The translations under genes were made by a program, and so were the position numbers. From the IMG/VR virus record IMGVR_UViG_3300037629_000004, positions 1-35,700 of that record: a DNA stretch of 35,700 nt. One strand, 5' to 3'. The notes beneath the pieces are model-generated. The model was given only the letters and a program-made list of their open reading frames with translations. It made no database searches and was not told the origin of the DNA. Below are positions 1-35,700 of the stretch, piece by piece. This DNA comes from a virus. Taxonomy: Duplodnaviria > Caudoviricetes. Within the stretch, counting starts at the first letter, position 1. The number at the start of each line of letters is the position of its first letter.

Positions 1-127
1 TACTGAGCAATAGCCTGCGCAAGTGATGTGTCGCTTGTCGGCAGGGTCGGGATATTGATTTCTCCAACAAAATATGTACTGTCAATGAATGCCATCTGGT
101 TTACTTTTTACCCTTTTTCGGAGTCGT
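1..127. repeat. Terminal direct repeat (copy 1), probably an assembly overlap
   Basis: Identical to 35574-35700; the length 127 matches a common assembler k-mer; it overlaps a CDS start. Confidence 0.95.
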
Positions 128-262
128 TTTTTTACCCTTTTTCGGAGCTACTTTCTTCACTCTTACTTCAGTACCCTCATAGGGGGTAGCGGAACCCTTT
201 TTGATAAGGATCTCCGCTATCTTCCCATGAAGTATTTTTCCAGTTTTAGTAACTGCTTGCAT
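101..262 (-). CDS. 53-aa Lys-rich small protein, not in the ORF track (MQAVTKTGKILHGKIAEILIKKGSATPYEGTEVRVKKVAPKKGKKTTPKKGKK)
   Basis: Translated by hand; fills the gap between 264..1523 and the adaptor start at 95; PKKGKK occurs twice; typical position after capsid genes. Confidence 0.75.
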   Translation of the reverse strand: MQAVTKTGKILHGKIAEILIKKGSATPYEGTEVRVKKVAPKKGKKTTPKKGKK

Positions 263-263
263 T

Positions 264-1523
264 TTAATACACTCTATAAACTTTGGCTGTTGTGCCAGAG
301 GTAAAGTAAAAACTGAACTTGCCTGTCGTCAGTGTCGCAAGTGTCAGCGTTGCACCTCCTGTGATAATAGCAGGGTTGACAACAGTAATACTCGCATCAA
401 GAGCAAGTGTAACAGTACTGGCTCCTGCAGAGTTGTCAATTATCAGATCGAAGGCCGTCCCCTGGGCGCATCCCGGAATCTGAGCAGCGATAGCCGTTGC
501 CGTTGGTGTCGTCAGAGTAGTTGCCGCTGCTGATGTTGAGGTAATGACCCCTGCGAGCATATTAGCAGCCGAGATATTCCCTGTCGAGTTCATTGCAACT
601 GGCGAATGCACCCTGATTACATTACCGAGAAAGGCTTTCCCTGAAGATGTTATCCCGGTTAACCCGGAAGCCACACCCGCAGCAGTAACACCCCAAACAC
701 TCGTATTGATGGCAGCGGTTCCGCTTCCTCCCCCGATGGTCACAAGTCCTGTTGAAGAACCTGTGTTGACATTAGTAGGTTGGTTGTTGCTTGCGTTTAT
801 ATTCACACCATTACTACCCGACAAAATAGTAGTAGTACTGGTCGAATTGGAACTACCGAGAGCCACTGTTTTAGCTCCTGCCCCGTTGCCAACTGCTATT
901 GACTGCGTTCCCGTTCCTCCCACTGTTACTGTTCCGGTAGTCGTACTGGTCCCGATGTTTACGGCATAGTTAGACCCCGCATTCAGGTTGATGGCAGCTC
1001 CTGTGATCGTTGCTCCCGCTGTTCCTGTAATCAGGGTTGAGCCATAGGGAAAGACATTTGCAGTCTTGACCTCAAGAGAAGTTATTGACACGCATTGTGT
1101 CGCCCCGCTACATACGTAAGCAACCTTCAGATAATTATAGTTTGCAGCCGTTGTATTGGATATTGTCGCAGGGTTGTTGCTCGTTGATGTCCATGTAACA
1201 GGAGTTCCGATTGATGTATAAGAATCACCTGAATTGACTTTCCCGTAGAGGGTAATAGTAACAGAGGGCGATCCTGATTCCGTTGCGAGAGTAGTTGTGA
1301 TACTCTGTGTCTGCAAGTACTTCTGCGGATTCGTAATCACAACATAGTATGTCTCGCTTGTTTTGACAAAATAACCACCACGTCCTGCAATAGAGTCAGC
1401 GGCAGTAAAAACAAACGGCTTTGAGAGCATTGTCAGTCCTTCCCGAATTGATCCCGTTTTATTCTGAGCCATGCTAACCACACTGAGTGCGACTAACATG
1501 AAGAATATAAGTAACTTTTTCAT
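264..1523 (-). CDS. Putative head decoration/fibre protein with N-terminal signal peptide
   Basis: Directly after the capsid gene; MKKLLIFFMLVALSVVSMA|Q leader; Thr/Ser/Gly-rich beta-repeat middle region. Confidence 0.6.
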   Translation of the reverse strand: MKKLLIFFMLVALSVVSMAQNKTGSIREGLTMLSKPFVFTAADSIAGRGGYFVKTSETYYVVITNPQKYLQTQSITTTLATESGSPSVTITLYGKVNSGDSYTSIGTPVTWTSTSNNPATISNTTAANYNYLKVAYVCSGATQCVSITSLEVKTANVFPYGSTLITGTAGATITGAAINLNAGSNYAVNIGTSTTTGTVTVGGTGTQSIAVGNGAGAKTVALGSSNSTSTTTILSGSNGVNINASNNQPTNVNTGSSTGLVTIGGGSGTAAINTSVWGVTAAGVASGLTGITSSGKAFLGNVIRVHSPVAMNSTGNISAANMLAGVITSTSAAATTLTTPTATAIAAQIPGCAQGTAFDLIIDNSAGASTVTLALDASITVVNPAIITGGATLTLATLTTGKFSFYFTSGTTAKVYRVY

Positions 1524-1541
1524 AATCCCGTTACTTTAAGA

Positions 1542-2858
1542 TTATGCTTTTGTTATGTTAGTAACAGCAGTTGAGAGGTCATCACAATATATAACTGCAA
1601 GTGGATCTCTTACGCCAAAGGCAAGACGGACATTGATACGGACTGTTTTAAATCCTTCGGTAAAGTCGTTTCCGTCATAGCCGACTTCAAGAGTCATCTG
1701 CTTGCGGTCTCCTATCTGAAGCATGGCCCTGTCAACTCCGACAACTGTATTAGCACTCATCTTAGCGTTTTCCCTGATCATCAATCCGCATACAGCAACA
1801 GGATTACCGAGAGCATCAAAAGCAACCCTTCTGTCAATCCTTGAGTTGTCGAGCTGGTCTTTCTGAGCTGCTATAATATGAACATCGGTAGGTGACATAA
1901 TCACGTCAGTAAGTTTATAGTTACTTGCTGCTGCCTGAAGTTTCATAGTTGCGATAACATCGATCTCGTTGGCCGCTACAATAGTAGCTGCATAGGTTGT
2001 TGAACCTGTGAAATCGGTATGTTTGGATGCAGCGAAAAGACCTTTTATTGTTGCTGTATCATCACCGGCTGAGCCGAGGATCTGATAGTCAACATTGTCT
2101 TTTATTTTTGAAGGGCCGACAAGTGCAATTTCTTCCATCACTTCAGGAAGATCATCGAGAGACTCATCAGTAACCCTGAATTTGGTTCCGATGGTTGCAC
2201 TTACAAACTCAACAGTCTTGAGCAAGAAGCTCGATATTGTTGCTGTTGAACCCTGAGTCTTGGTTCCTGCTCCATCAGAATAGGAATAGACAACAAGAAG
2301 GCTCATGTATTTCTTGGTAATCCCTTTTACCGGCATCCAGTCAAGAACATGGGAGTAGATTGTCAGGGGAGTTGTTACCCTGTTCGGGTCCAGTTCAGTA
2401 AGACGAACTGTTGCAACGTTACTCTGAACGATGTTTGCCTCGGTCATGTCGGTTTTAATGACCATCTCCGGGGTGTTCTTATTGCCGAGTATGGCAAAGT
2501 AATCTTTCAATGACTGTCTTTTGCCGAGATCATCATTTTTCTCAACGAGCAGCGACGGGACATTCTTTGCTGCTTCCTGAACGGCTGCAACAAGTGCCTC
2601 TTTGAAGGTCATTGGTTTCTGGTCTTTCTTTGCCGGTACTTCTGCCAGTGCTTTGATAGCAGCGGCATTATCAGCGGTTGCCTGGATCACTTTATCAACA
2701 CTCTCTTTGAGTGCTTTGATGTCAGCGTTATCCAGTTTTGCGATACGCTCGTTCAGTTCTTTGATCGTTTTTTCAAGGTCAGCCTTGTTGACATTCTCTT
2801 TCTGAGAGTCAGCGATAAGCCCCTTGATCTCTTTTAACAAAAGTTCTCTTTCTTCCAT
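1542..2858 (-). CDS. Major capsid protein, HK97 fold, with N-terminal coiled-coil delta domain
   Basis: Coiled-coil N-terminus; VTDESLDD motif; C-terminal RLAFGVRDPLAV motif; follows the protease. Confidence 0.9.
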   Translation of the reverse strand: MEERELLLKEIKGLIADSQKENVNKADLEKTIKELNERIAKLDNADIKALKESVDKVIQATADNAAAIKALAEVPAKKDQKPMTFKEALVAAVQEAAKNVPSLLVEKNDDLGKRQSLKDYFAILGNKNTPEMVIKTDMTEANIVQSNVATVRLTELDPNRVTTPLTIYSHVLDWMPVKGITKKYMSLLVVYSYSDGAGTKTQGSTATISSFLLKTVEFVSATIGTKFRVTDESLDDLPEVMEEIALVGPSKIKDNVDYQILGSAGDDTATIKGLFAASKHTDFTGSTTYAATIVAANEIDVIATMKLQAAASNYKLTDVIMSPTDVHIIAAQKDQLDNSRIDRRVAFDALGNPVAVCGLMIRENAKMSANTVVGVDRAMLQIGDRKQMTLEVGYDGNDFTEGFKTVRINVRLAFGVRDPLAVIYCDDLSTAVTNITKA

Positions 2859-2859
2859 T

Positions 2860-3696
2860 TTATTTGTTTTTTAAGTTTTTAATTAGAAAATTGTAATCGA
2901 TTTGCTTCAGAGTGGGACTACCCGGCTCTAAATTATTATCAGTGCCATTGAGCGGCTGATTTTTTGGTTCAAGTGTCGGGGTTGCTGAGTTGCTTCCTCT
3001 CGGAACAGCGGACCCCTCAATACATTTTGCTTCAAGAACGTACCAGAAATAACCTCTCTCGTCTGCCATCTCCGGGTTGACGATCTGAGAATAATACTTC
3101 TGCCATGCCTCAAAGTAATTTGGCATATCTTCATCATTGATAGCCATGTCCATTTTGACATAATACATCCCGACCGAGTGGTTCTTAACCCATTTGTTAG
3201 CATACTGATTAAGCATAAAGGGATTTCGGGACTTCAGTATTTCCGATTCAAAGACCAGTGCTTCTGTCTCTCCTTTGAAATCATAACCAAGTTCCGACCA
3301 TTTAAACCGCTTCGTATATGCCTTGAGTTGTTCTCCGTCAGCAATTATCTTGTCGAACTCCATGTCGTGTTCCTGAAGGTGCATGACGTTTTTATTGTCC
3401 TGAAGCGATTTATTCCACAGCCCGGGAAGATGCAGGTCCTGATGTGCATCGAGAAAGTTTGTTGTGTTGATGATACAAACGACTTTCAGCGATTTGAGAG
3501 ACGTTATATCAATGGGTTGATCTTCTTTAAGTGCCTTGTGTTTGGCATCAAATACTATGGTAGGATTGATGATAACAGGCATATCAACCTCTTTCTTAAC
3601 TGCCTTTTTCTGAGCAATCAACTTATCTTTGTTGTCTGCAAGGAATTTGAATAACTCCTTTTTGGTTGCAAACTCCATATTACCATAATGTATCAT
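2860..3696 (-). CDS. Prohead maturation protease
   Basis: Between portal and capsid; HLQEH, HSVGM and EGSAV motifs of HK97-type proteases. Confidence 0.75.
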   Translation of the reverse strand: MIHYGNMEFATKKELFKFLADNKDKLIAQKKAVKKEVDMPVIINPTIVFDAKHKALKEDQPIDITSLKSLKVVCIINTTNFLDAHQDLHLPGLWNKSLQDNKNVMHLQEHDMEFDKIIADGEQLKAYTKRFKWSELGYDFKGETEALVFESEILKSRNPFMLNQYANKWVKNHSVGMYYVKMDMAINDEDMPNYFEAWQKYYSQIVNPEMADERGYFWYVLEAKCIEGSAVPRGSNSATPTLEPKNQPLNGTDNNLEPGSPTLKQIDYNFLIKNLKNK

Positions 3697-3700
3697 CGCC

Positions 3701-3790
3701 TTATTTTTTAATCAATTTTTTACCATCCATCTTTTTCTGTCTCTCTTCCTTAATCTTCTTTATCTCTTCGGGTGTAAGTTTCTTTTTCAT
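3701..3790 (-). CDS. 29-aa basic peptide (MKKKLTPEEIKKIKEERQKKMDGKKLIKK)
   Basis: ATGA overlap with the portal stop; fills the intergenic gap. Confidence 0.55.
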   Translation of the reverse strand: MKKKLTPEEIKKIKEERQKKMDGKKLIKK

Positions 3791-5142
3791 GCTACAGGAT
3801 TTAAGTTTGTATCAACAGGAGCCGTGCTTGATCCCGGAAGGTTCCTTTCGTACTTGTAAACATCACCTCCAACAACAGGCTCTATATCCAGTAATTCGAG
3901 ATATTCGTTCCATGTTATGATGTTGTTGTTATAGGCTGTTTCGGCTGTCCGGGCATTCATGCTCAGTGCTGTTGCCTTCTCTTTGCGAGCCTCCTGAAGT
4001 GCTTCTATATGCGAGTAATCAGTCTTTAACTCGAAGCCATAATCACGCATCTTGAGCCTCTCAGTCCAGTACTGATCGTCATTTTCAACATCGGGGATGA
4101 CTGTATCCTGATATAGTCGCCTGACTGCCTGAATCTGGTTCTCGTATGTTGCTCCCTCCATGTAAGTCTTGTAAAGCTCCGGGGGGATCTTCAGTCCATT
4201 GGAGATTATCATCGCATTATTTGAGAACTCCTTATAGATACCCAGCTCGTCAGGACTCATCACGGTCTTTTGAAACTCCACATCAGCGTATGTGAATAAT
4301 ATCTGCTGCTGATCTTCCCTGATCCCGTATTTCGTTCTAAAAGTCTTTTCAACATCATCTTTGAGCGGACCCGATAGCATTATCTGTGTTCCTGTTGCAT
4401 CTTTGCTGTTGGTTTTCATTATACCCTGCATTCCCCGGTACTTCAAAAGCACGTTCATTGCCTCAAATGCGAGTTGTGTATTGGTAATCGGATATTTGAG
4501 GTTTTCAATGCGGGAGGAACCGATGATGGAGTTGCCAATATCAGAGGTGTTGATGTCGTTAAAATGAATGATCCTCGATGAATCGAACTCTTTAACGGGG
4601 TTATAGTTGGTCAGGCAGTATTTTTCGATGATCCCTTTTATATCAATCTGGTCATATAATTTGCCCGTTTGCTTTACCTCCACGTATTCAGAGGGCAGGT
4701 TCATCAGTGTTCTTACAGTGAGGATGTCGGTTTCGTAATTATTTAGCGGGTTATTGAGATATACATAGTTATTACCAAAGGTTTTCTTCATGTACTCACG
4801 TTCATAATTGAACTCTTTGGCACTTTGCAAGGGATTGGGACGTAGAACAAAAAGTCTGTAAGCATTCTGCACTGCGGGTCTTTTATCGCTCCATTCAATC
4901 TCTTTGCCGTCCAGGTCGATAAGGTATTTCTTGCCGTTGGCTGCTGCTGAAGCCAGTATGTCAATACAGCCGTATAAAACGGGGTTGTCCGCTACTGCCT
5001 GCCGGTATTGATGAGCATTAGACAGGGCAAGCCAAGCGGGTTTGTCGATAAGATACTGGTAGTTGAATGAGTTGATGGAGTTGCGAGTGATTCCAGATCG
5101 CTTTGAAAACAGGGATAAAGGAAAGAAGTTATTCCAATCCAT
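3787..5142 (-). CDS. Portal protein (HK97 family)
   Basis: RPNPLQS, FGNNY, IIHFND, IPPEL and ATYEN motifs; gene position. Confidence 0.9.
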   Translation of the reverse strand: MDWNNFFPLSLFSKRSGITRNSINSFNYQYLIDKPAWLALSNAHQYRQAVADNPVLYGCIDILASAAANGKKYLIDLDGKEIEWSDKRPAVQNAYRLFVLRPNPLQSAKEFNYEREYMKKTFGNNYVYLNNPLNNYETDILTVRTLMNLPSEYVEVKQTGKLYDQIDIKGIIEKYCLTNYNPVKEFDSSRIIHFNDINTSDIGNSIIGSSRIENLKYPITNTQLAFEAMNVLLKYRGMQGIMKTNSKDATGTQIMLSGPLKDDVEKTFRTKYGIREDQQQILFTYADVEFQKTVMSPDELGIYKEFSNNAMIISNGLKIPPELYKTYMEGATYENQIQAVRRLYQDTVIPDVENDDQYWTERLKMRDYGFELKTDYSHIEALQEARKEKATALSMNARTAETAYNNNIITWNEYLELLDIEPVVGGDVYKYERNLPGSSTAPVDTNLNPVA

Positions 5143-5159
5143 TAAATAAATCTTTCCTG

Positions 5160-5200
5160 CGAAGTTATGCTGAAAAGATGAAATATATCAGGGTGATATA
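5160..5200 (-). promoter_or_regulatory. Putative head-operon promoter: -7 variant TAACTTCG (5167-5160), with palindrome TATATCA-GGG-TGATATA (5184-5200) over the -33 position
   Basis: Perfect palindrome copy in the intergenic region upstream of the portal gene. Confidence 0.7.
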
Positions 5201-5217
5201 TTTATTTTGTGCATGAA

Positions 5218-5391
5218 TTAAACTTTTTCAGGAACCTCAATAACATATACTCCCCTTCTGCCGGGTAACTTTCTTGACCTATGCCCCATCGGAAGTCGTC
5301 CTGATTTACATCTCCGCTTAATAGTCATTGCAGAAACAATTTTGTTTCCAAATTTAAATAACTTGCTATATTCAGTGGGCGTGTAAATCAT
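5218..5391 (-). CDS. 57-aa excisionase/MerR-like HTH protein, not in the ORF track (MIYTPTEYSKLFKFGNKIVSAMTIKRRCKSGRLPMGHRSRKLPGRRGVYVIEVPEKV)
   Basis: ATGA overlap with the upstream stop; the YTPTEY...VSAMTIKRRCKSGRLP pattern resembles HTH_17/Xis. Confidence 0.7.
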   Translation of the reverse strand: MIYTPTEYSKLFKFGNKIVSAMTIKRRCKSGRLPMGHRSRKLPGRRGVYVIEVPEKV

Positions 5392-5852
5392 TTCGTAATG
5401 TAATAAGCGTTTGTGAAAACGTCCAGAACATTATAACTCTTTGAAATCTTATGCCTTGTCTTGAGCCTGTTAACCTCATTGCGGTTAATAACAAGTAGCG
5501 ACTGATCATCGAAATCAATTACATAATGCCTTTTACCTCCACATAGTTTATTTACCCGGCTGATTCGTGACCGCTTATCTGCATACTTAACAGCAAAATA
5601 TCTATACCAGGCTCCCTTAAAAACCCGTGCTTCTGACCTTTGAGTGAGGAAAACAAAATAAAGATTTACGAAGAATTGCAGGAACTTATTTGATGTATGG
5701 CTTATCCGCACAAAGAACCTGCTGATTCTTTTGCTCAGCCTGATAAAGAAAATTACAGACCTGATCCACAGCGGGATCTTTTTGCCTTCCGGTACTTTTG
5801 ACACTTTCTCTTGCAACCAGAGCAGAAACTTTAATCTTAGGGTAGGTTTCAT
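5388..5852 (-). CDS. Hypothetical basic protein
   Basis: 154-aa ORF packed between terL and the HTH gene. Confidence 0.7.
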   Translation of the reverse strand: MKPTLRLKFLLWLQEKVSKVPEGKKIPLWIRSVIFFIRLSKRISRFFVRISHTSNKFLQFFVNLYFVFLTQRSEARVFKGAWYRYFAVKYADKRSRISRVNKLCGGKRHYVIDFDDQSLLVINRNEVNRLKTRHKISKSYNVLDVFTNAYYITK

Positions 5853-5863
5853 TTATTTGGGTT

Positions 5864-7120
5864 TTAGTTATCTTCTTTAAACAATGATTTGTACTTCTCC
5901 AGATAGGCACACATGCCAGACAATGAATCAGGGGCATCGTCATTCTCGACTGACGTACATAACAGACTCGTTAACTGCACTATGAATTTCTTTAAATCTT
6001 CATTTGGATTTTCAGGAAAGTAAAAGAAATGTTTTATCAGTCCTGAATTGGCAAGTATCCTGCCCATCTTATTAGCCTTAGAGAACAATCCGAATATCTC
6101 GACCTGCGGAAGTAATTCTCTCAATCTCCTGCTAAAATATGCCCCGAAGCTATTTGTCTCTATTGCCAGTTCGTTTATATGGCAGGTCTTTACTTTGTTT
6201 TGTACCTGTCCCTCCTGAATCGTCAGGTTATTTTGATCGAATATCGCATCGAATACATAAACCCTGTTCTGGTAAACCCTTGCAATAGGCATAGCAAAGT
6301 TATCTTCCCCTGTATCGGCAGTATCAATATAACCGATAGTAAAATATTCCATGTTCTCAGGAAACTCCCTGTATCTCTTCAGGCTCTTTTCAGGGAATAC
6401 CTGTCCCTCCAACTCCGTAACCCAACCACCGAGAACAATATTATCATACTCTTTCGGATCATCGACCTGCATCCGCTTGTAGTCAGCAAGTATGTTCTTC
6501 GGGATCCTGTTTTGGTCTGCATCCAGGTATGAGGAATGAATATACATGACATTATCTTTAATGCAGTTGTCGCCTCCCTGGAGTCCTTTCTTCTCAAAGA
6601 ACTCCTTGAAGATCCAGTGTTCCTTAGTCGTGGGGTTCAGTATCAGAATCGTCAGATTGCGTTTGTCTGCGGACCTGATAGAATAGAATATTTTCTTGAA
6701 TGTCTTGTAGTCGGGAAGCTCTTCCGCTTCGTCATTGATGAACAAATTAAAGCCGGAGAGTGATTTGAGGTTTGCGGTTTGGCCTTTACTACCTGTCTTG
6801 ATGCCTTTAAACGATATTCTATTGCCCCGGTATTCGACATGCGATGTGGTGTCGATTACTTTTCCCTGTAATCCTAATAACTCAATTTTATCGACTAATT
6901 CAGGCTTTACACTGTCTATAATTGACATATTTGTAAAACGGGTATAAAGCACATTCCAACTATAATTTACCAATCCTGTCAAAGCAAATACAGATACAGT
7001 GTAAGATTTTAATGAGTATCTCCCGCCTGTGATTATTACGGTATCAACTTCGGGATGATATTTATCATCAAATAGATATAATAGAGGATCAAATATTTCT
7101 GATATGGCAACACTGCCCAT
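5864..7120 (-). CDS. terL: Terminase large subunit (PBSX-like)
   Basis: Walker A GGRYSLKS, Walker B LFINDEAEE, coupling motif LNP, nuclease acidic motifs IDTAD and DDAPD. Confidence 0.92.
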   Translation of the reverse strand: MGSVAISEIFDPLLYLFDDKYHPEVDTVIITGGRYSLKSYTVSVFALTGLVNYSWNVLYTRFTNMSIIDSVKPELVDKIELLGLQGKVIDTTSHVEYRGNRISFKGIKTGSKGQTANLKSLSGFNLFINDEAEELPDYKTFKKIFYSIRSADKRNLTILILNPTTKEHWIFKEFFEKKGLQGGDNCIKDNVMYIHSSYLDADQNRIPKNILADYKRMQVDDPKEYDNIVLGGWVTELEGQVFPEKSLKRYREFPENMEYFTIGYIDTADTGEDNFAMPIARVYQNRVYVFDAIFDQNNLTIQEGQVQNKVKTCHINELAIETNSFGAYFSRRLRELLPQVEIFGLFSKANKMGRILANSGLIKHFFYFPENPNEDLKKFIVQLTSLLCTSVENDDAPDSLSGMCAYLEKYKSLFKEDN

Positions 7121-7305
7121 TAGTTTTGGTTTTCCTTTAACTCGCTTGAATGAAATCCGTATTTATGCTCATTGGTGAAGTTTTCAACGTTTTCAAGCAA
7201 TAATGTTATACGCCCAAGAAATGCGTCAAAATCATTATTAGATAGTTTGGCTTTTGCGCTCTCAATAATTACACTAATTGCGTCTATGAATATTTGATCA
7301 TTCAT
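7120..7305 (-). CDS. Hypothetical protein
   Basis: Overlaps both flanking genes (translational coupling). Confidence 0.65.
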   Translation of the reverse strand: MNDQIFIDAISVIIESAKAKLSNNDFDAFLGRITLLLENVENFTNEHKYGFHSSELKENQN

Positions 7306-7696
7306 CTTTATTAAATCTCTTAATGATTATTGTCGGGGTTTCAAATGGCTTATCGCCTGATGTTATGTCAACCTTATCCCCGTATTTCTTAGGATGCAGT
7401 TTTGATAATAACCATTTACGGGAATCAATTCTCAACCTGTCACGCTGAACTTCTGCATTATCTTTTTTACTTCCCTCGTCTGCTATCGTAAGAATTTCCT
7501 CTGCTATTAAATCCGCTCTGTCATCGCACGCGCGCGCGTATTTTTTCACCTTTTCGTCATCCTTCAGTAATTCATAGAACTTTTGAGCAGACATTTTACC
7601 AGCTATTGCTTTTAATAGAGATTTGCCATTAACAGCAATTTCCTTAATGATTTGATCGAACAATATTTCAATATCTTCTTTACTCTTGCGTACCAT
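7298..7696 (-). CDS. terS: Terminase small subunit (Sf6 gp1-like)
   Basis: RLRIDSRKWLLSKLHPKKYGDK motif; upstream of terL; ATG at 7696 preferred over TTG at 7699. Confidence 0.85.
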   Translation of the reverse strand: MVRKSKEDIEILFDQIIKEIAVNGKSLLKAIAGKMSAQKFYELLKDDEKVKKYARACDDRADLIAEEILTIADEGSKKDNAEVQRDRLRIDSRKWLLSKLHPKKYGDKVDITSGDKPFETPTIIIKRFNKDE

Positions 7697-7709
7697 CAAG
7701 TTACTTGTT

Positions 7710-7787
7710 TTATCTTTTATCAGGCCAGAATGCGACTACTGCCAGGATTAAGCAGACAATTCCAAGATATATGATTGCCGATTCCAT
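7710..7787 (-). CDS. 25-aa single-TM microprotein (MESAIIYLGIVCLILAVVAFWPDKR), probably leaderless
   Basis: ATG lies 5 nt from the -7 box, near the predicted transcription start; hydrophobic core with charged tail. Confidence 0.55.
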   Translation of the reverse strand: MESAIIYLGIVCLILAVVAFWPDKR

Positions 7788-7791
7788 AAAG

Positions 7792-7823
7792 CAAAGTTAC
7801 TATATTACCCTGATATACTCAAA
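7792..7823 (-). promoter_or_regulatory. Bacteroidota promoter TTTG-N20-TAACTTTG with operator palindrome 7801-7817 in the spacer; drives the packaging genes
   Basis: Consensus -33 and -7 boxes; TATATTA-CCC-TGATATA on the + strand. Confidence 0.85.
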
Positions 7824-7850
7824 ATAACTTTATTAACAGGGTTATTAACA

Positions 7851-7877
7851 ATAAAAGCCCCCGGTCAGGAGGGCTTT
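7851..7877 (-). terminator. Intrinsic terminator ending the replication/accessory operon
   Basis: AAAGCCC/GGGCTTT stem followed by a U-rich tract on the minus strand. Confidence 0.75.
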
Positions 7878-7938
7878 CCGCTTTAGATCAATAGTTGTTT
7901 TTTCTCATAGGCACTCAGTAACTGGTTAGTAATAAAAG

Positions 7939-8127
7939 TTAGTTATTGTCGATTTCTTCTTCTTTCTTCGCTTCTGAGATTTCCTGAACTGCTCCCCTGG
8001 GGATGGTCATCAACGAATCATCTTCAGGGTTGCGGACAATGATGTTTTTGCTCTGCCTCTTAACAATCTTTAATACCATGTCGTTGGGTAATCCCTCTTT
8101 GTTTATGAATCTTATTCTTTGGAGCAT
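7939..8127 (-). CDS. Hypothetical protein
   Basis: Closely packed ORF. Confidence 0.65.
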   Translation of the reverse strand: MLQRIRFINKEGLPNDMVLKIVKRQSKNIIVRNPEDDSLMTIPRGAVQEISEAKKEEEIDNN

Positions 8128-8129
8128 GG

Positions 8130-8513
8130 TTACTTTTTAAATACAACATATTCCTTCTTAACATCAAAATTCATCTTGCTGATCCCGCTTCTGCGAACAG
8201 GATAACTGCCCGTCAGACTGTGAATAATAAACCTGTCGATCAGATGATGAAAGTCCTCACAACTATACAGGTGCATGAAGCTGACAACAACCTCGGTACT
8301 TTTAAACTCAAAGAACGCCTGCTTTGTCCTAAAATAAGATTCATGGTTTATCCATCCCATGTTTGACATTGCCTCATAAACATCGTATGGCAAACCTATT
8401 TCATGAACGTAGGTCGATGGTCGTATATGACTCCGCTGGATTACCTCGGAAATATAACTGAAGTCCTCCCTACGTTTTGCCGCTTTTACTACCTCCGCTG
8501 TTTGCTCTTTCAT
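8130..8513 (-). CDS. Hypothetical protein
   Basis: Closely packed ORF. Confidence 0.7.
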   Translation of the reverse strand: MKEQTAEVVKAAKRREDFSYISEVIQRSHIRPSTYVHEIGLPYDVYEAMSNMGWINHESYFRTKQAFFEFKSTEVVVSFMHLYSCEDFHHLIDRFIIHSLTGSYPVRRSGISKMNFDVKKEYVVFKK

Positions 8514-8514
8514 C

Positions 8515-8679
8515 TTATCCGTTTATATGCGACATGAACGACAAGTCTGTTTCATCCTGGTCATTGTAATCCTTGAAAGCAATGAATCTCTTTTTGAATC
8601 TTTTCTTTTCAACTCGTGCTTTCATGCGTTTGCTGATCTTCGCCAGTGCTTTTAATTCTTCGGGAGTATTCGGTTTCAT
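8515..8679 (-). CDS. 54-aa basic hypothetical protein (MKPNTPEELKALAKISKRMK...)
   Basis: Translated by hand; fills the gap with 1-nt spacing on both sides. Confidence 0.65.
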   Translation of the reverse strand: MKPNTPEELKALAKISKRMKARVEKKRFKKRFIAFKDYNDQDETDLSFMSHING

Positions 8680-8680
8680 T

Positions 8681-9214
8681 TTATTTGTCTCCTTTCTTAA
8701 TAAGTCCGTCCCTCATTGCCTTTGCACCAATTACCCACCATATTCGCTTATCATCTGCGCCGATAGTTGATTCTTTATAATCACCCTCAGGATTATTGTG
8801 AGTTAGGTAATTAATAATAACCTTTTCTGATTCTTTCTCTATCTCCTCATCCGTCACTTCATCGGGTGCTGGTCTGTCTTTTAGATACTCGTCAATCCAT
8901 TTATCAAAGTTAGGCTTGTCTCCCCCCGTTAATTTTCCTGTAATAGAATCATATTTCCAATCTACTTCGTATTCAATCCCTGCTAACCATGCTTTATGCA
9001 AATCCTCTCTCAGCGAAGATTCTTTGATAAGTTGGAGATACCAGTTAATTCTTTTTAACCAATATGCTTTATTAGCAGGAGAACCTTCTTCAAATTCCCA
9101 GTAATAAGGGTCTCGGTCTGAATCTTTCAACTTAACTAAGTATTTACCTTCTTTCGGCAAGTCCTCTTCTGTGCGGATGTAAACCCGTTTGTAATACAAT
9201 TCTTCGTCTTTCAT
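8681..9214 (-). CDS. Hypothetical phage accessory protein
   Basis: 177-aa ORF; EEDLPKEGKYLV motif common in phage nin-like regions. Confidence 0.7.
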   Translation of the reverse strand: MKDEELYYKRVYIRTEEDLPKEGKYLVKLKDSDRDPYYWEFEEGSPANKAYWLKRINWYLQLIKESSLREDLHKAWLAGIEYEVDWKYDSITGKLTGGDKPNFDKWIDEYLKDRPAPDEVTDEEIEKESEKVIINYLTHNNPEGDYKESTIGADDKRIWWVIGAKAMRDGLIKKGDK

Positions 9215-9381
9215 AATGTAATTGTATAATCAATTATTAATTTACCATTGAAGGTTTCTTTTAAACCATTAGCCTCACGCCAATATAGTAAATGAGTTCG
9301 TTTACCATCCTTGTAGATTACCCTCCAGTAAGGATGGTCCTGAAAATTAGCCCTAAACCAAATTATAATTTTGTCTTTCAT
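9211..9381 (-). CDS. 56-aa hypothetical protein (MKDKIIIWFRANFQDHPYWRV...)
   Basis: Translated by hand; ATGA overlap with the next gene. Confidence 0.6.
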   Translation of the reverse strand: MKDKIIIWFRANFQDHPYWRVIYKDGKRTHLLYWREANGLKETFNGKLIIDYTITL

Positions 9382-9408
9382 TTGCTTATCATTTAGTTAG
9401 TTAAATCA

Positions 9409-9561
9409 TTATGGCAACCATGTTTCTTCTCCATTTAATCCAAGCATCGTATCATCCACTTCATCTTCATCACAATTAGGATAGCCACCTGCTCCGCAGT
9501 ATTCCTCGTCTATTTCTTCCATAGACCAAATAGCCTGACAATTTGGACACATTAGTAACAT
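9409..9561 (-). CDS. 50-aa acidic Cys-containing protein (MLLMCPNCQAIWSMEEIDEEYCGAGGYPNCDEDEVDD...)
   Basis: Translated by hand; CPNC motif and acidic tail. Confidence 0.6.
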   Translation of the reverse strand: MLLMCPNCQAIWSMEEIDEEYCGAGGYPNCDEDEVDDTMLGLNGEETWLP

Positions 9562-9565
9562 GTCT

Positions 9566-10051
9566 TTATTCTGATTTAGTTAATTCATCGGCAATCTTAT
9601 GATAATCCATAGGGTCAATTAATAAAGTTCTTTCTCCATGAGCTTCTTCAATCCATCCTATATTTGTAGTTGAATATTTATTCAACACTTCAATTATCCT
9701 CTCCCTTGTCGGATGTTGCGTTGAAGCATTCTTATTCCAAAACATAGCGCAAATCTCACAACTTCTTTTTTCAACTATGGCAGCGTATTCTTCCATAGCT
9801 TCAAGTGCCTCACTTACATATATTAAAGTTCTCGGATTACCTTCACAACTACCATAATGAACAGAATGTTTATCAAGTATCTCTTCCGCAGACTTCACAA
9901 CTGGCTCAACCTCTTTCGATAACTCGGCAAGTTCGGATTCAATCTTGTCTTTTAATTGATTGAATCGTTCAGGAACAATAGAATCTTTAGAATTATAAAT
10001 ATCTACCAGTTCTTCCAATAACTCGATTTTGCGCTGCTCTTTGCTTTTCAT
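9566..10051 (-). CDS. Hypothetical protein
   Basis: 161-aa packed ORF. Confidence 0.7.
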   Translation of the reverse strand: MKSKEQRKIELLEELVDIYNSKDSIVPERFNQLKDKIESELAELSKEVEPVVKSAEEILDKHSVHYGSCEGNPRTLIYVSEALEAMEEYAAIVEKRSCEICAMFWNKNASTQHPTRERIIEVLNKYSTTNIGWIEEAHGERTLLIDPMDYHKIADELTKSE

Positions 10052-10055
10052 AACT

Positions 10056-10307
10056 TTATTTTATAAACATTGATTCAAAATATCTTAGTTTTATCTCGTA
10101 TTTGCCCCTTACCTTTCTCTCAGATACCAATATCCCCCTCGGTAACTCTTTGTATAGATATATCCCGTTTGCCGTTATTACCGCTTTAAAACCATTATCC
10201 ACGTCCATAATTTCAAAACTCACTGGCTTAAAGGGTATGTTGTCAGCTTCAGGGCAGTAACCCCGCAGAGAGATTGATAAAAGCAGTATGGTTAAAAATA
10301 ACTTCAT
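10056..10307 (-). CDS. Hypothetical exported or membrane protein
   Basis: N-terminal hydrophobic signal-like segment. Confidence 0.6.
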   Translation of the reverse strand: MKLFLTILLLSISLRGYCPEADNIPFKPVSFEIMDVDNGFKAVITANGIYLYKELPRGILVSERKVRGKYEIKLRYFESMFIK

Positions 10308-10310
10308 TGC

Positions 10311-10847
10311 TTATGCTTGTTTAATCTTGTTTTTCTGTATTTTCTGTTTCAGTGCCAATATTCTCAGGGCTCCAAGTCTTGCAAGTTGATAGCGTTGTTT
10401 ATCATCCCACTTCAGGGCATTGGCGTTGTTTTTACATTCCTTTGCCATTGTAACGGCGTGCCATGTCACTTTATATGAATCGTGACCGCCTTCCTCATAC
10501 CACTTATAATTTGTGCCTTCTTTCACGCCGACAACAAGCAATCCCGCATTTTCTGGAATTACTGATAAAGCAATATCCTTTAACTTTTCGGGTACAGCAA
10601 AATAAAATCTCTTGATCAGGTTATGACAATGTCCATGTCTTTTACTTGCATCCTTTAATAAATCCGATTTACTGACTTTAATTTCAATTTCGGTAGCATA
10701 TCCGGTATTACTCAAAATCAAAATGTCGCATTCATGAAGTGGTCGATAATGATTATCGGTTATTCCCCAACACACATTCGGAACTATCAGATTTTGCCGT
10801 GGGTTAAATCCTTTTATAATGGCAATTTCAACATCAAGAGTATTCAT
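10311..10847 (-). CDS. MmcB-like PD-(D/E)xK nuclease
   Basis: ECDIL...EIEIKVSKSDL...FYFAVP pattern. Confidence 0.75.
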   Translation of the reverse strand: MNTLDVEIAIIKGFNPRQNLIVPNVCWGITDNHYRPLHECDILILSNTGYATEIEIKVSKSDLLKDASKRHGHCHNLIKRFYFAVPEKLKDIALSVIPENAGLLVVGVKEGTNYKWYEEGGHDSYKVTWHAVTMAKECKNNANALKWDDKQRYQLARLGALRILALKQKIQKNKIKQA

Positions 10848-10851
10848 TTCA

Positions 10852-11016
10852 TTATTGTTTTGCGATTAACCCGACGATCCAGTTTATTACATACATTGCC
10901 CCGCAGGTAAAAGCAATTACCATCGCCAGCACACCGAAGGCAATAACGACAATCATTCCAATAGGATTACCATTATAGTCATCGACTATCTCCTGTTCAG
11001 TTTGTTTCTTGTTCAT
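10852..11016 (-). CDS. 54-aa single-TM protein (start MNKKQ)
   Basis: Internal ATG avoids a long overlap; hydrophobic C-terminal half. Confidence 0.6.
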   Translation of the reverse strand: MNKKQTEQEIVDDYNGNPIGMIVVIAFGVLAMVIAFTCGAMYVINWIVGLIAKQ

Positions 11017-11194
11017 GATATTTTGTATTTGGTAAGTGACATTTCGGAGTATCGTAATACCAGGTTCTATAAACATCTGAATAAACCATCTTCTGAGTAG
11101 CATTATCCCAATGCCTGCGAAGTCCGCACCACTTGCAACGAAACTCCCTGAATCCGGGCAGTTTTTCCCACTCATGATGATTAATAAGGTGCAT
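10997..11194 (-). CDS. Small Zn-finger-like protein
   Basis: HEW...CKWC...C pattern. Confidence 0.55.
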   Translation of the reverse strand: MHLINHHEWEKLPGFREFRCKWCGLRRHWDNATQKMVYSDVYRTWYYDTPKCHLPNTKYHEQETN

Positions 11195-12497
11195 TTCCTT
11201 CGGTTATAATTGTCAAACTTTCATTATGATATAAGCACTTTGAAAACAAGGCCCCGTTTCTGTCTTTGGCGCAATCAATTATCAACAATCCCTTTGTTTC
11301 AATGGGATTTTCATCAATCTTAATGCTTAAAATATTGTAGTAATAAGGGCGATATATGAAGCAAACTATATCTGCATCCTGTTCAATGGCTCCCGACTCC
11401 CGGAGATCTGAAAGCCTGGGGCGTTTATCTGCTCTTTCTTCGACTCCCCTGTTTAACTGACTCAGTGCTATTATCGGAATTGAATATTCCTTTGCGATAG
11501 CCTTTAGCCCCTGTGATATTTTACTAACCTCCTGTTCCCTGTTTCCGGCATCCTGTTTCATGAGCTGCAGGTAGTCAACTATTACCATCTTAACCCCGTA
11601 CCTGATTATCATTTTCTTAATCTTTGAGCGGAGTTCAAATATTGTCAGTGCCGGGGTGTCATCAATGTAAATAGGCAGATTAGCTACCTGATCACTTGAG
11701 TAAACCAGTTTATCAAAATCCAGATCGGCGTTTCTTATTTCAACATTGGAATAACCGCTTGCGCCCGATAACAACCTTGCTGATATTTCGCTCTCTGACA
11801 TTTCGAGAGAAAAGAGGCAAATAGGATAATTGAGTTTTGCCGGGTTAAGGGCAAGTGTTAGTGCCATTGCAGTTTTACCCATTGAAGGACGGCCAGCTAT
11901 GATAATTAAATTACCTGGTTGCCAGCCTCCGGTGATCCTGTCAATAGAAGTGAACCCGGAAGGAACCCCGACAAGTGACTTCTCTTTTTTGAATATCTTT
12001 TCAACTTCAGTCAGTAATTCATCTATACACCTGTCAATCTTTTTGGGATCTTTATTCTGAGTGAAGTTTGAAATATTGAGTATTTGTGATTCTGTAAACT
12101 CTATTACCTCTTCCAGCGACTCTTCAAAGGCCATGTTAATTATTTCATACCCGGTCCTGATGTATTCCCTTAACAGATATTTCTCTTTGATTATCAAAAC
12201 ATGATTGTTAATGTAGCCGGAGGAAACAACTGATTCTGTTAGTTTGGTTATATACAACGGACCTCCTACCGATTCAAGTAAGTTGTTTCTTCTGAGGTAA
12301 TCAGTAAGGCTAACAATATCACATGAAGTTTTTGAAAGCTCCAGAATAGCTGTAAATATTTTCTGGTGCGATTCTTTATAAAACATTTCCGGCTTTAACT
12401 GGATGCTGTGAATAACATCAGGATAACAAAGACAGGTCCCAAGTACTGCTATCTCTGCTTCGATCATCTGAGGGGGTATTTTACCTAAGTCTATCAT
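11181..12497 (-). CDS. dnaB: Replicative DNA helicase
   Basis: GRPSMGKT, IVDYLQL, LSQLNR and DLRESGAIEQDAD motifs. Confidence 0.97.
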   Translation of the reverse strand: MIDLGKIPPQMIEAEIAVLGTCLCYPDVIHSIQLKPEMFYKESHQKIFTAILELSKTSCDIVSLTDYLRRNNLLESVGGPLYITKLTESVVSSGYINNHVLIIKEKYLLREYIRTGYEIINMAFEESLEEVIEFTESQILNISNFTQNKDPKKIDRCIDELLTEVEKIFKKEKSLVGVPSGFTSIDRITGGWQPGNLIIIAGRPSMGKTAMALTLALNPAKLNYPICLFSLEMSESEISARLLSGASGYSNVEIRNADLDFDKLVYSSDQVANLPIYIDDTPALTIFELRSKIKKMIIRYGVKMVIVDYLQLMKQDAGNREQEVSKISQGLKAIAKEYSIPIIALSQLNRGVEERADKRPRLSDLRESGAIEQDADIVCFIYRPYYYNILSIKIDENPIETKGLLIIDCAKDRNGALFSKCLYHNESLTIITEGNAPY

Positions 12498-13126
12498 CTG
12501 CCGGGTCCTGATTTAAATTCTGGTATACTAACTGCCTGTTGTGTTGTGTTGTCTCTTTTTAATGGGAATAAACCAGCCCAATTATTACCCGTTGCTTGGT
12601 CTATAATTTGTCTTGCCGTATCGGGATTACCAGAAGAAAGTCTTAGTAGATTTCTATAACACGCCTCTACTGATTTCTGGTTTTTGTATTTTTCATTTCT
12701 CGACTTCTTGTAATCCATCCATTCCATAAAAACAGGAATAAACTTTACATCTATAAAATGAAAATCAAAATCTGCCTTCTTCTTATTATTTATATCACTA
12801 TCACTTACACTATCACTTACACTATCGGCATGATTTGCATCGCTTTTTATGCCTTCGGATGCGTTCGCATTTATTTTATTCCATCGCATTAAAGCACTCT
12901 GTCTGTTTTTTTCCCTCTTTTCTTCATACTTAACTAAGTCTCTTTTAAGGGTTTGCTTTATTGGTGCGAATAATAATTTAGTAAGCCTGTCCGGTGCTTC
13001 GGGATTTTTATCATTAACATACCGGAAGAAATGTTTAATCAATTTTCCCGCTTCAACATCTTCAAGTTCCTCAAAGATGTTAATCCAGTCGGCATAAACT
13101 AAAATTGATTTTTTATCTTCAGCCAT
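12494..13126 (-). CDS. Replication initiator (DUF6291-like N-terminus)
   Basis: KKSILVYADW...EAGKL N-terminus; internal DSVS repeats; EWMDYKK...NNWAGLF C-terminus; coupled to dnaB. Confidence 0.8.
   Translation of the reverse strand: MAEDKKSILVYADWINIFEELEDVEAGKLIKHFFRYVNDKNPEAPDRLTKLLFAPIKQTLKRDLVKYEEKREKNRQSALMRWNKINANASEGIKSDANHADSVSDSVSDSDINNKKKADFDFHFIDVKFIPVFMEWMDYKKSRNEKYKNQKSVEACYRNLLRLSSGNPDTARQIIDQATGNNWAGLFPLKRDNTTQQAVSIPEFKSGPGR
12792..12890. repeat. Iteron-like repeats inside the initiator gene (CTATCACTTACA tandem, GCAT/ATGC motifs); candidate replication origin
   Basis: 12-bp tandem next to an AT-rich tract; lambdoid origins lie within the initiator gene. Confidence 0.4.
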
Positions 13127-13138
13127 TGATTATCCTCC

Positions 13139-13255
13139 TTAAAAGATGCCCCCGGAACAAAAAGAAAATTCAGGTAGGTACGCATCACTGAACCTTTCCT
13201 GAATCCTTTTTGCCCGGAGGCAATATTTTAACGTGATATTTAAAACCGATCTCAT
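13139..13255 (-). CDS. Leader peptide 1, 38 aa (MRSVLNITLKYCLRAKRIQERFSDAYLPEFSFCSGGIF)
   Basis: Homologous to leader peptide 2; its stop codon overlaps TAAGGAGG before the initiator gene. Confidence 0.6.
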   Translation of the reverse strand: MRSVLNITLKYCLRAKRIQERFSDAYLPEFSFCSGGIF

Positions 13256-13266
13256 ATGTGATGCGT
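13147..13266 (-). promoter_or_regulatory. Structured leader RNA 1 (long hairpin plus 9-bp loop-to-5'UTR pairing)
   Basis: Stem 13213-13222/13147-13156; ACGCATCAC (13266-13258) is complementary to loop GTGATGCGT (13188-13180). Confidence 0.8.
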
Positions 13267-13275
13267 TTATTTCTG

Positions 13276-13307
13276 CTAAATTACTATATCACCCTGATAT
13301 ATCCAAA
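13276..13307 (-). promoter_or_regulatory. Promoter TTTG-N20-TAATTTAG with operator palindrome 13285-13301 in the spacer; drives the replication operon
   Basis: Same geometry as the promoters at 7792, 16951 and 20009; TATATCA-CCC-TGATATA. Confidence 0.8.
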
Positions 13308-13324
13308 TAATATTAAGACAAAAA

Positions 13325-13525
13325 TTACTCATAATTCAAAATTTTGTCGAGGAGATCAATATCATGACCGAGGCCCCCGGCTCGAACTACCAGATTAAAA
13401 TATTCTCTCGGCTGTAAGACCAGGTTGATTTTGCCCTTCTCCTCCTGTATCTTCAGAAGTTCGCTTGCCAGGACTGCCCTTTCGGATTCTGCCCGTTTCC
13501 TTGTTGGTGATTTGAATAGTTTCAT
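13325..13525 (-). CDS. Hypothetical protein
   Basis: ATGA-coupled ORF. Confidence 0.65.
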   Translation of the reverse strand: MKLFKSPTRKRAESERAVLASELLKIQEEKGKINLVLQPREYFNLVVRAGGLGHDIDLLDKILNYE

Positions 13526-13785
13526 CTTAAAAATATTATTCGTTTACCAGCCATAAAACAATTATGAATAAGTTGAAATTCGCTTTTTGTAATCTTGCCA
13601 TTATGAGCCTTTTCATGACATTTTCGACAGAGCGCCATTAAGTTGCTTATCACCTCCCGACCTTCTCCCCTTCCATAAATATGATGAATGTCAACAGCCG
13701 GAGAAGTACAAGCCTCACACATTATTTCCTCCTGGGTGGCATAGTCAAAATGGCTCATGTATGTCTTTATATGGGGTTGCATCAC
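13522..13785 (-). CDS. HNH endonuclease-family protein
   Basis: CEAC...DIHH...NLMALCRKCH motif. Confidence 0.85.
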   Translation of the reverse strand: MMQPHIKTYMSHFDYATQEEIMCEACTSPAVDIHHIYGRGEGREVISNLMALCRKCHEKAHNGKITKSEFQLIHNCFMAGKRIIFLR

Positions 13786-14189
13786 ATGAAGTTTATAAGT
13801 TGCTTTTCGATTTCTATACTAGATACCCCAATATCCTCTATGATTTTATCCAAGACCCTTGAATAAACCTCTTCAAATTCATCCTGTTGCATTGAGGCAA
13901 ATGATATACTCATTGCTTCATAATACATTCCCTGATCGAGCTGGTAGGCTTTGAAATAACCCGCTTTAATTGTCATATACCTTCGGTAAGTATCAAAAGG
14001 CATATCAAGTTTAGAATTTTCACAACCTACATTTATGAGTGCCATAAATTTCTTATGGAACCCCAGGTTCCGGGGATTTGTTATCTCAACCTTATAGTCT
14101 TGCCCTAGTTTTAATTTTCTTTTTTCATCCTGATCGGAAGGATAAAGAGGGACAAGTCCGGAAATAGTATTTCGGCAATAAATTTCCAT
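13782..14189 (-). CDS. DUF1367/NinB-like protein
   Basis: PRNLGFHKKF...SISFASMQQDEFEEVY motif. Confidence 0.75.
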   Translation of the reverse strand: MEIYCRNTISGLVPLYPSDQDEKRKLKLGQDYKVEITNPRNLGFHKKFMALINVGCENSKLDMPFDTYRRYMTIKAGYFKAYQLDQGMYYEAMSISFASMQQDEFEEVYSRVLDKIIEDIGVSSIEIEKQLINFM

Positions 14190-14620
14190 TATGCCAAGGG
14201 ATCAAAAGAAGGATCATCTTCAGCATTACCGCCATAAAAACCATTTCTTATATCACTTTCAACATCTCCTGTTTTCTGCTTGATTTCTGTTTTTTCCTCT
14301 CTCTTTCCTCCGGCAAAATGAAAGCGATCACACAATATTTCAGTGATGTATTTAGTTACTCCGTCTTTGGTTTCATATTGTCTGTATTGGATCTCACCCT
14401 CGACAATAATCGAAGATCCTTTTTTGACAAACTTCTCGATTGTTTCGGCTGTTTTCCCCCATGCGACAATATTGTGCCATTGAGTTTCGGTTATCGTTTC
14501 TCCGTCCTTTGTATATCTTTTGCTTGTCGCTAAAGAGAACTTTGAAACAATTTTACCAGATTCGAGATGCTTAACCTCGGGGTCGTTACCGATGTTCCCA
14601 TATAGAATTACTTTATTCAT
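14189..14620 (-). CDS. ssb: Single-stranded DNA-binding protein
   Basis: MNKVILYGNIGNDPE, TQWHNIVAWG; acidic tail. Confidence 0.95.
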   Translation of the reverse strand: MNKVILYGNIGNDPEVKHLESGKIVSKFSLATSKRYTKDGETITETQWHNIVAWGKTAETIEKFVKKGSSIIVEGEIQYRQYETKDGVTKYITEILCDRFHFAGGKREEKTEIKQKTGDVESDIRNGFYGGNAEDDPSFDPLA

Positions 14621-15234
14621 AATGTTTCGTATTTATTATAATTTTCAAGTTTTGTTTTTACTTGTTCGATCAGAATATCTAATCTTCTCTCGAACTCTTT
14701 GAATAGTTTGGCATCGGGATAAACCCGAACCATAAACAACTTCATTCCTTCGACATAACTGACAAAGTCACAATAAGGAAGTCCGGTAACAAACAACTGA
14801 CCCTGTACTTGGTATCGGTATTCTGAAGGCAATTTACCTCCCTCAATATATTCAAAGTGTGTTCGTGCCAGGGGGCATTTAATTTCAATTAACCCGTCCG
14901 TCATTCCGTCCGGTGATATACCAATCCAGTCGTGATATTTATGGTCTTCGTCGGGAATAATAAAACCGACCTGTTTAACCTCGACATCAAAAAGACTTTC
15001 ATATTCAGTTCGGGCAATAGGTTCTGTTTCTTTGCCATGTTCCATATTAGCATTAGAATACTTTTCTTCTTCTGCCTTATGCGTGATTATTTCACAGGCA
15101 ATGTTTGTGACCAGGTCTTTATGTGTCGCCGTGCTTTCTCCTGCCACAAGGGATTTAAAACGGGTTCCTGTAACACGACCACAACGAGCCTCAAACCAGG
15201 CTTCACTATTTTGATCTATATTATAGAGTATCAT
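14617..15234 (-). CDS. YqaJ/lambda-exonuclease family nuclease
   Basis: QNSEAWFEAR, ISPDG, IEIKCP and YQVQGQL motifs. Confidence 0.92.
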   Translation of the reverse strand: MILYNIDQNSEAWFEARCGRVTGTRFKSLVAGESTATHKDLVTNIACEIITHKAEEEKYSNANMEHGKETEPIARTEYESLFDVEVKQVGFIIPDEDHKYHDWIGISPDGMTDGLIEIKCPLARTHFEYIEGGKLPSEYRYQVQGQLFVTGLPYCDFVSYVEGMKLFMVRVYPDAKLFKEFERRLDILIEQVKTKLENYNKYETL

Positions 15235-15641
15235 TCTATTGACTTGTCAAGTGATACCATAAGATCAAAGAGAACAGTAGCATATGCGGATAAATCCTCA
15301 AAAGGAACTTTCCCGGCAATTACAAGATCCTTGCTGTATGAAACAGCAAAACCGGAATACTTTGATTGCTCCCTCTTTAATTCTTTGCCATAAGAGGAAT
15401 ATTTTCCTTTCTGTACCGGCTTAATTACAAGAAATGTCTGAGGATTGCCGTTCTTGTCTTGGTAGGTTTTTTCTTCTTCGGTAAACTCTGCCTCTTCTCC
15501 GGCTTTGAATTTATTCTGATCCTTAAATTTGGAATTATAAAAAGCAATCTTGTTGTCATATTTGACTTTAAAGGAATACATCTTGCCAAACTGGGTCTCT
15601 TTCTCTTTGTGAAAAATAACCTCTTTGATTAATTCTTTCAT
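15231..15641 (-). CDS. Putative OB-fold ssDNA-binding/recombination protein
   Basis: Aromatic, beta-rich N-terminus with helical C-terminus; occupies the usual annealase position. Confidence 0.5.
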   Translation of the reverse strand: MKELIKEVIFHKEKETQFGKMYSFKVKYDNKIAFYNSKFKDQNKFKAGEEAEFTEEEKTYQDKNGNPQTFLVIKPVQKGKYSSYGKELKREQSKYSGFAVSYSKDLVIAGKVPFEDLSAYATVLFDLMVSLDKSIE

Positions 15642-16675
15642 AACTCGTTGGCTTTATCCTTGATGAAGTTTGCAACCTTTATTAACAGAGAATTAGCATC
15701 TGCAATAATCCCGGCAGCCTCTATACTTTTAACCTCCGGCCTGGGTAGGTCATTTATTACCTGCATGAAGTTTAACAGTTTTGTTTTATCGGGCGCACGG
15801 GCAGCCTTTTTCTCGGCTTCCTTTGCCTTGCGTTCTGCATCGGCTTTTTCTCTTTTATCAGCCTCTTCCCTTGCCCTGATTTCTGCTTCGGCTTTCTCTT
15901 TAGCTTTTTTCTCTGCCTCTGCCTCGGCTCTTGCTTTTGCAAGTTCGGCATCTCTTTTCTCCTGTTCCTTGCGTGCCTTTTCTCTTTCTGCTTCCTGTGC
16001 TTTCAGGAGTTTGTTTTTCTCTGCCTCTGCTTTTTTGCGTTCTGCAGCCATCTCCTTTTCTCTTTCTTCGGCCTCTTTCTGCAAGCGGATATTTTCAAGT
16101 CTCTGTGCTTCACGGGCCTCGGCATCTGCCTTTTCCCTGGCAATGCGATCTTCTTCTGCCTTTTTCTCGGCTGCAATTCTTGCCTCGCGTGCTACCCGGA
16201 ACCCGGAGAGAAGATTATCAAATACGGTTTGTTCCATGTGGCCCAATGCCAGAGGCTCGATGTCAGTATAGGGGCTAAGTTTTTCAAGCCTCTCCATACG
16301 AAGTTTTTCAACTCTTTCACGTTCAAGATTCTCAAAATGATTCTCAATCTTTGACAGGGTTTCTTCTTTCTCCTGGGATGCAAAAAGCTGGGCATTTTTC
16401 CATCCATCGACAAAGCGACCTCCATTCAAATAGAATAACTTTGCTTTCTTATGGATCTCTGCCGTCCCGGTTCTGATTTTCACGTACTGCAAACGGAGTT
16501 GTTTTGCCATCTTGCAAGTATCATCATTCAGTTCAAGTTTCAGGATCTCGTTGTACTCTTTTTCGAGTTCAACCATCTTCGCCAGCATCGGAGTAAATAT
16601 CTCCTCTATCTCTTTAGCCTTGCTTTCTTCAAGACCATAGTCGGATGCGTTAATTTTAACTAATGTAGTTTCCAT
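15638..16675 (-). CDS. Long coiled-coil protein of the recombination module
   Basis: E/K/A/R-rich helical repeats. Confidence 0.75.
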   Translation of the reverse strand: METTLVKINASDYGLEESKAKEIEEIFTPMLAKMVELEKEYNEILKLELNDDTCKMAKQLRLQYVKIRTGTAEIHKKAKLFYLNGGRFVDGWKNAQLFASQEKEETLSKIENHFENLERERVEKLRMERLEKLSPYTDIEPLALGHMEQTVFDNLLSGFRVAREARIAAEKKAEEDRIAREKADAEAREAQRLENIRLQKEAEEREKEMAAERKKAEAEKNKLLKAQEAEREKARKEQEKRDAELAKARAEAEAEKKAKEKAEAEIRAREEADKREKADAERKAKEAEKKAARAPDKTKLLNFMQVINDLPRPEVKSIEAAGIIADANSLLIKVANFIKDKANEL

Positions 16676-16686
16676 TTTTAAGGGTT

Positions 16687-16812
16687 TTAATTATTATTAA
16701 ATTTTTCTTCTAGTCGTAGTTCATCTTCTTTCGATTCCATTTCCTCTTCCTCTTCCTCGGTGTAAAGAGGTTCTGTCTCCGGGTTGTTATCCCATATAGT
16801 TCTTTTGCTCAT
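16687..16812 (-). CDS. 41-aa highly acidic protein (MSKRTIWDNNPETEPLYTEEEEEEMESKEDELRLEEKFNNN)
   Basis: Translated by hand; starts 5 nt after the leader peptide 2 stop. Confidence 0.65.
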   Translation of the reverse strand: MSKRTIWDNNPETEPLYTEEEEEEMESKEDELRLEEKFNNN

Positions 16813-16817
16813 CTGGT

Positions 16818-16931
16818 TTAAATTATACCTCCGGGACAAAAGAAAAAGCACATCAGGAAGCGTGACCGACCATTTGTGCTATCTCCCGCCCGGAGGCAGT
16901 ATTTTAATGCTATGTTTAAAACTTTATTCAT
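16818..16931 (-). CDS. Leader peptide 2, 37 aa (MNKVLNIALKYCLRAGDSTNGRSRFLMCFFFCPGGII)
   Basis: Homologous to leader peptide 1; reading frame kept across a net 3-nt length difference. Confidence 0.6.
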   Translation of the reverse strand: MNKVLNIALKYCLRAGDSTNGRSRFLMCFFFCPGGII

Positions 16932-16942
16932 ATGTCACGCTT
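16826..16942 (-). promoter_or_regulatory. Structured leader RNA 2 (long hairpin plus 9-bp loop-to-5'UTR pairing)
   Basis: Stem 16889-16898/16826-16835; AAGCGTGAC (16942-16934) is complementary to loop GTCACGCTT (16866-16858). Confidence 0.8.
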
Positions 16943-16950
16943 TTCAGTAT

Positions 16951-16982
16951 CAAATTTACTATATCACTCTGATATATGCAAG
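16951..16982 (-). promoter_or_regulatory. Promoter CTTG-N20-TAAATTTG with operator palindrome 16960-16976 in the spacer; drives the recombination operon
   Basis: Consensus -7 box; TATATCA-CTC-TGATATA. Confidence 0.85.
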
Positions 16983-16998
16983 TGTTTTATGAAATATT

Positions 16999-17091
16999 TT
17001 ATCTTTTAATTTTCGGCTTAGATATGTCGATGTATGTCATCACTTTAAGTCTCTTGCGAAACAATCTTTTAATCCAGGTCGGCAGTTTCAT
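16999..17091 (-). CDS. 30-aa basic peptide (MKLPTWIKRLFRKRLKVMTYIDISKPKIKR)
   Basis: ATGA overlap with the upstream stop. Confidence 0.5.
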   Translation of the reverse strand: MKLPTWIKRLFRKRLKVMTYIDISKPKIKR

Positions 17092-17348
17092 CTGCTTGCT
17101 TTTTTAGTTGCTTCCAGTTCTATCCTGTCAAGTGTCACCTTTGAATTATTGGCTCCATGTTTGGTTCTCTTCACCAGTCCTCTTTTGATCCATTCCCTAA
17201 CCTGTCTCTGCCCGTAAGCCCTCTCTGCTCTCCTCTGGCTGATGAATCTATCTTCTTCGCCTCTCTCTGCCCTGTACCTCTTTATAGCCACGTCAGCAGC
17301 ATCTATCAAAGCATTCCGATATTCAGTTTCTGTTGCAGGGAGTCTCAT
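17088..17348 (-). CDS. Excisionase-like winged-HTH protein
   Basis: ISQRRAERAYGQRQVREWIKRGLV pattern. Confidence 0.65.
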   Translation of the reverse strand: MRLPATETEYRNALIDAADVAIKRYRAERGEEDRFISQRRAERAYGQRQVREWIKRGLVKRTKHGANNSKVTLDRIELEATKKASR

Positions 17349-17350
17349 TA

Positions 17351-17878
17351 TTAAAGTAGAATATGTTTTCCCTTAATAGCAGATCTTGTAAGTCGCATAC
17401 TGGCCTCCTTGCCATAAGCTACTAGAACAGATGGTGCGCCAGAATTAGCCTTTGCCCGCGTTCCATCAACATAATGAAAATGTAATCTCCCTTCAATAAA
17501 TAAAAGAGAATCAGCAACCGACCAAACAAAATCAAAAAACATCTTAGTTTCTGTTCGAGCAAATATTAAAGCGATCCCGTTATTGTGTATAGCCATTAAC
17601 TCAAGCCACCGAGTCGCCTCTAGTCCATAAGGAGGATTACACCAAACAAATTCATTTTCTCCCCAGGGGCTTAATAGACCATTATCTTCAATAGTTAAGT
17701 GTCGTTTGGCCGTATTCCAATGCCTTACAATAGGAGCGCACGGATCTAAATCAAATGGCCCTAATTGTTCAATAATATAGGGAGGCGTTAGCCATTCGTC
17801 ATTTAACATTTTTGCAGAATGATGAGATCCTATTGCCCTTATAGATTTAATTCTATCCATTTGATTTAGATCTTTCAT
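17351..17878 (-). CDS. Phage DNA N6-adenine methyltransferase (Dam-like family)
   Basis: DEWLTP, FDLDPC, VWCNPPY and ARTET motifs. Confidence 0.92.
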   Translation of the reverse strand: MKDLNQMDRIKSIRAIGSHHSAKMLNDEWLTPPYIIEQLGPFDLDPCAPIVRHWNTAKRHLTIEDNGLLSPWGENEFVWCNPPYGLEATRWLELMAIHNNGIALIFARTETKMFFDFVWSVADSLLFIEGRLHFHYVDGTRAKANSGAPSVLVAYGKEASMRLTRSAIKGKHILL

Positions 17879-18276
17879 CGCCTGTCTCTCAATAAATAAT
17901 AATCACCTTGTGGCTTTACTTCCTTGCTTACAGTATCTCTCACAGCCGGAACAGGTTTGTTGCAGATAGTATTCGCCTCATTGATCCTTGCAGATTTCAC
18001 GACCAGGCATGACCCGACCATTATCACAAAGAACACTATCGGGAGAATAGATTTAGGCAGTGCCTCTTCAGGAATAGAGAAGCGATTCATAAACCAGTAG
18101 GTCACTATCTCCGTTGACTTGCGGGCATTAATCTTCACAAGGATATGTCTGACAGTTCCTTCCACAGCACGGGGAGAGACATTCAGGCTATCGGCTATCT
18201 CCTTTTTACAGAGACCAAGAACAATACCTGTACAGATTTGATCTTCACGACTTGTCAGAATTACTGAAGTGTTCAT
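17875..18276 (-). CDS. LuxR/GerE-type HTH protein with a following TM segment
   Basis: LTSRE...KEIADSLNVSPRAVE pattern; hydrophobic ILPIVFFVIMVGSCLVV. Confidence 0.8.
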   Translation of the reverse strand: MNTSVILTSREDQICTGIVLGLCKKEIADSLNVSPRAVEGTVRHILVKINARKSTEIVTYWFMNRFSIPEEALPKSILPIVFFVIMVGSCLVVKSARINEANTICNKPVPAVRDTVSKEVKPQGDYYLLRDRR

Positions 18277-18686
18277 ACTTTTAAGAGTTCAGGGTTTTCA
18301 AAAACATTACCGATGATATGAACCGCATACAACTTTTGTATATCAGGGTCAAATAAACGGGACAATAATCCCCATCTATTATATTTGTGTTTACAACAAA
18401 AAGCGCCGGACTCATAATAGACTATCATTGGGCCGACTCCTTTTGAAAATGGAATTAATATATCCCCCTCGTAAATTTCTTTACCATTCCTGTCGAGCAG
18501 TCCAGTGAACTCGGTTATTTCAATATCATTCATCCGCTCAAGTGATGATTCTCCTTTTTCTCTGTTCTCTAAACAATAGGTTTCTATTAATCCAAAGAGT
18601 GTTGTTTCTCCTAGTATATGGAAACCAACAGACACCCACTCTTTTTTTCTTTTATCCCATGCCCTGAATTTGATTTCTCTTTTCAT
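18273..18686 (-). CDS. YopX family protein
   Basis: MKREIKFRAWD...FTGLLDRNGKEIYEGDI...IGNVFENPELL. Confidence 0.92.
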   Translation of the reverse strand: MKREIKFRAWDKRKKEWVSVGFHILGETTLFGLIETYCLENREKGESSLERMNDIEITEFTGLLDRNGKEIYEGDILIPFSKGVGPMIVYYESGAFCCKHKYNRWGLLSRLFDPDIQKLYAVHIIGNVFENPELLKV

Positions 18687-18934
18687 GCTTCTGCTTTTTC
18701 GGTTACGGGGATCTTCATGTATAAACTTCTTGCTTTGTCAACATTCTTGAAGTTGATCTTGCCTTCCTGCTTAAGCTCCCTGAGCTTACGAAGGATCGTG
18801 TCTGGAAATACTTCAGGTCTGCCGATCATCATCCCCACGAGTTTATGAAGATGAATAGCCGAAAACCTGACGGGCATTCTGGGAAATAAATCTTCCACCG
18901 CTGACCTGACCGATTGTTTACCTTTGGGTAGCAT
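18683..18934 (-). CDS. Winged-helix-like DNA-binding protein
   Basis: PDTILRKLRELKQEGKI followed by a predicted beta wing. Confidence 0.55.
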   Translation of the reverse strand: MLPKGKQSVRSAVEDLFPRMPVRFSAIHLHKLVGMMIGRPEVFPDTILRKLRELKQEGKINFKNVDKARSLYMKIPVTEKAEA

Positions 18935-19112
18935 GTTGCTGAAGTCTTAGTTTGCGTTCATAATGTTGGATTGCGATCACACAGGCACGGATTGCATTAG
19001 TGTAAAAAAGCTGTGTGCGATAACTGAACTTACCGGGATCGCTGGCGAATGCTTTTTGCAGTTCCGCTTTCTCGGTCTCTTTGTCGGAGAGTAATTTTGA
19101 GTAGTCGATCAT
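18918..19112 (-). CDS. Hypothetical protein (start MIDYS)
   Basis: ATG at 19112 follows the upstream stop at 19117. Confidence 0.6.
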   Translation of the reverse strand: MIDYSKLLSDKETEKAELQKAFASDPGKFSYRTQLFYTNAIRACVIAIQHYERKLRLQQHATQR

Positions 19113-19116
19113 CGGG

Positions 19117-19224
19117 TTAGTTATTACAGAATTTGCGGATGAGTTCAAGATGAACCAGATTGATATGATTACCGATCAGGAATACATCAAAAGGTTCTGG
19201 CTGGAGTTGAAATATTTCTCTCAT
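19117..19224 (-). CDS. 35-aa peptide (MREIFQLQPEPFDVFLIGNHINLVHLELIRKFCNN)
   Basis: TAATG overlap with the upstream stop. Confidence 0.5.
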   Translation of the reverse strand: MREIFQLQPEPFDVFLIGNHINLVHLELIRKFCNN

Positions 19225-19436
19225 TATCCCCAAATGTTTTTTCTGATTCCATGATTTTTGAATACCTGTTCAATGGCTTCCATCTGATCGAGTGTCAGAG
19301 GCTTGCGACCATAAAGAATACCAGCCCAGAAAGGCCGTGAGTAATGCTTGAAGATGTTAAGAATCTCATCTTTGATTATCTTTTTATCTCCCTGCGGAAC
19401 CCGCATCCATCCTTTTAAAAATGTGTATCTGCTCAT
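19224..19436 (-). CDS. Cro/XRE-like small HTH regulator; first gene of the early operon
   Basis: ILYGRKPLTLDQMEAIEQVF resembles XRE helices 4-5; position after the promoter. Confidence 0.6.
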   Translation of the reverse strand: MSRYTFLKGWMRVPQGDKKIIKDEILNIFKHYSRPFWAGILYGRKPLTLDQMEAIEQVFKNHGIRKNIWG

Positions 19437-19489
19437 GCTGTTGGGTATTTTTTGCTTTGCTTTGTGTTAGTTTTGTACTTACATTATGG

Positions 19490-19520
19490 CAAATGTATAA
19501 TTACTTTTTGGATTGACAAT
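19490..19520 (-). promoter_or_regulatory. Early promoter ATTG-N19-TACATTTG, without the operator palindrome
   Basis: Consensus -7 box at 19490-19497, downstream of a terminator. Confidence 0.7.
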
Positions 19521-19562
19521 GCAAAAATCAAATTATTTTAGTTCTTTCTTTTGTGAACCAAT

Positions 19563-19593
19563 AAAAAAGCCCCTCGAATTTAATCAAGGGGCT
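19563..19593 (-). terminator. Intrinsic terminator ending the tRNA/ncRNA unit
   Basis: AGCCCCT/AGGGGCT stem plus U-tract. Confidence 0.85.
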
Positions 19594-19604
19594 GGCTTCA
19601 TGTC

Positions 19605-19845
19605 TGGCGAGTCAATCACTGTCCGACTTAGCGCTTCAAAGATTTCGGTTGCCAACCTAATTTCAGTATTGTCCTGATTTCCTCGGACTCTTCAGGACTC
19701 AAAACCGAGTGATACACTGACTCTGATTGGGTATATCATCGGGGTCTCCTATTATCGTGTACTTGAATAAAATAACTTTGACAAATTAAAAGACAGTTTG
19801 CAACCAATCTCTCACTCGATCAAAACTACTTTCAGAGACCCCTTC
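19605..19845 (-). ncRNA. Candidate structured ncRNA (multiple helices, possible pseudoknots)
   Basis: No substantial ORF; five complementary pairs found by eye; bounded by the tRNA-like gene and a terminator. Confidence 0.45.
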
Positions 19846-19857
19846 TCCATTGTGGTT

Positions 19858-19932
19858 TGGTGCGGGAACGTCACACGATTACGCATTTCAAAGGTTATGA
19901 GCCTTAGCAGTTACCACTTACTTTATCCCGCA
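19858..19932 (-). tRNA. Degenerate tRNA-Met(CAT)-like gene
   Basis: 72-nt cloverleaf: TGCGGGA/TCCCGCA acceptor stem, TGGTA D-loop, CTCATAA anticodon loop; non-canonical T-arm. Confidence 0.7.
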
Positions 19933-20008
19933 TCTTTTGATTAGTACTTTTTCATCTTCTTGCAAGATTTAGTTTGTTTTTTTGTCAGTGTTTCTCACTT
20001 TGGCAAAG

Positions 20009-20040
20009 CAAAGTTAATATATCAGTTTAATATATGCAAA
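20009..20040 (-). promoter_or_regulatory. Promoter TTTG-N20-TAACTTTG with operator palindrome 20018-20034; drives the tRNA/ncRNA unit
   Basis: Perfect -33 and -7 consensus; TATATCA-GTT-TAATATA. Confidence 0.85.
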
Positions 20041-20051
20041 TTTATTTTAAT

Positions 20052-20085
20052 AAAAACCGGAGGGGAACCCTATGAAACCCTCCGG
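20052..20085 (-). terminator. Intrinsic terminator after the lysis cassette
   Basis: CCGGAGGG/CCCTCCGG stem plus U5. Confidence 0.8.
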
Positions 20086-20114
20086 CGAACCATGAAAACT
20101 AACCTAAAGAAACC

Positions 20115-20693
20115 CTATTTCTTGATGAATGTTACGCTCTTAGTACTTGAACTCCCGCAACTCTGGCTTGTCTCCTGAAAGTATTTCTTCTTGCTGAATA
20201 TCCAGAACCTGCGCTTCCAGTAAAAGACATCGACAATCTTATTCGTATAAGAAAAGCCTGTTTTCTTTACATGTATAGTGTCATTGGTATAGAAAACATC
20301 CGCTTTATATACATAACAATCGCCGTTATCGATAAAACTCCATTTGTGATCCCCTGTCACAATAACAGGGATCTCCTTAACAACAGTATCCCTCTGAATG
20401 ATTACCCGGTCAACATACTTGACTACTTGTTTAGGGGTAATCTGAAGGGCTTTGGCAAGGCTGTCCCGTTCCCGCTTCACTTTGCCTGTGACTTCCTTTT
20501 GAGTTAAGATAAGGCTGGTCTGATTAACATTCTCCTGTAATAACTGGTCAATGTTACTGGTCAGCCTGCCGATCCTCTCGTTCTGCCTGTCAATGCTTTT
20601 TCTCTGCAATCGGTTCTGAACAACCAGACTGACAAAGCAGAGAATAACAAAGCCGATAAAATATGCTTTATACTTTAGCAGGATCGCTTTCAT
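20115..20693 (-). CDS. Spanin-like (Rz-type) lysis protein
   Basis: N-terminal TM plus coiled coil; KRRFWIF C-terminal motif; last gene of the lysis cassette. Confidence 0.55.
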   Translation of the reverse strand: MKAILLKYKAYFIGFVILCFVSLVVQNRLQRKSIDRQNERIGRLTSNIDQLLQENVNQTSLILTQKEVTGKVKRERDSLAKALQITPKQVVKYVDRVIIQRDTVVKEIPVIVTGDHKWSFIDNGDCYVYKADVFYTNDTIHVKKTGFSYTNKIVDVFYWKRRFWIFSKKKYFQETSQSCGSSSTKSVTFIKK

Positions 20694-20916
20694 CTTTCTT
20701 TGACATTAGTTCTGTTTTGGCAGCACTGCCAGCGGAAGATCCGTAAAAGTAACCTACCACTGTGGCAAAACTGCCAATCAAAGCACCCACGACAAGGTTA
20801 AGTAGGTCTTTATTTGGCTCAGGAACCTGGGTATAAACAAGCACAACCAGAAGCACGAAGAAGCCTATTATGATCAGACCTCCTAAAACATACTGAAATA
20901 TACTTCTGCTTTTCAT
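20668..20916 (-). CDS. Holin-like 2-TM protein (start MKSRS)
   Basis: Two TM segments; GYFYGSSAGS motif; near the endolysin. Confidence 0.7.
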   Translation of the reverse strand: MKSRSIFQYVLGGLIIIGFFVLLVVLVYTQVPEPNKDLLNLVVGALIGSFATVVGYFYGSSAGSAAKTELMSKKDESDPAKV

Positions 20917-20917
20917 G

Positions 20918-21097
20918 TTACTTGCCCTCCATCTTTTTACGTTGTGCATTGAGCCAGTCGTTATACATTTCGTTTGCACAACCGATAAAATATGCAAACC
21001 AGAGGATTAGTCCCACCCAAAATATAGCAAGGGTTAAGAAGCAAACAGCCGTTACAGCAAAGATGTTAAACCAAAGATTTTTAAATAGACTTTTCAT
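20918..21097 (-). CDS. 59-aa membrane protein (start MKSLF)
   Basis: Long hydrophobic stretch; lies in the lysis cassette. Confidence 0.55.
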   Translation of the reverse strand: MKSLFKNLWFNIFAVTAVCFLTLAIFWVGLILWFAYFIGCANEMYNDWLNAQRKKMEGK

Positions 21098-21110
21098 ATT
21101 ATACGGATTA

Positions 21111-21593
21111 TTAAAAATGACACTGATCAATTCTATTGATCCAGCCCTGGAGAAATTTCTCCTGAGTAGGATCTCTTCTGACAAGATCAAAATAATACAT
21201 CTTCCGGGACTGCTTGAATAACAGCACCAGCGAGAGATCAGATTTATTGATTGCTTCCGTTGTCTGTGGCCCGACAATACCATCGACATCAACTTTCACA
21301 ATCTTTTGTATTGCCTTGATCGACCTTCTTATTCCCGCATTGACCCCGAAATCAAATATTTGCAGGACCAGTTCTTCGTCGGCAATTCCCGTCAGGTTCA
21401 TCGGCAACCAGTAATCCCGGTAATAGATTTCAATAGCCTGGTTGCGGGTCAGGTTCTTAATATCAAGATTAGGATAGTAAGTCCTTGTAATTCCCATGTT
21501 TGTCTCACCTCCCTTGTCACCGGGAACATTACAGTAGCCCCCCTCTGATCGGAGAACCGCTTCAACACAATTTGTGAATAATCCAATGCCCAT
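21111..21593 (-). CDS. Endolysin, glycoside hydrolase family 108 with peptidoglycan-binding domain
   Basis: EGGY...DKGGETNMGIT, FDFGVNAG, DGIVGPQT and GWINR motifs. Confidence 0.93.
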   Translation of the reverse strand: MGIGLFTNCVEAVLRSEGGYCNVPGDKGGETNMGITRTYYPNLDIKNLTRNQAIEIYYRDYWLPMNLTGIADEELVLQIFDFGVNAGIRRSIKAIQKIVKVDVDGIVGPQTTEAINKSDLSLVLLFKQSRKMYYFDLVRRDPTQEKFLQGWINRIDQCHF

Positions 21594-22051
21594 TATTTAA
21601 GGTTTTTATTTCCTTTTTCAAGTATCCTTATTAAACTGTCGAGTTTATAAATCTTGACAGAATCGAATAGATACGTAGTTCCGTCAACGGGATCATAGAA
21701 CATGCCCCCACGTGAAAGCATTGCCGGTTGTGTAGCCGTTCTTATTTCCTGCTTCATATCTTCCTTTAGAGCCTCAAACCTGTCTTTTTCCCCTTTACGA
21801 TAGATGAGAAATAATGTAACAACAGCAACAATCACACCCGCTAACTGAAGGACTCTGGTAACTGTCAGATGTTTCTTTGTTTCAACCTTGACAACACCTA
21901 CCTCCTCTCCTTCTTTTTCACTTCTCCAACATTCCAATGCAGAAACACGCCCATTTGTTTTTGTCGTTTGAATCTCTATTTTATCGAGCTTTTCGTGGAT
22001 GCTCTTAAATTGATTTTCTAAGTACATTCTATAATCTGGGCTATCGGTCAT
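21593..22051 (-). CDS. Single-TM coiled-coil protein (holin/haemolysin-like)
   Basis: [12 protein letters not shown] plus TM segment; immediately upstream of the endolysin. Confidence 0.55.
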
Positions 22052-22054
22052 AAT

Positions 22055-22249
22055 TCATCCTATGTTACACGTTACCTTTCCAGAATCCAACACATCAGCA
22101 CTACAACCCTCTTTCGGACAGGTAGAAGGAATAGGATCAATCACGACTCCGCATTCATAATAAAAAAGATGATTATTCCTGCAATATGTATAGTACTTGT
22201 ATTGCACTACACCTTTCGGAGTGACAACTTCTTTCTTTTTTTTGCTCAT
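22055..22249 (-). CDS. Small Cys-rich Zn-ribbon protein
   Basis: CRNNH...CPKEGC pattern. Confidence 0.6.
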   Translation of the reverse strand: MSKKKKEVVTPKGVVQYKYYTYCRNNHLFYYECGVVIDPIPSTCPKEGCSADVLDSGKVTCNIG

Positions 22250-22264
22250 AACTTTTGATTTAGA

Positions 22265-22281
22265 TATATCTCTGTGATATA
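22265..22281. promoter_or_regulatory. Operator palindrome upstream of the lysis cassette
   Basis: TATATCT-CTG-TGATATA, just downstream of a -7-like TACATTTT. Confidence 0.7.
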
Positions 22282-22291
22282 TGCCAAAATG

Positions 22292-22326
22292 TAAATAAAG
22301 GGATGTAATTAATTTCTACATCCCTT
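22292..22326 (-). terminator. Intrinsic terminator after the tail-tube unit
   Basis: AAGGGATGTA/TACATCCCTT stem plus U-rich tail. Confidence 0.7.
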
Positions 22327-22339
22327 CATGAGACAGATA

Positions 22340-22507
22340 TTACTTCTCTTTTTCAGGCTTCTCGAAGACATCGACTCCGAGTTCCTTCAGATGTGCAAGT
22401 TGCTCCTGTGTTGCTTCTTTCAGTTTCACAGAATAACTTGTATTGTGGTATCCGTAATCAACTGTTGACTCCAGACACTCTTTCCGTACTGTAAGTTTAT
22501 TTGCCAT
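22340..22507 (-). CDS. 55-aa hypothetical protein (MANKLTVRKECLESTVDYG...ATQEQLAHLKELG)
   Basis: Translated by hand; starts 2 nt after the tube gene stop. Confidence 0.7.
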   Translation of the reverse strand: MANKLTVRKECLESTVDYGYHNTSYSVKLKEATQEQLAHLKELGVDVFEKPEKEK

Positions 22508-22509
22508 GA

Positions 22510-23166
22510 TTACGACCATTTAATTCCAGTGAATGTGCCTCCGAGTATAGCTGCTGTTGCTGTTGAATCAAAGGGAAGTGCCAGCCCTGAACACTCGTTA
22601 CCGAGTACAATAGGAATAGTGTTTCCGGTTGCTTCACCAAGCCCCTTACCAGTTTTATGATCCTGTTTTTTGAGGATAAGCGGTCTGTTGCGGACATCGG
22701 TTGCATTGTGACCAACACACCAACATTTGCCGTTGCCATCGACTATGATAGCAAAGAAACCACAGGGAGAACCATCAATGAGAGCCTGGAGGAAAGTGTT
22801 TGTGTCCTTTGAAGGAGGCATAACATCGAAGCCAAGTTCATTGGTTATCTTCCAGTTGTTGAGACCTACTGATTCGCCTACTTCGTTCCAGTAAACCGAA
22901 TCCTGAATAGCATCGACTCTCATAAAAGGAGTTGTGCCGGTCACTGCTGTAATCTCGCTTGAAACGATGGTAAATGCTGTGGCAACGGACTTCTCAGCGA
23001 TGAAGATTTTGCTGGCTCCCGAAACGTTTTTGGCACAAGTTTGAGTGAAGATAGTGAGCGCAAATGCACCCGTCACTCCAGCAGGTAGCACCCATTGAGG
23101 GAAAATCATAACTAATAGCAGTGCTATTCCCAAAAGCAACCCGCCATATTTCCATAATTTTTTCAT
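22510..23166 (-). CDS. Putative major tail (tube) protein with hydrophobic N-terminal leader
   Basis: C..NVSGASKIFI, AIIVDGNGKCW and TGKGLGE patterns resemble Bacteroidota siphovirus tube proteins. Confidence 0.65.
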   Translation of the reverse strand: MKKLWKYGGLLLGIALLLVMIFPQWVLPAGVTGAFALTIFTQTCAKNVSGASKIFIAEKSVATAFTIVSSEITAVTGTTPFMRVDAIQDSVYWNEVGESVGLNNWKITNELGFDVMPPSKDTNTFLQALIDGSPCGFFAIIVDGNGKCWCVGHNATDVRNRPLILKKQDHKTGKGLGEATGNTIPIVLGNECSGLALPFDSTATAAILGGTFTGIKWS

Positions 23167-23189
23167 TTCTTTTTTTGTTTATTTGTTAG

Positions 23190-23206
23190 TATATTACTCT
23201 GATATA
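23190..23206. promoter_or_regulatory. Operator palindrome upstream of the tail tube gene
   Basis: TATATTA-CTC-TGATATA. Confidence 0.7.
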
Positions 23207-23242
23207 AATTTAAACCTAATAATCCCTTGTTTTTTGCAGACT

Positions 23243-23491
23243 TTATGCAATTTTTTTAGTTGTGAGTTTCTCTACAAAAGACATTGATACACAATATTTT
23301 TCAGCAATTTTATTCCTCAAACATTGCCTTTCCTTTGCTTGCGCCTTCTTCCTGTATTCTTCATTTATCAGCACGTTTCGACAGGCAGTGAATGACAACA
23401 TTCCTTTATCAAATAACAAATTTGTGACGTTGGGATCTATGTTAAACTCATCCTTCAATAATCTCGCTGTCTCTGCCTTTACGTTGATCAT
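23243..23491 (-). CDS. Small protein with C-terminal Mor-like HTH
   Basis: KIAEKYCVSMSFVEKL pattern. Confidence 0.55.
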   Translation of the reverse strand: MINVKAETARLLKDEFNIDPNVTNLLFDKGMLSFTACRNVLINEEYRKKAQAKERQCLRNKIAEKYCVSMSFVEKLTTKKIA

Positions 23492-25512
23492 ATCTTCTGA
23501 GTCGTGGTAATGACGTTTAATTCATTCAGTCCCGAAACAACTTTATTGAGATTCAAGCTAACCTCGATGGCTGACATCCTATTATTGATTATCTCTGCAA
23601 ACTCATTCATATCGAATCCCGATGCCGGAGCAATAGGAGGAAGTGAAGAAGGGCCAACACGACCCCCGGAAGCAAAACCAGGCACTCCTATTCTATTTAA
23701 TGCCCCTGATCCTCCGAGCATACTGATCTGTCTTTCGTTCAAAATAGCCTCTCCCTGTTTGACATATACAAGGGTGTTGTCTCTCGATGTGTCATTATGC
23801 AGTTGATAGCCCCCCTGAACCTTACCCCCCGTTGCGAATTTCTGAGCCTGAATAGTGGCTATCTGCACACCTGCTTGAATTGCTGCTAATGCTCCAGCAA
23901 TAAGACCGGCAGGGATAAAAGGTTTAGTTAACATACCATTCATCACTGCCAAAGCCCCGCTTATCTTAGCCTGTTTAATCTCTATCTGTTGTTCTTCTTT
24001 AGCGTATTTCTTCTGTATGGCTGTTTTTTGAGATGCTGTAAGATTTGCATTTGATAATTCGGCGTTCATCTCTGCCACAAGTCTTGCTTTCTTTGACTCA
24101 AAGGCAGCATCAAGACCCATTTGCGCTCCCTGAAAAACAGCCTCTTTAATGGCTTTTCTTTTGCCTTCTTCATCCTTTGTAACGGCAGTCCATGATTCCT
24201 CTCCCTGTTTAAGTATCTTCTGGTTCTTTTCCTGAACATCTTTACTCCAGTGCAGTTGTTCCGTATCGACTTTTTTAATTGTAAAGTTCTTTTTCAGATG
24301 CTCATCGACACTCTCTTTTATATCATCAATTATTTTTCTGTTTGCCTTTTTCTCATCAGCAAGCAACCTGACAATATCCTCCTGAACCTCTTTGGCAATT
24401 TTCCTCTTACGTTCCTGTTCCTTTTCAAACTCATCTGCATCCTGTTTATACCCTGCAACTAAAGCGTTAACTCGATCCTGGTGTTCCTTAATTTCTTCTT
24501 GTATAAACTTTGTTCTCTGCGTTTCAACACGCCGCATCGATTGGTCTTCCTCTGCATAAGTATCGTTTATCTTTGATTTTAACTCCCATAAACGAGCAAG
24601 TAGTTTCTCGTCTTTAGGTCTTTTCTCTAATAATGCCACAGTTGCAGTAAACTCTTTCTGAAGATGCCCGACCAGTATCTCAGTTATCTGTGCTTCTTCG
24701 GCTTTTACCTTGTTTAAAAGAACCAGTCTTTCTGCATGTGTTTTTGTTTGGTCGGCTGCTTCTATCCTGTCTTTTTGTAACTGGCGATTGATTTTAGACA
24801 CCTCAAAACTATCCTGATATTCCTCTACACGAAGGGCATTTAACTTCTGTTGTGCCTTCATTACATCAGCCATATTATCCATGCTCATTTTGCCGGTAGT
24901 GAGAATATCATACATCATCTGCTTCCATCCCTCGGCTGCCATTTTCATAGCATTCATGCCAAATGTTGTAGAAGCAAACGCCTCTTTTAGTCCTTCCATA
25001 ACCTTAGTTACACCCGTAATAATAAGCGCAACAGGACTGAGATTTTTGACTATATCCAGCAACCTACCACTTAGTCCATCAAAGGCACTTCCATAATTAC
25101 CAACATTTCTCCCGAATACCCCTACTGCCTGTTCTGCTTTCGATACTTCGGTAGTTAATTTTGTGATCTGAGGGATCAGTTTATCCCTGCCTTCAGCAGA
25201 AGTGTTTGCATATTGATCTTTTAGCTTAATAAGTTCTGCTCTCATCCTGTTTAATGAATCAGGAGCAGAGTTAAGTACTTTATTTAATTCCTTTTGTTTG
25301 TCTTTTGCATCGACAAGTTCTTTATTTAAAAGTGCATGATTTTTTATATAAGCATCCTGGCTTATCTTACCTGCCCTATAAGCCTTATCTAATTCTTTTG
25401 TCTGAGTAACAAGGTCTTTTACATGAAGAACTGCTTTAGACAATTCAATATCTTCGTTTGTCAGCCCGATTATCTCTACCTCAAAGGATAGTTTCTTTTC
25501 TTTGTCTGCCAT
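23488..25512 (-). CDS. Tail tape measure protein (start MADKE)
   Basis: Long helical protein; FGRNVGNY, FATGG and FASGG motifs. Confidence 0.85.
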   Translation of the reverse strand: MADKEKKLSFEVEIIGLTNEDIELSKAVLHVKDLVTQTKELDKAYRAGKISQDAYIKNHALLNKELVDAKDKQKELNKVLNSAPDSLNRMRAELIKLKDQYANTSAEGRDKLIPQITKLTTEVSKAEQAVGVFGRNVGNYGSAFDGLSGRLLDIVKNLSPVALIITGVTKVMEGLKEAFASTTFGMNAMKMAAEGWKQMMYDILTTGKMSMDNMADVMKAQQKLNALRVEEYQDSFEVSKINRQLQKDRIEAADQTKTHAERLVLLNKVKAEEAQITEILVGHLQKEFTATVALLEKRPKDEKLLARLWELKSKINDTYAEEDQSMRRVETQRTKFIQEEIKEHQDRVNALVAGYKQDADEFEKEQERKRKIAKEVQEDIVRLLADEKKANRKIIDDIKESVDEHLKKNFTIKKVDTEQLHWSKDVQEKNQKILKQGEESWTAVTKDEEGKRKAIKEAVFQGAQMGLDAAFESKKARLVAEMNAELSNANLTASQKTAIQKKYAKEEQQIEIKQAKISGALAVMNGMLTKPFIPAGLIAGALAAIQAGVQIATIQAQKFATGGKVQGGYQLHNDTSRDNTLVYVKQGEAILNERQISMLGGSGALNRIGVPGFASGGRVGPSSLPPIAPASGFDMNEFAEIINNRMSAIEVSLNLNKVVSGLNELNVITTTQKI

Positions 25513-25523
25513 AGGTTTTTGCT

Positions 25524-26912
25524 TTAACTTACCTCCCACAAAATATTAACCACATTCGATGCCACTGTTCCGGTCTTTGTCCATGTGATGATTATGTTTG
25601 TTGCATCAACCGTAATGATACCTGACTGTTTATTTGCACCATTAAACGGACTTGTTGTTCCAAGTGCTGTAAATCCTAATTCCTGAGTTGCCGAACTATA
25701 AATGTTATCAATGGTAGCCGTTGTTGCTCCCTCTGTCATACATATTGAAATGCCGGAGTGGTTTGTTCCATCATAAACACCATTGCATATTTGCGATAAT
25801 GTTGCTGCAAAAACACAATGAGCCGTTACCCTGACAATCTTTGGCACTCTTCCAAGTCCATGCGGTATATTTTGAATAGTTGAAGCATCTGTTATGTTTT
25901 TTGTGGCGATTCCGCACTTGAAAGTATTTGGATGGTCGTTGGCGTTACTGTGGTCAAGGCTATTGCTGTGCCGCTTTGTAACAGCATCAGCAAGGTTGAC
26001 TTCCGTCTGCGTATAAGAATCAAGCGTAGATTTATTGGAATGACTGTGATCTAACGTATTTGCATGATCTAAGTTATTGGAGTGTTTTTTACTTATCGCA
26101 TCTGAAACATCAACATCTGCTTTAACTGTTGCCAATGCCACCGCATTACTTGGTGCATGTGCGCCCGCTGCATGAGTAACAGCACCATCATAAGAGGCTT
26201 TTAAACCAACAGTCAAATCATTTGATGAAAGCCCCTTCCCTGTTTCTTTAGGTTGAAGCCCCGTTAGGTCCTGATTATCACTCCCCGGTGCATGAATAAG
26301 GGCTAAAAGGGTATCGGTAATAAATTTATGAGTAGCATCCTCGGTGATCATCGTAGCCGGATGAGTTGCCGGATGTGTGTACCCTGCCGGGGGATGAGCA
26401 ACAAGATAATCAGATATAGCAGTAGCAATAACCCCTGAATCAATTCCCGGGATATAAATTAACTCATACCATAACCCAGTAGTATGTTCCTGTCCTATAT
26501 CAATGAATATAAATTTTATAGCCTGGTATTCCAATAAAGTTACTGTTGAACTTTGTACTCCGCTCCTGACAAAATTAACTCCATTGCCATTAATCACAAA
26601 TCTATTCTTTGTCGGATTAAGAAACGCCACCTCCGTCCCTCTTATAATAGAGGTAACAGGGGGAAGTGTTAATGTCGTTGTAAGTGTATCACCATCGAGA
26701 ACATATAAAGGAGAATCAATTAATTGGAGTACTATATCATTCTGCACCCGGTAAGGGAGTTTTATGTCTGTGTCACTCTTAGGTCCAGTCGGTGCAAAAT
26801 ATTCAAGAGGCTTTGAATTTAATGTTTCGGCATTTATCCCCTTTATAGCGGCAATATCCTTATAAACCCTTCTGCCGTTTTCAACTACTAATATGAAATT
26901 ATGCTCTGCCAT
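25524..26912 (-). CDS. Tail fibre-like protein
   Basis: THPATHPATMI, GKGLSSND, His-rich HSN repeats, HGLGRVP (H-type-lectin-like) C-terminus. Confidence 0.7.
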   Translation of the reverse strand: MAEHNFILVVENGRRVYKDIAAIKGINAETLNSKPLEYFAPTGPKSDTDIKLPYRVQNDIVLQLIDSPLYVLDGDTLTTTLTLPPVTSIIRGTEVAFLNPTKNRFVINGNGVNFVRSGVQSSTVTLLEYQAIKFIFIDIGQEHTTGLWYELIYIPGIDSGVIATAISDYLVAHPPAGYTHPATHPATMITEDATHKFITDTLLALIHAPGSDNQDLTGLQPKETGKGLSSNDLTVGLKASYDGAVTHAAGAHAPSNAVALATVKADVDVSDAISKKHSNNLDHANTLDHSHSNKSTLDSYTQTEVNLADAVTKRHSNSLDHSNANDHPNTFKCGIATKNITDASTIQNIPHGLGRVPKIVRVTAHCVFAATLSQICNGVYDGTNHSGISICMTEGATTATIDNIYSSATQELGFTALGTTSPFNGANKQSGIITVDATNIIITWTKTGTVASNVVNILWEVS

Positions 26913-28897
26913 TACGTTTTCAAGATTAGTTCCAATTCACAGGTATTCCCGTCTGAAGTGATTTTCTGCAAGAAGAAGTAATGATCGTTATTCTCGATAG
27001 TAATCTTATAAACGGGGCGAAATCCTTCGCTTGTAGCAGTTGTCACAACAGTAAAAAACTGAGTCAGCATTCCCGGCTTAACCTTCATGCGGATAGTAAA
27101 TAACTTTCCTTTGTCGATGTAATGATAGAATTTCATCAGATAACCTGAGTAAATATCTGACCATAATAACCCCTCAACTTTAGGATATGTGTTCTTTAAA
27201 ACCCCACCATAATACCATGATAAACCAGCTGTCATTCCGTCCCATTTAACCAATCGGGTATTGAAATTTACTAATCGATCAAACACAGTTAATCCCGGAA
27301 CTACTTCTTCTTTATGTATTTTAGGAGTATTAATATAACTCGCAATTACCGCATTGTTCCCAGTAATGATAGAAGAAAATAGATGCTCTTTTGTTTCTAT
27401 TCCGGGTTTTGAATAAATAGAAGTCATTGTTATATCTTTTGTCCCGGGACTTACTCCTGTTTTAAGATACTCATTATAAGCATAATCAGACGTGTCATCC
27501 TTCCATTTTAGAGATGTTATTTTAGAGTAATAATTAGATATTAATTCCGGTTCCTTGTTTTCAAAATCTATATAATTTGTTAAATCAATGACAGTAGAAG
27601 TTAAAAACTGATCCCACGGCTCGATATAAATTACCTGTCTGAATTTATCCATCCAGAACCGAAGATTATAAATATCCCGAATTGCGGAAAGAAAGTCAAG
27701 TTGTGACATATTTGGAAGTATAGCCTCTGCCTCAATATTCTTTAAAAGCCCTGAATATTTATTAACATTTGTCCAGATAAGTTCAAGTGTAGCTGAATCA
27801 ATCCCATATTGAACAGTGCAATCAGTTGTAAGTGAATTATTTGTAGCTTCAAAATATAGAGATAGATAGGTTGTAATTTCCTCGTCTTTCGTAAAGTGCA
27901 TGTAACCAGTATCTAATATTGTGGTCAACCCTCCGATAGTACTATCACCATACGTTGCAGTGAACTCTTTTAACGTCCCCCTTGTTGATGAAACTATCCT
28001 AACTATTATATCCGTTCTTGTCCATGTTATAGCGACAGTTGGCGTGCGAATGCATTTTGTTAAAATTGTGAATTTAAATCTGTAAGTACCAGTTTCAGGA
28101 ATGAAATAAGTACTCCCCGCTCCCATCTTTCCCGCTTCATCCAGTGTTACAACAAAATTTTCAATAGGATTCCAGATATTAGTATCTGACCCCGATGTAT
28201 TGGCAAGTAACAAGTAACTATCCAAATCATCGACTGTAATAGAGGCATTTAAACCCTTATTATTTATAAAATCATTAACACTAATTGATTCTTTTGCAAG
28301 TATAAATAAATCCTTTATTGCACTAAGAGAAAGAAAAGTAGATGAAATGGTATAGGGTTTTAATATTTCGGTCATTAACTGAGTAACGCTGAACATTGGA
28401 ATAAAATCATTCGGCAGCCAGTTAGCAGTTGGCCCGGTCTCTCCAGATGTTAATGCCCCAAAGTTAATCAGCGGATAGCGATAAAAAGGATATACAGCAG
28501 ACCAACTATTTTCAACATTGGCAGCAGTAAATGAATGATCATATGCCGAAAGATCAAGATCAGAAAGTTTTTTATTCTTTATTGTTTCTATCCAGTCATC
28601 GGAATTGATAATTATCTTAATATACTGATCTGAACCTCCTGTTATCTGAATTGCCCCTTTGATGATAAGCAGTTCATCAAGATATAAATATCCTTTCTTG
28701 TCTGTCTCGGTCTTAACGTCAGGGCGTGAAATAAAAGAAAGGAGTCTTTTATTTGTCTTTGTGAGTGGTATGTTTAAAGTATAAGTCTTGTTACTATTGC
28801 CAAAACCCAACTCTCTGACATCGCCAATAGAAAACATGACATTAAATACCTCATTGAAGTCTGCTTGTTCAGATCCAAAATAGAGTTTAATATTCAT
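26912..28897 (-). CDS. Tail tip/hub protein
   Basis: TYTLNIPLTKTN, YPLINFG and LPNMSQLDFL patterns of Bacteroidota phage tail proteins. Confidence 0.6.
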   Translation of the reverse strand: MNIKLYFGSEQADFNEVFNVMFSIGDVRELGFGNSNKTYTLNIPLTKTNKRLLSFISRPDVKTETDKKGYLYLDELLIIKGAIQITGGSDQYIKIIINSDDWIETIKNKKLSDLDLSAYDHSFTAANVENSWSAVYPFYRYPLINFGALTSGETGPTANWLPNDFIPMFSVTQLMTEILKPYTISSTFLSLSAIKDLFILAKESISVNDFINNKGLNASITVDDLDSYLLLANTSGSDTNIWNPIENFVVTLDEAGKMGAGSTYFIPETGTYRFKFTILTKCIRTPTVAITWTRTDIIVRIVSSTRGTLKEFTATYGDSTIGGLTTILDTGYMHFTKDEEITTYLSLYFEATNNSLTTDCTVQYGIDSATLELIWTNVNKYSGLLKNIEAEAILPNMSQLDFLSAIRDIYNLRFWMDKFRQVIYIEPWDQFLTSTVIDLTNYIDFENKEPELISNYYSKITSLKWKDDTSDYAYNEYLKTGVSPGTKDITMTSIYSKPGIETKEHLFSSIITGNNAVIASYINTPKIHKEEVVPGLTVFDRLVNFNTRLVKWDGMTAGLSWYYGGVLKNTYPKVEGLLWSDIYSGYLMKFYHYIDKGKLFTIRMKVKPGMLTQFFTVVTTATSEGFRPVYKITIENNDHYFFLQKITSDGNTCELELILKT

Positions 28898-30311
28898 ATT
28901 CTATTTCCAATCGGTTCGTGAAAAACTCCCTGCCCTTGTCGATGATCACGCTATCCGTTACTATCGTCACCGGGGTCGGAGCCGCATAACTGGCTTCCAG
29001 TTTCTTAACATCGTCAGAGATCATCAGGCTCTTCAGATATTCTGCATTGGCAATATCTTTAAACCTTGTTTCAATTCTCTGCCTGTTTGTCCCCGTCAGT
29101 GAAATCGGTTTACGCATCTTCTTAGCAGTGGTAAAATAATCCCTGACAGTTGCAAACTCAATATCCTTGATCCCCTCAAAAGCAAGATATTCCTTGCCCC
29201 CGACAAGCCCGTTATATTCAAGCACGACCCGTTCATCAATCTGTGAGGCATCGGGATAGATGGTCAATACCTCCGATATTTCATTGCCGGATATGTCCTT
29301 CATCTGTATTCTCAGTGATGTTGTAACTGTTGACATTAATTCACCAACATTGATGATAATAACACCCCAGCCTTCATAACAAACCGGGTGAGTGGTATGA
29401 GCATAACCGGCTCCGTCCTTTGAATAGAAAAGTTCCATGTCAACAAGTTCGCTGAAAAACAACAGCCAGTATTCATTAGGTACAGGAGTAAAGAACTTGC
29501 AGATGTTATTTCTCAGGGTCTTGCTTGCAAATAGTGAGGCATCATTTGTAAGCAGATAACTTGCTATGCTCTCAAGCGCAGGGACATAACGATAAAGACA
29601 CGATGCAGATGTTGCCCCGGTAGTCGTCACCCCTGCCGCATCCTCATATACTTCTGTGAAATTTACAAAGTAAGGAGCAAGGGGACTGCCTATCGTGGTT
29701 CGGTTGGTAGTTATCTTGTATAGATTAAAAGTCCCTGCAAAGTTCTCGCTTGTAGTTCCTCCGAGTATGACCTTTAGGTTTGCCGTAGTAGTAGGCATTA
29801 AAAGAACTCCTACATTTCCCGCTACAACTTCCATTTTTGCCCCTCCTGCCTCAAGTTTTACCTGTGGCGATGTTCCACTTGCTGCTAAATCGGGGCAATA
29901 GAATAGATATAATTCTCCCGGAGCCATCGCAATAGCGTTACTCTCCAGTTCTGAAAGCACTGTACAGATCGCCGAAGAAATAGCATTGACAGATGTTGTT
30001 AAGGTAGTCCACGTCCCCGACCTTGAAGCCCATGAGGTTATTAATTGACTACCTATCGATCCCGTCTTTACAATATCTCCTGAGTCCCTGGCAAAGAGCA
30101 TTCCCGGAACCAGCGACTTGAGAATATCAGAAAAGTCAAATGAATCAATCCCTTTGGGTTTTTCAACAGTGGCTTTGATGATTCCTTCATGGTAAATATC
30201 TGCCCTGACTCTGAGATTAACATGAGTGGAATCTTCAACGAGTGAAGTGACGACAGAAAACAAAGTTGCTTTGTCTATTCTATTGGGGGCGCTATTTAAA
30301 GTCAGAGACAT
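28887..30311 (-). CDS. Distal-tail-like structural protein
   Basis: FDFSDILKS, YNGLVGGKEYLAF and LMISDDV patterns; gene position. Confidence 0.5.
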   Translation of the reverse strand: MSLTLNSAPNRIDKATLFSVVTSLVEDSTHVNLRVRADIYHEGIIKATVEKPKGIDSFDFSDILKSLVPGMLFARDSGDIVKTGSIGSQLITSWASRSGTWTTLTTSVNAISSAICTVLSELESNAIAMAPGELYLFYCPDLAASGTSPQVKLEAGGAKMEVVAGNVGVLLMPTTTANLKVILGGTTSENFAGTFNLYKITTNRTTIGSPLAPYFVNFTEVYEDAAGVTTTGATSASCLYRYVPALESIASYLLTNDASLFASKTLRNNICKFFTPVPNEYWLLFFSELVDMELFYSKDGAGYAHTTHPVCYEGWGVIIINVGELMSTVTTSLRIQMKDISGNEISEVLTIYPDASQIDERVVLEYNGLVGGKEYLAFEGIKDIEFATVRDYFTTAKKMRKPISLTGTNRQRIETRFKDIANAEYLKSLMISDDVKKLEASYAAPTPVTIVTDSVIIDKGREFFTNRLEIEYEY

Positions 30312-30314
30312 GGT

Positions 30315-30860
30315 TTAGTTTTTATTTAACTCGGCTTGCCACTTGTTGATCAAGACATCGAACTTTGCAACAAGTAGATTATATGACATATCGCTTACTG
30401 CTTCGCTGATCTTATCCTCATTTCTCTTAAAGGCTTCCTCTACCCAGTCAAGTCTTTTGCCGGTACTTGAAAATGAATAACTGCCCCGTGTGGGCATTCC
30501 CTCTTTCTTCTGAGTGTGAGCAATGGCAAAGGCAATACTCAGCGACCTCTTTTCATCATTAACATTCATTCGTGCCTTAACGTAGTTCTGGAGGGCTGCA
30601 ATGTAAAGCGATGTCCCCCCCCTGCCAGTCCTTCCGGAAAACGGGATCTTTGCTGATTTGACCCCTGCTGCCTGAATATTGGCATACGGATACATGAAGC
30701 CGGAGAGTATAAGTTTATCTGTTTCCTGCTTAACTTTATATTCGATCTCACGAACCACTTTACCATTCATAGAATGCCCTTGCGCTTCCCATTCATTAAG
30801 AAGTGCCTCATTGAGAATTTGCTCTAAGCGTTCTATTGATGTACCTATATTCATCAGCAA
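30315..30860 (-). CDS. Neck/tail-completion protein (HK97 gp10-like)
   Basis: SIAFAIAHTQKKEG motif; gene position. Confidence 0.55.
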   Translation of the reverse strand: MLMNIGTSIERLEQILNEALLNEWEAQGHSMNGKVVREIEYKVKQETDKLILSGFMYPYANIQAAGVKSAKIPFSGRTGRGGTSLYIAALQNYVKARMNVNDEKRSLSIAFAIAHTQKKEGMPTRGSYSFSSTGKRLDWVEEAFKRNEDKISEAVSDMSYNLLVAKFDVLINKWQAELNKN

Positions 30861-31279
30861 TATAATCTAAGTGTCACTTCATACGAAACCCCGATCTCAT
30901 GTTCAGGATCTCTGGCTCCAAGTCCGTAATAAACTCCGCTCAGTTCGTTGATATTTACAATCTCCATCTTGCTGTTAGCATCCATTGCCCGAAGATAAAC
31001 ATCAAGATAGCCCTCTATCTGATCCCAGACAGTAATCTTATCCTGACTATTAGGATCATAAAGTTGCATCCCAAATACCTTCAGATTTATTGTTTTGGCT
31101 GGCTGAACAGGTGATGTGCGAATATCCTTTTTAAACTTTGCGCCTCCGAGTTCCCAAAGAACGGCAGGATAGGCGATAACCCGGGATGTTCTTAAATACT
31201 CCTCCCAATCAAATATGACTTCAGCGATTGATGTTCCTGTCAGTACCGAGAGATTGTTTTTGAGAACTGTTAATGTCAT
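30854..31279 (-). CDS. Tail terminator-like protein
   Basis: 141 aa; YPAV motif; gene position. Confidence 0.55.
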   Translation of the reverse strand: MTLTVLKNNLSVLTGTSIAEVIFDWEEYLRTSRVIAYPAVLWELGGAKFKKDIRTSPVQPAKTINLKVFGMQLYDPNSQDKITVWDQIEGYLDVYLRAMDANSKMEIVNINELSGVYYGLGARDPEHEIGVSYEVTLRLYC

Positions 31280-31365
31280 TTTTTAACTGTATTAAATATT
31301 GCCGTCCTTTTTCGTTTAACTCGCATTCACACAAAGCGTTCAAAATATGCTCAATCATCCTTACC

Positions 31366-32285
31366 TTAGTCTCTCTGATTAACCGATCTCTGGAAAGCCA
31401 GGTAATGATATGCCTCATAAATCTTCGTTCTCTCCACTTCTTCAACTTTACCAAGTCCTCCATAACCGGCTATTTCATATATCAATCCACGACTGCCAAA
31501 GCGTGATAGATCCGCACCCTTTCTACTGTCTCTCGGATTTGTTTTGGCAGACTTCCAAATAACCGGGTAATCATTGTATAGTCGGGTAGTCGTCTGACAG
31601 TGTAAAAAAAAACCGACCAGACAATAGACATAGGAACCTTCATCATCAACTCCTCTCTTTCGAGTGCTTTCTTTTCATCGTACTGTTCTCCTTTTTTACG
31701 GCAATAAATAGCCATGAAAAGAGCGAGCCGTTTAATATTATCCTTACCTATATTCATTCCCTTTATAAGGTCAGATGCTTCACTGTATGTTATCAGCGGC
31801 TCTTCTGCCAGCGGGATAACCTGATCGAGTATCTGAACCGAATGAGGTAATCTGAATGTCTGCCTATCAATCCTGAACTTAGTTATTGTCTTAGGCGTAT
31901 AGAACTTAATCTGTCCCATGTAATGAATAACTGGAGTATGATAGACTAGAGATAAGACAAATGGCTTAAAGAAATATTCGTAGCGTTTGTTTATTAATTC
32001 ATCCGACACCTGATTAAGTAATGACATCGGAGCATCTGATAAACATGCAATCACTTTGCGGAAATAAGCAGGAAACGCATCATTCAACTGTTCATCGGTG
32101 ATCTTTGAAAGGGCATTGATATATTCATCAATGGTATCAGAAGAAAACTTACCATCGGCAATGATATATGACTCATAACCTTCCGGCATAGGGATAGCAG
32201 CAAGTTCACAGAACTTACTTAAGGATAGTTCTTCCCATGAGTAGATCCCCTTGTATTTTTTGCCGTTTAAAGTTATTCTTATCAT
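31366..32285 (-). CDS. -1 frameshifted tail assembly chaperone (gpGT-like, ~306 aa)
   Basis: T-TTT-TTT at 31611-31605; the -1 frame is open for 79 codons to TAA at 31368-31366. Confidence 0.7.
31482..32285 (-). CDS. Tail assembly chaperone (gpG-like)
   Basis: SWEELSL N-terminus; LALFMAIYC motif; slippery T9 run at SVFF. Confidence 0.65.
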   Translation of the reverse strand: MIRITLNGKKYKGIYSWEELSLSKFCELAAIPMPEGYESYIIADGKFSSDTIDEYINALSKITDEQLNDAFPAYFRKVIACLSDAPMSLLNQVSDELINKRYEYFFKPFVLSLVYHTPVIHYMGQIKFYTPKTITKFRIDRQTFRLPHSVQILDQVIPLAEEPLITYSEASDLIKGMNIGKDNIKRLALFMAIYCRKKGEQYDEKKALEREELMMKVPMSIVWSVFFYTVRRLPDYTMITRLFGSLPKQIRETVERVRIYHALAVVD

Positions 32286-32310
32286 ATATTTTCATTGTGC
32301 AAGGACGACA

Positions 32311-34683
32311 CTAATATTTATTTACAAGTCTCGACATTACCATATTTTTATCCAAAGTATAGGCACTTAAAAACTTAATTGTTTTAGTCGCACCCCAGCA
32401 ATATATCTGCCCATTTTTGGCAAGATTTGCTGTCCCATATTTGAATTGCGGTCTTATAACCGGCTCGCTTTCAAAATAAGTTATTGTATCATCCGATGGA
32501 TCAATTTCCATAATAAATTCATAAGCGCAAGGAACCATATAAATTTTACCATTTGCCCCAAGTATAGTCATTGCAAAATTTTCTCCATTGGTTACTGCAT
32601 TACAAGCCAAATAACTAACAGTATCATTATTGGTGTTTATTTTAAGAATGCGAGGATCATTGTAGGGGGTGCAATAAATAATTCCGTCCTTAGTACACAC
32701 ACCTGACCACCAGTTAAATATTGCCCTGTTGAATGAACCGAACTCTGTTATTGAATCATCGGCAGGATTGATTTTTGCAACTTTGTTGTATTTATTTGGG
32801 ATCGCATAGATATAACCATTAGGAGCCAATACAAGTCCTGCGAACAATCCGTCTGGAGAAGATATGGTATAAGCAGAACCGAACTCTGCCATACTGTCAT
32901 CGGTAGTATCTATCTTTAAAAATTTAGTTTGTTCAAATGGTGCAACATAGATATATTTACCATATCGTAAGCAGGAATAATAAGCCGATGCCGTTGCGTT
33001 TGTTCCAAATTTAGCTATTGTTTCTGTTGTAGGATCAAACTTTATAAAGTCTGTTGCATTAAATGGAACACCATAAATAAATCCATTTTCTCCCATACAT
33101 GCGCATCCGTACTTGTGAACACCCACACCAAAAGAACCTGCGCCAATAATGCTTAAAGTATCGGTATTAGTATCTATCTTAAGCATCCCATCATAAATAA
33201 ATGGCATGGCGTAAATATTACCCTTGTCTGTTAGCACACCTCCTGCGAAGTTTTCAACAGTATTATAAGATGTTGAAAGATTTGTCACCGCTCTAGTTTG
33301 CCCGGTTACTATTTTAAATTGGTTGAGTGTTTTCAGGATATCAGCAATCGCAAAGGTTAGTTTGTTCCAGAATGGATAATTCCAAGTTGAGAGATCCCCA
33401 CAGTAAGCAAGTGCCTGATTTATCTTACTTATAGGTTGATTTGCAGTCATTACAATTATCTCTTTGATCTTTGTCCATGTATAGTGATCCATTGAATTGG
33501 AACCTGTCTTGATAAATGCAATTCCCTCATAACCCGTATTTGCCCATGCCTGAAACTTATTGAAGTCATGTTCCGAGACGTGCCATTGTTTTTTCGTAGT
33601 TGCCGAAGTGGAATCATAATACGTTGTTGCCCCCCTTGCGAGTGCGTTCCAGATAGTTGCATTTGACCTATCCCAGAATGCGAGTGAATGTTGAATCATT
33701 GCATCTGTATAGTTGACATTTAAAGCATCTCCGGCAAAATCACCAACGGTCTCAAAACCCGAAGGATTAGCAACAGTATGATTATATGTCCCTCCTGAAA
33801 TCTTCGGAACGGATTGATATTTTAAAGTTGCATTATTTCTTAAAAGAGTATGTCCATTATCGAGGCAGTAAGTTGAACCATAAGCAGAATAAATCTTTGT
33901 TGGCGCAATAGTTGCCCCCGCTCCTGAATTTTGCCATGCCGCACTATTAGAAGCATCCAATATATCATAGGCATAAGAAAGATTATTAAAAATATATTTT
34001 CTTAGCCATGTAAAGGTACTTCCCGAAACTGTGCCTATATAACCCTCGGAACAATCCCATGAACCGAATATAACAGCAGAGGCGTAATTGAGTTTTACGA
34101 AAGTCAATGTTTTGCCTGGCGTTCCTGTAAAGGATGCGGTAACGGTAACTTTCGGAGTAACCGTATTAATTACATTAAGAATAGAGGCATCGGTTAATGC
34201 AGTTGAAGGATCGACCACCCATAATTTTTTATTATAAGCTATAAAAACATGGTAATTAGTATCGGCATTCTCAGCACCCGAATTATCGTTATTTCCCCAT
34301 CCGAAATACCATTTACCCGTATATCCTGATGCCCCCCATGCAAAATAACCCTGTGCGTCATCGAACTCACCCATTGCACCATAATTACTTGCGGCAGGCA
34401 GTGTATTTATTCTTCCCCTGAAAACCATTATTGTTGTCGCACCCGGCACAATTCCTGAATCAACATAATAACCATTGGCATAATTGGTCTTTACTGTTGA
34501 ATAAAGAGGAAGTAATAAACTCGCATCATTCACCGATGGAGTAATGGAGTTAGGTAGTGTCAATCCTGATCTTGTATTCTCTTTGTACCAAAAATCGCTT
34601 CGTTTCGTACAGTACGAACTCCACAACTGACCACCAACACCTACGGTTGATACCCCAGTACCCAATGCCGATTTTGTTCCCAT
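32311..34683 (-). CDS. Fibre/spike protein with C-terminal beta-propeller (putative receptor-binding protein)
   Basis: About 7 repeats of NGxIYxxP...KIDxxxDT; LGTGV N-terminal motif. Confidence 0.65.
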   Translation of the reverse strand: MGTKSALGTGVSTVGVGGQLWSSYCTKRSDFWYKENTRSGLTLPNSITPSVNDASLLLPLYSTVKTNYANGYYVDSGIVPGATTIMVFRGRINTLPAASNYGAMGEFDDAQGYFAWGASGYTGKWYFGWGNNDNSGAENADTNYHVFIAYNKKLWVVDPSTALTDASILNVINTVTPKVTVTASFTGTPGKTLTFVKLNYASAVIFGSWDCSEGYIGTVSGSTFTWLRKYIFNNLSYAYDILDASNSAAWQNSGAGATIAPTKIYSAYGSTYCLDNGHTLLRNNATLKYQSVPKISGGTYNHTVANPSGFETVGDFAGDALNVNYTDAMIQHSLAFWDRSNATIWNALARGATTYYDSTSATTKKQWHVSEHDFNKFQAWANTGYEGIAFIKTGSNSMDHYTWTKIKEIIVMTANQPISKINQALAYCGDLSTWNYPFWNKLTFAIADILKTLNQFKIVTGQTRAVTNLSTSYNTVENFAGGVLTDKGNIYAMPFIYDGMLKIDTNTDTLSIIGAGSFGVGVHKYGCACMGENGFIYGVPFNATDFIKFDPTTETIAKFGTNATASAYYSCLRYGKYIYVAPFEQTKFLKIDTTDDSMAEFGSAYTISSPDGLFAGLVLAPNGYIYAIPNKYNKVAKINPADDSITEFGSFNRAIFNWWSGVCTKDGIIYCTPYNDPRILKINTNNDTVSYLACNAVTNGENFAMTILGANGKIYMVPCAYEFIMEIDPSDDTITYFESEPVIRPQFKYGTANLAKNGQIYCWGATKTIKFLSAYTLDKNMVMSRLVNKY

Positions 34684-34687
34684 GATC

Positions 34688-35035
34688 TTATGCGCTTATC
34701 TGTGTCTTGGTCATAAAGCAATGCAGACTGCCCGATGTGAGTTTTATCGAAGTGATGATATATCCCTTTACCCGGTAGATGCACCCTGCAAATTCTGGAT
34801 CTGAAACAGTGGTAAGAAACAAGGCGCTTATATCAACCTCTGCGGCTCTGATTGCTGCCAGATTAGCACAGACAGTGTTAATAGGCACTCCCTTGATGGT
34901 ATCCATCACGGCACCATCAGAGGCATTAAACCCCCAGTACTGCTTGTTGACAACAGCAGTCGTGCCGGTTATATCAAAGGACCCTCCCCTGGCAAGTAGT
35001 TCATCGGTCTGTGAATCGTATTTTAAAGTAGCCAT
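34688..35035 (-). CDS. Putative spike-base protein
   Basis: 115 aa, beta-rich, AG...ITSIKLTSGS C-terminus; directly precedes the 790-aa protein. Confidence 0.45.
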   Translation of the reverse strand: MATLKYDSQTDELLARGGSFDITGTTAVVNKQYWGFNASDGAVMDTIKGVPINTVCANLAAIRAAEVDISALFLTTVSDPEFAGCIYRVKGYIITSIKLTSGSLHCFMTKTQISA

Positions 35036-35053
35036 AGTATTGTTTTTTAATTA

Positions 35054-35668
35054 TTAAATTCCAAAAGCATTAGTGTTCCAAAGTGGCGTGAATATCCAGT
35101 CCGGGTAATCGGTTTTATTGGCAAAAAGAAAGTTATATGCAGAGGCATCAACATTGAAAACACAGGGCAGGTTTGTACCTAGTATCGGCCTTGTGTAAAC
35201 GGGTTTATATTCAGCAGGTATCTTGCCATAAAGTTCCCTCATTCTCTCCCATGCGGCACATAATTTATTGACAGCAGAAACCCTCTCCCATCCATTGCCC
35301 GAAGAAGCCATACTGATCCCGGAGCCGTAGAGCCTTGTTATATCCCTCTCCACGTACTTGAAGAAGACATAATAGGCAATGAGCGACTGCAAACCCGTAT
35401 TCTTTAAACCCTCCCATTTGATAGTGTAGTCATACCCGTTAAAGGAATGAGTGAATGCCTTGCCGTTGACCAGGTCAATATATTTCTGTGTGACAGGCAC
35501 TCCATTTGACAGGTCGGCGATAAGCAATGAATAGAGTTTATAACCGAGCAGCGAGATCAGTATTTCTTTTTCGTACTGAGCAATAGCCTGCGCAAGTGAT
35601 GTGTCGCTTGTCGGCAGGGTCGGGATATTGATTTCTCCAACAAAATATGTACTGTCAATGAATGCCAT
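35054..35668 (-). CDS. Head-tail adaptor-like protein
   Basis: Helical protein; EKEILISLLGYKLY...LIAYYVF pattern; position after the head genes on the circle. Confidence 0.6.
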   Translation of the reverse strand: MAFIDSTYFVGEINIPTLPTSDTSLAQAIAQYEKEILISLLGYKLYSLLIADLSNGVPVTQKYIDLVNGKAFTHSFNGYDYTIKWEGLKNTGLQSLIAYYVFFKYVERDITRLYGSGISMASSGNGWERVSAVNKLCAAWERMRELYGKIPAEYKPVYTRPILGTNLPCVFNVDASAYNFLFANKTDYPDWIFTPLWNTNAFGI

Positions 35669-35700
35669 CTGGTTTACTTTTTACCCTTTTTCGGAGTCGT
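35574..35700. repeat. Terminal direct repeat (copy 2)
   Basis: Identical to 1-127. Confidence 0.95.

Follow-up and report, generated by a model that had tools for sequence, protein, structure and literature searches.

Paired leader RNA cassettes with covarying nine-nucleotide keys ahead of the replication and recombination operons of an uncultured phage

In an uncultured sediment phage of the Caudoviricetes (IMG/VR record IMGVR_UViG_3300037629_000004, of which the 35,700 nucleotides analysed here are called the window), the replication and the recombination operon are each preceded by a short upstream open reading frame (uORF) running through a long hairpin. This raises the question as to what such a leader does, and whether its two copies are interchangeable or separately addressed. 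As listed in Table 1, both cassettes combine a Bacteroidota-type promoter, for which sections of PMC6847099 give the -33/-7 consensus, with a key of 9 nt that covers the start region of the uORF and a hairpin of ~72-75 nt. The first-pass annotation had described this minus-strand order (promoter, key, AT-ATG, uORF, hairpin) for both loci, with each key perfectly complementary to the loop of its own hairpin, and direct reading confirms both statements in both copies. Also as claimed there, the keys differ at three of nine positions with all three changes compensated, the inner stems are replaced yet still pair, and each uORF spans its hairpin. That of copy 1 stops 12 nt upstream of the next ATG. 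The statement that the first operon gene follows each hairpin needs refining for copy 2, where a small acidic ORF comes first; the operon continues with a 345-aa protein without family match, a 136-aa unknown and a YqaJ-like recombinase, then an SSB-like gene (named by eye, no search), DUF1367, HNH and a 66-aa unknown. Among the 795 minus-strand ATGs of the window, only these two show a perfect match of at least 8 nt between the 14 nt immediately upstream and the region 58-80 nt downstream, and no third cassette was found in the window with filters off. The hairpins have folding z-scores of -6.1 (copy 1) and -5.6 (copy 2), with none of 200 shuffles equally good. Three further sediment runs (X3, X4 and X5) yielded DNA contigs in which both cassettes recur letter for letter; the runs share year and habitat and possibly stem from a single campaign.

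Table 1 Positions of the cassette features and of the genes behind them, in window coordinates.
Feature	Position	Strand	Details
Copy 1 promoter	13276..13307	-	TTTG (-33), 20-nt spacer, TAATTTAG (-7, one mismatch)
Copy 1 promoter palindrome	13301-13286	-	TATATCAGGGTGATAT, inside spacer
Copy 1 predicted transcription start	about 13271	-	
Copy 1 key	13266-13258	-	ACGCATCAC, uORF-start positions -11 to -3, then AT
Copy 1 uORF	13139..13255	-	38 codons, ATG 13255; spans entire hairpin
Copy 1 long hairpin	13222-13148	-	Outer GC-rich stem, inner stem, apical loop
Copy 1 loop complement	13188-13180	-	GTGATGCGT; mean unpaired probability 0.75
Copy 1 U-rich tract	13168-13159	-	Immediately 3' of inner stem
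First gene after copy 1	12494..13126	-	DUF6291 protein, 210 aa, weak replication-initiation-O-like match
Second gene after copy 1	11181..12497	-	DnaB-like helicase
Copy 2 promoter	16951..16981	-	TTG (-33), spacer, TAAATTTG (-7)
Copy 2 promoter palindrome	16976-16961	-	TATATCAGAGTGATAT, inside spacer
Copy 2 predicted transcription start	about 16946	-	
Copy 2 key	16942-16934	-	AAGCGTGAC, uORF-start positions -11 to -3
Copy 2 uORF	16818..16931	-	37 codons, ATG 16931; spans entire hairpin
Copy 2 long hairpin	16898-16827	-	
Copy 2 loop complement	16866-16858	-	GTCACGCTT; mean unpaired probability 0.72
Copy 2 U-rich tract	16847-16838	-	3' of inner stem
First gene after copy 2	16812-16687	-	41-aa acidic ORF
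Recombination operon after copy 2	13325..16675	-	

The cassettes belong to a real family, with 39 distinct members (35 of them complete) collected from uncultured phage and metagenome contigs and two more added later. A key-only pattern in viral sequences gave 34 loci, 10 of them genuine, and a promoter-ATG-U-tract pattern gave at least 120 loci (at least 70 distinct), of which at least five passed and at least one was new. A pattern scan of GTDB returned 113 loci; 17 near-duplicate repeat matches were omitted before applying the model, which left two genuine loci among the 96 assessed. No new member emerged from the families of G001 and G002 (150 genomes searched in each), where the element is absent at the single weak match (L174), or from a pattern search of 400 Bacteroidota genomes, the other matches being dismissed by eye. 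Searches with blastn gave no match among 50,697 annotated phages and, for copy 2 only, none among 72,556 plasmids. The element is likewise absent from Rfam as far as the window goes, with no family matching at gathering score and only chance miRNA/snoRNA matches at E<=10 (seven loci; around both window copies). We did not find it described in the literature, and an unnamed entry is possible among the alignments of PMC10690425 (8,495 IMG/VR candidate RNAs). Across the family the element usually heads the replication module, the next gene not always being an initiator, and among the members collected only this phage has a second cassette with an orthogonal key. The two window copies had been called paralogous; they are probably not a recent duplication, because copy 1 clusters with L185 (support 91/87), which has the same key and the same DUF6291 gene, rather than with copy 2. 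A bulged U said to be conserved is present in both window copies, whereas in most of the family the stem is not bulged at this point.

Key and loop covary across the family. In an alignment built with a model lacking the key-loop helix, covariation was strong, with two-sided changes at eight of nine pairs and 86% of cells paired, and whole-structure covariation was 0.230 against 0.143 in shuffled alignments (0/500; a control that ignores relatedness). A contiguous Watson-Crick match of 9-11 nt is found in 30 of 35 members and one of 6-7 nt in the other five; L387 was recovered with nothing but a 3'-arm pattern, and its 10-nt key, a new one, matches its loop. Over 14 key classes, cognate duplexes average -15.0 kcal/mol versus -7.0 for non-cognate ones (0/100,000 permutations), and the own loop is the best partner for 13 of the 14 keys. 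For the window copies the cross duplexes reach -3.6 and -7.9 kcal/mol versus -15.8 and -15.2 for their own, so that they are predicted not to cross-react, which supports the earlier proposal of a modular riboregulator with orthogonal keys. Key and apex also change between relatives: L221 and L247 are 94% identical in their flanks and just 60% in key plus apex, and the tree requires 17 key changes for 12 classes. The case for fast key turnover comes from one cluster (L011/L221/L247/L215). The inner stem turns over jointly with the key, a pattern that could also arise by recombination or by drift at positions constrained only to pair. In seven of 35 members the key is repeated at the downstream start, whereas the other 28 and both window copies lack such a repeat; in L099 this second copy carries the matching changed letters. 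An apparent second key in L011 was rejected, the same letters being present in L215 despite another key.

All 39 members fold as a single unbranched hairpin, in which an inner hairpin of -8.6 to -15.9 kcal/mol is followed by a U-rich tract. The outer stem is conserved in sequence, with invariant G-U and C-G pairs, although for outer stem and U-tract this conservation is partly built in because both belonged to the search patterns; the G-U pairs favour the sense RNA strand. Leaving key and loop unpaired costs 3.6 and 3.2 kcal/mol versus about -13 for the duplex (without a pseudoknot penalty), and the stems are predicted to remain intact. A terminator scan, whose rule permits loops of 3-8 nt only, flagged neither window hairpin on the sense strand. 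A sense-strand -7 element is present in 29 of 35 members, and an opposite-strand one within 100 nt past the hairpin in 3/35 versus 19/278 background windows; on this sequence test an antisense promoter is not conserved, and a model built on one was rejected.

In all 35 members no stop interrupts the uORF within the hairpin, whereas other frames are open in 4 of 70 cases, and any of the three frames is used (19, 6 and 10 members), with unrelated peptides; translation therefore seems to matter and the peptide does not. A peptide-function model was rejected on these grounds, as was an amino-acid-sensing leader-peptide attenuator, there being no conserved control codons in a fixed frame. The stop of 24 of 29 members lies -12 to +4 nt from the following ATG; in L348 the uORF ends within the 3' arm, a few bases short of the hairpin end. 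An A at -12, which parts of PMC6847099 describe as a feature of efficient Bacteroidota starts, occurs in 30 of 35 members, and the ATG lies 28-35 nt from the hairpin across the family.

Since dozens of related phages preserve the match while its letters differ, the cassette likely gates replication-gene expression, and we read it as a leader RNA with likely translation-dependent control over the operon that follows. A ribosome translating the uORF would unfold the hairpin and allow expression. Capture of the key by the loop, predicted either in cis or in trans by an accumulated short leader RNA, would block uORF initiation; without a ribosome, the inner stem and U-tract would terminate transcription, or else the full hairpin would block the downstream start and leave no coupling. 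We are fairly confident of this core gate, be it in cis or in trans; counted in its favour are the key at the inferred 5' end of the transcript and the place of the element ahead of replication genes. Terminated or processed hairpin RNA might then accumulate and capture new transcripts with the same key, in parallel to P4 CI acting via seqA; initiator synthesis would thereby be curbed by negative feedback, and co-infecting phages with a key of that group would be excluded. We regard this version with action in trans as evenly balanced: the key divergence of L221 and L247, the key changes on the tree, the second key copies and the weak cross duplexes were counted for it, and against it that a terminated leader contains both key and loop and might lock itself, so that action in trans would need processing. 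With two keys, the replication and recombination operons would be gated separately.

The main alternative, though somewhat unlikely, is a limiter acting purely in cis, in which the loop folds onto the key of the same transcript as an H-type pseudoknot, racing the first ribosome. Its role would be either to hold the initiator output of each mRNA at a low level or to sense the translation capacity of the host; no RNA would act on other molecules, and key differences would be drift and recombination. The 28-35 nt kept between ATG and hairpin should suffice to reach across the stem, opening key and loop is cheap relative to the duplex, lysogeny genes were not found in the phage records searched, and the window has no second target. 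It sits less well, however, with the wide divergence of key and apex between otherwise near-identical cassettes, since compensated helices would be expected to change more slowly than a promoter spacer, and with the two targets per loop in seven of 35 members.

An activating pseudoknot, with the sign of the IncI repZ switch mechanism, appears improbable. Here key-loop pairing would promote downstream expression by distorting the hairpin or hiding the loop from an inhibitory partner, and in the seven second-key members the 5' key could be a decoy freeing the downstream start; yet the key covers the uORF start region in every case, the stems are predicted to survive when key and loop are kept unpaired, a second key is missing from both window copies and from 28 of 35 members, and no antisense promoter is conserved. 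The repZ pseudoknot switch is named in reference titles within PMC10724649. The long interrupted duplex, with its sequence-conserved outer stem and invariant G-U and C-G pairs, would also suit an RNase III-type processing or stability signal that separates the leader from the operon mRNA, the key match tuning cleavage and not ribosome loading. We consider this very improbable, as it explains neither the open uORF in all 35 members in any frame nor the fixed place of the key over the start region, and the outer-stem conservation is partly imposed through the search patterns. That the element adjoins replication genes could finally point to chance or a DNA-level feature (inverted repeat, origin element, assembly artefact), which is scarcely credible: covariation already contradicts it, and the open-frame statistics, the sense-strand preference of the G-U pairs and the identical letters in other sequencing runs also speak against it.

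Among known systems, the P4 CI and P1 C4 RNAs invoked by the first-pass annotation fit the layout best, but the fold here is unbranched, and the Rfam C4 (RF01695) and isrK models gave no match at gathering score in the window and none at E<=10 (seven loci; both window copies). P4 CI relatives are detectable with these two models. The element is a member of neither the C4/CI nor the Inc-RNA family. By analogy, the cassettes likely work like P4 CI/seqA. Shared with P4 CI/seqA/seqC, as portrayed in portions of PMC4825925, PMC10111431 and PMC3632133, are a leader that contains both a target close to the promoter and a structured RNA complementary to it, a second downstream target (in seven of 35 members here, and in neither window copy), translation that runs through the region and prevents termination (as predicted for the cassettes), and replication genes under control. 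In contrast to P4 CI, with its multi-stem fold, the RNA here forms one long hairpin whose loop makes one match of 9-11 nt, the target is the 5'-terminal uORF start region, the promoter is of Bacteroidota type and the phages are apparently non-integrating. P1/P7 C4 takes its specificity from short complementary words, two of them, whereas there is one here. Like C4 with icd-ant (RF01695; the operon is covered in part of PMC8198154), the cassette would act as an RNA repressor transcribed together with, and ahead of, its target genes, in a circuit that includes a small ORF; the fold differs (C4 rows in the PMC2864571 supplement), the hairpin lies within the uORF, and the targets are initiator and helicase, not an antirepressor.

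The likeness to IncI/IncB repY-repZ that had also been proposed fails on the defining counter-transcript, because no antisense promoter is conserved. What the I-complex plasmids (ColIb-P9 repY-repZ, IncB; Inc RNA/RNAI) and R1 tap-repA/CopA do share with the cassette is a leader peptide ahead of a replication initiator, a leader ORF ending at the downstream start, loop-mediated pairing, and compatibility groups defined by a few nucleotides (for the I-complex, in sections of PMC10724649); here, however, the loop pairs with an upstream partner, namely the uORF start, and the predicted sign is inhibitory. The isrK-orf45-anrP locus of Salmonella Gifsy-1, in the portion of PMC4825925 concerned, resembles the proposed gate in that one locus yields both a terminated short RNA and an mRNA made by read-through, the short form acting in trans on the long one, and in a uORF coupled to the next gene, but IsrK activates, and its sequence and fold are unrelated, with no Rfam isrK match here.

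The phages carrying the element appear to be non-integrating, judging from their gene content: integrase (PF00589, 0/8), serine recombinase (PF07508, 0/5) and XRE repressor (PF01381, 0/5) were not found in the phage records, several of which are fragments. Classical prophage immunity, raised earlier, is doubtful, since with no integrase or XRE repressor in the records searched there would be no lysogen needing it. We tentatively picture, with rather less than even confidence, non-integrating Bacteroidota phages that place self-addressed RNA locks on replication, with keys diversifying into exclusion groups in the style of plasmid incompatibility, without an antisense gene or repressor protein; the second, orthogonal lock on the recombination operon would make this phage a natural two-channel riboregulator set. 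The gate would mean RNA-only control of replication-initiator synthesis in phages apparently lacking an integrase and a classical repressor, and in a host group without Shine-Dalgarno signals the 5' key would stand in for an occluded ribosome site. If action in trans is true, it would be a mechanism of copy control or superinfection exclusion whose specificity can be read from nine letters, and the family would supply a set of about a dozen key/loop pairs, pairing only weakly with one another, for gene control in Bacteroidota.

Direct reading of the window sequence bore out all the features that the first-pass annotation had listed for the two cassettes, copy 1 (before the DUF6291 gene and the DnaB-like helicase) and copy 2 (before the recombination operon). 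Hairpin folding gives z = -6.1 for copy 1 and -5.6 for copy 2, and of the window's 795 minus-strand ATGs only those of the two cassettes show an upstream-downstream match of at least 8 nt. The cassette letters are identical in contigs of three further sequencing runs. The key, the element just before the uORF, lies 3-6 nt past the inferred transcription start and spans -11 to -3 relative to the start codon of the uORF; the window promoters agree with the Bacteroidota -33/-7 consensus (PMC6847099). The window is a complete circular phage record with a 127-nt terminal repeat (IMG/VR class 'direct terminal repeats'), its minus strand holds all genes with a family match (head, portal, terminase, lysis, tape-measure-like, DnaB, YqaJ), and the DNA runs listed for this phage are sediment metagenomes. 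A 29-nt inverted match (79%) connects the terminal repeat region with the DNA that directly precedes the promoter of copy 1.

Pattern scans fixing the stems alone, or one key alone, recovered related cassettes (L numbers, from phage and metagenome contigs) in viral contigs, in 41 of 78 metagenome loci and in 2 of 96 genome loci tested, the latter being one Bacteroidales and one Ignavibacteriaceae MAG. Parsing gave 52 members, 39 of them distinct (L241 unparsed; L196 and L197 excluded as repeats), and the 5' part is complete in 35, after exclusion of the truncated L204, L240, L211 and L198 and correction of the L193 start. Patterns lacking the 5' stem arm added at least two members, L348 and L387; the 10-nt key of L387 had not been seen in the others.

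Key and loop form 9-11 contiguous Watson-Crick pairs in 30 of the 35 members and 6-7 in the remaining five. Across 14 rough key classes the mean duplex energy is -15.0 kcal/mol for cognate vs. -7.0 kcal/mol for non-cognate pairs, and in 100,000 permutations the cognate mean was never reached. The best partner is the own loop for 13/14 keys and the own key for just 10/14 loops, so that some key classes overlap. Two-sided changes occur at 8 of the 9 key-loop pairs (37-row model alignment, from a model without the key-loop helix), and a tree from which key and loop were left out, with 7/32 branches well supported, requires 17 key-class changes for 12 classes (minimum 11). Between the window copies, cross duplexes are weak (-3.6 and -7.9 vs. 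-15.8 and -15.2 kcal/mol for their own).

Starting at the ATG that follows the key, the reading frame stays open across the hairpin in all 35 members, compared with 4/70 for the other two frames; L348, where the uORF stop falls within the 3' arm, is a slight exception. The uORF is not tied to one frame of the hairpin but occurs in each of the three (19/6/10), and the stop lies -12 to +4 nt from the next start in 24/29. Because the uORF is open in any frame and stops near the next start, selection probably acts on its translation rather than on the peptide. Four members (L051, L251, L230 and L210) form a subfamily with uORFs of 87-107 codons, no gene directly 3' of the hairpin and, downstream of it, a conserved block coding LQGV.HSS.LPD.IEDKKSGGQ and ~300 nt to the next gene; their leader may be a longer one that includes another element.

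A U-rich tract comes directly after the inner stem (-8.6 to -15.9 kcal/mol), another U-rich run follows the outer stem, and this GC-rich outer stem ends 11-26 nt upstream of the next start. A ribosome loaded on the free key region would open the hairpin, allowing read-through or coupled initiation, and a loop capturing the key first would prevent loading; the outer stem can close in read-through RNA only. We give about even chances to such a gate with feedback in trans, i.e. capture of the key by the loop RNA of another molecule. Three observations count for trans action: the poor cross-pairing of the window copies; the key turnover between L221 and L247, whose flanks are 94% identical (promoter 39/41, linker 32/33) with key plus apex at just 60%; and a second key at the downstream start in 7/35 members, with matching changed letters in L099. 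A purely cis limiter, using the loop of the same transcript, seems rather unlikely to us. Several points count against trans action. A terminated leader could lock itself, the inner stem turns over together with the key, the fast-turnover case is one cluster, and the second key is absent from both window copies. In addition, searches of virus records for an integrase, a serine recombinase or an XRE repressor gave none (records with terminal repeats among those searched: two for PF00589, three for the other two families).

Initiator-associated families occur in 6 of 27 first genes by Pfam (Lin1244_N 4, DUF6291 1, DUF1376 1 below cut-off); we take these families to be linked to initiators, and PHROG matches back this. 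The other first genes are HNH (3), AP2 (1), DNA methylases (4) or lack a Pfam match (13). PHROGs for an initiator, loader, replisome organiser or primosomal protein match 13 of 25 first-to-third genes chosen by eye. Since cassettes often precede initiator-type genes, copy 1 sits in the usual place; copy 2, before a 41-aa ORF and recombination genes, is unusual. This acidic ORF starts MSKR, as do initiator-type genes behind the cassette in L004 and L099, and could represent either a remnant or an additional coupling ORF. The slot between cassette and initiator is often taken by a DNA methylase or HNH gene (L011, L221, L247, L215; L005, L231, L239, L193, L184), which suggests an insertion hot spot behind the cassette promoter.

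The palindrome TATATCAnnnTGATAT occupies seven intergenic sites, of which four are flanked by a -33-like and a -7-like element; strand matches number 19, against 2 expected. Among the 35 members only this phage's cassettes carry it, and it is probably where a regulator encoded by the phage acts; two genes are candidates for this regulator. A tRNA-like cloverleaf was not called by ARAGORN or Rfam. A candidate non-coding RNA (folding z = -3.0, long hairpin within) lies between a palindrome-bearing promoter and a strong terminator and has no blastn match among the loci fetched.

Positions of cassettes and other elements in the window
Feature	Position	Strand	Remarks
Copy 1	13139-13307	-	
Copy 2	16818-16982	-	
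Acidic ORF after copy 2	16687-16812	-	41 aa
Inverted match	45-73 / 35618-35646 vs. 13341-13369		
Palindrome sites	5184-5200, 7801-7817, 13285-13301, 16960-16976, 20018-20034, 22265-22281, 23190-23206		
Candidate regulator gene	17875-18276		LuxR-type HTH
Candidate regulator gene	19224-19436		70 aa
tRNA-like cloverleaf	19858-19931	-	loop CUCAUAA (CAU anticodon), ACCA end, odd T-arm
Candidate non-coding RNA	19555-20005	-	~450 nt without 30-codon minus-strand ORF
Its promoter	20039		
Its terminator	19593-19568		

P4 CI/seqA appears by analogy to be the system most alike in working (PMC4825925, PMC10111431, PMC3632133), and the I-complex plasmids have the leader-ORF-before-initiator plan in common with the cassette (PMC10724649). 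The cassette belongs to neither group: it has no Rfam match, an unbranched fold and no conserved antisense promoter. In the portions of the literature covered, our search found no description of the cassette, and the RNA may stand unnamed in the alignment archives or one spreadsheet of PMC10690425. One cassette each is present in nine other virus records, several of them fragments; the fragment G313 carries this phage's copy 2. The cassette is real, its mechanism being what we infer from sequence, and the window adds two cassettes, predicted to be orthogonal, within one genome.

Follow-up and report, generated by a model that had tools for sequence, protein, structure and literature searches.

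Introduction

In the pyrBI operon of Escherichia coli, a leader open reading frame (ORF) runs through the terminator hairpin, and the ribosome that translates it prevents this hairpin whatever the sequence of the peptide. An upstream pause hairpin is part of the arrangement, and the system senses UTP through polymerase pausing. In phage P4, immunity depends on a structured leader RNA that pairs with complementary sites upstream and downstream, with premature termination before the replication genes (PMC4825925, in part). In the C4 (icd-ant) system of P1 and P7, an RNA from the same operon represses the downstream genes via a small ORF, and Icd itself is an active division inhibitor (PMC8198154, in part). 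RNA pairing by CopA in plasmid R1 blocks the leader ORF, Tap, on which the replication initiator depends (PMC5717011, in part), and the leader peptides of I-complex plasmids follow the same plan (PMC10724649, in part). In the Gifsy-1 prophage, the leader IsrK yields a short, terminated RNA whose target in trans is the long form, on which it acts via an upstream ORF; it activates translation, and its ORF lies downstream of the terminator (PMC4825925, in part).

Here, we describe a phage leader that, by analogy, would work like P4 CI and P1 C4 control and R1 Tap, yet matches no Rfam, Pfam, NCBIfam or PHROG family. Its shared unit consists of a −7 promoter of the Bacteroidota type, a 6- to 11-nt segment that we call the key, an ATG, a long hairpin, the loop of which (the lock) complements the key, a U-rich tail and the next gene. 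The leader points to an uncatalogued RNA switch heading early operons of Bacteroidota phages.

The likeness to P4 is that the key is seqA-like, the loop is CI-like and a seqC-like second site is present in 7 of the 34 leaders that we collected. Unlike P4, the leader has no sequence or Rfam match, it has one long hairpin with one loop site, and its peptide is not conserved. The leader ORF also begins upstream of the hairpin and crosses it, unlike in P4, where kil lies downstream of CI. A further difference is the apparent host group, the Bacteroidota, in which initiation proceeds without Shine-Dalgarno pairing and little RNA control has been described. As in C4 and CI, the loop is complementary to an upstream site in the same transcript and covaries with it; C4 specificity likewise varies between phages. 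Unlike C4 of P1 and P7 (RF01695), the leader peptide lacks a fixed sequence and there is no Rfam match, and the downstream genes encode initiators, HNH proteins and methylases rather than an antirepressor. The likeness to R1 and the I-complex plasmids is that small RNA changes would set compatibility groups. Unlike CopA and RNAI, which are separate antisense RNAs, the complementary loop is part of the leader and shares its strand; opposite-strand promoters are not enriched. As in pyrBI, the leader ORF is open through the stem (34 of 34), and a GC-rich base is followed by a U tract (at least 5 T in 31 of 34; 4 in one of the two copies studied here, cassette B); a small upstream hairpin is a further shared feature. 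Unlike in pyrBI, gating would depend on sequence-specific RNA pairing across the start region. Unlike IsrK, the leader is proposed here to shut off, and its ORF runs through the hairpin.

Our literature search found no description of this leader. The accessible parts of PMC2864571, PMC5737381, PMC12360218 and PMC9723704 contain nothing on it, and six of the nine supplementary files of PMC10690425 hold no match to its motif. The motif supplement of PMC5737381 and part of the supplements of PMC10690425 lay outside this search, and novelty is unproven.

Results and Discussion

Two leader cassettes in one phage genome

The DNA analyzed here (the window) is a whole virus record of 35,700 nt (IMG/VR IMGVR_UViG_3300037629_000004) with direct terminal repeats. 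Its long ORFs lie on the minus strand, where the genes include terminase, portal, capsid, DnaB, SSB and YqaJ. The phage probably infects Bacteroidota, because TAnnTTTG-type elements precede the leaders, the single genome match of the leader is a Bacteroidales assembly (L150), and relatives of the DUF6291 initiator are found in Flavobacterium phages. The window carries two copies of the leader, cassettes A and B, with the following parts:

13276..13283, minus strand: −7 promoter-like element of cassette A, one mismatch to TAnnTTTG (consensus from PMC6847099, in part)
13258..13266, minus strand: key A, 9 nt, positions −11 to −3 of the ATG, exact reverse complement of loop A
13139..13255, minus strand: leader ORF A, 38 codons from ATG to TAA by translation, open through the hairpin
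13147..13222, minus strand: long hairpin A with a GC-rich base, z = −6.05 against 200 shuffles, putatively terminator-like
13180..13188, minus strand: lock A, the loop stretch complementary to key A
13137..13146, minus strand: U-rich tail after stem A, 5 T of 8, containing the stop of ORF A
16951..16958, minus strand: −7 promoter-like element of cassette B, exact TAnnTTTG
16934..16942, minus strand: key B, 9 nt, unlike key A, exact reverse complement of loop B
16818..16931, minus strand: leader ORF B, 37 codons by translation, open through the hairpin
16826..16898, minus strand: long hairpin B, z = −5.91 against shuffles
16858..16866, minus strand: lock B, the loop stretch complementary to key B

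Cassette B sits 3.7 kb upstream of cassette A, ahead of recombination genes, and a search of the window for a third cassette found none. The first-pass annotation had described open frames with start and stop at equivalent positions in both cassettes, a net length difference of 3 nt, several synonymous changes, and a key ending 2 nt before the ATG. All of this is borne out. The frames span 117 and 114 nt (38 and 37 amino acids); each ATG lies 33 nt before the hairpin arm and both stops fall just beyond the stem. Synonymous pairs are present at Asn6, Ile7, Tyr11 and the Gly-Gly pair, and both keys end 2 nt upstream of their ATG. The idea that pairing would cover the initiation region agrees with the keys being exact reverse complements of the hairpin loops.

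The two keys do not cross-pair. Duplex energies are −15.2 and −15.8 kcal/mol for the own key-loop pairs of cassettes A and B, versus −8.2 and −7.9 kcal/mol for the crossed pairs. Loop A scores best at its own ATG among 328 start codon sites in the window. For loop B, two sites score better than its own, and both are ATGs inside longer ORFs. The tail after stem B is weaker, with 4 T of 8. The first 12 nt of hairpin A can also fold as a small local hairpin, as the first 12 nt of the arm can in all 34 leaders. Contigs of three of four runs cover the cassette A leader without a listed difference, and there is a gap at this place in the fourth. Note that the two window copies alone prove little, because a dinucleotide shuffle of such a leader stretch is open about 19% of the time.

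Collection of homologous leaders

To collect homologous leaders, contigs from viruses, metagenomes and genomes were scanned five times by DNA pattern. These scans were blind to frame, and their matches were filtered by fold only (energy of at most −33 kcal/mol and at least seven long-range pairs at the arm). At least 49 matches remained after the fold filter, corresponding to at least 27 distinct leaders, of which 26 had a 5′ end, the two window copies included. Identity among these first 26 leaders ranged from 61 to 98%. A covariance model built from the first leaders picked eight more distinct leaders in two further scans, one of which used the 3′ arm only; one of the eight is a near-copy of an earlier leader. 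The collected total is 34 leaders, forming 23 clusters at 85% identity. Left out of all counts are L092 and L344, whose 5′ ends are cut, and duplicates, including L307 and L398. The control set comprised 183 pattern matches that failed the fold filter.

The covariance model was also run on 151 genomes each from the family and the order of the one genome match, with 22 candidates scored per genome. The sole weak match, L277, was an ordinary short hairpin and was dropped; otherwise, nothing new was found in these genomes. Blastn of leaders A and B against GenBank phages, and of leader B against plasmids, gave no match. A sequence-blind scan for a promoter, a key and an enclosing hairpin, covering the window and six records (767 kb, both strands), returned nine matches, namely eight core leaders and the divergent cousin L421, versus zero in the shuffle.

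A frame kept open in any of three readings

All 34 leaders have an ATG 28 to 33 nt before the hairpin arm and an ORF stop at least 4 nt beyond the stem base. Eight of them came from scans later than this rule, and all eight obey it. Stops before the stem base and missing ATGs, which the first-pass annotation had named as evidence against a conserved frame, are thus absent from the core leaders. Among the controls, which share the same DNA pattern, an ATG occurs at that place in 24 of 183 and the frame is open in 8 of 183. Among the 23 cluster representatives, every used frame is open, compared with 8 of 46 off-frames. For the hairpin alone, the corresponding counts are 23 of 23 and 30 of 46 (Fisher test, P = 6e-4), although such P values overstate independence because the leaders are kin. 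Stops account for 0 of 793 hairpin codons in the used frame versus 28 of 1587 off-frame, and for 0 of 320 spacer codons in frame versus 121 of 667 off-frame.

The near-invariant 5′ arm is read in three frames, by 16, 9 and 9 leaders (YCLRA, NTASG and KILPP type, respectively). The 3′ arm is read in three frames by 14, 7 and 13 leaders, and eight of the nine frame combinations of the arms occur. Stop codons shift with the frame. A TAA at −8 before the arm is found in 14 of 16 frame-0 leaders and in none of the nine frame-1 leaders, where it would be in frame, whereas a TAA at −9 is found in six of nine frame-1 leaders and in none of the 16 frame-0 leaders. Leaders before similar genes differ in frame (L022/L136, L125/L394, L033/L404 and L042/L058), and leaders at least 85% alike can do so as well (L080 within a frame-1 cluster). 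The leader tree needs eight frame changes, and its well-supported branches force at most one per frame; this tree is too weak for counting frame switches.

At the sequence level, the frame is kept open by selection, in any of the three frames. Because any of the three can be used, the passing ribosome, and not the peptide, is likely what counts. The family would thereby offer a natural experiment, an ORF kept by selection for translation alone, with the same DNA read in three frames and stops moved out of the one used. That the ORF goes untranslated and is just a by-product of a stop-poor RNA element is highly improbable. Such an origin would agree with the hairpin alone being open in most off-frames, and note that the ATG window and the fold thresholds were set after the first lists had been seen. 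Against it stand the ATG at a fixed place in every leader but in few controls, the in-frame lack of spacer stops, the stop-avoiding changes that follow the frame, and the eight later leaders that obey the rule.

The leader ORFs do not form a peptide family

The first-pass annotation had proposed a conserved peptide family, M-x-x-VLNI-x-LKYCLRA...FxFCxGGI. This proposal fails across the 34 leaders, in which the motif is not kept and three frames are used. VLNI and FxFCxGGI each occur in 2 of 34, in both cases the window's own copies, and LKYCLRA occurs in 12 of 34. Peptide lengths range from 33 to 100 amino acids, with no shared motif beyond residue 7. Searches of Pfam and NCBIfam (E up to 1) with the 34 peptides found no family near the cut-off and three chance-level matches, and a PHROG search of the two window peptides gave no match; these libraries presumably contain Icd-like and Ash models. 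As far as sequence can tell, the leader ORFs are not a peptide family. Small-protein catalogues would file them as several unrelated ones.

We consider it very unlikely that the peptide has an activity of its own, either as a Kil- or Icd-like toxin, which the first-pass annotation had suggested, or as a nascent-chain signal in the first seven residues. Some regularities would fit such an activity: codon 7 is Ile in 23 of 34 leaders, codon 2 is Asn or Lys in 27 of 34, and frame 0 is the commonest. The frame-0 class also has a synonymous excess, which is not significant (synonymous share of 0.29 in the used frame versus 0.16 and 0.11 off-frame; bootstrap −0.19 to 0.51, spanning zero). However, the spacer is 85% A+T, on its own enough to favor Ile, Asn and Lys, and the three frames run over the most conserved DNA. 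The toxin proposal appears unsupported, with varying frames and no curated family match. The Gly-Gly changes, counted above as synonymous, fall in the 3′ stem arm and are explained by RNA structure, because pairing is kept there through wobble. Frameshifts had also been named in advance as refuting. They are the norm among the homologues, and they refute the peptide reading but leave the translation model intact.

Promoter, key-lock pair and tail across leaders

A strict TAnnTTTG ends 17 to 23 nt before the ATG in 25 of the 32 leaders with enough flank, compared with a background of 1.4% of 24-nt windows. Two leaders without a −7 element, L077 and L136, presumably lie inside longer transcripts. 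In Bacteroidota, transcription starts 4 to 5 nt after the −7 element, and initiation is tuned by structure and A−3 close to the start codon (PMC6847099, in part). Given that spacing, the 5′ untranslated part would be 12 to 18 nt, and an RNA ending at the tail would be 120 to 133 nt.

The key-loop helix comprises 6 to 11 bp and covers positions −9 to −3 of the ATG in 32 to 34 of the 34 leaders. Helices of at least 8 bp are formed by 29 of 34 own pairs versus 12% of crossed pairs, with mean pairing energies of −14.9 and −8.3 kcal/mol, respectively, and the leaders fall into 20 specificity groups. Key and loop covary, with seven of eight pairs changing on both sides in an imperfect alignment of 26 leaders. 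The upper stem varies in both arms too; thus, key variation need not mean diversifying selection. Orthogonal keys occur within one genome in the window and also in G305. With its 20 natural specificity groups, a part of 130 nt could also find use as an orthogonal regulator in Bacteroidota.

The seqC-like second site, a key-like stretch of 6 to 11 nt over the start of the next gene, is carried by L003, L035, L147, L093, L286, L047 and L125 (7 of 34, versus 7% of crossed pairs), and by neither window copy. Furthermore, at least 5 T of 8 follow the stem base in 31 of 34 leaders, with a mean of 5.7, versus a mean of 2.1 and a share of 6% upstream of 47 window ORFs. Rfam searches at E values up to 1 (the window and 14 cousin loci) or up to 5 (six core loci) gave chance matches only, with neither C4 nor CI among them and, for the 14 cousin loci, no match.

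We give hardly any credence to an antisense RNA of the CopA or Inc type, transcribed from the opposite strand and ending at a small hairpin read on the plus strand. A terminator-like match does exist on the plus strand at 13210-13223 and 16882-16896. However, opposite-strand −7 elements are not in excess, being found within 200 nt in 3 of 31 leaders (background 15%), or in 5 of 33 with a loose pattern (background 25%).

Divergent cousins keep the key-lock pair

A wider class of leaders was read in 31 loci chosen by their DUF6291 protein. A looser scan of 34 loci (110 kb) gave 23 overlapping matches in 10 of the 34, versus five in shuffles (331 kb). This wider class shares the promoter, key, complementary loop and U tail. 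L463, L464 and L476 have an open ORF behind the key; between the near-identical L463 and L464 (1412-1508), two compensating one-base indels change the peptide and keep the stop over the initiator's start. Other cousins stop early, L447 after 18 codons, inside the hairpin, and L450, L457 and L460 after 12, 6 and 10, respectively. Still others have the key in a 5′ hairpin loop with no ATG behind it (L448, L452-L456, L458 and L461, about 1385-1500; L477 and L478). Two of these no-ATG cousins belong to the cultured Flavobacterium phages 11b (L477:1258-1370) and elemoA (L478:1129-1250), which makes the layout open to testing.

Another phage has L421:1501-1615 (G305:C1:33574-33688) as a divergent second cassette, and this cassette carries a key of its own. 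From the ATG behind this key, the frame runs for 13 codons before a stop; from an ATG within the key, it stays open for 42. The tail of L421 is not rich in U. L424:1501-1622, on the minus strand (G308:C1:22410-22531), is a weak cousin (E = 0.013) in which key and loop pair over 9 bp. Its leader frame is fused to the next gene and runs on as a 166-amino acid ORF that looks HNH-like by eye. Judged from this comparison, the key-loop pair is the wider unit, because cousins keep the pair while the ORF stops early or the ATG is missing, with the read-through ORF serving as the gate in one subfamily.

Genes behind the leaders and phage lifestyle

The genes behind the two window cassettes are as follows:

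12494..13126, minus strand: DUF6291 protein of the replication-initiator type, next gene of cassette A (Pfam PF19808, E = 1.9e-21; relatives annotated "replication protein")
11181-12497, minus strand: DnaB helicase, after the DUF6291 gene
14189..16812, minus strand: operon behind cassette B, with a 41-amino acid ORF, two ORFs without a family, a YqaJ exonuclease and SSB

Pfam searches of the 34 next ORFs gave six DUF6291 or Lin1244-like proteins, five HNH proteins and four methylases, some of them below the cut-off. Relatives of the DUF6291 and Lin1244-like proteins are annotated as replication proteins. The next start codon lies about 10 to 25 nt beyond the stem base, outside the stem. The ORF stop mostly falls −25 to +14 nt from that start (extremes −47 to +14, and two run-ons of more than 140 nt), and stop and start overlap in L003, L035, L047, L065, L125 and L348. 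As a separate observation, L138:140-400 and L408:1293-1592 differ in their arm frame and converge downstream on one frame, which continues for 87 and 100 codons; this run-on stretch is conserved and also carries a GTG-started frame.

A tyrosine integrase was found in 0 of 10 phage records, a serine recombinase or ParA in 0 of 5, and an HTH_3 repressor in 0 of 5. A lysogen needing immunity is therefore not evident. Five records that carry both terminal repeats and the leader (G000, G002, G305, G306 and G308) have no match to tyrosine integrase, serine recombinase or ParA.

A probable ribosome-gated attenuator

We consider it probable that the leader attenuates transcription under a ribosome gate, and that what matters is translation as such rather than the peptide; termination and the sign of control are the parts that we infer. 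Transcription would start about 12 to 18 nt before the ATG, so that the key would make up most of the 5′ untranslated part. A ribosome loading in time would trail the polymerase, cover the 5′ arm from codon 11 or 12 onward and prevent the stem from closing. The early operon would then be read through, with the initiator and helicase behind cassette A and the recombination genes behind cassette B. Where loop-key pairing hides positions −9 to −3, no ribosome would load, the hairpin would close and transcription would end, leaving an RNA of about 120 to 133 nt. Against this model, the tails of the window copies are rather weak (5 and 4 T of 8), and the divergent cousins break the rule.

The loop could act in cis, as a timer set to close when the transcript reaches about 92 nt, or in trans, where loops of earlier terminated RNAs would provide negative feedback specific to each key. 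We lean slightly toward the timer, and both may act. A timer is feasible because, for both window copies, partial transcripts of 92 to 100 nt fold so that the key pairs with the lock; the long stem takes over later, at 124 nt. A role in trans is favored by the many keys, the orthogonal keys in one genome and the second sites, as in P4. It is disfavored because lysogeny genes were not found, which leaves nothing evident to protect.

In a bolder and rather doubtful version of the trans role, Bacteroidota phages without integrase or repressor would use the leader as a widespread one-piece RNA lock, the loop of a terminated leader silencing in trans the ribosome gate on every transcript with a matching key. 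If so, the letters of the key would define incompatibility groups among phages, and one genome could control its replication and recombination operons by separate, orthogonal switches. It would also be a repressor-free way to time replication and to count co-infecting genomes.

The first-pass annotation had translation unfolding the hairpin and coupling to the next gene. The first half is consistent with a frame that stays open through the hairpin; the second sits poorly with the U-rich tail, which points to termination. Control at the level of translation only, as in R1 Tap, is an unlikely alternative to attenuation. Ribosomes would melt the hairpin and re-initiate at the next gene, key-loop pairing would shut this off, and no termination would be involved. 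Coupling would suit the short distances and several overlaps between the ORF stop and the next start, the key-like second copy at the next start in a minority of leaders, and the fused frame of L424, and all of the frame evidence fits it equally. Yet the next start codon lies outside the stem, the stop-to-start distance is not fixed, and T content at the stem base is above the window background for start regions.

We regard it as quite unlikely that the sign is opposite, with key-lock pairing as an antiterminator that a ribosome on the key or an RNA in trans undoes. The paired intermediate does form ahead of synthesis of the 3′ arm, and it holds the 5′ arm captive in the small hairpin. Furthermore, L448, L452, L458, L477 and L478 keep key, loop and tail without an ATG at the key, so the RNA pair can function in the absence of a ribosome. 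However, a ribosome in the core family would itself block the stem, through which the frame is kept open, and the finished hairpin greatly exceeds the paired intermediate in stability (−42 versus −22 kcal/mol). For the core family, ribosome-gated attenuation is the reading that we prefer.

Repeats near the cassettes

A repeat search of the window revealed a 21-nt family, D4, with the following copies:

7797-7817, 13281-13301, 16956-16976, 20014-20034 and 23186-23206: five direct copies
near 5183-5207: inverted copy
13281..13301, minus strand: the copy overlapping the cassette A promoter, by position against promoters
16956..16976, minus strand: the copy overlapping the cassette B promoter, by position against promoters

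D4 copies overlap −7 promoter-like elements, including both cassette promoters. The repeat is a likely, or at least possible, operator of a phage regulator; an HTH_3 search found no repressor family matching such a regulator. A 29-nt inverted match (79%) links positions 45-73, near the end repeat, with 13341-13369, in the gene just upstream of cassette A, and may be due to chance. Last, a 12-nt tandem repeat of 2.6 copies lies at 12793-12826, inside the DUF6291 gene, and possibly represents the iterons of an origin.
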